A stretch of 38,496 nt of DNA from a virus: the IMG/VR virus record IMGVR_UViG_3300020037_002115; one strand, 5' to 3'. The position numbers were made by a program, and so were the translations under genes. Positions within the stretch are counted from its first letter, which is position 1; every line of letters starts with the position of its first letter. The notes beneath the pieces are model-generated. The model was not told where the DNA came from and searched no databases. It saw only the letters and a program-made list of their open reading frames with translations. Positions 1 to 38,496 of the stretch are shown piece after piece.

Positions 1-121
1 TGAGGCCGCTTGGATTGCAGATACGGGTAGATTTTACGATGCGCTTGAAAAAGGAACCTTAAACGAGGTTGAGCCGATTCCTGACTCTGTTCGCATTAAT
101 TCTGACACTATCGTTGACGCA
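1..121. repeat. 121-bp direct terminal repeat, left copy (identical to 38376..38496)
   Basis: Read directly: bases 1-121 recur base-for-base at 38376-38496. An ORF reads through the junction, so it is most simply a circular or permuted-genome assembly overlap. Confidence 0.95.
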
Positions 122-160
122 TTTCCTTGGAAGCACAAATTACCGAAGGATCAAAAATGA
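2..160 (+). CDS. 3' part of the junction-spanning ORF (hypothetical phage protein, 110 aa once the ends are joined)
   Basis: Superimposing the two repeat copies continues the 38203 ORF in frame: ...TIVDA|FPWKHKLPKDQK, with TGA at 158-160. Confidence 0.7.
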   Translation, partial: EAAWIADTGRFYDALEKGTLNEVEPIPDSVRINSDTIVDAFPWKHKLPKDQK

Positions 161-399
161 ACGGAGCAATTTTAAGAGCTGGATTTGATAGGTCTAGGTC
201 TAAATCTTGGTCTTGGTCTAGGTCTAAATCTTGGTCTTGGTCTTGGTCTAAATCTTGGTCTTGGTCTTGGTCTAGGTTTAGGTCTAGGTCTGAGTCTTGG
301 TCTAGGTCTAGGTCTAGGTCTTGGTCTTGGTCTAAATCTTGGTCTTGGTCTGAGTCTTGGTCTAGGTCTAGGTCTAGGTCTGAGTCTAGGTCAATTTAA
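157..399 (+). CDS. dipeptide-repeat ORF, frame 1: MNGAILRAGFD followed by 34 x (R/W/K/E)-Ser (80 aa)
   Basis: ATG 157 overlaps the upstream TGA 158-160 as ATGA, the coupling signature of this operon. The stop at 397-399 is followed by SD GGGAGGGG and ATG 418. The body is the hexamer array. Coding status is uncertain (see findings). Confidence 0.4.
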   Translation: MNGAILRAGFDRSRSKSWSWSRSKSWSWSWSKSWSWSWSRFRSRSESWSRSRSRSWSWSKSWSWSESWSRSRSRSESRSI

Positions 400-421
400 G
401 AAATTAGTGGGAGGGGTATGA
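185..421 (+). CDS. alternative reading of the same array, frame 2: (Gly-Leu)n with a few Asn/Ser (78 aa)
   Basis: TTG start without a clear SD. Its TGA 419-421 overlaps ATG 418 as ATGA. Repeat-unit variation is largely synonymous in this frame. Confidence 0.25.
   Translation: MIGLGLNLGLGLGLNLGLGLGLNLGLGLGLGLGLGLSLGLGLGLGLGLGLNLGLGLSLGLGLGLGLSLGQFKKLVGGV
190..393. repeat. tandem hexamer array, 34 units of NNNTCT
   Basis: Counted directly: aggtct x11, tggtct x14, aaatct x4, gagtct x3, aggttt x1, aggtca x1. A 30-nt block gagtct-tggtct-(aggtct)3 recurs at 292 and 352. Confidence 0.97.
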
Positions 422-645
422 GTGAGTTTAGAATGTGTGGGTATTATTACGGATTTGAAGCTACGGGAGTTCCAGAGATAGATTTAATTCTATCCGCTAT
501 CGCCTGTGCTGGAAAATGTTACCACCATACTGAGGATTGGAATCAAGAAACCAGACTATACGATCACCTTGAGGGCAAAACGCCTATAGAATGGATACAA
601 AATGCAGCTAATAAAGCAGCAGACAAGTTTTCTAAGGAGGAGTGA
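418..645 (+). CDS. hypothetical early protein (75 aa)
   Basis: SD GGGAGGGG lies just upstream of the ATG. The stop overlaps the next ATG (ATGA). The C-terminus is AADKFSKEE. Confidence 0.7.
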   Translation: MSEFRMCGYYYGFEATGVPEIDLILSAIACAGKCYHHTEDWNQETRLYDHLEGKTPIEWIQNAANKAADKFSKEE

Positions 646-869
646 TGAGTGATATTAAAGCAAGCGACTACGAATCGGTTTATAGACATTACGACTATCC
701 ACCAGAGATGCGAAGAATTGCAGCTTTAAGAGTAAGGGGGCTAATGAAATTCAATTTAGTTCAAACACAGTCAATGGCTAGGCTTTTGGAGTCTGCGTAT
801 TTGCAGGGAATTGTCGATGCCGCAGAGAGTTTGCCGCAAGCAGCCGACAAGTTTTCGAGGGGGGAGTGA
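642..869 (+). CDS. hypothetical early protein (75 aa), same length and C-terminal motif as the preceding gene
   Basis: ATGA overlaps at both ends. The C-terminus AADKFSRGE matches the neighbour. A 33-nt junction is repeated (616-648 vs 840-872). Confidence 0.7.
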   Translation: MMSDIKASDYESVYRHYDYPPEMRRIAALRVRGLMKFNLVQTQSMARLLESAYLQGIVDAAESLPQAADKFSRGE

Positions 870-1054
870 TGAATCCAAAACTTGAAATACCTGTGCGAAT
901 CGGGCGACAAAACTATTTTCTCGGAATGATTTTACTCCACTGTTTAGGAGATTCCAGCGACAAAGTTCAATTTTGGTTTTATTTTTTTCTAGTAGGCTGG
1001 TTGCTAGGTTTAATTGTCACACTTGGATATGAATTGCAAAAGGAGCCAAAATGA
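866..1054 (+). CDS. small membrane protein (62 aa)
   Basis: ATGA coupling at both ends. It has a hydrophobic segment FWFYFFLVGWLLGLIVTLGY. Confidence 0.65.
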   Translation: MMNPKLEIPVRIGRQNYFLGMILLHCLGDSSDKVQFWFYFFLVGWLLGLIVTLGYELQKEPK

Positions 1055-1260
1055 CTAAGCGCAGGGGGAGGGAGTTTTGGTATGGTATTAAGTTTATGAA
1101 TAATTGTTTTTATGCGTTCGATACGCCTGGAATGACTCTAAGGGAGATGCAATCAGAGTTGTCGCGCCTTAAACGTGAAATGCCTTCAATGTATTGCAAT
1201 CCAACATCTAAAATTATCAAAGTCCGCGAAGTTAAACCCAAGCAACGGAGGAAGAAATGA
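1051..1260 (+). CDS. hypothetical basic protein (69 aa)
   Basis: ATGA coupling at both ends. Confidence 0.65.
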   Translation: MTKRRGREFWYGIKFMNNCFYAFDTPGMTLREMQSELSRLKREMPSMYCNPTSKIIKVREVKPKQRRKK

Positions 1261-1454
1261 CCACCGAAACTAACGACGACGACACAAACCCGATTAAAAT
1301 GGCAGAGCTTTTAATTAAGTGTATTGAGATGGATAAAAAGGAATTTGGTATGCATTTAGAGATGCTAGGCTGGACGCTTATGTTTTTAGGTTGCGAGACA
1401 GTGACACAATTAGGCGAAGCTATTTATCGCGCAAGATGCGAATGGGATTTATAA
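1257..1454 (+). CDS. hypothetical acidic protein (65 aa)
   Basis: ATGA-coupled start. The N-terminus is acidic (TETNDDDTN). Confidence 0.65.
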   Translation: MTTETNDDDTNPIKMAELLIKCIEMDKKEFGMHLEMLGWTLMFLGCETVTQLGEAIYRARCEWDL

Positions 1455-1468
1455 GGGAGCAGAACAAA

Positions 1469-1741
1469 ATGACTAGCGACACAAGAAAGAAGTTTGAGAG
1501 ATGGTGTATTGTTGACGCAAAAGGTGAACCAAAGGTAATGAGCAATAAAATAAAATATGCTGAAACTTTACTAGAAAGACGAACTCAAGCGGATAGAATA
1601 GTTGCATTAGTCGTTAGGGAATTACAACTACAGAGACTGTTTGATTATGACATTCTTGCTAAGAATCTTAATAAAATAATGCACTCGGATAAATATAAAG
1701 AAATATATAGTCAGCAATATCATAAAGGCAAAACAAAATGA
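1469..1741 (+). CDS. hypothetical protein (90 aa)
   Basis: I chose ATG 1469 with SD AAGGGAG 9 nt upstream. The track start at 1391 would overlap the previous gene. The stop overlaps the next ATG. Confidence 0.65.
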   Translation: MTSDTRKKFERWCIVDAKGEPKVMSNKIKYAETLLERRTQADRIVALVVRELQLQRLFDYDILAKNLNKIMHSDKYKEIYSQQYHKGKTK

Positions 1742-2040
1742 CTAGCGAAACCAAACCCAAGCAAAGCGATGTGGAGGTTGCTGCGGAAGATTTTGCTCAG
1801 AATCATAGCGAACTGATGCCAATTACTTCGCCTAAATGGACAAAGACTGATTTAGATTTAGCTGTTGAGAAAAGTAGTAAGTCGGGTTTTGAAGCCGGTG
1901 TCGCATGGCGCGATAGGTGGGTGTTGGAGCAAATTGACGCACTGTGCGAAAAGGAAAACAGAGAGCAGAACTATGTACATTATAAGCCTAGCGAAAGGTT
2001 TATCTATGACCTTAAGAAACTACTGGAGCCAACGTCATGA
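1738..2040 (+). CDS. hypothetical protein (100 aa)
   Basis: ATGA coupling at both ends. Its start region is identical over 17 nt to that of the 1469 gene. Confidence 0.7.
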   Translation: MTSETKPKQSDVEVAAEDFAQNHSELMPITSPKWTKTDLDLAVEKSSKSGFEAGVAWRDRWVLEQIDALCEKENREQNYVHYKPSERFIYDLKKLLEPTS

Positions 2041-2222
2041 GCAAAATATATAATTACTTTGTAAAACCTAAACGGATTCCTTGGCATATTAGGTTTTGCC
2101 TTTGGTTTTGTAAGCCAATATATAGTACCGATCCTGCTTATCCAATTTGTACCCTTGTGTTCAAGAGTTTTAGAGGAAAGTTATATTTTCTGAAGGAATT
2201 TACTTACAAGGAAAATTTATGA
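2037..2222 (+). CDS. hypothetical protein (61 aa)
   Basis: ATGA coupling at both ends. Confidence 0.55.
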   Translation: MSKIYNYFVKPKRIPWHIRFCLWFCKPIYSTDPAYPICTLVFKSFRGKLYFLKEFTYKENL

Positions 2223-2530
2223 GCGAGTCACCAATCACAGGCTGTCAGAAGTGCGGCCAAAATGTCACATCGTCAGGCGGTTGTCATTGTCGTGAAGATA
2301 AACCCATCCAAGCCCACAGCCTAAGCGAGTATAAGCGCCTTGATGCGATGGGGGTGGAGGTTGAGAAGCCTCACTGGACTATCTTAGATGCGCTCCAAGC
2401 GGCATATAAAAAGCATGTGAGGGGCGATGATTCTATCGGATGGGATGAGCTGGGCTTTAAGCTTTCTGATGCCCTGTGCAACCTTATGGGTAATGATGAA
2501 TTTATAAAATGGACTAAAGATGACAACTAA
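2219..2530 (+). CDS. hypothetical protein with an N-terminal Cys cluster (103 aa)
   Basis: The N-terminus contains CQKCGQ...GGCHC (CxxC...CxC). The start is ATGA-coupled. Confidence 0.7.
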   Translation: MSESPITGCQKCGQNVTSSGGCHCREDKPIQAHSLSEYKRLDAMGVEVEKPHWTILDALQAAYKKHVRGDDSIGWDELGFKLSDALCNLMGNDEFIKWTKDDN

Positions 2531-3074
2531 CCCCACAGCGCAGGACGATATGAAGCTGCTTAATTGTCCGTTTTGCGGCGGCGATTCGATAGCGCGAGTT
2601 CGGGACGGTAACACTTCAAGTATAAAGTGCTTGGATTGCCAGGCTAAAGTTTATAGAAACAGCCGGTCGGTTAAAGAATGGGCGCAAGCTTGTATGGATT
2701 GCGAAAATGCATGGAACACACGCGCCGCGCCGTCGGTAGCGCAGGGCGAGATGAAGGACGACGAAGTTAAATTTACAGTTTTTGCAGGAGAGCTATCTAC
2801 CCAAGATAATTTAAAGCACTTACATCCTGAGCTAGTTAATCAAATAGTTCAGCAGACTTGGTTAAAAGCAAAAGAATATTACCACCGCGCCGCGCCGTCT
2901 GTTGGGGAGGTGTTGGATGAAGCGTTAAAGTTAATGAAGGCTACGGCCTCAAAGTCTCATGCTGATTTAATGGAAGGCGATATGTCCGAATGGGAGAATG
3001 GTTTTATTCAAGGCATGAAAGACTTAATAGAACATACGGAAAAGCATATCATCGAAAGGCTCAAAAATGGATAG
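2520..3074 (+). CDS. Lar-family-like (restriction alleviation) zinc-ribbon protein with a C-terminal extension (184 aa)
   Basis: LLNCPFCGG...IKCLDCQA...AWNTRAAP resembles the Lar family signature as I recall it. The call rests on motif memory only. Confidence 0.5.
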   Translation: MTTNPTAQDDMKLLNCPFCGGDSIARVRDGNTSSIKCLDCQAKVYRNSRSVKEWAQACMDCENAWNTRAAPSVAQGEMKDDEVKFTVFAGELSTQDNLKHLHPELVNQIVQQTWLKAKEYYHRAAPSVGEVLDEALKLMKATASKSHADLMEGDMSEWENGFIQGMKDLIEHTEKHIIERLKNG

Positions 3075-3279
3075 CGAAAAGAAGGAGTTTGAGTTGAAAA
3101 CTTGGATATTAGAAAAATTAGCGGAAGATAACCACGCTTTTCAGGCTGGGCAACTTAGCGGTAGAGAAGAAGGCGCTCGCAAGATGGCAGAAGTTATTTT
3201 AGAGGAAGTTGAAAGGTCAGTATTGGCCGACAATTTAAAGAATTGGTTAAAACAAATAATTGCAAAGGTGGTGGGGTGA
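3067..3279 (+). CDS. hypothetical protein (70 aa)
   Basis: The ORF overlaps the upstream gene by 8 nt. Its stop is coupled to the next ATG (TGATG). Confidence 0.65.
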   Translation: MDSEKKEFELKTWILEKLAEDNHAFQAGQLSGREEGARKMAEVILEEVERSVLADNLKNWLKQIIAKVVG

Positions 3280-3383
3280 TGGAATATAATTTTACCGATT
3301 TCCAGATGGGAATAATTGTCACAGTGCAAGTTCTGTGTGTAATTGCATTTTTAGTGATTGCTTATACAGCGGTAAGAAAATAG
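3279..3383 (+). CDS. small single-pass membrane protein (34 aa)
   Basis: Hand-translated: MEYNFTDFQMGIIVTVQVLCVIAFLVIAYTAVRK. ATG 3279 overlaps the preceding TGA by 1 nt. Confidence 0.45.
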   Translation: MEYNFTDFQMGIIVTVQVLCVIAFLVIAYTAVRK

Positions 3384-3434
3384 GGCGGCGGCGATGGTTG
3401 AGGGGGCGATTTTAAATTTAGAAAAGGAAACAAA

Positions 3435-3875
3435 ATGAAAACAAAAATACTAGCAATACTTTTAACAGCAATAGCGCTTGGTTGGTTGATAGCAGGGGCA
3501 GAAGCTCAAGTCTCTGCTACCCAAGAAAATAATCTAACAGTAATCTGGAAAAATAAATGTCCAGACTTACCGCCTGAAGCTTTTCTTCCTGCAACCAATC
3601 TTGCTGAGTGGGATGCTTTAACTGTGCTTTGGAGTTGTCATAACCGCAGCCAAGGAGCACAGACTTCTGAAACTTTAAGGCAAATCAAACTAGCAATCAA
3701 AAACACAGGCTTTAAAAAGAAGATTACGGTTTATTCCATAGACCCTTACTGCACTAAGGATTATTGCGACTATGGCGCTAAGGTTATAAAAGGTAAGCTC
3801 TACTATGCTGCTGATGTTAATGGCTGTGCTCCTGCTCGAAGAACTTTAGAAAGAAAGTTGAGGAAACTAAAATGA
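3435..3875 (+). CDS. secreted Cys-containing protein (146 aa)
   Basis: It has a signal peptide MKTKILAILLTAIALGWLIAGAEA|QV and SD AAAGGAAA upstream. Confidence 0.75.
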   Translation: MKTKILAILLTAIALGWLIAGAEAQVSATQENNLTVIWKNKCPDLPPEAFLPATNLAEWDALTVLWSCHNRSQGAQTSETLRQIKLAIKNTGFKKKITVYSIDPYCTKDYCDYGAKVIKGKLYYAADVNGCAPARRTLERKLRKLK

Positions 3876-4066
3876 CCCGCCTAACTGCAAAACCACACAA
3901 GGACGGAGTTGAGCTTAAGCTTATATTGCAGGGCGAGAAGTTGCCAGAGCTGCCTGCACTAAAATACTCCGAGCGTGAGATTGAGATTGCAACTAAAGCT
4001 TGGACTCATGCCAAGTGTGGCAGTGAGAGTTTAGAGCAGTATTTGAAAAGGATAGGGGCTAAATGA
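3872..4066 (+). CDS. hypothetical protein (64 aa)
   Basis: ATGA coupling at both ends. Confidence 0.65.
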   Translation: MTRLTAKPHKDGVELKLILQGEKLPELPALKYSEREIEIATKAWTHAKCGSESLEQYLKRIGAK

Positions 4067-4185
4067 TTCACGTTTGGAATATATTTATATTCGCAGCTAC
4101 TTTTTATGTGGTTTTTTGGATGGGGCATTCTGGTTGGTGGTTTGTTATACCCATTGTTACATTCACAACTAGAAATTCAAAATGA
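4063..4185 (+). CDS. small membrane protein (40 aa)
   Basis: Hand-translated: MIHVWNIFIFAATFYVVFWMGHSGWWFVIPIVTFTTRNSK. ATGA coupling at both ends. Confidence 0.45.
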   Translation: MIHVWNIFIFAATFYVVFWMGHSGWWFVIPIVTFTTRNSK

Positions 4186-4277
4186 AACAATCAACCAAAG
4201 ACCTAGGCTGTTTATTGCTAATGCTGTTTGCCTTATGCAGCCTAACTATAGCTTTAATTTTGTGTGCGGCTAAATGA
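4182..4277 (+). CDS. small membrane protein (31 aa)
   Basis: Hand-translated: MKQSTKDLGCLLLMLFALCSLTIALILCAAK. ATGA coupling at both ends. Confidence 0.4.
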   Translation: MKQSTKDLGCLLLMLFALCSLTIALILCAAK

Positions 4278-4699
4278 AACACTTAATTTTCTTACTCTTA
4301 CTAACCGGCTGCTCCCTCCAGCGTGGCCCTAATCCAACACCGTCAACTTACTACAGCGTGAATATAATCAATAAGCCTTACTGTGCCGAGTCGCTTAAAG
4401 AGGCGCAGGATTATTTACTAAGTTACGGCATTGTGTTAGCAGAAAATCCGCAGTTACCTAAACACCTAGTTTGCTTACCAACCCCTAGCTGGTTCTTTCG
4501 TAACTTTAATTTAGCTTATGTTGCTGGCTTAACTGGAGGGGATGTTGCTGTAGTGACTGATGACCCTAAAGTGATATTACATGAGCTAGGCCATCTCTTT
4601 GGATTGAAACATAGCTGGCGTGGCTTAATGTTCCCAGTAGATACGCCTTTTGCTAAGGGGTTTAGTGAAGAAGATTTAGAGAGGTTGAGAAATGAATAA
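4274..4699 (+). CDS. lipoprotein zinc metalloprotease, metzincin-like (141 aa)
   Basis: It has a lipobox MKHLIFLLLLTG|C and a zinc motif HELGHLFGLKH (HExxHxxGxxH). A Met follows in RGLMFP. Confidence 0.7.
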   Translation: MKHLIFLLLLTGCSLQRGPNPTPSTYYSVNIINKPYCAESLKEAQDYLLSYGIVLAENPQLPKHLVCLPTPSWFFRNFNLAYVAGLTGGDVAVVTDDPKVILHELGHLFGLKHSWRGLMFPVDTPFAKGFSEEDLERLRNE

Positions 4700-4919
4700 A
4701 ATAATTAAGCGCTATTTAAGAAGATTAGCTTTCAAACTTTGTCCTGAGTTAAAAAATGAGATTAACAAGTTGCATTCAGAGTTAAGTGACGCTAAAAATT
4801 CAATGTTTGTTGTAGATACTAACTTTATGAAATTACACGGCAAAACTCCTGATTGGTATAATGCAATTCCAAAAATAGAATCGAAAGATTTTAAAATGCC
4901 CTATTCTTTCTTTTGGTAA
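4692..4919 (+). CDS. hypothetical protein (75 aa), last gene of the early block
   Basis: The ORF overlaps the upstream gene by 8 nt and converges on the minus-strand lysis genes. Confidence 0.6.
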   Translation: MNKIIKRYLRRLAFKLCPELKNEINKLHSELSDAKNSMFVVDTNFMKLHGKTPDWYNAIPKIESKDFKMPYSFFW

Positions 4920-4935
4920 AGCCTACCTCTCAGTC

Positions 4936-5151
4936 CTAGCGATACTTAGAAGCAAAAGCCGCTTGACCTACCCCAGCTAAACCTAACCAGCCAGCAACTT
5001 CAACACAGTACTGAGCTAGCGGAGCAGTTACAGGGAAATATGGGAATATCACAGCGCAACCAGCTAAAGTAGCTGCCAAGGTTCGCTTAATCCCTTTAGA
5101 TTTAAAAATATCCAAAACAGTAAAATCATTAATTGCGCTAAGTAGGCTCAT
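4936..5151 (-). CDS. two-TM membrane protein, holin candidate (71 aa)
   Basis: It has hydrophobic segments TLAATLAGCAVIFPYFPV and VAGWLGLAGVGQAAFA. It is the last gene of the late operon and is ATGA-coupled to the upstream gene. Confidence 0.4.
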   Translation of the reverse strand: MSLLSAINDFTVLDIFKSKGIKRTLAATLAGCAVIFPYFPVTAPLAQYCVEVAGWLGLAGVGQAAFASKYR

Positions 5152-6104
5152 CTGTAGCTCCCATCTCGGAACGTCGGATTGACTGTTCCATACTTGCCTA
5201 GCTTAACAGGAATTTGGGCTATCTCATAGCCCCATTTTGGGCAGTACCAACGACTACGGCCATTGTCAAATGGCCCGTAATATTTACAATCAGTATCTCC
5301 AACTTTAATTACTTTATCCTTACTAGGGCCTATGATAACTGGCTTTTCAGCTCTTGGGTCTCCATTTCCTTTATTTTCTGAATGACTTTTATATATCCAG
5401 TTTTTAGGTAACGAAGTTGCGCCCTTTGGTTTAGCTAGCGCCAACATGGATTTAATCATTTTACCGTCTGCATAACCTTTACGACTCGAACGAGGGGTAC
5501 TGTCCGTGTCTTCCCAGCGTCCGTTGTAACGAGGCGACCAGAACATAAAGAACTCGGTAAAGCCTTTGTTCTTCTGAGCTTCGATATTGATATCCTCAGA
5601 GGGCTTACCGTCAGAGCTATAGCTAGACTTAGAAGATTTAGGACCACCTTCGCCATGAGTCTCATTTATGTACTGCGGTAGTACGGCTCCTTTCCAGGGG
5701 GTGTTTACGTAGGTAGCTTGTGGACAAGCTAAAATAACGAGATTCGCTAATTTAGTTGCGGAGTTTAACGATAGATTATGTTCGCAGGCGCCGGAAAGGT
5801 AAAGCTTAGTTTTAGCAGCTAAAGGGCAAAAGCGTTTTGCTTGCTTAACCAATTCTGGAAAATCAGATTCTTTAAAATTATGATCGTCTTTCCAGCCGAG
5901 CTGAATTCTTAGGAATGGAACTCTACTTGCTAGTTGTTGTGCGAGCGGTAAAGAATCTCCGAATGTGGTAGCAAATAACCCTGCACCTTGAGAGTAATCG
6001 TGATTTGATAATATCTCTTTTTGAAATTTCGCGCCTCCGAGGTAGTCTTGCCCAAAAGGAACTAGAATAAATAGTGACAGTAGTAACTTAATCATTTTCC
6101 ACAC
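5148..6104 (-). CDS. exported protein, candidate lysis or glycan-degrading enzyme (318 aa)
   Basis: It has an N-terminal signal or anchor MWKMIKLLLSLFILVPFG. The motifs YINETHGEG and GFTEFFMFW loosely resemble clan GH-A acid/base and nucleophile motifs. No classical lysozyme or amidase motif was seen. Confidence 0.35.
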   Translation of the reverse strand: MWKMIKLLLSLFILVPFGQDYLGGAKFQKEILSNHDYSQGAGLFATTFGDSLPLAQQLASRVPFLRIQLGWKDDHNFKESDFPELVKQAKRFCPLAAKTKLYLSGACEHNLSLNSATKLANLVILACPQATYVNTPWKGAVLPQYINETHGEGGPKSSKSSYSSDGKPSEDINIEAQKNKGFTEFFMFWSPRYNGRWEDTDSTPRSSRKGYADGKMIKSMLALAKPKGATSLPKNWIYKSHSENKGNGDPRAEKPVIIGPSKDKVIKVGDTDCKYYGPFDNGRSRWYCPKWGYEIAQIPVKLGKYGTVNPTFRDGSYR

Positions 6105-6373
6105 TCCGTTCTACATTGTTTCAAATCAGAACTACAATAATTAAGCTGCGTATTACACCTAACACAATCAACTTCAGCCATCCTAATCTGATTCCAGCTA
6201 GCCACTATCTTATCTAAAACTGGGATGAGTAGGTAAAGGCCAAAGAGACAAATACAGCCAACAGTGCTACCAAGGGCGCGGCTAACGACCATATTGCGGC
6301 TTCTCGAAATGCTATCCAACATTCCGTCTGATTGCGCTTGTGATGTGCTATTCTTCTCATTTTTTTCATCCAT
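6092..6373 (-). CDS. type-II membrane protein with a Cys-rich C-terminal domain (93 aa)
   Basis: A polar N-terminus is followed by TM GCICLFGLYLLIPVL and then a CVRC...C...C..C tail. It is the first gene of the lysis cluster. Confidence 0.5.
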   Translation of the reverse strand: MDEKNEKNSTSQAQSDGMLDSISRSRNMVVSRALGSTVGCICLFGLYLLIPVLDKIVASWNQIRMAEVDCVRCNTQLNYCSSDLKQCRTECGK

Positions 6374-6421
6374 TTATATTCCTAGTCTTTACTTGGCTAG
6401 TGCGGTTAAAATCAATTTAAA

Positions 6422-7045
6422 TTAAGTAAAATATCCGAAAACATCACAAATTGAAGTGGCTGTCCCAGCATAAGCTAACGTCGTTTTCACTGAATATATT
6501 TGCAACAAATCCCCAGCAGCAAACGCCGTTGCTGTAATTGCAGCGTAATTAGTGGCAGGATTAGCAGGAAACGCTAAGCTAATAGACTGCGCTGTACTAA
6601 CTCCATTCTTATAGAGAATAAAATCCAATTGGCCAGCAGTTAAATTACTAACTGAAATAGCTGCCAAGTTTGTAGCAGTAAAAGCCCTAGGAATTAAAAC
6701 GCTAACAATAGCAACAGAAGCCCTATTTGAAGCTGCCGCAGCAGCAGAGCCTCCACCAGCAACTGAGAATGTTTCTAGTAACGCTGGTCTTTTAGTCTGC
6801 CCAAAAGTAGCAGAGTCACTATCAGCAGTCCCATTAGCAACATTTGTATGCTTAAACCCACCCATCGGCATGTTTGCCGTCGGAGCGTTTGCACCATTTT
6901 TGTTAATGCAGTTGTTAATGCCGGTTGCTAAATCATTGTCTTGAGTATCGTGGATCAACGCCTCAATCCCGACATTTGCAGCCGCGTCATTTTGCCATTG
7001 TGAAGCGCCTAATGCGCGTACAAAGCTAGAGCCAGTCCATGCCAT
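6422..7045 (-). CDS. tail fibre / receptor-binding protein candidate (207 aa)
   Basis: The N-terminus (WQNDAAANVGIEALIHDTQDNDLATGINNCINKNG...NMPMGGFKHTNVANGT..DSDSATFGQ) resembles a conserved fibre N-terminal module. Its position after the internal virion proteins matches T7-like order. Confidence 0.5.
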   Translation of the reverse strand: MAWTGSSFVRALGASQWQNDAAANVGIEALIHDTQDNDLATGINNCINKNGANAPTANMPMGGFKHTNVANGTADSDSATFGQTKRPALLETFSVAGGGSAAAAASNRASVAIVSVLIPRAFTATNLAAISVSNLTAGQLDFILYKNGVSTAQSISLAFPANPATNYAAITATAFAAGDLLQIYSVKTTLAYAGTATSICDVFGYFT

Positions 7046-7046
7046 A

Positions 7047-9098
7047 TTAAACCTCTGTAATTTTATTTAAATGTTTCTCTACTGTGTAAGGATACCTCTG
7101 CCCTTCCTCTGGAATTAGATTTTTAATATCACTCCATTTAACAGTTGATTTTGTTTTACCTGCTTCTTTAATTGCTTTGTTAATTACTGTTTCTCCTTGG
7201 TTATAAGCAGCTAGCACTATAAAAGGATCTTCGTACTTAGTTGATAAGTCTTGCAAGAAAGCAGTTCCAGCTTTTACGTTTTGTCTTGGATCTAATCTGT
7301 CTTTTGCGCCGTAAGCATTGCCAATGCGTCTAGTTAATTGCATTAAGCCAAGTGGACCCGTTGGCGATTGCGCCAGAGCATCTCCTGCACTCTCTGTCTT
7401 AATAATCGCCTGAATCAACGGCGGCTGAGCCTTAACAAAATCTGCAACTTTCTTAATGCGCTCAGCTTTAGGTAAGTTGTTTAATTGCGAAGGAATCGGA
7501 GTCAGTTTAGGCTCTGGCTTTTCTGTTGGTTTTATGGCTTGGTTGAATTCAGTTCTGTTCACTGGTTTAGTCTCCTTTTTAGCAATCTGATTAGCCGCTT
7601 GAACTGCTCCAATTACTTCAGGAGTTACTATCTTATTAATGGCATTTGATACTGGAGCTAAAGTTTTACCAAGTCCACGCATTACGCTAGCCGTAACAGC
7701 TTGACCTGTTGGGGTTGTTAAAGCTTTACCTGTCAATCCAATACTTGCGCCAATAATAGATCCAACAGGACCACCCATTATACTACCTGCGATAGTTGGC
7801 GCGCCTATTCCTCCAGTGGTAAATCCAATATTTGCAAGCTTAGCAATTGGATCATCCGTCATTGACTGAACAACGCGACGGTCTAAAATTGGTCTTACTT
7901 CTTGATAAGTTCCACTTTTTTCATTTAATGATTTAACTGTACCTGAATATTCTGGAGGCAGCTTACCTTGAACAACTAAATCATCAACTCCATTTTCGAT
8001 TGCAGTTTTTAAATCTGATGCCACATACTTCGCAAGAGCTTCTTTAGCTGCTCCGCTTTCTCCATAAGTTTTACCGTACAAAGCTCGCTTTTCTCTTTGT
8101 AGCGCATCTAAAGTACCATCCAATATGGTATTGTGAGCTGCTTTAATTTCATTTAACGCTTCATTTAATGCGCCACGCTCTGAGGCTGGTTGGGTCTTGA
8201 TCCAGGATTCCGCTTTTGTGTATTTAGGAATTATAGGGTTAGCAGTATTTACAGAATCAGCAGTTTGTAAAACATTACTTAAATCATTTTCAATCGCGTT
8301 TAAAACATCTGTATTTTTATCTAATAGTTTTACTGGGTTTCTAGTTCCACTAAACCCACCTTCCTGTCTAACCTGCTCAATAGAATTTGCAAGGCTAGTT
8401 GTAGTTTCTCCAGATACCGAATCTTCAAATCCTTTGTATTTAGCTGACTTTGCAAAATCTGCTTGTCTAGCTCCAATCGATTTTCTATTTAAAACTTCAG
8501 CAAGTCGAGGAGCGCCACTAGCCACTCCATTTATAGCACCCTTAGCGGCTCCACCTAAAGCGCCCATAGTAACACCTTGACCTGTCATTTCTGCAAGTTT
8601 ATTTACATCCTGTTGGCCTGTAGTTGGAACATCTGATCCAGTTGCTTGGTTTAAATAATCAAAACCTAGCAATCCCGCGCCCCCTCCAATTGCAGCTCCT
8701 AGTAATGATCCTAATGGAGCGGTTATGGGTGCGGCTGGACCACCTAGTAAACCAAGAGATCCGCCTGTGCTAGCGCCAACTCCAGCGCCAGCTACCCCTG
8801 CGCCTAGTGAACCAACTCCGCGTAATACTTTTTCTGTATTACCGCTTTGAATTGAATCAATTGGGTTAGCAACTGATTCGTAAATATTAGAGACGCCGCT
8901 TGGAATAGACTTGATCGCATTATATGTTGCGCCTGGAGCTTCTACTAATCCCTTACCAAAGGATTGCAATATAGACGGCTGCTGATAAACCTGATCAAAA
9001 ATATCAGGCTCTTTCCCACCAATTTTAATATAAGTTTGCCCACTAGGAACTGAACCCGAAGCAGCACCCCCATATACTTCATCAAATACATCAGCCAT
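7047..9098 (-). CDS. internal virion / ejection protein with a C-terminal lytic transglycosylase (SLT) domain (683 aa)
   Basis: The SLT motifs are IKTESAGD...GLMQLT...AAYNQG. Gly-rich membrane-like segments lie at the N-terminus and in the middle. Confidence 0.8.
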   Translation of the reverse strand: MADVFDEVYGGAASGSVPSGQTYIKIGGKEPDIFDQVYQQPSILQSFGKGLVEAPGATYNAIKSIPSGVSNIYESVANPIDSIQSGNTEKVLRGVGSLGAGVAGAGVGASTGGSLGLLGGPAAPITAPLGSLLGAAIGGGAGLLGFDYLNQATGSDVPTTGQQDVNKLAEMTGQGVTMGALGGAAKGAINGVASGAPRLAEVLNRKSIGARQADFAKSAKYKGFEDSVSGETTTSLANSIEQVRQEGGFSGTRNPVKLLDKNTDVLNAIENDLSNVLQTADSVNTANPIIPKYTKAESWIKTQPASERGALNEALNEIKAAHNTILDGTLDALQREKRALYGKTYGESGAAKEALAKYVASDLKTAIENGVDDLVVQGKLPPEYSGTVKSLNEKSGTYQEVRPILDRRVVQSMTDDPIAKLANIGFTTGGIGAPTIAGSIMGGPVGSIIGASIGLTGKALTTPTGQAVTASVMRGLGKTLAPVSNAINKIVTPEVIGAVQAANQIAKKETKPVNRTEFNQAIKPTEKPEPKLTPIPSQLNNLPKAERIKKVADFVKAQPPLIQAIIKTESAGDALAQSPTGPLGLMQLTRRIGNAYGAKDRLDPRQNVKAGTAFLQDLSTKYEDPFIVLAAYNQGETVINKAIKEAGKTKSTVKWSDIKNLIPEEGQRYPYTVEKHLNKITEV

Positions 9099-10172
9099 TT
9101 AAGGATTCTCCGCTTGATATTGCGCCCAGGCTGCACGAGCTTGCTCTATTGGAATACCATCTCTTTTTGCTTTTTCTGCAAAGGATCTAGCGTCTAGTTT
9201 GGTAGCAGCATCTCCCGTAATGTTTAAATCAGGGTATAATTTCCCAAATGGTTCTGCCTCCCCGTAAGGAACGACTAAACTAGGATTTAAACCACCACTA
9301 GAAGCTCTATCTATAAAGTTAGAACGAAGCGTGTTGTAATTACCTAAACTTGAATCATATGCCCTTTGTGCGATCCTCATCATACCAGCCCTGACTGTAG
9401 GATCGTTTTTAGAATTACCATTTACAATGCTATCAATAAAGGCACTCGAAACACCTAAAGCTGAGGCAGCGTTTTGCAACGACTCTTGATCGTCTTGTCT
9501 AACAGCCAATCCTGGTTCAACCATCTGAGTTACGCGTCTTAACATTTCAAAATCAGAAGTTCCCTTTTTGTCTTTATATGCTTCTGTTAATGCCTTAAGA
9601 GTGTTTTCTTTATATTTATAATCTACAACTACAGGATGCTTGGTAAAATCATTGGTTAAAGCCCTTTCAGCATCAAAAAGCTTACTTGCATCCTCTTTGC
9701 TTTGTAAGCCTAATAGTCTTGGGTCAGTTTGCAGCTTAATTTGATTCTCCAGCGCCCTATTTTCTTTTTCAACTTCAAAAGGTTTTTGAATTTCTAATTG
9801 CCTTCTATTAGCAGCATCTTGAGCCTGCTGCATTAAATCATTAGCACTTAAAGCAGCTTGCAGCCTAGCGAACGTCCTAGGATCTTGCTTTGTTAATGCA
9901 ACTCTTTGTGCTGGATCGGCACTTAAAAAATTAGATTGTTTAGTAGCAATATCCGCATTAATCTCAGCAGCATCATCTTTAGCCATCCTCCCTAATAAAG
10001 CTGCTAATATTGAACCACCAAAAACATTAAGCGCATTGCTGCCAGTTGACCCATAAGGATCAACCAAAGCTGGCAAAGAATTAGCAATAGCTCCCGCGCC
10101 AATCCCCGCATAAGTTTCACCACCTGTATAAAGTGGATCCTGAAGTGCTGCTAGTATGTTTTCGCCTGCCAT
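9099..10172 (-). CDS. internal virion protein candidate (357 aa)
   Basis: The call rests on position between other ejection-protein-like genes. It has a Gly/Ala-rich N-terminus and abuts its neighbours with no gap. Confidence 0.4.
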   Translation of the reverse strand: MAGENILAALQDPLYTGGETYAGIGAGAIANSLPALVDPYGSTGSNALNVFGGSILAALLGRMAKDDAAEINADIATKQSNFLSADPAQRVALTKQDPRTFARLQAALSANDLMQQAQDAANRRQLEIQKPFEVEKENRALENQIKLQTDPRLLGLQSKEDASKLFDAERALTNDFTKHPVVVDYKYKENTLKALTEAYKDKKGTSDFEMLRRVTQMVEPGLAVRQDDQESLQNAASALGVSSAFIDSIVNGNSKNDPTVRAGMMRIAQRAYDSSLGNYNTLRSNFIDRASSGGLNPSLVVPYGEAEPFGKLYPDLNITGDAATKLDARSFAEKAKRDGIPIEQARAAWAQYQAENP

Positions 10173-11282
10173 CTATTTCACCAATCCCGAAGCTATCCCT
10201 GCCCCAATTCCGCTTGCTACCCCTTGCAAAGCTGAATTACCTATACCTGGCTGCTGTTGTCCTCCAGCTAATCCACCTAAAACCATATTGTTATAAAAAG
10301 CATTATTCTGTAATGCCATCTGATCGGCTAAGCTTAAACCTCCGCCGCCTCCTCCCCCGCCCCCTCTGGGCGCATTGTTCTGAAGCTGTAATGCATATTT
10401 TTGCTGAATCGCGGCAAGTTCTTTTGCGTATTCTTGAGCCTGAGCTGAGTTAGCCTGGCTATAGCCTTGTTGCTGTTGACCCATTTGTTGCCCATACTGA
10501 GCCTGCAGATACGGAGATAACATACTTAAATTCTGATAAGGCATTTGATACTGAGTAGCTGCTTGACCAAACTGCTGACCTTGCGCATTAAGGTTATTTC
10601 CAAACCCAGTATTATATTGACCAAACTGTTGCCCTTGAGCTGCTAAATTCTGTCCGTAAGTGTTAGCTTGTTGACCATAAACTTGCTGTTGTGCACCTAA
10701 TCCTGTTTGGTAAGCCGCGTCTTGAGCATTTAATCTTGCTGTATTTTGTGAGTCTTGAATCTGCTTTAATGAGTCTTGATACACCTTGGAGCTTGGGTCC
10801 CAGCCTCTTTCAGCAGCCATTTGCTGAAAGTCTTGGTTCTGTCTATCAAACGCAGATTTACTTGACCTTTCAAATTGATTCAAAGCTGAATCATAAGCAC
10901 CCTGAAACTGTTGCTGAAAATCGCCTGGGTTAAACTGCTGAACTTGTGGCCCTTGGTAGTTAAACCTACTAATTCCCATCGTTTGAGGGTTAAACGCACC
11001 TTGTTTGCTTATCTGACTAAACTGGTCTTGCTGAGCCTGATTACCCTGCTCTATTGTGTCATTGTATTGGCTAGTTTGCTCCTGCGTTGGCCCAGGCGAT
11101 TGGGTAGAACCTGGAGCTTTATACGCTTTAATTGCAGCAATATTAGCCTGTGCCGATTTGTCCCCACGCTTTGCTAAAGTTTCCCATTTGTTAAGCTGCC
11201 TTGCTCTCTGTTTAGCATCTTCACTTACTACAAATTTAGGGTCTGTTCCTAATGCCCCTTTATTCTTATTATTAGTAGCCAT
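10173..11282 (-). CDS. Gln-rich low-complexity virion protein candidate (369 aa)
   Basis: It contains GQQ/AQ repeats and nine consecutive Gly codons (10338-10364). The C-terminus is Gly-zipper-like. Confidence 0.4.
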   Translation of the reverse strand: MATNNKNKGALGTDPKFVVSEDAKQRARQLNKWETLAKRGDKSAQANIAAIKAYKAPGSTQSPGPTQEQTSQYNDTIEQGNQAQQDQFSQISKQGAFNPQTMGISRFNYQGPQVQQFNPGDFQQQFQGAYDSALNQFERSSKSAFDRQNQDFQQMAAERGWDPSSKVYQDSLKQIQDSQNTARLNAQDAAYQTGLGAQQQVYGQQANTYGQNLAAQGQQFGQYNTGFGNNLNAQGQQFGQAATQYQMPYQNLSMLSPYLQAQYGQQMGQQQQGYSQANSAQAQEYAKELAAIQQKYALQLQNNAPRGGGGGGGGGLSLADQMALQNNAFYNNMVLGGLAGGQQQPGIGNSALQGVASGIGAGIASGLVK

Positions 11283-11285
11283 ATT

Positions 11286-12833
11286 TTACCAAGTTCCTTG
11301 TGTATATCTTATATCAAATCCATTAAGCTCTAAAGATGTATTGTTTAAGGCCCCAGCAAACTTAATTGCGGCTGAATAACCTTGCCCTTTGGTTGCGTGT
11401 CTATCGTAAATGTAATCAATCCCAGAACTCCAAGGCGATCCCCAAGGAGATCCCCAAGGTGTATAGAGTCCAACCCCTGGACTAACTGTCGTTGTAGTAG
11501 CAGATTGCTTAAAATCAGTGTCTAGCCCTAGCGCTAAATTAACTCCCCTTGTGGTTTTAATCAGTGGTCTGATATCTCTGTATGCTTTCCAAAGCCCTCT
11601 TTGGCCAAAGAAAGAAAAAGCACCTCTACCAAAAAAGTTAATGTCATCTAAATAATCAACAAAACCAACTTCACCATTATAAACATTAGCGGAAGCGCCT
11701 CCATAGTATAAGCTACCCGCTACGCTCATCACTTTAAGCGCTTTATTGTCATCAATAAATGTGTAAGTAGTCCAAGTTTTACCTACTAAACTAAAAACTA
11801 AAAGCATTGAAGAAAGCTCAGAAAGAGGAATAGTGATATATACTTTTCTTTCTTTAGAATGATAAGTCCCTTTCCACATATGCGAAAAAGGAATAACAGA
11901 AGCATATTGAGTAAATATTGAATTTATTTTCTGTCCTACTGTGTCCAGTGCAACCGAAGGTTCAACAGAAAACAAAGCTGTAATTGGCACAATCCCTTGA
12001 TCTGTTAATATCCAAGTATCATTCTCAACAGAAACAGAAGCTTGATATCCAAGCGGCCTGCCTATCTTAGCTTTTTTAACTAAACTCCAAGGGGTAGTAA
12101 CATCCGCAGGAGATGAGCCTTGATAGAATAATATTTCACCCTCAGAAGATAACGCGTAGAATAAATCTTGAGTGCTTGGTAAATCGTTATTACTAAAACT
12201 ACCGCATGAAACTAAGTAACCACCGCACTTCATTGCAAACTGAAAATCAAAAGAAGAAAGTGCGCTCCCTCCTAATGCTTGGGTATTTCCATACCAAACT
12301 TTTAAAGTTCCTTGCTCAATGAAATAAATTCTTTCTTTATAAGTTGAAACATTAATCAAATCAGATAGCGCTACACCTGTGAAAGTGCTTGCTGCTGCTA
12401 CTCCAGTATTGACAACTTGAACGTCATCAATTCCATTGCATAAATATAAATTGTAACCAAAAGTATCACAGTTAAAAACTGCGCTTCCGTAAGGACCTCC
12501 AATAGAAGAAACCGCGCTTGCCGTAAACTCATATAGAGTTTGATCTATTGCAGTTGCGCCTATAACCCTAGATGTACCGTCTGCTTGAGCAATTCCTTCA
12601 AGAGTTTGAAGATCATACCCCTCTGTATTAAATCCTCTAAAAAGCGTAAACCCCTTACGCACTCTACAGCTAAGCCCATTAGGATCTATATTCTGCAAAG
12701 CAAGCGCATACCCTGACTCCATCTGGTCAATAGGATCAACTAAATTAAGCCCTAAAATCGGAGACGGCAAAGTATAACTATAGCTTTGCTCTACATTCTG
12801 CTGGCTTGATTTAAGCTGATTGAGTCCTGCCAC
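11286..12833 (-). CDS. large tail structural protein, tail tubular B / nozzle-like by position (515 aa)
   Basis: It has a GTG start and a beta-rich sequence. The call rests on position only. Confidence 0.35.
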   Translation of the reverse strand: MAGLNQLKSSQQNVEQSYSYTLPSPILGLNLVDPIDQMESGYALALQNIDPNGLSCRVRKGFTLFRGFNTEGYDLQTLEGIAQADGTSRVIGATAIDQTLYEFTASAVSSIGGPYGSAVFNCDTFGYNLYLCNGIDDVQVVNTGVAAASTFTGVALSDLINVSTYKERIYFIEQGTLKVWYGNTQALGGSALSSFDFQFAMKCGGYLVSCGSFSNNDLPSTQDLFYALSSEGEILFYQGSSPADVTTPWSLVKKAKIGRPLGYQASVSVENDTWILTDQGIVPITALFSVEPSVALDTVGQKINSIFTQYASVIPFSHMWKGTYHSKERKVYITIPLSELSSMLLVFSLVGKTWTTYTFIDDNKALKVMSVAGSLYYGGASANVYNGEVGFVDYLDDINFFGRGAFSFFGQRGLWKAYRDIRPLIKTTRGVNLALGLDTDFKQSATTTTVSPGVGLYTPWGSPWGSPWSSGIDYIYDRHATKGQGYSAAIKFAGALNNTSLELNGFDIRYTQGTW

Positions 12834-12839
12834 AAGGTG

Positions 12840-13112
12840 TTATTTTCCTTGAATATAACTAGGGTTTCTTTGTTGCTGTGTCATGTTATTGACGCTTGGC
12901 TGTTGTCTATAGATTGGTTGCATTTGCCCTTGTGGTGGATACATGAAAGGTTGCTGACCTTGCATTATTGGCATTTGCTGTTGTGGCATCATTCCTTGTG
13001 GCTGCTGAAGCGCAGCGCTTGGAACTTGCGCCATCGTTGGCTGTTCTCTTTTTTGCCAAACTTTCATTTGTGGTTGAGGATCTACACCTAAAGCGCCTGC
13101 TATTGTTTTCAT
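12840..13112 (-). CDS. Gln/Pro/Met-rich small protein (90 aa)
   Basis: The ORF is in the operon orientation and is tightly packed. The composition runs QQPQGMMPQQQMPIMQGQQPFMYPPQGQMQP. Confidence 0.5.
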   Translation of the reverse strand: MKTIAGALGVDPQPQMKVWQKREQPTMAQVPSAALQQPQGMMPQQQMPIMQGQQPFMYPPQGQMQPIYRQQPSVNNMTQQQRNPSYIQGK

Positions 13113-13113
13113 T

Positions 13114-14175
13114 TTACCTACTATTTATTGCTTGAAAAAGTTTATCACCAAATTGACCTGTTTGTTTAATTGTTGCAGCGTTAGGTAGTGTCTGAGTAGT
13201 TGGCCTAGCTACTGCTTGAGCTTGTGGCTTAATAATTGTTGCATAAATCTGCTTAGCTTTATTAGGGTCAGTTATCTCAACTTCGCCTTTCTTAGAATTG
13301 TACAAATTTGCACCAATCAAACCTTGAGTAACTTGTTCTCTCTGGTCTTGGCTTAAATTAGCCCACTCAGGGCCAAAAGTTTTAATGTTGCCATAAACTC
13401 CAGTTAAATCTTTAGGATCTAAACCGGCCGCTTTATACTCTTCAAAAGTTCTATATTTACCGGCAAACGGTTTGCTAGGGTCTGGAGGAGCTGAGTTGTA
13501 TTGCTCTCTCATTCCTTGAACGTAGCTTTGATAGTTTGGATCGTTGGATGCTTTTAGCAATTGGCCTGTGTGCTTCTTGGCAATGTCTCTAGTTGACTCA
13601 TGCTGTCCAAATAAAGACTTAGCTAAACCTAAAGTACCACCAATGATTGCACCTGGAACAGCACCAACACCGCCAAATCCTGAACCAATCGCAGCGCCAC
13701 TTGCAGCGCCTTGTAGTACCCCTCTAGCTGGGCTTACATCGTTAGTTGCTAAATTATAAGCTCCAAAAGCCCCAGCCGCAGGAAGTAGATAATTACCAGC
13801 GCTACCGACACCGGCCATATCAAAAGCCCCAGCCGTTTCAGGGGTTGTTGATACTACCGAACCACTTAATCCAGTTGGTACGCTTGGAGCTGCCCCAGCA
13901 ACTTGACTTGCACCAGTTGCTACATCGCTAACGGTACTAGCAGAGCCTAAAGAATCTAACCCGTTCATTCCGTATTTAATTCCAAGCAACCCAGCAATAG
14001 TTCCCCCCGTAGCCGCTAACTGATTCTGCTGTCTTTTCTTTGAATCAATCGCTGCTTGCTGGGACGTAGTAGGAACCCCCTTTGGATAAACTTGTTTAAA
14101 AGCTTCAGCCGCAGGAACACCACTTTGCAATAATTGCAAATACTTCATTGCTAATGCTTGTCTATCTTCTGCCAT
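13114..14175 (-). CDS. Gly/Ala-rich internal virion protein candidate (353 aa)
   Basis: It has glycine-zipper stretches (GAASGAAIGSGFGGVGAVPGAIIGGTLG). Confidence 0.4.
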   Translation of the reverse strand: MAEDRQALAMKYLQLLQSGVPAAEAFKQVYPKGVPTTSQQAAIDSKKRQQNQLAATGGTIAGLLGIKYGMNGLDSLGSASTVSDVATGASQVAGAAPSVPTGLSGSVVSTTPETAGAFDMAGVGSAGNYLLPAAGAFGAYNLATNDVSPARGVLQGAASGAAIGSGFGGVGAVPGAIIGGTLGLAKSLFGQHESTRDIAKKHTGQLLKASNDPNYQSYVQGMREQYNSAPPDPSKPFAGKYRTFEEYKAAGLDPKDLTGVYGNIKTFGPEWANLSQDQREQVTQGLIGANLYNSKKGEVEITDPNKAKQIYATIIKPQAQAVARPTTQTLPNAATIKQTGQFGDKLFQAINSR

Positions 14176-14182
14176 ACCTCAA

Positions 14183-15046
14183 TTAATAAAAAGGCCCAAA
14201 ACCTTTACCAAATGCTACAACTCCACCTCTTGCCATCTGCAAAATTCCACTTCCCTGGTCGCCTGCATAAATCATCTGACCAGGAACTTTTCTTGCATAA
14301 GCTTCAGCTAAATCAGTTTCGTAACTAATCTCACAAGGTATTCCATGCTGTGCTGCAAATGTTTCTAAAATCCCCTGCTCTAAAACTAATTGAGAAATTA
14401 AAGGTTCATCAGTATCAGCTAAAAAACTTTCATACTTGCCACTGTAATAAGTCCAGCTTACTCCGCCATCTGTATTTGTTCCTGTTGTCCAAGTTGGAGC
14501 AGTAGCACCAGTTGTTCCGCCAGTAGTAGTTACATAGTAATTACCGTTGTAAAAGCAATAACTCCCAGCCGCAAAAACAGTAGCAGTCACCCAGGTTCTA
14601 GGCCTTACATACCTAGCCGACATGTATTCAAATACAGCAATATTTCCAGTCGGTAATCCAGGATAAATATAAAGCTCAGTGTCGGTTATACCACGTAACT
14701 GCATCTGTCCATAAGGATAAGCCACCAATCCATAACCCTGGATTGTAGCATAATCGGATTCTGACAAAGGCCCGAATATTCTCCAACGTGTTGACTGGTT
14801 CCAAAATGAATCAAAATGGTAAGTACTAAGATCCTCAGGCATTGCATAGTATTCGCTCCCGTCCCCGGTTATCGTTCCTTGCCTAAAAAGATGCGGCCAT
14901 TCGTATTCGTAAGCCATCCTTTTAATGATATCATTCGCCATTGAGCGAAGCTGCACCGTTGTCTGGTCAACAGAAGAGACTACAACAGAATCTACTGTGT
15001 AGCCTGCTCTGTTACCGACATTTGTTACAGCTTCTAATAAACTCAA
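14183..15046 (-). CDS. virion structural protein, adaptor / tail tubular A-like by position (287 aa)
   Basis: Position only. It is ATGA-coupled to the upstream gene. Confidence 0.35.
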   Translation of the reverse strand: MSLLEAVTNVGNRAGYTVDSVVVSSVDQTTVQLRSMANDIIKRMAYEYEWPHLFRQGTITGDGSEYYAMPEDLSTYHFDSFWNQSTRWRIFGPLSESDYATIQGYGLVAYPYGQMQLRGITDTELYIYPGLPTGNIAVFEYMSARYVRPRTWVTATVFAAGSYCFYNGNYYVTTTGGTTGATAPTWTTGTNTDGGVSWTYYSGKYESFLADTDEPLISQLVLEQGILETFAAQHGIPCEISYETDLAEAYARKVPGQMIYAGDQGSGILQMARGGVVAFGKGFGPFY

Positions 15047-15648
15047 TTGATACCTCTATCCATTGGGCTACCTGTAGCAGCGTTCCTAACCATCATTTCT
15101 AATTTATCTTCAAGATGTCTTGCGTAAGTCTCAGCTTTTTCAACTCGCTCAGTAAGAGCTGCTACTTGCGCTTGCGTTGACCCCGCAGCATCTAAATGCT
15201 GCTTAGCTTTTTTCGGCCAAGCTTTTAATTCAGTCGGCAATTCTGTGTTGTTATTCCCTACAATATCTGCAAGCTGCTCAACAGTTTGAAACCCTGCTTT
15301 AACTAAAATCTCGTAAATAGCACGAGGTAACACTGACCACTGAGCAAGCGGAGTACCTTTAACGGTTAAAACTTCTCCCTTCTCCCATTGATCATATCTT
15401 GATCTTAATTCGTTTTGAGTTTTTGCAGGTAAGTGATCCCATCTAACTGGAGTTGAATCTCTGCTTCCTGGGTATGAAATTAAAACAATGACTTGTCTTT
15501 TCTTTGGGTAAGTACCGTCTTTATTTAACGGCTGTGTTCTGTCCTCAACCCATTCCCCTTCAAAATCTATATTAGCATTACCAAATTCTGCTCTTTGGTT
15601 GGGGTTGGTTGGTGTGTTGTCAATCGTTACGCCTAATACGCTACTCAT
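15043..15648 (-). CDS. hypothetical structural-module protein (201 aa)
   Basis: SD AGGAGA lies 8 nt upstream of the ATG. It is the first gene after a 115-nt gap. Confidence 0.55.
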   Translation of the reverse strand: MSSVLGVTIDNTPTNPNQRAEFGNANIDFEGEWVEDRTQPLNKDGTYPKKRQVIVLISYPGSRDSTPVRWDHLPAKTQNELRSRYDQWEKGEVLTVKGTPLAQWSVLPRAIYEILVKAGFQTVEQLADIVGNNNTELPTELKAWPKKAKQHLDAAGSTQAQVAALTERVEKAETYARHLEDKLEMMVRNAATGSPMDRGIN

Positions 15649-15763
15649 TGTAGTATTCTCCTAAATAAAGGTTATGCAGCTATGTTAGCCCAAATAGCGC
15701 CCGATTGCCTAGTCTACTAACACTTAGGTTTCTTGCCGCCTTTCTTTTTTGCCATATTAATCC

Positions 15764-16531
15764 TTAATATAAATCTAGCTCGCCAATTGCTGAAACTAGC
15801 GGAGTCCCTGCGCTTACGTCTACAACAGCAGTTACTAAAGTCTTTTCTGGGATTAACAATCCAGTTCCAAAATCAAATTCAATGTAACCTTTATTAAAAG
15901 CTGTAACGTCTAATGCCGCTTGACCAATAGCTTTAACCCGAACAACTCCAGTTGAGCTTTGAGTCTTAATATAAACCCACATATCACCTGTACTTGACCT
16001 TGCGTAAACCCTAACACTCTTAAGCATCCCTTGAGTATCAGCAGGAACCGTATAGACAAAATCAGCCGATTCTCCCTGAGACTCTACAACAGCTTGAATT
16101 GAACTTTTTACAGCAGCGCCCGATATAGCCCTTACATCAATCTTTCCAGCATTAACCAATCCAGACCCAGCAGTAAGTACCGTAGTCTTATTAATCGCAA
16201 TTGCTGTTGTATTTGTTAATGGAACTGGAGTTGTACCATTTAAGGTAACGGTTTCAGTAAAAGGGACATAAGTACTAAGTAAGCCCTCAACCTTAACCGT
16301 TCTAGCCCCTGTTCCTGCTGCTGCATCATTAGCAGAAGCAGATACAACTTCCATCGGAGTCGCTGCTGTTAGCTGGACATAAGAAGTAGCACCGCCTGAC
16401 CAGAGGGTTGAAGCAGTAGTTGATACTGAAGGATTATATCCAATAATATTAACCTGCGCTTTCCCCGCCCCTGTTTGACCAAAAGCAATCGAAGGCAAAA
16501 GACACAGTAAAAATAAAATCTTCTTAATCAC
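15764..16531 (-). CDS. exported beta-rich protein (255 aa)
   Basis: It has a signal peptide MIKKILFLLCLLPSIAFG|QTG. The GTG start overlaps the upstream stop (TAGTG). The mature part is Thr/Ala/Val-rich. Confidence 0.6.
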   Translation of the reverse strand: MIKKILFLLCLLPSIAFGQTGAGKAQVNIIGYNPSVSTTASTLWSGGATSYVQLTAATPMEVVSASANDAAAGTGARTVKVEGLLSTYVPFTETVTLNGTTPVPLTNTTAIAINKTTVLTAGSGLVNAGKIDVRAISGAAVKSSIQAVVESQGESADFVYTVPADTQGMLKSVRVYARSSTGDMWVYIKTQSSTGVVRVKAIGQAALDVTAFNKGYIEFDFGTGLLIPEKTLVTAVVDVSAGTPLVSAIGELDLY

Positions 16532-16731
16532 TATTTTCCTTCCTCTTCAGGCGCTTCTTTAGGTCTCGGCAATATCTTTGCATCCTGCAATTCTTTTATG
16601 TACCCATTAATCGCTCTAATATTAACATCATGGTTAAAGAGGATTTGTTCCACTTTAGCTGGATCTAGCCGCTTATCTTCAAGTTGAAGTGTGCAGCCGG
16701 AGAGTAGTAGTGCTAGGAGTAGGTGTTTCAT
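16531..16731 (-). CDS. small lipoprotein (66 aa)
   Basis: I chose ATG 16731, giving TAATG overlap with the upstream stop. The lipobox is MKHLLLALLLSG|C. Confidence 0.65.
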   Translation of the reverse strand: MKHLLLALLLSGCTLQLEDKRLDPAKVEQILFNHDVNIRAINGYIKELQDAKILPRPKEAPEEEGK

Positions 16732-17465
16732 TAGCGACAGCCCCACCGTGAGCTTGATCCAGCAGTGTGTACAGCCTTAAAGCAAACTGCGGAAGCTCCG
16801 GCAGCTACTGAAAAGCCAGCGCCGTCAGCTAAAGAGTTTATCCCGTCATCGGCATCGGCTGGGTAAACAAGTAGAGCGTTTGCCCCTCGATTAATTACGT
16901 TTACTGTATACCCTGCGGTTGTTCCTGTATCGAATAGCTTAACACCTGTGCCCGAAGCTGTAGTAGTAACTCGATTAGTAACAGAAGTTAGCTGAAGTGC
17001 ATCTGCTACTGTTGTTCCTGTGGCTGTTAAACCATCAGCGGCAGATTGTGCAACCGCAGTACTAGCCTTCGTCAAAACAATATTCCCCCCATTCGTCGCG
17101 TCTTGGGTGAGGGCGCCGTTTGTACTATCAATCGTCCAGCGAGTAAGTGAATTAGCTCTTAGTATTAGGGAAGTCGCGGTGCTTGTACCTAAAATCATAG
17201 TACCAGCAGACAATATGTTTGGCCCTGCCCCGAAAACAACATCTCCTTTTAGATATAAGCTTCTAAAGTTCTTACTAGCCGACCCTAAGTCAATCGCATT
17301 GTCGGTCAATGGAATAATACTAGCAGTAATAGCCGTCCCATACTGAGCATCAATCTCAGCAGCTAAAGCCCCAGGCATTCCAAGCCCCATCAAATCACTG
17401 ACATTATCAGCATAAGCATTAGCCGTATAAAATAACGCTAACAAAGATATTAAAATTCGTTTCAT
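16731..17465 (-). CDS. exported fibre-like protein (244 aa)
   Basis: It has a signal peptide MKRILISLLALFYTANAYA|D. The motif IIPLTDNAIDLGSASKNFRSLYLKG resembles a recurring tail-fibre motif. A Cys pair lies at the C-terminus. Confidence 0.55.
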   Translation of the reverse strand: MKRILISLLALFYTANAYADNVSDLMGLGMPGALAAEIDAQYGTAITASIIPLTDNAIDLGSASKNFRSLYLKGDVVFGAGPNILSAGTMILGTSTATSLILRANSLTRWTIDSTNGALTQDATNGGNIVLTKASTAVAQSAADGLTATGTTVADALQLTSVTNRVTTTASGTGVKLFDTGTTAGYTVNVINRGANALLVYPADADDGINSLADGAGFSVAAGASAVCFKAVHTAGSSSRWGCR

Positions 17466-17477
17466 GTCTTAAACCCT

Positions 17478-17499
17478 AAAAAAGGGGTCTTTCGACCCC
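17478..17499 (-). terminator. intrinsic terminator after the 165-aa gene
   Basis: The minus strand reads GGGGTC-GAAA-GACCCC-TTTTTT: a 6-bp GC stem, a GAAA tetraloop and a T6 tract. Confidence 0.8.
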
Positions 17500-17505
17500 A
17501 TCTAA

Positions 17506-18003
17506 TTAAGCAGTTACTTTGATTATCGCTGAGCTAGACTGAAGCTCTGCTGAGGCTTGAGCGCCACCAACTAAAGTCAATCCGACAACTCCACCAAGTA
17601 TCTTGGTTGCTGAATCATCAGCTACCCCTGCTGTTGCAGTTGTATTAACTACTGCAAAAGCTGCATAGTTAGCTGAGAATAGGCCTTTGATGCCTGAACC
17701 AGTTCCACCGCCTGCTTCACCACCTACCCAGACCCAACCGTAATCACCAGATGCAAACGCAACCTGAGCAACTCCGATTTGAGCACTAGCTGCATAAGTT
17801 GTAGTTGTTAGCTCGGCTGTGTCGCCTTCGCCATCAATACCAACCCAAGCATACTGAGCAATCGCAGCACTAGCTTTAACAAATACCCATTGGCCCCTTT
17901 TATCAGAACCAACATCTAACAACTTAGCAGGGAATCCACCAGGCGCAGTCGTAGCCGTCCAAGTTCTTGTGCTATCTACTCCAAAACTTCCAGAATGTGA
18001 CAT
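17506..18003 (-). CDS. head decoration / cement protein candidate (165 aa)
   Basis: It lies immediately downstream of the major capsid gene. It is Gly/Ala/Val-rich and beta-like, and is flanked by terminators. Confidence 0.4.
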   Translation of the reverse strand: MSHSGSFGVDSTRTWTATTAPGGFPAKLLDVGSDKRGQWVFVKASAAIAQYAWVGIDGEGDTAELTTTTYAASAQIGVAQVAFASGDYGWVWVGGEAGGGTGSGIKGLFSANYAAFAVVNTTATAGVADDSATKILGGVVGLTLVGGAQASAELQSSSAIIKVTA

Positions 18004-18020
18004 AAAATAATCCTCTCTTA

Positions 18021-18050
18021 AAAATTAAACAGGGGGCTATTAACCCCCCT
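18021..18050 (-). terminator. intrinsic terminator after the major capsid gene
   Basis: The minus strand reads AGGGGG-GTTAATAG-CCCCCT followed by GTTTAATTTTT. Confidence 0.6.
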
Positions 18051-18054
18051 CAAA

Positions 18055-19029
18055 TTACGGTGCTAAAACAACCTGCAAAGCTGGAGCTGAGCAACAAAGA
18101 TTTCCTTCAACAATAATAACTGTGAAGAAAGCATCTTGATCAACTGGTCTAGCCATTGTCGGAGCAAGAGGTTTAAAGTCTGCGCCGGATTGAAGATCGA
18201 AACTCCAATATTTAGTTTGTAGTAAGCGAATCGAGTTGGTTTCTAATCCTGCTGAAACAGAACTAGGGCCACCGTATCCACCACCAAGAACAATCTCAAT
18301 GCCGTCATAGAAAAGATTTCTACCACCAGCTTTAAGCTTCTTGTCAGTATCTCCTGTAATTCTTTGAATTGCTGTTAAGCTTGAATGTAACAACTTCCAA
18401 GCTGTGTTATCAGCAAGACCTAAATCACAGACATCGTCACCTCTTACAGTTGAGCTAATCCCTTCAGTAATATTTTCTTGAATATTAGCTGCGGTCAAAG
18501 TAACTGTAGTTGAAAGGTTTCTTGCGAAAAGGTTTGTTCTCGATTGACCGCCGTAACTACCGCTTGAAGGGGTAGTGCTAACAGCTTTGCGAATACCATC
18601 AAATTCAAGTCCACCGAATCCAGTACCTAAACCATTCAAGGAGGTATTAACTGTATTCTTAAGTCTTGCTCTTGCTGCTTTGATCTTAGTCTCAGCTAAG
18701 TCAATTAGCTGCATATCGCCTTGGTTAGCGCGTTTTTCACGCCCTGACATTGTAACAGGCTCATAGCACTGTTTAATGCCAAACACGAAAGCGGTTAAAT
18801 CATCAATTGCATCTAGGTTAAAGCTAGAATATCCAGAATAGAAACCACCAACAGCAGTATCATTATACAATACTGGTTTGCGGATTTCATACCCAAGATT
18901 CTTACGTCTGATTTCGCCATTATTTTCAATGTAACGTAACAACGCATTGTTGCGCGTAATCTCGTCAGCTATTTCGTCAGTTTGATCCCACAGTGTTGCA
19001 ACTATGGTTTGCTCTATATTTACGGCCAT
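18055..19029 (-). CDS. major capsid protein (324 aa)
   Basis: It follows the scaffold-like gene, has a strong SD (AAAGGAG) and is followed by a terminator. Size and N-terminal helix pattern are typical of HK97-fold coats. Confidence 0.7.
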   Translation of the reverse strand: MAVNIEQTIVATLWDQTDEIADEITRNNALLRYIENNGEIRRKNLGYEIRKPVLYNDTAVGGFYSGYSSFNLDAIDDLTAFVFGIKQCYEPVTMSGREKRANQGDMQLIDLAETKIKAARARLKNTVNTSLNGLGTGFGGLEFDGIRKAVSTTPSSGSYGGQSRTNLFARNLSTTVTLTAANIQENITEGISSTVRGDDVCDLGLADNTAWKLLHSSLTAIQRITGDTDKKLKAGGRNLFYDGIEIVLGGGYGGPSSVSAGLETNSIRLLQTKYWSFDLQSGADFKPLAPTMARPVDQDAFFTVIIVEGNLCCSAPALQVVLAP

Positions 19030-19075
19030 TTAAAAAACTCCTTTGGATTAAAAAATCTTTGGGAGTTTAGGTAAA

Positions 19076-20155
19076 CTAGCTGCTAAACTTTGCAGCGTTA
19101 CGCTCTAGGGACTCCCGCGTTGAATTAGATTTATACTGGGGAGAGCCAGAACCAAGGCTGCCAGATGCAGATTTGGACGCAGCTTTTGCAGCTCTTACGC
19201 GTTCCATCTGCTCGTGAATATCTTCAGGCTTTGAGTTTTGAGTCGCCGCTTGTTGCGGGGAGGACATTAAACTGGAGAAAGCCGGATTGTTAGCTATAGC
19301 CCTTTCGTAAGCTTTCTCTAGTAACTGTGATGTTGAGCCTTGAAATTGTTTAAATTGCAAGTATTCAACCTCTTCAGCAACGGCATTCTCAATCTGAGCT
19401 GCCGTTCCAGGATCGCTCTTGAAGATAGGCTTGCTATCTATGAACGAATATAACGCATTTGCGTTCTGTTCTGCAATACTAGATTGTTGTTGAAGCTTAA
19501 ATAAATTTTGAGCCTTTTCTTCAGCTATCTTTTCAGCATCTTCCCTAGTCAAATATTCAGGTTTTACTGGCTCAGACTTATGGTTTACTAAGTCCTCAGC
19601 CTTATATCCGTGCGCTTCTAAGAATTCTAGCGCACCATCAATCCCCTCTTTGACTCGCTTATCCCAAGCAATCGAGCGCCTTACTAAGTCAGGAATAGCA
19701 ATACCTTGTCTAGTATATTCTTCTCTAATCTCTGGGCTAACTGCTCCAATTAAATCTCCTACTTCTTTTTCTTTTTGGGTTAGCTCAGCCATTCGACGGT
19801 TAAAAGTAGTATCAGTCTCATGCCCGCGCCTTGCTAAGAATTTCTTACCTTCAGGCGTTAGCGCACCCCAGGCCTTTCGCTCTTCCTCGTTCATTCCTTT
19901 AGGAGCTAGGATAACTTGCTGATTCTCCCCATTAACAAAACTCTTGTTTTGAGCTGGAGTAGTTTGATCGCCTACAACTGGCTTAACATCTAAGTCTTTA
20001 GTCTTACCAACCTCTTCAGGCGCATCAGACTCTTTTAAGTTCTTCTCAATTGATTTTCTTAGCGAAGAGGTTTTCTCAACCCTCTCAACTTTAGAATCAG
20101 GAATTACCACTGGCTCAGTTTTAGTTACTTCTGTATTTACGCTATTGTTTTCCAT
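19076..20155 (-). CDS. scaffolding protein candidate (359 aa)
   Basis: It is a charged, helical, Glu/Lys/Gln-rich protein directly upstream of the capsid gene. I preferred ATG 20155 over the track start TTG 20170. Confidence 0.55.
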   Translation of the reverse strand: MENNSVNTEVTKTEPVVIPDSKVERVEKTSSLRKSIEKNLKESDAPEEVGKTKDLDVKPVVGDQTTPAQNKSFVNGENQQVILAPKGMNEEERKAWGALTPEGKKFLARRGHETDTTFNRRMAELTQKEKEVGDLIGAVSPEIREEYTRQGIAIPDLVRRSIAWDKRVKEGIDGALEFLEAHGYKAEDLVNHKSEPVKPEYLTREDAEKIAEEKAQNLFKLQQQSSIAEQNANALYSFIDSKPIFKSDPGTAAQIENAVAEEVEYLQFKQFQGSTSQLLEKAYERAIANNPAFSSLMSSPQQAATQNSKPEDIHEQMERVRAAKAASKSASGSLGSGSPQYKSNSTRESLERNAAKFSS

Positions 20156-20471
20156 GAAATGCCCTATCAATTAAGTTTTGTTTAATTCTTTGACTCAATG
20201 CCCTATCTTCATCTCTCGCTCTTTCTGCTTCTACTCTGTCATAGCCGCCATTCTCGTATTCATTACCAACTTCAATCATACCATGCTGTCTATAATGTTT
20301 TCTTAACTCAGATTTGGAAGTAAAATACATCTTCCCATCAATCGGAGATTTAGTAAGCGGCATTGTATCTTCAATCACAAAGTGCGACTTAGGAGCTTCT
20401 TCCCACTTATCCTCACGCAATACAACTTTACCTTGCGCCTTATCCCATACCCAGATTTCTCTATTGCTCAT
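20142..20471 (-). CDS. hypothetical protein (109 aa)
   Basis: ATG 20471 is preceded by SD AGGGAG at 6 nt spacing. Confidence 0.6.
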   Translation of the reverse strand: MSNREIWVWDKAQGKVVLREDKWEEAPKSHFVIEDTMPLTKSPIDGKMYFTSKSELRKHYRQHGMIEVGNEYENGGYDRVEAERARDEDRALSQRIKQNLIDRAFHGKQ

Positions 20472-20832
20472 TTTCTTCTCCCTCATCTAGCATTATCAAC
20501 ATCATTAGCATTTCAACCCTTTTTACATTTTCAACCTGAATCGCCTTAGCTTTATATTCCTTGACTAAATCCCTAGCACTAACAACTTGTGGCAGCGCTA
20601 CAACCTCTAGCAACTCCTTAACTTCATCACCTTTAAAATTACGCTCTAGCGTATCTCTTAAAGTATCCTTATTTAATTTCCTTACTAGCTTAGGCTTCTC
20701 ATCTTGCTGCTTAAGAATCCACTTTAACAGCGCCTCTTCCTCATTAACTCGCTTTCTTTTTTTGGGAATCGAGTCTAGTGCATCGCCTCCATCGTGCGAG
20801 TCATAGCCAAGAAAATAAAAGAAAAAGCTCAT
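20461..20832 (-). CDS. hypothetical charged protein (123 aa)
   Basis: ATGA-coupled to the upstream gene. Confidence 0.6.
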   Translation of the reverse strand: MSFFFYFLGYDSHDGGDALDSIPKKRKRVNEEEALLKWILKQQDEKPKLVRKLNKDTLRDTLERNFKGDEVKELLEVVALPQVVSARDLVKEYKAKAIQVENVKRVEMLMMLIMLDEGEENEQ

Positions 20833-21317
20833 TGAGGATATCTCATTAAAAACGAATCAAGCCCCAAATCGCTTTTTCCGTAAGGACCAACCACCTGACT
20901 AAACAACTCCTCGTCATTCCTAACAACAATGAGCCTAGCAGTCCTAATACTATTATCATTGCTTAAATCCATTAAAATCCTGCGCCTTTTCGTGTAATCA
21001 GCTAAAATAATCTCTTTAAACAAATCCTCAATCTCTGCTTGCTCTCGACCTGGAAATCTACTCTTTAATTTCACCCAATGGTTTAAACTATCTTGAGGCA
21101 TATACCACTTTAGCAAAATTGGATGATGCTCTAGCACGATCCCCTGCTCAGGCAAGAAAAAGTCAGCTCTATACTTTCCAATTAACTGTCTTTGATACGT
21201 TGCTCCTTCTATTATCTTTACGTTCAATTCACGTTCAAGAATTGTTGCCACTCTTTTTTCAGCCAAAGAATCCCACGTTATTTCATTTAACGCAGGGTGT
21301 TTGGCTAATGGCATCAT
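20829..21317 (-). CDS. possible PD-(D/E)XK (DUF559/Vsr-like) nuclease-fold protein (162 aa)
   Basis: LAEKRVATILE...YRADFFLPEQGIVLEHH resembles the E...D...E-x-(K/H) core of DUF559-type proteins. The call rests on motif memory only. Confidence 0.35.
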   Translation of the reverse strand: MMPLAKHPALNEITWDSLAEKRVATILERELNVKIIEGATYQRQLIGKYRADFFLPEQGIVLEHHPILLKWYMPQDSLNHWVKLKSRFPGREQAEIEDLFKEIILADYTKRRRILMDLSNDNSIRTARLIVVRNDEELFSQVVGPYGKSDLGLDSFLMRYPQ

Positions 21318-21481
21318 GTTTCTTTTTGCTGCCTCTTTTGTAACTCCTGATTAATGACATTAATTTGTTGGTGTATCATTTGTAGTTGTTGCTGCAACGG
21401 TTCTCTTTGCAAAAATAAATCACCTATTGCTGCTTTTAATTCTAATTCAGTAAACTCTTCAATCTTTTTTTGTTCGCTCAT
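21314..21481 (-). CDS. small coiled-coil protein (55 aa), not in the ORF track
   Basis: Hand-translated: MSEQKKIEEFTELELKAAIGDLFLQREPLQQQLQMIHQQINVINQELQKRQQKET. It has TAATG overlap upstream and ATGA overlap downstream. Confidence 0.5.
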   Translation of the reverse strand: MSEQKKIEEFTELELKAAIGDLFLQREPLQQQLQMIHQQINVINQELQKRQQKET

Positions 21482-21666
21482 TACTCAACCCCTACTAGCC
21501 TAGCCTCTTCAATTTGCGCTGCAATCTCATCCTTTTGAGCTTGCAACCTATCTATCTGCGCTTGAACAAACTGCTTTCTTCTTTTTAGTTCAACAATCTT
21601 TACAGTCCTAACAACAGGAGCTTCTGTTACTTCAATTGTTTCATTATCTATTTTTGTAATTGCCAT
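21481..21666 (-). CDS. small coiled-coil protein (61 aa)
   Basis: I chose ATG 21666, which lies 1 nt after the upstream TAA. The track start at 21684 is GTG. Confidence 0.55.
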   Translation of the reverse strand: MAITKIDNETIEVTEAPVVRTVKIVELKRRKQFVQAQIDRLQAQKDEIAAQIEEARLVGVE

Positions 21667-21667
21667 A

Positions 21668-23179
21668 TTAATCCCAATATCCACTAATACCTATTTGTCC
21701 GTCTAAAACACCAGAACTAATTAAAGCAGCAACATGTTTAGTTCTAATCCCAACTGCAACAAAACAACCATTAGGTACAACTAATGGAGTTTCTAAACTA
21801 ATTGCCGATTGCCCTGTCCTCGTCGCTACCGTTCCAACTGCTGCCGCTGCAGCTATTTGGTCATAAAGTGGAAGCGGTAAAATTCTAGGAGAAATAGTTC
21901 CTAGTGCTGTTGTCCCTGCTGCATCCGTAGTAGCCAACGAAATTGCATTATGTCCGGTAGCTATGAACCATCCCCAAACTGCACCGCCACCAACTAACAC
22001 CGTAGAGACAACTAAAGGACTAATCATAATATCGGTTATGACTAAATTTCTTGCATCAAGAGCTGCTCCCGCTGCTTCGGGCATTAATGGGTTTTGGTAT
22101 GACGAAACAATTATATTAGTATGCTCTGCTGCTACTATAGAAGCACCGTTCATTCTAAAATAACCGCCAAGCCCTGTAATTACTGGAGTTGTGGTGTTGT
22201 TACCAGTAGTAGCAGTTGGAGCGGTAGCAGAAGCTTGAATTAAAGCGGTATTACCGTTTGTAGCAGTCTGGCCAGCTTGCCCCTGGTTAGAATGTCTCCC
22301 CATTAAAGCCTGTCTAGTTGGTAATGGGATATCAGCTTCAAAACCGTAACGAACTACGTTGACGTTTGCAAAGTCAAATACAGGGGCTGAAGCAGGGGCT
22401 GAACCACCATTAAATTCTCTTATAAAAATCGGATAGCCGTTAGCCTTAGTCACACCAGGCGCATCCGATTGTCTTACTATCTCCGCTACATATGCCCCAT
22501 CTATCCAGAACTCTACTCTCTCTTGTGAAACTTGAACTTCATATCTCTTAACAGCAGAATCAGAATAAGGAACGCCACCATTTATATTTACTGTTACAGT
22601 AGTCGGTGCACCACCAGCAGAATATTCAAGTACTCCAATTAAAGCGCCAGCCTGAGTCCATCTAAAACCCATGAACTCATTACATGCTGCTGCTTGGTTA
22701 GCTGCGATATCATAATAACCAAAACCAAAATCTACTTGCTTGTTTGAAATCGCACCTTGTGTGTGTCTTACATGCGCCGAAAGTGACAACGTACATTTTG
22801 CCTCAATAGGGAAAATCCTATGCGAGAAAATTACAGCACCAGTATTTATTGTTGTAATAGCCGAGTTATTGAAACGCAAAAAACCAGCGTTTAACGCTAA
22901 CGTCATTGTTGTAGTTTGCTGATTGTATTGGTTGTTGATTAACGCACCAGCCGCCGCGCCGTTAAAGTTAGTGTGAAATAGTAATCTTCCTTGCCTAACT
23001 TCTAAACCACCCTCCTCTGAGATATTTGCTTCTCTTGAAGTTGCGGCATCTCTTAAGTAATTAAGCCTAGAAAGACCAGATTGTGTTCCTGTAGTCGGTA
23101 AATTAACTCTGGCATTGTCATTGCCGTCCGTTTTTAATTCGCCACTTGTGGACGATAAAGCTATTTTTGCTCCTGCCAT
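21668..23179 (-). CDS. large beta-rich virion protein, fibre/spike candidate (503 aa)
   Basis: The call rests on composition and position next to fibre-like genes. No motif was recognised. Confidence 0.3.
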   Translation of the reverse strand: MAGAKIALSSTSGELKTDGNDNARVNLPTTGTQSGLSRLNYLRDAATSREANISEEGGLEVRQGRLLFHTNFNGAAAGALINNQYNQQTTTMTLALNAGFLRFNNSAITTINTGAVIFSHRIFPIEAKCTLSLSAHVRHTQGAISNKQVDFGFGYYDIAANQAAACNEFMGFRWTQAGALIGVLEYSAGGAPTTVTVNINGGVPYSDSAVKRYEVQVSQERVEFWIDGAYVAEIVRQSDAPGVTKANGYPIFIREFNGGSAPASAPVFDFANVNVVRYGFEADIPLPTRQALMGRHSNQGQAGQTATNGNTALIQASATAPTATTGNNTTTPVITGLGGYFRMNGASIVAAEHTNIIVSSYQNPLMPEAAGAALDARNLVITDIMISPLVVSTVLVGGGAVWGWFIATGHNAISLATTDAAGTTALGTISPRILPLPLYDQIAAAAAVGTVATRTGQSAISLETPLVVPNGCFVAVGIRTKHVAALISSGVLDGQIGISGYWD

Positions 23180-23183
23180 AAAT

Positions 23184-23993
23184 TTATATTCCTATACACA
23201 TAATATCATAATCGCCTTTTGCTTCTGGCTCCGAATAAAGCGTAACTGTAAAACCTGTTCCAGCTACTAAATCAGAAACAACGGGCTTAAAATCTAAAAG
23301 TCTCATTTCATCAGGATCAACGCCCGAAGGGGTTTTTACTGTTACAGAGATTTCACTTGTACTCGTGACCCAAGCTTGACCAGTAACAACCGTTTGCGCC
23401 TTGTCTGTAAATGATGCTCCAAAAGCCAAAGTGGTAGTTACAGAATTTCCACCGCCGCCGCTAAGTGTTTCAATCTTGTCATAGATTGCATTTTTGGTTG
23501 GAAACTCTAAGTTATTATCCCAGCTTGCCGAGTAAGGGTCATCTAATCCCGTAACTGGCAAATCCCAAGCGGCTGTAACACCGTCAAAGTAAAAATACCT
23601 TACGCCATACTGCTTAAAGCCTAAGACACCGCCATCAAGTTCTAGCCCATTATCATCTGCCAGCCTTGTTAATAGAGCATCTAACTGTAATATTCCTGAA
23701 CCAAGCGTGGATGTGACGGAATTAGTCCAGACGACACCGCCGTCATCAACCCACATATTAGAGTTGATATTCAACTGAATAGAACTTGAGGCATCTATCG
23801 TAATTACGCCGCCCCAAGTGTGAGCGTTTGTCCAATTAAAAGCAGCCGCTTGATTAACGGCAGCTAAAACAGCGCCAGTAGTTGGACTAATCGTGAGCGT
23901 GGTGTCTGAGGCCGAGACTGAGGTTACTGGATAGACAGGTGGAGGATTTACCTTGTCTAAATTTCCAGTAAAAGGATTGAAAACAAAGCCCAC
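23184..23993 (-). CDS. tail fibre / collar-like protein (269 aa)
   Basis: The N-terminus MGFVFNPFTGNLD resembles a recurrent fibre N-terminal motif. It has a GTG start with TAGTG overlap. Confidence 0.4.
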   Translation of the reverse strand: MGFVFNPFTGNLDKVNPPPVYPVTSVSASDTTLTISPTTGAVLAAVNQAAAFNWTNAHTWGGVITIDASSSIQLNINSNMWVDDGGVVWTNSVTSTLGSGILQLDALLTRLADDNGLELDGGVLGFKQYGVRYFYFDGVTAAWDLPVTGLDDPYSASWDNNLEFPTKNAIYDKIETLSGGGGNSVTTTLAFGASFTDKAQTVVTGQAWVTSTSEISVTVKTPSGVDPDEMRLLDFKPVVSDLVAGTGFTVTLYSEPEAKGDYDIMCIGI

Positions 23994-24256
23994 TAAGTCC
24001 TCGCTGCTGAAATTAAGATTTGCTTAGTAACTGCATCTGAGTAAGTTAGCGTAATAGTTCCAACCGTAGTCCCTCCACTCCCTCCGGTTTTAAAAGTGTA
24101 AACTTCGGTTGAAGTTGTGGGATATGTTATAGCTACATAGTCATAATCCTGTAGCGCAAAACCAGAAGTAACAACTTGAACCTGAGAACTATCAGACTTA
24201 GTAATACTAGTCGCAGTAAACGACGCTCCTTGGTTTGGCAAATACTGATTAGCCAC
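23993..24256 (-). CDS. hypothetical small virion-module protein (87 aa)
   Basis: GTG start with SD GAGGGA 6 nt upstream. Confidence 0.55.
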   Translation of the reverse strand: MANQYLPNQGASFTATSITKSDSSQVQVVTSGFALQDYDYVAITYPTTSTEVYTFKTGGSGGTTVGTITLTYSDAVTKQILISAART

Positions 24257-24259
24257 TTA

Positions 24260-25228
24260 TTATCCCTCTAAGCTTCCAGGCTTCTTAGGCTTGTCAGAAG
24301 CTTCTCTAACCTCTGCTCCTGTAATCTGCCCGCTTGCGTCCTTAAGAAACTGATACCGCTTAATACTTGCTTTTGCTTTCTCTTTTTTATCCGGTGCGTC
24401 AGATTGTAAAATACTGCTTAACTCAGCTAGATGATTATCCGCGTGTTCTCTCTTTCTTTGCTGGGCATCAACAGTAGCAACTAACTTATTAAAATCAGAA
24501 TCTTTCTGCTCCATCTTCAGTCTAAGCGCATCAATAGTTGCTGCTAAATTAGTTTGCATTACCGCAATTTGCTGATTAGCTTTTTCTATTTCAGTGTTAG
24601 ACTGAATTTTTAAAACCTCAACTTCTAACTTCTTATTATCTATCAATACATCCTGCTGTATCTTCCAAAAATCTTGAGCTAGTTTTGCTTGCTCAATCTG
24701 CGCTTTGGCCTGCCTATCCATGTCCTCCATTTGCGCCTTAACTTGCATGATTTGCAACTCAATCTGATCTTTTTGCACACTAGCTTGCATCTCTGCTTGC
24801 TTGCCCTGCATTGTCATTTGCGCGATTTGCTGATCTGATTGAGCTTTAATCAAGGCGGGGTCAGGAGGAACCTGCGAAGCTGCCTCCATTTTTTGTCTAG
24901 CAATATCCGCAACCTGTTCAAGCATTTCCGTATACATAGCTTCATCTTCTTTGCCCCCCTTATAGTGGCGTGAAACACGCTGCATGAATTTAATCGCAAA
25001 CTTAGCCATCGGTGGATACTCAGTAATCATATCTTTCATTTGCTGAAAGAATGAGCCTGTGCTTTGTAGTAAATCTGCGTTGTCTGCGCGCTCTTGCTTC
25101 TGGTCTATTGCGACCATTGAGTCTGAAGCAATTACTAGTTTAAATAGTTGACGCGATTCCTTAAGCAATGAAACGCATTCAAGCGCTCTTTGTTCCCAGG
25201 GGATTGGCATCGACATTGGTTGTTCCAT
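24260..25228 (-). CDS. coiled-coil protein adjacent to the portal (322 aa)
   Basis: It has TAATG overlap with the portal stop. A long Gln/Glu/Lys heptad-like region is present. Confidence 0.5.
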   Translation of the reverse strand: MEQPMSMPIPWEQRALECVSLLKESRQLFKLVIASDSMVAIDQKQERADNADLLQSTGSFFQQMKDMITEYPPMAKFAIKFMQRVSRHYKGGKEDEAMYTEMLEQVADIARQKMEAASQVPPDPALIKAQSDQQIAQMTMQGKQAEMQASVQKDQIELQIMQVKAQMEDMDRQAKAQIEQAKLAQDFWKIQQDVLIDNKKLEVEVLKIQSNTEIEKANQQIAVMQTNLAATIDALRLKMEQKDSDFNKLVATVDAQQRKREHADNHLAELSSILQSDAPDKKEKAKASIKRYQFLKDASGQITGAEVREASDKPKKPGSLEG

Positions 25229-26754
25229 TACATTGACCCTTGTTGCATTGGAGATTGTGATAAAGGAGCTTGCACTAAAGGTTCAAACAACTCCCTAGCA
25301 CTTCCACGCTCTAAAATAGTCTGCGGAGATAGGCAAGTAGCAATCACAGTGCCCAGCTTTTCAATCCCTTCTCCAACATGATTTGTAAATTGGTTCTGCT
25401 TGACTATCAGGCCCATTGATGACCATGCGTTCTCAAATCTGTTAGCCGTTGCTGTCTTAGTTGGGTTGCTAATCCCCTGCATTAAGTCAGAGATTTTTAA
25501 AGTTTGAAACAGCGATTGTTTAGCTGCTTCGAGCTGTTCGCTAATGACCTGCAATGCGTTGACATAAGGCTCAACATTTAAGTATTCAGTACCACCGCTT
25601 AACCCTCCTGCGGCTCTTGTCCTTTCCCACTGTTTAACAGGGCGCATCTGTAAATCACCCTTAAACATATCTTGCATTACATCCCCTAATGTTGGGTTGT
25701 AAATTCCGTTTGCTCGAATTGCTTGAATCAAACCATGCTTACGCTCTGCCAATCTCTCAACCTCTAAAATCTGATCTTTCGAACTAGCAAAATCTGAGAC
25801 CGGAATAGTTGACTCAGGATCTACGCATTGAGCTAGCACAGAACAAGGATAAAAACCTGGGTACTTAATTGGCACAGGCCCAGATTCTACTACCGAAGAT
25901 TTGCCGCGTGATTGAATAAAGATTTGCTTGCCGTTCTCTTCGTCCCACACTTCCCAGATATCAGCTTTCCCATTCTGAGGGTTTCTGTCTTGGTCGTTAG
26001 GTTTGCTGTCTTGCTGAAAACTTGGGTATGCATCGTACTTCAATTTGTTTGCTGTCTCTTTACCAAACAAATCTTCCGCTTCTTCTCTCGTCAAATACCC
26101 ACGCTTAGCCCTCCACTCAACTTCGTTTTCGTTCTGAGCATCAGAGTTTAAATAATTATTATAAGCTACAAACTTTAAGACCGCTTTCTCAGACTCAATC
26201 GTATCAAGTTTATAACTAAAATTCTTGCCATTAGTTTCAACCTCCTTCGGATCGCCTTCATATAGTTTCCCGTCTGGTAAATATAAACCACCCTTGCCTG
26301 CTGTTAGTGGCACATCCTTTGGCTCCCCAAATGTGCAGTCGTATTCAGCCCAGAGAACTGAGCGACCAGTGAGTAAAACTGATAGCGCTGCCGAGTAACC
26401 AACAAAATCAAAATTAAAATCTAAGTCCATGCAGTACTGAGTGTTGCGTTCGAGTAAGACTGCGGCTAGGTCTAGGTTTTCGCTTCCTGCGTATTTGCGT
26501 AAATTAACTTCAGCCCTTGGGGTTGAGCTGTAGTAAGCAGGGAGTAATGTGTTTACGATATACTTCCAGATATTAACGCGCCTTGCTAAGCCTTCGAATG
26601 TGTCTCTTGTGTTGTAAACTTTGATTGATTGCTCAGCTTCCCTGTAAAAATGCTTCTCATGTCTCTTAATAGAATTCTGAATCTCTTGGCCCCAGTAAGC
26701 AGAATCATACTTGCTGGATTTAGTTGGTTCTTTGGTTTTCTTTTTCTGTGCCAT
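25228..26754 (-). CDS. portal protein (508 aa)
   Basis: It lies immediately downstream of TerL with a 1-nt overlap. Its size is typical of podovirus head-tail connectors. Confidence 0.75.
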   Translation of the reverse strand: MAQKKKTKEPTKSSKYDSAYWGQEIQNSIKRHEKHFYREAEQSIKVYNTRDTFEGLARRVNIWKYIVNTLLPAYYSSTPRAEVNLRKYAGSENLDLAAVLLERNTQYCMDLDFNFDFVGYSAALSVLLTGRSVLWAEYDCTFGEPKDVPLTAGKGGLYLPDGKLYEGDPKEVETNGKNFSYKLDTIESEKAVLKFVAYNNYLNSDAQNENEVEWRAKRGYLTREEAEDLFGKETANKLKYDAYPSFQQDSKPNDQDRNPQNGKADIWEVWDEENGKQIFIQSRGKSSVVESGPVPIKYPGFYPCSVLAQCVDPESTIPVSDFASSKDQILEVERLAERKHGLIQAIRANGIYNPTLGDVMQDMFKGDLQMRPVKQWERTRAAGGLSGGTEYLNVEPYVNALQVISEQLEAAKQSLFQTLKISDLMQGISNPTKTATANRFENAWSSMGLIVKQNQFTNHVGEGIEKLGTVIATCLSPQTILERGSARELFEPLVQAPLSQSPMQQGSM

Positions 26755-28208
26755 TAGATTGTAGTTTGGTTTTGCATTCTCTTATGCTCTGAAATAAATT
26801 CCGCAACTCTAACAACTCCGCGCTGTACTGTTGGCTTCTTAGGTGGATTGTATTGAGAGTCTAACAACGCCTCCATGAGCATATAACGACAAGCATCTAA
26901 TCCGTGATCGTTGCACATCGGGTCCATTTCTTCAGGGTGTTTAAGGTTAATCCCAGCCGCAGGTATAGTATCTAGTAAATAACGGCAATTTGTAAAGACG
27001 TAAAGCATAGGGGTTGTCCCTTGCTTGCCGAGTCTGCGTCTAAACTGTGACCAGCCAGCAAGCCTGTTCTTGTCGGCTGGGGTAAAATGCTGCTGGTCTT
27101 TGTACTCGTTAAAAACATTGCTGAACTCTTGAGCAATACTAACATTGCCCATGTCATTAAATATCTGAGTATCAGCAACCATCCTGCATTCTTCTCCTGC
27201 GGATAGTTTTGCAATGGTGTGCGCAATCTCTACGTTTTTAATCCCCTTGCCTGTGTATTCTCTGTAAATTACGATTGCGCCTTTTGGTATTGGAACTTCG
27301 CTTCCCTGGTCATCTCGACCGCTACTAATCGCACCCCAAACAGCGCAGAACGGAGAATTGTGCCCCCAGTCAAAACCACATAGCTTATGCCAGTGCTTAG
27401 GGATAGGAAACGGTTCTAGTAAATGCCTCTGTCCAAACTCAGGAAAGAAGCTGCCCTCGTGAATCTCAAAATCACCTTCAAGCCATGCTCTAACTAATTC
27501 AGGAGAACCGACCATGTGAAGCGCGTCAATGTAGTTTGGATCCTTAGCTAGCAAAATTGGGTTGTCTTTAATCTTACTCGGTATGTAAATATATGGGATT
27601 TTATTGCCGCTTGGTAATGTTTTATAGAGCGTTCGCATTCCTAGCGGTGCAGGCTTTACAAATAGCTCGCGCAGCCAGTAATGACCTGGGCCTCCAGGGT
27701 TAAAAGTAAGTATAAGCTGTGTTGGTACACCTGAAGTTGAACGCAGAGCCCCGAATAATTTCCATATTGGAGCTGGGTCTGGATAGTTACCAGCTTCTTC
27801 TACAGCGCAGTCGGTTAAATTTTGCCCCTGTAATTTAGCAGCATCTGAGTCATCCATCAGTGGTCTAAATCTTAACCGACCACCACCACGAAAAATAAAT
27901 TGACGCTCAACTTTGTTGTAACTTGCGCCCATTGGTTCATATAGGTCACGAGCGCGGTCAATTAAATCATCAGCTCCCGTTAGCTCACGCCTAAAAAATA
28001 TTCCATTGAAAGCTTTGCCGTAGCGCTGTTGTTTTAAGCCATATTTTCCGAGCACTCCATCAGTCTTACCTCCACCTCTAGCGCCTCCGAATCCGATTAA
28101 ACGATACGGACATTTGATTAAAATCTCTTGAGGGCTTGGAATGTCAGGGCGAATTACGCCGTCTTTAAAGGATGGCTGAGGTTGCCAGATTATATTTTGA
28201 CTACTCAT
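26754..28208 (-). CDS. terL: terminase large subunit
   Basis: It has Walker A GARGGGKT and a Walker B-like LTDCAVEEAG. The nuclease motifs are GFDWGHNSPF and DHGLDACRY. I preferred ATG 28208; the track start at 28235 is TTG. Confidence 0.9.
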   Translation of the reverse strand: MSSQNIIWQPQPSFKDGVIRPDIPSPQEILIKCPYRLIGFGGARGGGKTDGVLGKYGLKQQRYGKAFNGIFFRRELTGADDLIDRARDLYEPMGASYNKVERQFIFRGGGRLRFRPLMDDSDAAKLQGQNLTDCAVEEAGNYPDPAPIWKLFGALRSTSGVPTQLILTFNPGGPGHYWLRELFVKPAPLGMRTLYKTLPSGNKIPYIYIPSKIKDNPILLAKDPNYIDALHMVGSPELVRAWLEGDFEIHEGSFFPEFGQRHLLEPFPIPKHWHKLCGFDWGHNSPFCAVWGAISSGRDDQGSEVPIPKGAIVIYREYTGKGIKNVEIAHTIAKLSAGEECRMVADTQIFNDMGNVSIAQEFSNVFNEYKDQQHFTPADKNRLAGWSQFRRRLGKQGTTPMLYVFTNCRYLLDTIPAAGINLKHPEEMDPMCNDHGLDACRYMLMEALLDSQYNPPKKPTVQRGVVRVAEFISEHKRMQNQTTI

Positions 28209-28518
28209 CTGATTTTGGAGCGAACTTAGCAGCAAACTCCTCAGGGCTTAGTGCGCGTTCGAGCATGATTGCAAGTTGGCTTCCGTCTGGACCTGTTAAT
28301 TCAATTGACTCTGGAGCTTTACCATAAACACGATTAAAAATTGTGTCAGCAGCCCATCTATGCTCTTCAAATTGATCTGAGTTTAAATTCTTTTCAACTA
28401 GTTTTACGGCTTTAGGTACGTTATGGATTAGCAAATCAGCAAGCTGTTTGTTTAATCGTTTTTTACCGCCGTCTGAGCCTGTAGGGTTTGCAATGTTGCC
28501 TGGTTGAAACTTGGCCAT
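28201..28518 (-). CDS. terS: terminase small subunit candidate (105 aa)
   Basis: It lies directly upstream of and overlapping terL. The N-terminus FQPGNIANPTG resembles the GNP motif seen in many small terminases. Confidence 0.55.
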   Translation of the reverse strand: MAKFQPGNIANPTGSDGGKKRLNKQLADLLIHNVPKAVKLVEKNLNSDQFEEHRWAADTIFNRVYGKAPESIELTGPDGSQLAIMLERALSPEEFAAKFAPKSDE

Positions 28519-28580
28519 CGTGCATCGAGATAAGTGTTTAATTACACTAATTTAGCCATACCCCATTATAAAGCATTTGG

Positions 28581-29033
28581 CTAGCCTGATTCTACGATTT
28601 CCTTGAAGCGCTCGAACTCTCTAACCACCTCAACATACCACCCAATAGATTTAAAGTAAGCCAACCAGCGACGCTGATCATCACTTAGCGCTCCTTTTGG
28701 CATCTTAAGCTCAATTGCAATACCATGATTAGAGAGGCAAGAAGGCCCAAAATTGAGCCAATCAGGTAACCCCCTACGTTGGCCCGACCTCTTAGCAAAT
28801 AAGCCAGCCCTTAGCCCATATATGCCGCTACCGCGATTTTCTCCGGCAGGGTGGTACCAGCAATCTGCAATTCCTTTCTTTTCTAGATATTCGTTAGTGT
28901 AAATTTGGAAGCCGAGTTCAGATTTGGTTTGCGCTTGGCTTAGTCCCTGAATATATACCGGCGTTTTGCACCATAGAACTTCTATGTATCTGAGATTTTG
29001 TCGCGCCCCATATCTTAATCCTATCCTTGGCAT
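28581..29033 (-). CDS. VRR-NUC domain nuclease (150 aa)
   Basis: RRGLPDWL...IAIELKMPKG.LSDDQRRW matches the PD...ExK...Q core of VRR-NUC. Confidence 0.7.
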   Translation of the reverse strand: MPRIGLRYGARQNLRYIEVLWCKTPVYIQGLSQAQTKSELGFQIYTNEYLEKKGIADCWYHPAGENRGSGIYGLRAGLFAKRSGQRRGLPDWLNFGPSCLSNHGIAIELKMPKGALSDDQRRWLAYFKSIGWYVEVVREFERFKEIVESG

Positions 29034-29071
29034 TACTAAATCCTGTTAATCCGCAACCGACCGTAATTCTA

Positions 29072-29108
29072 CTTTCGGACGGCGCTCCTTATAGGAGCGC
29101 GCCGAAAG
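29072..29108. other. extended imperfect hairpin (15 bp paired)
   Basis: ctttcgg-acg-gcgctcct-tat-aggagcgc-g-ccgaaag. An inner 8-bp perfect stem is flanked by 7-bp outer arms. Confidence 0.85.
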
Positions 29109-29281
29109 CTGAAAGTTCGGTCTTTTGAACTTTTGGAACTTTTGGAAGCTTTTGGAAGGTATATTTCTGAAAGTTCCGAAAGTTCATTATATTTGATTTG
29201 AGCTTAAAACAGTTCATCTTCGTACTGCAATAAGTTATCTTTAAATTCACCTTCAGAGCTTTCAGAACTTTCAGAACTTTC
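29104..29281. repeat. cluster of GAAnnTTC-type 8-mers in both orientations plus 9-10-bp TTTTGGAAC tandem repeats; candidate iterons or origin
   Basis: GAAAGTTC occurs at 29111, 29169 and 29178, with GAAAGCTG at 29104. GAACTTTT occurs at 29127 and 29136, with GAAGCTTT at 29145. GAACTTTC occurs at 29265 and 29274, with GAGCTTTC at 29256; these last three lie inside the primase 3' end. Confidence 0.7.
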
Positions 29282-31069
29282 GGCTGGGTTCTCAGGGAAA
29301 GTAAGAAAAACGATAAACTTAGCCGTCCTGCCTTCTTTTGGTTTAAGGTTCTCTTCCGCTATTACCCCCTCTTTAACCAGCTCTTGGATTACCACCGTAC
29401 GCCGCTTTTCGGGTACTCCTATATTCCCCAGCTTTTCTCTAAATAATGCCACGGGGATCTTAGTTTCCCCTGAAATCATTTCTTTCCTAATGAAATCTTT
29501 AGCCTTATCAGCAAGGGATTCAACTGGCGTTTGTTTATTTTGAGCCGATCTAGCTGTTTGCTTTTCTGGGGGGATTGGTGACCAAATGAAGTGATTTTCT
29601 CTCCATTCAGCCGTAAATGGCTTTTTAGTAGCGTAGTTTCTAGTAATAAACTCAACCACTAAATGGTCTTCTTTATCTTTATGGGGAGTTAGGTAGATAG
29701 CGGCATCAAAATCACGAGCTAGCACACCAGAACCAGCTCCTCTATCTACGGTCTGTTGATCTCCTGCATGACCCTTCTTATCATGGTGTATGTAAACTAT
29801 TGCAGCTTTTGAATCTTCAGCTAACTTATCGAAGAATCTTAATATTGGCTTAATCTCTTCTGACTTAGATTCATCCCCATCTATTAACTTATAAAGCGGA
29901 TCAATTATAACAACCTCTGGTTTGTGAGTCTCTACTTGCTCCTTCATTAAAGTTTTTAAATCTTCAGTGACAATGCCGAAGCCCCTGGCATTCAAAATCA
30001 TTAAGTCATCAAGTTCGTTTGAGCCTATCTCCATTCCCGTTGCCATGCGCTTACACCTTAAATGATAGCGCTCTTTTCTAATTTCAAATTGTATTAAAAG
30101 AACTTTTTTTGGAATTGTATCAAACTCCAAGAACCGCCTATTCCCCGCAACGCAAAAGGCCAATTGTTGTGCAAAAAAAGATTTCCTAGTTTTTGATTGT
30201 CCAATGATTACAACTTTATCTCCTATATCAAAAACTCCTGGTAGGATTGGGATAGCCTCTGTTGTTGGCGATTCAAGCCAATTACTTACCCTTAATGCCT
30301 GTAATTTTTCGGGGGCCTTGTAGATTGATGTGCTATAAAAAATAATTTCAGATGCATCTCCGCCTAAATTAAGCCAGTCTGTTACGTCTGCTTTATCGGG
30401 CATATCTTTTGGCGCAAAAAGAAATATCTCTTTTACTTTTCCTAAAAGGTGTAATTTAATTTTCTCAGTTCTCTTTCTCCCTGTGTCGTCATTGTCTTGG
30501 CAAATTATTATCGTCTTATTTCTTAAGACATCAGTAAAAGACTCATCCCAATGAGCGCCGCCTGCTATGTTCGTAGTTGCGCAAAGGCCATGTGATATTA
30601 AATTGTCAGCATCCTTTTCCCCTTCAGTTATATAAACTGTGTCTGATTTAATTACTGAAGATAGGTTATAAAGTGGAACTTTTTGACCGTTTAATCCGCT
30701 AATAATTTGATTATTCTCTATTCTATTAATGCTAAAACTTTTAGGAAGTCTGCGTATTTTTTGAAATCGCTCTACGTCATTTTCATCTCTATATGGGTAA
30801 ATGATAGTTTTTTGATTTGTGTTGTTTGAATTTGCATTCTGCATATCTCTGGGCTCAAACTTATGAATTAAACCTCTATCTTCTGCTACTCTTTGAATGT
30901 CTTGCCAGTTGCAGTTTGCAAGGCAGTTAAAAACTACAGACCCATCTTCTTTATCGACAATGCCAAGCGAGGGCGTGTTGTCGTCATGGCATGGGCAAAG
31001 ACATTGCCAGCCCTTAGTTGATTTATGAGCTTTGCCAAATGCAATGGCGATTTTTTCAGCATTGCTCAT
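29204..31069 (-). CDS. bifunctional primase-helicase: zinc finger + Toprim + RepA/AAA_25-like NTPase (621 aa)
   Basis: The zinc finger is CLCPCHDD...NCLANC. Toprim motifs are ITEGEKDADN and CQDNDDTGRK. It has a P-loop-like IIGQSKTRKS, a Walker B VVIIDPL and an acidic tail ESSESSESSEGEF..YEDELF. Confidence 0.85.
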   Translation of the reverse strand: MSNAEKIAIAFGKAHKSTKGWQCLCPCHDDNTPSLGIVDKEDGSVVFNCLANCNWQDIQRVAEDRGLIHKFEPRDMQNANSNNTNQKTIIYPYRDENDVERFQKIRRLPKSFSINRIENNQIISGLNGQKVPLYNLSSVIKSDTVYITEGEKDADNLISHGLCATTNIAGGAHWDESFTDVLRNKTIIICQDNDDTGRKRTEKIKLHLLGKVKEIFLFAPKDMPDKADVTDWLNLGGDASEIIFYSTSIYKAPEKLQALRVSNWLESPTTEAIPILPGVFDIGDKVVIIGQSKTRKSFFAQQLAFCVAGNRRFLEFDTIPKKVLLIQFEIRKERYHLRCKRMATGMEIGSNELDDLMILNARGFGIVTEDLKTLMKEQVETHKPEVVIIDPLYKLIDGDESKSEEIKPILRFFDKLAEDSKAAIVYIHHDKKGHAGDQQTVDRGAGSGVLARDFDAAIYLTPHKDKEDHLVVEFITRNYATKKPFTAEWRENHFIWSPIPPEKQTARSAQNKQTPVESLADKAKDFIRKEMISGETKIPVALFREKLGNIGVPEKRRTVVIQELVKEGVIAEENLKPKEGRTAKFIVFLTFPENPAESSESSESSEGEFKDNLLQYEDELF

Positions 31070-31289
31070 TTTTAGATTGATTAGAAAAATTGATGTTTAT
31101 AATATCATTCTCTTTACCAATCAGATCCTTTAAATAAAACAATGCTTGTTGAATAAATTGACCATCTTCATATTGGAAGATAATGTCGTGTGATTTATCT
31201 AAGCCAGAAAACTTTAGAAAATAACCATCTATATAGATGCGGTAATATTTAGATAAATCTATTAAGTTGTTTTGAAAGACTACCCACAT
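31056..31289 (-). CDS. hypothetical protein (77 aa)
   Basis: I chose ATG 31289, which lies 1 nt after the stop of the upstream HTH gene. The track start would overlap that gene by 68 nt. Confidence 0.55.
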   Translation of the reverse strand: MWVVFQNNLIDLSKYYRIYIDGYFLKFSGLDKSHDIIFQYEDGQFIQQALFYLKDLIGKENDIININFSNQSKNEQC

Positions 31290-31290
31290 A

Positions 31291-31518
31291 CTAGGCCGCC
31301 TTTCTATAGCTACGAATCTTTTGAGAAAGTTTATAAAGTTCAATAGGAGTAGCACCATATAGCTCGGCTAGTCGCTCGTGGTACTTGTTAGGCACCCCCG
31401 CGATTCTCCAGCGCTCCACTGTGTATTGATGAATATTTAGATCAGAAGCAACCCTTTGGGCGTTCCCTGCTAAATCAAAGAGGTCCTGAATCGACTTAAT
31501 GCTTGTTGGTTTTGTCAT
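31291..31518 (-). CDS. Cro/YdaS-like HTH regulator (75 aa)
   Basis: GNAQRVASDLNIHQYTVERWRIAG is a helix-turn-helix. It is the first gene of the long minus-strand block and faces a divergent promoter region. Confidence 0.65.
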   Translation of the reverse strand: MTKPTSIKSIQDLFDLAGNAQRVASDLNIHQYTVERWRIAGVPNKYHERLAELYGATPIELYKLSQKIRSYRKAA

Positions 31519-31527
31519 AAAAAAAAT

Positions 31528-31533
31528 ATTATA
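31528..31533 (-). promoter_or_regulatory. candidate -10 (TATAAT) for the Cro-like gene, 9 nt upstream of its ATG
   Basis: The minus strand reads ACATATTTATAATATTTTTTTTATG. There is no good -35 (TAGATT) and no SD. Confidence 0.3.
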
Positions 31534-31539
31534 AATATG

Positions 31540-31568
31540 TTGACAGAATGAATCTATCTTAGTAAATT
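31540..31568 (+). promoter_or_regulatory. sigma70-type promoter TTGACA-17 nt-TAAATT for the replication block
   Basis: A consensus -35 lies at 31540-31545, the spacer is 17 nt, and the -10 lies at 31563-31568, about 29 nt upstream of ATG 31597. Confidence 0.55.
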
Positions 31569-31596
31569 CGATTTGTCGATAGGGAAAAGATTAAAG

Positions 31597-32211
31597 ATGA
31601 AAATAAATTCAATCACAATAGAAAGCATTTTTATTAAAGTAAGACATGGTAAAAATGTTAAATATGCTAATTGTATTTGCGAGTGTGGGAATAAGTTTGA
31701 ATCTTTCTTAGGTCATGTAAAAGATGGCCATACTAAATCGTGTGGATGCCGTAGAATAAGCGCAGCGAAAAAATTATTTACTACACATGGTCATAGTATT
31801 GGTAAGAAATTAGGCAGCACTTATAAAGTTTGGCGCTCTATGAAAAAGCGCTGTGAAATACCATCTGACACTGCTTATTCTAAATATGGTGCGGTTGGAA
31901 TTAAAATCTGCAAAAGATGGAATAAGTTCGAAAACTTTTTAAAAGATATGGGCGAAAGACCTTCTTTAAATCATTCAATAGATAGAATTAATAATAATAG
32001 CAACTACACTCCTCAAAATTGTCGCTGGGCAACAACAAAAGAACAATCAAGAAATAGGACTCATAATATTTGGATTGAGTATAAGGGCGAACGGTTAATA
32101 TTAGCAGATTGGGCATTAAAACTTAAAATAGGGGCAGCAACTATTAATTATAGATTAAAGGCCGGTTGGCCTATTGAGGATGTTTTGTTCAAGCCTCTTA
32201 GAATTTGGTGA
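31597..32211 (+). CDS. HNH endonuclease (AP2/HNH_3-like, 204 aa)
   Basis: It contains CICECGN...SCGC and HSIDRINNNSNYTPQNCRWATTKEQSRNR. I chose ATG 31597 because the track TTG at 31573 lies too close to the predicted promoter. Confidence 0.75.
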   Translation: MKINSITIESIFIKVRHGKNVKYANCICECGNKFESFLGHVKDGHTKSCGCRRISAAKKLFTTHGHSIGKKLGSTYKVWRSMKKRCEIPSDTAYSKYGAVGIKICKRWNKFENFLKDMGERPSLNHSIDRINNNSNYTPQNCRWATTKEQSRNRTHNIWIEYKGERLILADWALKLKIGAATINYRLKAGWPIEDVLFKPLRIW

Positions 32212-32235
32212 GTAAGTTAAATAAAGGAAAACAAT

Positions 32236-33027
32236 ATGACAATGAAAATAGTTAGAAGTGGAATAAGTAGACCGCCAGTGTTGCTCTTGTTTGGGAGCCA
32301 CAAATTGGGGAAAAGCACATTTGCAGCGGGTTGCCCAAATCCGTTATTTATACAAACGGAATCGGGATTAGAGGGGTTAGATGTTGATACATTTCCTCTA
32401 GTAAATAGCTTAGATGAATTTCATCAGGCACTAGATTCTGCTGAGAAAACCACAGGATATAAAACTTTAGTAATTGACAGCTTAGATTGGCTTGAGCGTT
32501 TAATTTTCAGACATGTATGCGCTCAACATAAAGTAAATGACATTGCTCAAATTGGATTTGCTAAAGGGTACGTTGCAGCCGAAGCCCTCTGGGGTGAAAT
32601 CATTGATCGTCTGGCTGTAATTAATAAAACTAAGAAGATGATTATTGTATTAATTGCTCATGCCACTGTGCAAAAGATTCAAGATCCAGAGCGCGAAGAT
32701 TATGATTGTATGTTGCCCGATTTGCATAAGAGATCGGTTAACCTTCTTAGTGAGTATGTCGATATTCTTTCATACTGTAGTTTAAAGCTTACGACAGTAA
32801 GTAAAGACAAAGGGCCAGCTAAAGCAAAAACTACTGGAGAGCGCGTCATGTATTTGACACCTAGAGGAGGCTTTACTGCTGGCAATAGATACGGGCTACC
32901 TGATTCATTGCCCTTAAGCTGGGCCGCTTTAGCTACTGAATTAAAAAAGAAGGCTAAGACAGTGGCGCAAATTGAAGAAGTAAAACCAGAATTAACAACA
33001 GAACAAGCACAAGTAAGAGTAAATTAA
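32236..33027 (+). CDS. AAA_24 / Sak4-like RecA-fold ATPase (263 aa)
   Basis: It has Walker A GSHKLGKS and Walker B TLVIDSLD. It is followed by an SSB-like gene, as is usual for this family. Confidence 0.75.
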   Translation: MTMKIVRSGISRPPVLLLFGSHKLGKSTFAAGCPNPLFIQTESGLEGLDVDTFPLVNSLDEFHQALDSAEKTTGYKTLVIDSLDWLERLIFRHVCAQHKVNDIAQIGFAKGYVAAEALWGEIIDRLAVINKTKKMIIVLIAHATVQKIQDPEREDYDCMLPDLHKRSVNLLSEYVDILSYCSLKLTTVSKDKGPAKAKTTGERVMYLTPRGGFTAGNRYGLPDSLPLSWAALATELKKKAKTVAQIEEVKPELTTEQAQVRVN

Positions 33028-33028
33028 T

Positions 33029-33538
33029 ATGAAATATAGAGATATAATTAAAAACGCAACAATTGAACCAGAGAAATCATTTAATTCTGTAGTGCCTAAA
33101 GGTAGGTACTTGTGTGAATTAAAAAACGTAGAAGAAAAAGTAAGTAAAGAAGGTAATCCTTACCTTAAATTTGATTGGGTTATTTGTGATGGTGGAGAAT
33201 ATGATTCATGGCACTTATTTCCTATGATTAGTCCTGGAACTGAGCGCGGTGCAGGGATGTTAAAGCAGTTATGTGAAGCGGTTGGTTTGCCTGATGGGTT
33301 TGACGAAGTGTACGAGCTGCATGATCGTAAGTGTGTTCTTTCTGTTTACATTAAGAAATCTAAAGATCCTCAGTATCCAGATGATAAAAATGGGGTTGGA
33401 GGGTATTATGTTGCTACGGAAGGAAGTGTAGTTGTTGGGAGTAAGTCTAGAGTTCCTGTAGCACAGCCGAAGAGAAATATTTTAGATCAAAATCAAGCTG
33501 CACAAGCGGCGTTTGATTCGGATGATATCCCTTTCTAG
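33029..33538 (+). CDS. DUF669-like single-strand DNA-binding protein with an SSB-type acidic tip (169 aa)
   Basis: It contains VVPKGRYLCELKNVEEKVSKEGNPYLKF. The C-terminus is FDSDDIPF; the E. coli SSB tip is DDDIPF. Confidence 0.65.
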   Translation: MKYRDIIKNATIEPEKSFNSVVPKGRYLCELKNVEEKVSKEGNPYLKFDWVICDGGEYDSWHLFPMISPGTERGAGMLKQLCEAVGLPDGFDEVYELHDRKCVLSVYIKKSKDPQYPDDKNGVGGYYVATEGSVVVGSKSRVPVAQPKRNILDQNQAAQAAFDSDDIPF

Positions 33539-33545
33539 GAAACAT

Positions 33546-33827
33546 ATGAATAGAATAATATTAGTCTTATTACTTCTAATTTCTCGCTCCGCAAGTGCTG
33601 AAAACATTTGCGGAGCTGTAGCTAAACACGAAAGATTCCATACAAGAATTGAGCGCGGTAGTTATTGCATGAGCTTTTTTGTTCAATTCCCTTGGGGAAG
33701 ATGTAGCACTAGGGCTTGTTGGAAAGGAAGCAGAAGTTATCCGCCATCAGTTCGCGGATATGCTTGTGGCACTAGGGTTGTCTGTATCAGGCAGGGAAGA
33801 GGGCCGAGGTATTCGTGTAGATATTAA
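33546..33827 (+). CDS. secreted protein; the N-terminal part is convincing, the Cys/Arg-rich C-terminal part is doubtful (93 aa)
   Basis: SD AGGAAA lies upstream and the signal peptide is MNRIILVLLLLISRSASA|E. Downstream of the T6 run (33675-33680) the +1 frame looks more coding-like. Confidence 0.5.
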   Translation: MNRIILVLLLLISRSASAENICGAVAKHERFHTRIERGSYCMSFFVQFPWGRCSTRACWKGSRSYPPSVRGYACGTRVVCIRQGRGPRYSCRY

Positions 33828-33879
33828 TGCGGTTTTTAGCTTAAGGAGTTGGGGGTGGAGGAAGAAAAAACACATATAG
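33679..33879 (+). CDS. alternative-frame ORF, possibly the true C-terminal part of the 33546 gene
   Basis: It shows strong GNN codon periodicity and ordinary composition (LGEDVALGLVGKEAEVIRHQFADMLVALG). It opens just after the T6 run. Confidence 0.4.
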   Translation: MFNSLGEDVALGLVGKEAEVIRHQFADMLVALGLSVSGREEGRGIRVDINAVFSLRSWGWRKKKHI

Positions 33880-34070
33880 ATCCTTTTTTATACACGCAAG
33901 AATGGCTTATTGAATGTATTCGAGTAAAAAAAGAAGCACTTCAAACCCTCCTAGCCAGGGCTAGGGAACAAGCCGACTGTGATCGGCCTATTGAGGGTAG
34001 AAATTGGGAGTCCGAGGATGCGATATCAATTAGTGCGTTAGAAAAAATCGTAAAGGAGATGTTAGCCTAA
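33855..34070 (+). CDS. hypothetical protein (71 aa)
   Basis: GTG 33855 has SD AAGGAG 6 nt upstream. The track start TTG 33849 abuts the SD. Confidence 0.6.
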   Translation: MEEEKTHIDPFLYTQEWLIECIRVKKEALQTLLARAREQADCDRPIEGRNWESEDAISISALEKIVKEMLA

Positions 34071-34390
34071 TGTGCCACTACTGCAAACAAGAGCGCTGCC
34101 TAGACTCCGAGCGCGTCTGTGGCTGTAACCCAAGAAAAGAGGGGTATGTTATTCAGGCAAGAGAGTGGCCGAAGGCTAAGGTGGTTAAGAAGATTAGCTG
34201 CGAGTACTGCGGCCAAGAAACGAACAGAAAGAAACCAACTAGGCCAATGGATTTTGTTTTCAAAAACGGAATTCATTTGTGTTTAGAGTGCGCTAGTAAG
34301 CCGAGGTGCGATAAGTGCGATGGGGAGCTTAGTAGGCTGGGGTGTATGTTGTGTCGTAATGATATTAGGAATGTTTTGAATAAGGGGTAA
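34070..34390 (+). CDS. Cys-rich multi-zinc-ribbon protein (106 aa)
   Basis: It has five CxxC pairs (CHYC, CEYC, CLEC, CDKC, CMLC) plus a CGC. The start has TAATG overlap. Confidence 0.65.
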   Translation: MCHYCKQERCLDSERVCGCNPRKEGYVIQAREWPKAKVVKKISCEYCGQETNRKKPTRPMDFVFKNGIHLCLECASKPRCDKCDGELSRLGCMLCRNDIRNVLNKG

Positions 34391-34393
34391 TAA

Positions 34394-34534
34394 ATGACAA
34401 AGCTATTAAATAAAATAGATTCCCATCCAAAATTAGCGATTGCTATTACAATTGGTGTAAGTGTTGCTATAGCGGGGCTTTCTTTTTTACTTTGGTGGCC
34501 TCTGTTTGTTTATTCTTTTAATTATTGGTTTTAG
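34394..34534 (+). CDS. small membrane protein (46 aa), not in the ORF track
   Basis: Hand-translated: MTKLLNKIDSHPKLAIAITIGVSVAIAGLSFLLWWPLFVYSFNYWF. Confidence 0.45.
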   Translation: MTKLLNKIDSHPKLAIAITIGVSVAIAGLSFLLWWPLFVYSFNYWF

Positions 34535-34536
34535 CC

Positions 34537-34746
34537 ATGCCGAGCAAGCGTAAGCCTACTAAGAATATTCGTGTTGTAGGATATGGATCAGGCTGGCGAG
34601 TGGACACTATTCTTCAATACAGCTATTTTTTAGGCTCTGCTTATCAAGGTAAAGCGTGGTCAATGCCTTTACAACCAGGACAAGAATTGATTTGTTTGAT
34701 TAGACAAAAGCCAAGGAGAAAGCGTGGTAACAAAACGAAAGCTTAG
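34537..34746 (+). CDS. hypothetical basic protein (69 aa)
   Basis: ATG 34537 lies 2 nt after the preceding stop. The C-terminus is basic (KPRRKRGNKTKA). Confidence 0.5.
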   Translation: MPSKRKPTKNIRVVGYGSGWRVDTILQYSYFLGSAYQGKAWSMPLQPGQELICLIRQKPRRKRGNKTKA

Positions 34747-34924
34747 GCGAAGGCGGTTGAAGCAAGAGGCCTTAAGAGGGCTATATAAAAACAGGCTTTA
34801 TTTTTGTAGCAGCGCAGAGCCTATAAAATTCTGGTATTCCGCTGAGTATATAGAAAAATTAAAAGAAGTGGGCGATCCTGAACTAATTGAAACATTAAAA
34901 AATGGAGATTGGAAACCTAACTAG
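34724..34924 (+). CDS. hypothetical protein with a basic N-terminus (66 aa)
   Basis: GTG start with SD AAGGAG 5 nt upstream. It overlaps the previous ORF by 23 nt. Confidence 0.55.
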   Translation: MVTKRKLRRRRLKQEALRGLYKNRLYFCSSAEPIKFWYSAEYIEKLKEVGDPELIETLKNGDWKPN

Positions 34925-34988
34925 AACCCCAATTCTAGCAGGAAAACTTTTAGTTTTAGTTTGCATCTAATTTGGAGCAAGGAAGCGG

Positions 34989-35666
34989 ATGATTAAGCCA
35001 TATTACCAAGATGAGCAAAGCTGCATATATTTAGGCGATTGCAGAACTATTTTACCTCAGCTTGAGAAGGTGGATCTTGTGCTTACCGATCCGCCGTATG
35101 GGATAGGCGAGGCAGACGGTAAAAACAAGAGCAGGAGTAAACTAGCAATCTCAAAAGATTACGGCGTAGCAGGTTGGGACGATCAGAAAATAGAAACGGA
35201 AACGATCTTGCTAGCTCTAGGCTTAACACGAAGCGCGATTATATTTGGGGGGAACTACTACGCCGATATTTTAACTCCTAATAGTTGCTGGCTAGTCTGG
35301 GACAAAGAAAACGGAGAAAATGATTTTGCAGATTGTGAATTAGCTTGGACAAACCTAAATCAAGCCGTCCGAATCAGGCGCCATAGATGGCATGGGATGT
35401 TAAGAAAGGGCAACGAGCAGAGAGAGCACCCCACGCAAAAGCCGCTAGATTTAATGAAATGGTGCATTTTAAAAGCAGATAAAGATGGCGATTGTCAAAC
35501 AATCCTAGACCCCTTCATGGGTTCCGGCACAACTTTAGTCGCAGCAAAGAATTTAGGCCGCAAGGCGATAGGAATTGAAATAGAAGAAAAATATGTAGAA
35601 ATAGCTATAAAACGCCTAAGACAGCAAACTCTATTTGGAGTCACCCAATGCCCGAAAAGCACCTAA
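34989..35666 (+). CDS. DNA methyltransferase, beta-class N6A/N4C (225 aa), with no cognate nuclease recognised
   Basis: Motif IV is TDPPYG near the N-terminus and motif I is DPFMGSGTT near the C-terminus. SD AAGGAAG lies upstream. Confidence 0.8.
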   Translation: MIKPYYQDEQSCIYLGDCRTILPQLEKVDLVLTDPPYGIGEADGKNKSRSKLAISKDYGVAGWDDQKIETETILLALGLTRSAIIFGGNYYADILTPNSCWLVWDKENGENDFADCELAWTNLNQAVRIRRHRWHGMLRKGNEQREHPTQKPLDLMKWCILKADKDGDCQTILDPFMGSGTTLVAAKNLGRKAIGIEIEEKYVEIAIKRLRQQTLFGVTQCPKST

Positions 35667-36031
35667 CAATTCCTAACGCGGATGTTGAGCAATACGAACC
35701 TAGCACCCCAGAACGCGCTTTGTTAGTAGCTGTCCTTGAGCGTAGTATTTGTGACGTCCTTAACCCTCCCCAGAGCGAAGGCGGATCTGGTAAATATAAC
35801 GCTCATAACGCATGGGCGAGAGAAGCGCATGGCTGGTTAAGGAGCAAATCAGGAAAACCATTTAGTTTTCTTTGGATTTGTCATTTTTTAAATCTTTCGC
35901 CTAAGCGCATCAGAGCTGCGATTTATGAATATGAAGCTAAGGGGATTAGGTTTGAGTTTAATATGCATAAGACTTGTGTATCTTGGGAGTCTAGGGCAAA
36001 AAAAAGACAGCCCATTTCTGAGCTGCCTTAA
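35648..36031 (+). CDS. hypothetical protein (127 aa)
   Basis: The ORF overlaps the methyltransferase by 19 nt and is the last gene of the block. Confidence 0.6.
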   Translation: MPEKHLTIPNADVEQYEPSTPERALLVAVLERSICDVLNPPQSEGGSGKYNAHNAWAREAHGWLRSKSGKPFSFLWICHFLNLSPKRIRAAIYEYEAKGIRFEFNMHKTCVSWESRAKKRQPISELP

Positions 36032-36076
36032 ATGTGTGTGGTAAAGGTAAGATCTCCTTTATTGTACTAGATTAAA

Positions 36077-36316
36077 TTACTTGCGTCTACTGCTTTTTGC
36101 TTCACTTTCCTCCTGGCCAATTATAAACAACTGCTTACTAAGCTCACTTCTCTCATCAGCGTTTAACGCGCTTAGGTCCCACTCCTGGGGCTGGGTTGTT
36201 TGATGCCAGTTGTAAGCGTGATAGCCTCCGAATAGAGTCAGGTCGACTATGATTGTAAACAACATCCTGCTCGAAAACCAAAGCGCAAATGCGCCTAAAT
36301 TCTTCATTTGTTCCAT
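36077..36316 (-). CDS. membrane protein with an N-terminal TM and a charged C-terminal tail (79 aa)
   Basis: The TM is LGAFALWFSSRMLFTIIVDLTLFGG. The 3' half has coding-like codon periodicity. It overlaps 36156..36383 out of frame. Confidence 0.5.
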   Translation of the reverse strand: MEQMKNLGAFALWFSSRMLFTIIVDLTLFGGYHAYNWHQTTQPQEWDLSALNADERSELSKQLFIIGQEESEAKSSRRK

Positions 36317-36383
36317 ATAGCTTTTTAATCCTTTTATTTATTCCGTTTGCGATTTGTAATGCTTGCTCGTAGGTTGTGGTCAT
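36156..36383 (-). CDS. hypothetical protein; the first ~45 codons are convincing, the rest doubtful (75 aa)
   Basis: SD GGGAGA lies 7 nt upstream and the start has TAATG overlap with the lipoprotein stop. The C-terminal third (SRPDSIRRLSRLQLASNNPAPGVGPKRVKR) looks like off-frame translation. Confidence 0.45.
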   Translation of the reverse strand: MTTTYEQALQIANGINKRIKKLYGTNEEFRRICALVFEQDVVYNHSRPDSIRRLSRLQLASNNPAPGVGPKRVKR

Positions 36384-36553
36384 TAGTACTTCTCCCTAAG
36401 AGCAGGCTCTTGCTTTAATCCCGCTTGGTTGTTTAGCTCCTTAACTGGGCTAACCCCTATTTCAAAGCGCCAGCCTGTAGAACCGGCGCAGCCGCTTAAT
36501 ATGCTAACTCCTAATGCTGCTGTAATTCCTAATAATATTGCGTATATCTTCAT
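36383..36553 (-). CDS. small lipoprotein (56 aa), not in the ORF track
   Basis: Hand-translated: MKIYAILLGITAALGVSILSG|CAGSTGWRFEIGVSPVKELNNQAGLKQEPALREKY. It has a lipobox LSGC, and SD AAAGG lies upstream. Confidence 0.6.
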   Translation of the reverse strand: MKIYAILLGITAALGVSILSGCAGSTGWRFEIGVSPVKELNNQAGLKQEPALREKY

Positions 36554-36709
36554 ATAAATAACCTTTTTAAAACTTGAGCGTTATTGCTCACAAAATGAAT
36601 ATACGGATTAGACACAAAAAATCTTGACTTGTATTTAGGTTTTTTAATGGTGTTTGGCTAACCCTTTGAATTTAGGCCGTTATTTCTATTGCTAAGTAGC
36701 TATAGCCAA

Positions 36710-36737
36710 TTGACAAGTATCTATGATATGATAAGTT
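36710..36737 (+). promoter_or_regulatory. candidate promoter TTGACA-16 nt-TGaTAAGTT (extended -10) for the early block
   Basis: The -35 lies at 36710-36715, TG at 36729-36730 and the -10 TAAGTT at 36732-36737. The predicted start is about 36744, the A of the first ATG. Confidence 0.4.
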
Positions 36738-36743
36738 ATGATT

Positions 36744-36878
36744 ATGTTTACAGTAACCCAAGCAGCAAAGAAGTTAAGTATAAGTCGTCAACGCGTTCTT
36801 CAATTAATTAGCGCTAAGAAATTAGAAGCTAAGAAAGTTGGGAATACTTGGTTAGTAATGAGTTTAAAAAGGAAATAA
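36744..36878 (+). CDS. Xis/AlpA-type (HTH_17-like) DNA-binding protein (44 aa), not in the ORF track
   Basis: Hand-translated: MFTVTQAAKKLSISRQRVLQLISAKKLEAKKVGNTWLVMSLKRK. This is the classic excisionase-like HTH pattern. An in-frame ATG at 36738 is an alternative start. Confidence 0.6.
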   Translation: MFTVTQAAKKLSISRQRVLQLISAKKLEAKKVGNTWLVMSLKRK

Positions 36879-36879
36879 C

Positions 36880-37077
36880 ATGACATCCAGAGAACTATTC
36901 AAACTTGGCTTCCGCATAGCCGAAGCAATTTACAGACAACCAGGCCAACCAGTGAAATCAGAATCAGAAATAATGGCTGAGTTCCCTGATATTCCTGCGC
37001 CTTGTCGAAGTGAAGAAAGAAAATTAACCGTTGCCGATTGCCAGGTTTTAAATTTAAAGGAGTTACATGAAAGCTAA
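36880..37077 (+). CDS. hypothetical protein (65 aa)
   Basis: The ATG lies 1 nt after the preceding stop. Confidence 0.6.
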   Translation: MTSRELFKLGFRIAEAIYRQPGQPVKSESEIMAEFPDIPAPCRSEERKLTVADCQVLNLKELHES

Positions 37078-37189
37078 ACTAACTAAAAAAGCCAGAACCA
37101 AAGATTTAACAGGCATCCAGCTAGCCAGCCTCAAGCGCAAACTTGCTAAGCTCGAAGCTAGGGTCAAGAAACTTGAAGCAAAGAAATAA
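37067..37189 (+). CDS. small basic coiled-coil protein (40 aa), not in the ORF track
   Basis: SD AAAGGAG lies 4 nt upstream. The translation is MKAKLTKKARTKDLTGIQLASLKRKLAKLEARVKKLEAKK. Confidence 0.5.
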   Translation: MKAKLTKKARTKDLTGIQLASLKRKLAKLEARVKKLEAKK

Positions 37190-37203
37190 CAGCGCGAGGG
37201 GAT

Positions 37204-37824
37204 ATGAGCGAGTACCATAAAATACAATCGTTATACTTAAGAGATCCTGCCACTAAACATAAGACTTTTCTTGAAGGGCAATACTCATTACCTGAATTTG
37301 CTTATCTCAAAAATAATCATTGGGTTGCAACGGAAAAAGTCGATGGCACTAATGTTAGAATTTATTGGGATGCTCAAACTAAAACAGTCACCTTTAATGG
37401 TCGCACCAAAGACGCACAGATGCCTACTGCTTTATTTCAAAAGCTTACTGAAATGTTTCCTGCTAGTCGATTTCCTTTTGAGCATTCTTTGACGCTTTAT
37501 GGTGAAGGATACGGCGCAAAGATTCAAAAAGGTGGCGGTGATTACATACCAGACGGATGTGGTTTTATTCTATTTGATGTTTTTTGTGGTTGCTGGTTAG
37601 AGCGCCCAAATGTTGAAGATATAGCAAGTAAACTAGATATTCCAATTGCACCAATACTCTATCAAGGCAATTTAGCTCTAATGGTTGAAGTTTGCAAAGC
37701 TGGCTTTCCGTCTAAGCTTAGAAAAAGCGCACCTGAGGGATTAGTGATTAGGCCGCAAGTTGAATTATTAAGACGTAATGGAGAACGAATTATAACAAAA
37801 CTTAAGCTAAAGGATTTTCAATGA
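37204..37824 (+). CDS. stand-alone RNA-ligase-type covalent nucleotidyltransferase (206 aa)
   Basis: The ligase motifs are I EKVDGTN, III LYGEGYG, IIIa FILFDVF, IV EGLVIRP and V ITKLKLKDF. It is a single-domain protein. Confidence 0.75.
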   Translation: MSEYHKIQSLYLRDPATKHKTFLEGQYSLPEFAYLKNNHWVATEKVDGTNVRIYWDAQTKTVTFNGRTKDAQMPTALFQKLTEMFPASRFPFEHSLTLYGEGYGAKIQKGGGDYIPDGCGFILFDVFCGCWLERPNVEDIASKLDIPIAPILYQGNLALMVEVCKAGFPSKLRKSAPEGLVIRPQVELLRRNGERIITKLKLKDFQ

Positions 37825-37855
37825 AACCCCGACGAACGCGAAAGGAACCAACATC

Positions 37856-38200
37856 ATGACAACCAAACTACCGCAGGGCGTGGCTGTAGAAATTGTAGAT
37901 GGATTTACCATTGGCGTTCGTCATTTACTTTCAGACGAAAAACAAAAAGCTAACGGCAGAGCATTTACAGACAACCAACTAGCCTTGCGCGATCAAGCTA
38001 TTGCGAGGGCTGCGTTTATGGCTGCGAGGGCGCAACATAAAATGGAAGTTAAAGATGGGGTTATTCAAGGAGAGAATACCCTTCAAAGAGCTATGGCATC
38101 AATGTTTGCCGGTGGTGCTCCTGGTACTTTGTTTGAATATTTAAGCTTCGACGACTACCTGCAATCAGAGAAATTTTTAAAGTTAATTAAAGGAGAATAA
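37856..38200 (+). CDS. hypothetical protein (114 aa)
   Basis: ORF with SD-like GAAAGGAA upstream. Confidence 0.65.
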   Translation: MTTKLPQGVAVEIVDGFTIGVRHLLSDEKQKANGRAFTDNQLALRDQAIARAAFMAARAQHKMEVKDGVIQGENTLQRAMASMFAGGAPGTLFEYLSFDDYLQSEKFLKLIKGE

Positions 38201-38202
38201 AA

Positions 38203-38496
38203 ATGGAAATTGATAGCTTAACATTAGGACAGATTAAACAATTAAAAAACTTACTTGGCGGCGCGGAATTACAAACGATTCCGTTCTCGATTGGTGAGAA
38301 GGTTTTTATTAGAACAGTTACGCATTATTTGACAGGGCAAGTTAAAGAAATAGTCGGTAAGTTTTTAATTTTAACTGAGGCCGCTTGGATTGCAGATACG
38401 GGTAGATTTTACGATGCGCTTGAAAAAGGAACCTTAAACGAGGTTGAGCCGATTCCTGACTCTGTTCGCATTAATTCTGACACTATCGTTGACGCA
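38203..38496 (+). CDS. 5' part (98 codons) of the junction-spanning ORF; it continues at 122..160
   Basis: ATG 38203 is preceded by SD AAAGGAGA. No stop occurs before the window end, and the frame continues through the repeat to TGA 158-160. Confidence 0.75.
   Translation, partial: MEIDSLTLGQIKQLKNLLGGAELQTIPFSIGEKVFIRTVTHYLTGQVKEIVGKFLILTEAAWIADTGRFYDALEKGTLNEVEPIPDSVRINSDTIVDA
38376..38496. repeat. 121-bp direct terminal repeat, right copy
   Basis: Identical to 1-121. Confidence 0.95.

Follow-up and report, generated by a model that had tools for sequence, protein, structure and literature searches.

A candidate Sec-exported appendage module in the structural region of a putative podovirus

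Gene order and export signals of the locus

The window, which is the whole 38,496-nt stretch of DNA analysed (IMG/VR virus record IMGVR_UViG_3300020037_002115), carries three consecutive genes, here called A, B and C, in its structural region. The features of the locus are as follows.

18055–19029, minus strand: major capsid protein (phrog_9953), upstream of the trio
17506–18003, minus strand: conserved head-associated protein, 165 aa, upstream of the trio
17484–17499, minus strand: terminator-like hairpin, GGGGTC-GAAA-GACCCC plus TTTTTT, behind the 165-aa gene
16731–17465, minus strand: gene A, short fibre-like protein of 244 aa, ATG start, with leader, docking motif, fibre motif and beta tip
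16531–16731, minus strand: gene B, lipoprotein precursor of 66 aa, ATG start, lipobox LSGC at 16693–16704
15764–16531, minus strand: gene C, tandem jelly-roll protein of 255 aa, GTG start (phrog_8198)
15649–15763, minus strand: 115-nt spacer ahead of the p50-like gene, containing a 12-codon ORF (15755–15717)
15043–15648, minus strand: Mx8 p50-like protein, 201 aa, downstream of the trio
14183–15046, minus strand: adaptor/tail protein (phrog_6013 match), whose homologues carry PF24175 SU10_adaptor

A preliminary description of this DNA had reported three genes with 1-nt overlaps between a terminator and a 115-nt gap, and this layout was reproduced: the three minus-strand ORFs are translationally coupled, lie 3' of the hairpin, overlap by 1 nt at both junctions (TAATG for A/B and TAGTG for B/C) and are followed by the gap from 15763 to 15649. 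The hairpin (17499–17484) has a folding energy of -14.7 kcal/mol (z = -2.7), and a second terminator-like hairpin lies 3' of the capsid gene at 18049–18031. No sigma-70-like promoter was found between the first hairpin and the start of A, and the 115-nt spacer after C contained neither a terminator-like site nor a significant fold. The GC and GC3 contents of A, B and C were within the range of the neighbouring genes. The coupling, the lack of a separate promoter and the neighbour-like composition indicate that A-B-C belong to the late operon, and the hairpin at 17484–17499 probably causes attenuation rather than the end of late transcription. Scanning the window for Rfam families and tRNAs gave no match.

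Leaders were called with our own heuristic, which combined n/h/c-region and (-3,-1) rules with a lipobox consensus, and with comparative evidence. The crude heuristic flagged 62 of 1296 predicted genes (4.8%) in 93 phage loci, and at this background rate three leaders in a row would be expected by chance at about 1e-4. Since this estimate is low and the fibre and lipoprotein leaders are conserved in many related contigs, the export signals of A, B and C are more than a chance occurrence. The three signals proposed in the preliminary description were therefore retained, and the individual leaders are described below.

The fibre-like protein A and its relatives

The features within gene A are listed here.

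17409–17465, minus strand: signal peptide MKRILISLLALFYTANAYA, with predicted cleavage before DNVSD
17361–17393, minus strand: docking-type motif LMGLGMPGALA, 5 residues past the predicted cleavage site and present as a sole copy in the window
17244–17318, minus strand: fibre motif IIPLTDNAIDLGSASKNFRSLYLKG, residues 50–74, common to relatives with other C-terminal domains
16734–17048, minus strand: tip domain, residues 140–244, beta-rich, with pLDDT >90 (AF2)

The leader of A was read from the sequence and was also flagged by the heuristic. It consists of the n-region MKR, the h-region ILISLLALFY and, after TAN, the c-region A-Y-A, with a predicted cut between A-Y-A and D, and it has the charged n-region, the h-region of 7–15 residues and the small uncharged residues at -3 and -1 that mark Sec/signal peptidase I substrates. 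The same leader type is kept in seven related sequences (P0126, P0135, P0139, P0146, P0149, L011, and L189). In the leader-bearing forms 5–7 residues separate the cleavage site from the docking motif, and most leaderless forms start 6 residues before the motif; as judged from these sequences, the leader is prepended to a complete fibre.

The AF2 model of A had a pLDDT of 81.7, and its best PDB folds were phage tailspike, capsid spike and baseplate proteins, including a weak match (E 0.012) to 9ny6_C, a resemblance to Pa223 gp52 and similar appendages. A contains just two cysteines, C228 (16782–16784) and C243 (16737–16739), which lie on the adjacent antiparallel strands E225–231 and E240–243 of the monomer model. 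The A family comprised 1116 representatives at E<=1e-3. These relatives have a constant N-terminus but exchange the C-terminal domain, which may be an A-type tip, a Cys-rich tip or K1-lyase_C; the tip domain is also found at the C-terminal end of a 1492-aa fibre and of proteins whose N-terminus is of the Mx8-p64 tail-fibre type. A therefore has the lineage-conserved N-terminal segment, the exchangeable C-terminus and the structural-module location of a fibre or appendage protein. PHROGs yielded only a marginal match to a function-unknown family, and no recognisable enzyme domain was found in Pfam, NCBIfam or PHROGs. No tblastn match was obtained against cultured phages and the family was absent from 50,697 cultured-phage records; likewise, neither the docking motif nor the tip domain matched any of 185,579 reference genomes, and the structural region of the window had no nucleotide relative among cultured phages. 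A Bacteroidota host, prompted by the number of leaders with Gln at +1, was considered and set aside, for the +1 residue of A is Asp and neither the lipobox nor the leaders are of a distinctive style. A and C were also examined as T9SS cargo, and no match to the Por secretion tail was found in NCBIfam or Pfam.

In sister phages, for example L096, L097, L098, L136, L106, and L134, the interval between the MCP/160-aa(/p50) genes and the adaptor gene encodes leaderless proteins that combine the docking motif with the tip domain, and the window has a single protein of this kind, A. By position and sequence, A is the orthologue of these leaderless short fibres, in agreement with the fibre-like character first ascribed to it from its motif and further supported by its modular build and model folds. 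The trio fills a position, between the head genes and the p50/adaptor genes, that in sister podoviruses is the variable appendage slot. The trio had been described as wedged between head and tail genes; the location holds, while the suggestion of an intrusion does not, since the slot is the normal position of appendage genes in this lineage. Compared with the short fibres of these Mx8-like, SU10-adaptor-type podoviruses, an uncharacterised metagenomic family with the same slot, an LMGLGMP-type motif and the same tip, A adds a cleavable Sec leader, a Cys pair in the tip and a dedicated lipoprotein gene next to it. Other slot relatives carry K1-lyase_C or SGNH-hydrolase domains, and the distant relative BUCT555 has a holin and an endolysin there. 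Elsewhere in the window, a candidate lysis cluster lies at 4936–6373, and a separate leaderless Mx8-p64-like tail fibre is encoded at 6422–7045. Given this second fibre, A need not be the main receptor-binding protein and could be freed for a non-virion role.

The lambda lom and bor morons also encode Sec- or Lol-targeted proteins among structural genes. Characteristic of morons are a separate promoter and terminator, foreign composition, a patchy distribution and expression in the prophage. The trio differs from lom and bor in the moron marks tested here, and the proposal of a moron-like cassette was abandoned: the trio has no promoter of its own and a neighbour-like GC and GC3, no lysogeny genes were found among the ORFs tested, leaderless orthologues occupy the slot, the slot is conserved, and the docking motif and tip domain lack relatives in the reference genomes.

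The leader and the Cys pair were compared in 159 complete proteins ending in the tip domain. A Cys pair on the adjacent tip strands was present in 33 of 49 proteins with a leader and in 5 of 110 leaderless ones (Fisher p = 6e-17, an overstatement of independence, as in all these tests, because the sequences are mutually related), and two of the five leaderless exceptions were leaders missed by the heuristic. An earlier, first sample had given p = 3e-7. In another set, all 7 leader-bearing tip proteins had the pair, and about 85 leaderless proteins, mostly from IMG/VR, were without it apart from three regex matches in a C-terminal extension past the tip. This covariation bears out the significance attached in the preliminary description to the C-terminal Cys pair of A, although 16 of the 49 leader-bearing members lack it. 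The leader was found in about a third of the family representatives (49/159). Moreover, three clades, between which the MCPs are 26–30% identical, each hold both states, as seen in the leader versus leaderless pairs window/L010/L011 versus L136 (65%), L009 versus L097 (53%), and L014 versus L096 (68%). From these sequences, the fibres have switched repeatedly, at least three times, between leaderless and Sec-exported forms, and the export signals of A-type proteins are real in evolutionary terms. The presence of both states within three clades suggests that the function works from either compartment, as would be expected for action after lysis or on the particle.

The lipoprotein B and the jelly-roll protein C

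The N-terminus of B consists of MKH, LLLALL and the lipobox L-S-G-C13, in accordance with the lipobox consensus [LVI][ASTVI][GAS]C. An alternative upstream GTG at 16746 would give 71 aa, and the public gene call is 66 aa. Mature B has 54 residues with the conserved core ..H..I..I..YI..LQ..G.LP.P, contains 4 Pro (7%) and no further Cys, and has Thr at +2 and so no Asp retention signal. The lipobox Cys is invariant in 7 aligned relatives, none of which has Asp at +2, and the lipoproteins of L189 and L191 likewise have the lipobox Cys and no Asp at +2. In view of the lack of Asp at +2, B is probably targeted to the outer membrane. A B-type lipoprotein was encoded at most 3 genes away in 8 of 13 exported-fibre loci, the other five being without it, and in no genuine case among 78 leaderless loci, where both raw matches were false (p = 6e-7). 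B is also homologous across swapped fibre tips, with about 54% identity between the window and L010 and related proteins in L005, L013, and L015. B had no match in PDB, Pfam, NCBIfam, PHROGs or PADLOC; a word-indexed homology search returned only B itself, and pattern scans of IMG/VR and the JGI metagenomes found nothing.

The leader of gene C is given in the same form.

16478–16531, minus strand: leader MIKKILFLLCLLPSIAFG of C, with predicted cleavage before QTGAG

The GTG start of C is preceded by GAGGAAGGA 5–13 nt upstream. Its leader, composed of MIKK, ILFLLCLLPSIAF and A-F-G with a predicted cut before Q, agrees with the Sec/SPI rules and was also flagged by the heuristic. C matched the phrog_8198 profile over residues 15–231 (E = 1.4e-15), a function-unknown family, and had 624 homologues. 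Its fold comprises two jelly-roll sandwiches (TNF/C1q-like), and mature C in the window has zero Cys. The strong conservation of a Gly-rich loop (AGTGART) and the presence of invariant polar residues suggest a site for binding or catalysis. As initially proposed, the leader of C is real in this phage, but it is atypical for the family, as 117 of the 120 relatives listed are leaderless. The full exported trio recurs in L189. In L191, the fibre lies at the contig edge with just its Cys-rich tip visible and is followed by a lipoprotein, a leader-bearing C and an SU10-type adaptor, and in L192 an exported C stands beside an exported fibre. C, like A and B, had no match in Pfam, NCBIfam or PADLOC, and PDB sequence searches with C, tip and B profiles gave nothing meaningful. 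XepA was rejected as an uninformative fold match (TM 0.18). The idea that the C leader had been copied from that of a 318-aa protein was also dropped; the two leaders share the ending FGQ, yet at about 64% identity across 59 nt their DNA shows no significant similarity.

A proposed periplasmic route and the competing explanations

Tailed-phage particles are taught as products of the cytoplasm. We tentatively favour, without regarding it as established, the reading that A-B-C form a Sec-exported, disulfide-stabilised appendage module that would meet the virions at lysis, with B as a periplasmic partner. Export of the module is well supported by the sequences. In this phage, A, B and C would be routed through the Sec pathway, and signal-peptidase cleavage would leave A with an N-terminus (DNVSD-LMGLGMP...) that matches the leaderless fibres of sister phages. 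The Cys pair of the tip is placed for disulfide formation in the oxidising periplasm. B would most likely be a periplasmic partner of exported fibres, such as a tether, holdase or assembly factor, and C an accessory protein that is usually cytoplasmic in relatives and may be co-exported here. When the holin opens the inner membrane, virions and disulfide-bonded periplasmic appendages would mix inside the compartment bounded by the outer membrane, and the fibres could then dock on the virions via their N-terminal motif. The evidence agrees best with two of the three readings offered in the preliminary description, the exported fibre-like system and the virion proteins with cleavable leaders. 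The phage itself may well be, though we hold this just as tentatively, a virulent podovirus with an Mx8-like capsid and an SU10-type adaptor, with the trio as a late-expressed appendage module.

Docking on a finished particle through a short N-terminal segment is known for the Pa223 capsid spike gp52 (bioRxiv 10.1101/2025.06.11.659172). Like this Bruynoghevirus protein and similar trimeric appendages, A would consist of a short segment for attachment at the N-terminus, a fibre body and a knob at the C-terminus. In contrast to A, gp52 is leaderless and assembles in the cytoplasm, and the two share no sequence homology. Exported trimers resembling phage tail fibres are found in Bdellovibrio, where fibres termed MAT (mosaic adhesive trimer) have a signal peptide and serve surface recognition (PMC10769870); unlike A, these are bacterium-encoded for predation, have different domains and are not part of a virus particle, and the local fold matches were marginal. 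In the literature searched, Sec-exported tail fibres of tailed phages were nowhere described, and we found no precedent for joining a periplasmic protein to a tailed-phage virion during or after lysis.

An alternative that we consider unlikely is a non-virion cassette acting on the envelope, in which A would descend from a receptor-binding protein and, together with B, mask or modify the receptor periplasmically, for superinfection exclusion or progeny protection in the manner of T5 Llp or phi80 Cor. All three proteins carry export signals, the phage has its separate leaderless tail fibre, the slot is plastic, as the BUCT555 lysis genes show, and exclusion by a small outer-membrane lipoprotein whose gene adjoins that of a receptor-binding protein is already known from T5 Llp (PMC9586334). 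However, a receptor-specific blocker should co-vary with the tip, whereas B stays homologous across swapped tips, and B never stands beside leaderless fibres, though exclusion would be useful there too. B has no sequence relationship to T5 Llp or phi80 Cor and differs from them in its lack of co-variation with the tip, its restriction to exported-fibre loci and its late operon; Llp is expressed early (10.64898/2026.03.26.714494). Leaderless orthologues in the same slot and the absence of PADLOC, Pfam, NCBIfam or PDB matches also speak against the cassette. Moreover, the docking motif is strictly conserved in exported forms, even at loci without B, which points to a partner on the particle. The same motif bears on another view, that the proteins are adhesins or polysaccharide-acting factors freed in soluble form at lysis, never on the particle, which condition neighbouring cells or debris. 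Under this view it would not matter whether they wait in the cytoplasm or the periplasm, consistent with both routes being found in sister phages, with the K1-lyase_C and SGNH-hydrolase domains of slot relatives and with the conserved loop and polar residues of C. But a constant, lineage-specific N-terminal motif joined to shuffled C-terminal domains is the signature of docked fibres, the tip domain ends long bona fide fibre proteins, and A itself lacks a recognisable enzyme domain, so that we regard soluble release as distinctly unlikely.

The order of the genes, in which a small-lipoprotein gene overlaps the end of one for a protein with a hydrophobic N-terminus, resembles that of i-spanin and o-spanin, and A and B, or B alone as an o-spanin, might disrupt the outer membrane late in infection. 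In Rz/Rz1 spanins, too, the genes are adjacent and overlapping and the second encodes a small outer-membrane lipoprotein; in addition, the rest of the genome yielded no spanin or endolysin, and the lysis genes of a distant relative lie in the same slot. Against this, the hydrophobic core of A spans about 10 residues and is followed by A-Y-A, as in a cleavable leader rather than a membrane anchor, and the protein is predicted to be beta-rich and fibre-like rather than a coiled coil. Leaderless orthologues of A, the modest Pro content of mature B and its lack of periplasmic Cys, the exported-fibre loci without B and the candidate lysis cluster elsewhere add to the case, which leaves a lysis accessory extremely improbable. 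It is also very improbable that the hydrophobic N-termini are start-codon artefacts or assembly helices and that all three proteins are cytoplasmic. The leaderless state of nearly all C relatives, the GTG start of C and the heuristic nature of the leader calls would favour such a reading. However, no alternative in-frame start (ATG, GTG or TTG) preceded by a ribosome-binding site was found nearer the conserved core of C, and its GTG has a strong Shine-Dalgarno sequence and overlaps the stop codon of B. Furthermore, the properties of A-type leaders are conserved across many contigs, the leaders covary with both the Cys pair and the neighbouring lipoprotein, and the lipobox Cys of B is invariant.

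The locus belongs to a large unstudied fibre family whose exported form usually has a Cys pair and often its own lipoprotein. If this form is on the particle, virion assembly in the Caudoviricetes can extend over two compartments of the cell, the phage would depend on the Dsb and Sec/Lol functions of its host, and secreted proteins of such phages would be wrongly discarded by annotation rules that treat them as non-structural. If it is not, the locus would be an envelope-acting system of a new kind, with a receptor-binding protein as its origin. More doubtful than the reading of this one locus, but a fair possibility, is that a widespread group of tailed phages sends part of the virion via the periplasm, with Sec export, oxidation by the host Dsb system, holding by a dedicated outer-membrane lipoprotein and addition to the particles only after holin action at the inner membrane. 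In this fibre family of more than 1000 representatives, about a third would then follow the two-compartment route, sometimes with a jelly-roll partner. The covariation of leader and Cys pair provides a clean computational marker for finding further cases.

Gene layout and genome context

The 38,496-bp window is the full contig on record, and from its gene content the phage looks like a complete virulent podovirus. Genes for a primase-helicase, terminase, portal, capsid, p64-type tail fibre and an internal protein carrying a transglycosylase domain were found, and no integrase or repressor was detected among the ORFs tested in the window. The capsid protein shared only 27-33% identity with its counterparts in Mx8/Mx9, BUCT555 and the Brucella Tb-like phages. 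The three ORFs of the preliminary description (A, B and C) were present on the minus strand at 17465-15764, exactly as described there. They occupy the slot that separates the head genes from the p50/adaptor genes.

Genes of the slot and its neighbours, and the separate tail-fibre gene
Upstream of A, minus strand: major capsid gene (phrog_9953), then a terminator-like hairpin at 18049-18031
Upstream of A, minus strand: conserved 165-aa gene, then a terminator-like hairpin at 17499-17484
17465-16731, minus strand: A, 244-aa fibre-like protein with an N-terminal export signal (leader)
16731-16531, minus strand: B, 66-aa lipoprotein; the public gene call agrees
16531-15764, minus strand: C, 255-aa tandem jelly-roll protein with a leader; GTG start, GAGGAAGGA just before
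Downstream of C, minus strand: Mx8 p50-like gene
Downstream of C, minus strand: adaptor gene (phrog_6013); homologues carry PF24175 SU10_adaptor
6422-7045, minus strand: 207-aa protein matching phrog_13989 and phrog_25848

The stop and start codons overlap at A/B (TAATG) and at B/C (TAGTG), which indicates that the three genes are translationally coupled. No sigma-70-like site was found between the hairpin at 17499-17484 and the start of A, and no terminator-like site after C. The GC and GC3 of all three genes were inside the range of the neighbouring genes. The 115-nt gap past C holds a putative, very basic 12-codon ORF (MAKKKGGKKPKC; 15717-15755, minus strand).

Two features elsewhere in the window were also recorded. 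Consecutive ORFs of 508 and 322 aa (24260-26754, minus strand) matched the N-terminal and C-terminal parts of one portal family, phrog_12082. The pair may reflect a split portal gene, a frameshift or an error in sequencing; alternatively, the second ORF encodes a distinct protein whose C-terminal part resembles a portal. The left contig end (127-421, plus strand) has a low-complexity tandem repeat that translates as (SWSWSRSK)n or, in a different frame, as (LGLGLN)n; it may be either a repeat region or a feature of the contig end.

The fibre-like protein and its leaderless relatives

The leaders of A (MKR-ILISLLALFY-TANAYA, cleavage predicted before DNVSD) and C (MIKK-ILFLLCLLPSIAF-G, before QTGAG) agree with the standard n/h/c and (-3,-1) rules, and that of B (MKH-LLLALL-LSGC, Thr at +2) fits the lipobox consensus. 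All three were flagged by our own crude leader heuristic, which picked out 4.8% of the 1296 genes predicted across the phage loci analysed.

The A family comprised 51 clusters in a word-indexed search and 1116 representatives at E<=1e-3 in an exhaustive phmmer search. Its members are modular, with an N-terminal segment, which in many of them is the docking-type motif LMGLGMP..LA, an optional fibre stretch and a C-terminal tip, a beta domain of ~100 residues (AF2, pLDDT >90). The tip likewise forms the C-terminus of very long fibre proteins (1492 aa in the related locus L123) and of proteins with an Mx8-p64-type tail-fibre domain at the N-terminus. Further members of the family reach 1552-2832 aa. 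Fold searches with A matched a phage tailspike, the Pa223 capsid spike, a baseplate protein and CBA120 TSP4. Apart from A, no motif-bearing protein was found in the window.

Sister podoviruses with the same gene order (scaffold, capsid, ~160 aa, slot, p50, adaptor; p50 before the slot in some relatives) carry leaderless versions in exactly the position of A, namely P0159 in L096, P0140 in L097, two 136-aa copies in L136, and pairs in L106 and L134. In the leader forms 5-7 residues separate the predicted cleavage site from the motif, and most leaderless forms begin 6 residues before it. This matched spacing indicates that the leader is an add-on to an otherwise complete fibre; the mature N-terminus of A should resemble that of its cytoplasmic relatives, and by family and position A is assigned as an orthologue of the leaderless fibres.

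The C-terminal Cys pair of A pointed out in the preliminary description was borne out by alignment: the columns of Cys228 and Cys243 are Cys in leader-bearing family members, and in the rest Phe or other hydrophobic residues, and small ones such as Gly, Ala or Ser, predominate. In a first sample of 48 aligned tips, 12 proteins had leader and pair, 4 the leader without the pair, 1 the pair without a leader, and 31 neither (Fisher p 3e-7). For all 159 complete tip-terminated proteins the counts were 33, 16, 5 and 105, respectively (Fisher p 6e-17), and these sequences are phylogenetically related, so that both p-values are indicative only. Two of the five proteins with the pair and no leader in the larger sample had leader-like N-termini overlooked by the heuristic. 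The covariation of leader and pair is taken as support for genuine export. In the AF2 monomer model the two residues fall on neighbouring antiparallel strands (E225-231 and E240-243) whose register would allow a disulfide, and relatives with other C-terminal domains are richer still in Cys (4-9). The leader trait spans three phage clades with both states in each; capsid identity was 26-30% between clades and 53-68% between leader and leaderless members within a clade. These results indicate that the family has changed route, from cytoplasmic to exported or back, at least three times.

The lipoprotein and the jelly-roll protein

In the window and in L003, L005, L008, L010, L013, L015, L189 and L191, the exported-fibre gene is followed by one for a small lipoprotein; none of the nine lipoproteins has Asp at +2. 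Those of the window and the first six loci align as a single family, in which the core is common to all members and the Cys is invariant. A lipoprotein lay within three genes of the fibre in 8 of 13 assessable exported-fibre loci, while the 2 matches among 78 leaderless loci were both false. B homology persists while the C-terminal domain of the fibre is swapped; in the closest relative, L010, the tip is a different, Cys-rich one, and an SGNH hydrolase is encoded as well. This retention across swapped tips and restriction to exported-fibre loci argue for a role of B tied to the periplasmic route itself rather than to a specific receptor, and they disfavour an Llp/Cor-type blocker. A spanin formed by A and B is disfavoured by the cleavable leader and beta fold of A, and by mature B, in which 4 of the 54 residues are Pro and no further Cys occurs. 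Searches of Pfam, NCBIfam, PHROGs, PADLOC and the PDB found no relative of B.

C is a member of phrog_8198, and 624 homologues were found. Its AF2 model (pLDDT 91) consists of two jelly-roll sandwiches; the clearest local fold match was TNF-like, and the best whole-protein matches were uncharacterised caudoviral proteins. The gene often follows fibre and lipoprotein genes (L003, L005, L008, L013, L014, L015), and relatives also adjoin portal/terminase genes in unrelated phages. Only 3 of 120 listed relatives bear a leader (window C, P0082 and P0113), and all three adjoin exported-type fibre genes. The exported trio recurs in L189, and L192 has an exported C beside an exported fibre. L191 encodes a Cys-rich fibre tip (N-terminus off the contig), a lipoprotein, a leader-bearing C and an SU10-type adaptor in that order. 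Window C shares 77% identity with the nearest leaderless relatives, and its mature part lacks Cys; it appears to have joined the exported route recently.

The content of the slot varies. In the distant relative L093 (Stenotrophomonas phage BUCT555; 8631-9951) it is filled by genes for two small membrane proteins, a holin and an endolysin, and the slot is a general hotspot for exchangeable cassettes. In L010 (6855-7970), C is replaced by an SGNH/GDSL hydrolase and a 101-aa beta protein; a ~100-aa protein, similar by eye, appears to adjoin leaderless fibres in L096 (6416-7115) and L136 (6323-6640), and may be another unstudied member of the appendage slot.

Proposed route and other exported proteins

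We tentatively favour, at a little under an even chance, an appendage module matured in the periplasm, with docking to particles. A, and in this phage C, would be exported, A would be oxidised with B as a periplasmic partner, and holin lesions would let virions and periplasmic contents mix, leading to docking. The Pa223 capsid spike is a trimeric appendage that docks on finished particles via a ~40-residue N-terminal segment (bioRxiv 10.1101/2025.06.11.659172); by analogy, fibre addition outside the cytoplasm appears physically reasonable. A function tolerating either compartment would most simply be exerted after lysis or on the particle. All evidence on A-B-C is computational, leaders were called heuristically throughout, and the structures are monomer models. 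No papers on Sec-exported fibres in tailed phages were found in the searchable library, which is absence of evidence only.

Non-virion readings are kept alive by the 6422-7045 product, which by eye resembles the Mx8 p64/Mx9 tail-fibre N-terminal domain and is probably the conventional leaderless tail fibre of the phage. An envelope-acting derivative of a receptor-binding protein is unlikely, and the moron-like exclusion cassette of the preliminary description fits poorly when set against the traits of morons and of Llp/Cor-type proteins. Release of the proteins in soluble form is somewhat less probable again. We consider it improbable that the leaders are non-functional, and a role in lysis is the most doubtful of these readings.

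Besides A-B-C, exported proteins are unusually many in this phage.

Other predicted exported proteins and the candidate lysis cluster
3435-3875, plus strand: 146-aa protein, leader ending AEA before Q
4274-4699, plus strand: 141-aa lipoprotein (LLTGC) with a HELGH metzincin-type zinc-protease motif (Pfam Reprolysin_4, 23.6 bits, cut-off 22)
4936-6373, minus strand: candidate lysis cluster at the end of the structural operon
5148-6104, minus strand: 318-aa protein, leader MIKLLLSLFILVPFG before Q, no family match
33513-33827, plus strand: protein of ~92 aa, leader MNRIILVLLLLISRSASA
36383-36553, minus strand: possible 56-aa lipoprotein

The cluster encodes three proteins: a single-pass membrane protein of 93 aa whose tail is Cys-rich, the 318-aa leader protein and a 71-aa two-helix holin-like protein. 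Genome-wide, and apart from a transglycosylase domain in the 683-aa internal virion protein (7047-9098), no endolysin or spanin domain was recognised.

Gln stands at +1 after many predicted cleavage sites of this phage group (L007, L009, L013, L014, L192, P0082, P0113, P0122, P0129, P0138, P0154, and window 3435-3875, 5148-6104 and 15764-16531). Gln at +1 is a known bias of Bacteroidota secreted proteins. The leaders of C (16478-16531) and the 318-aa protein (6040-6104) are alike, both ending FG before Q, and their DNA identity of ~64% over 59 nt, which is not significant, hints at leader exchange within the genome. In the tip-domain family, P0184 and P0301 carry a lipoprotein-type leader (..GVSLAC, then GIS..) in place of the Sec/SPI leader, and would be lipid-anchored fibre-tip proteins.
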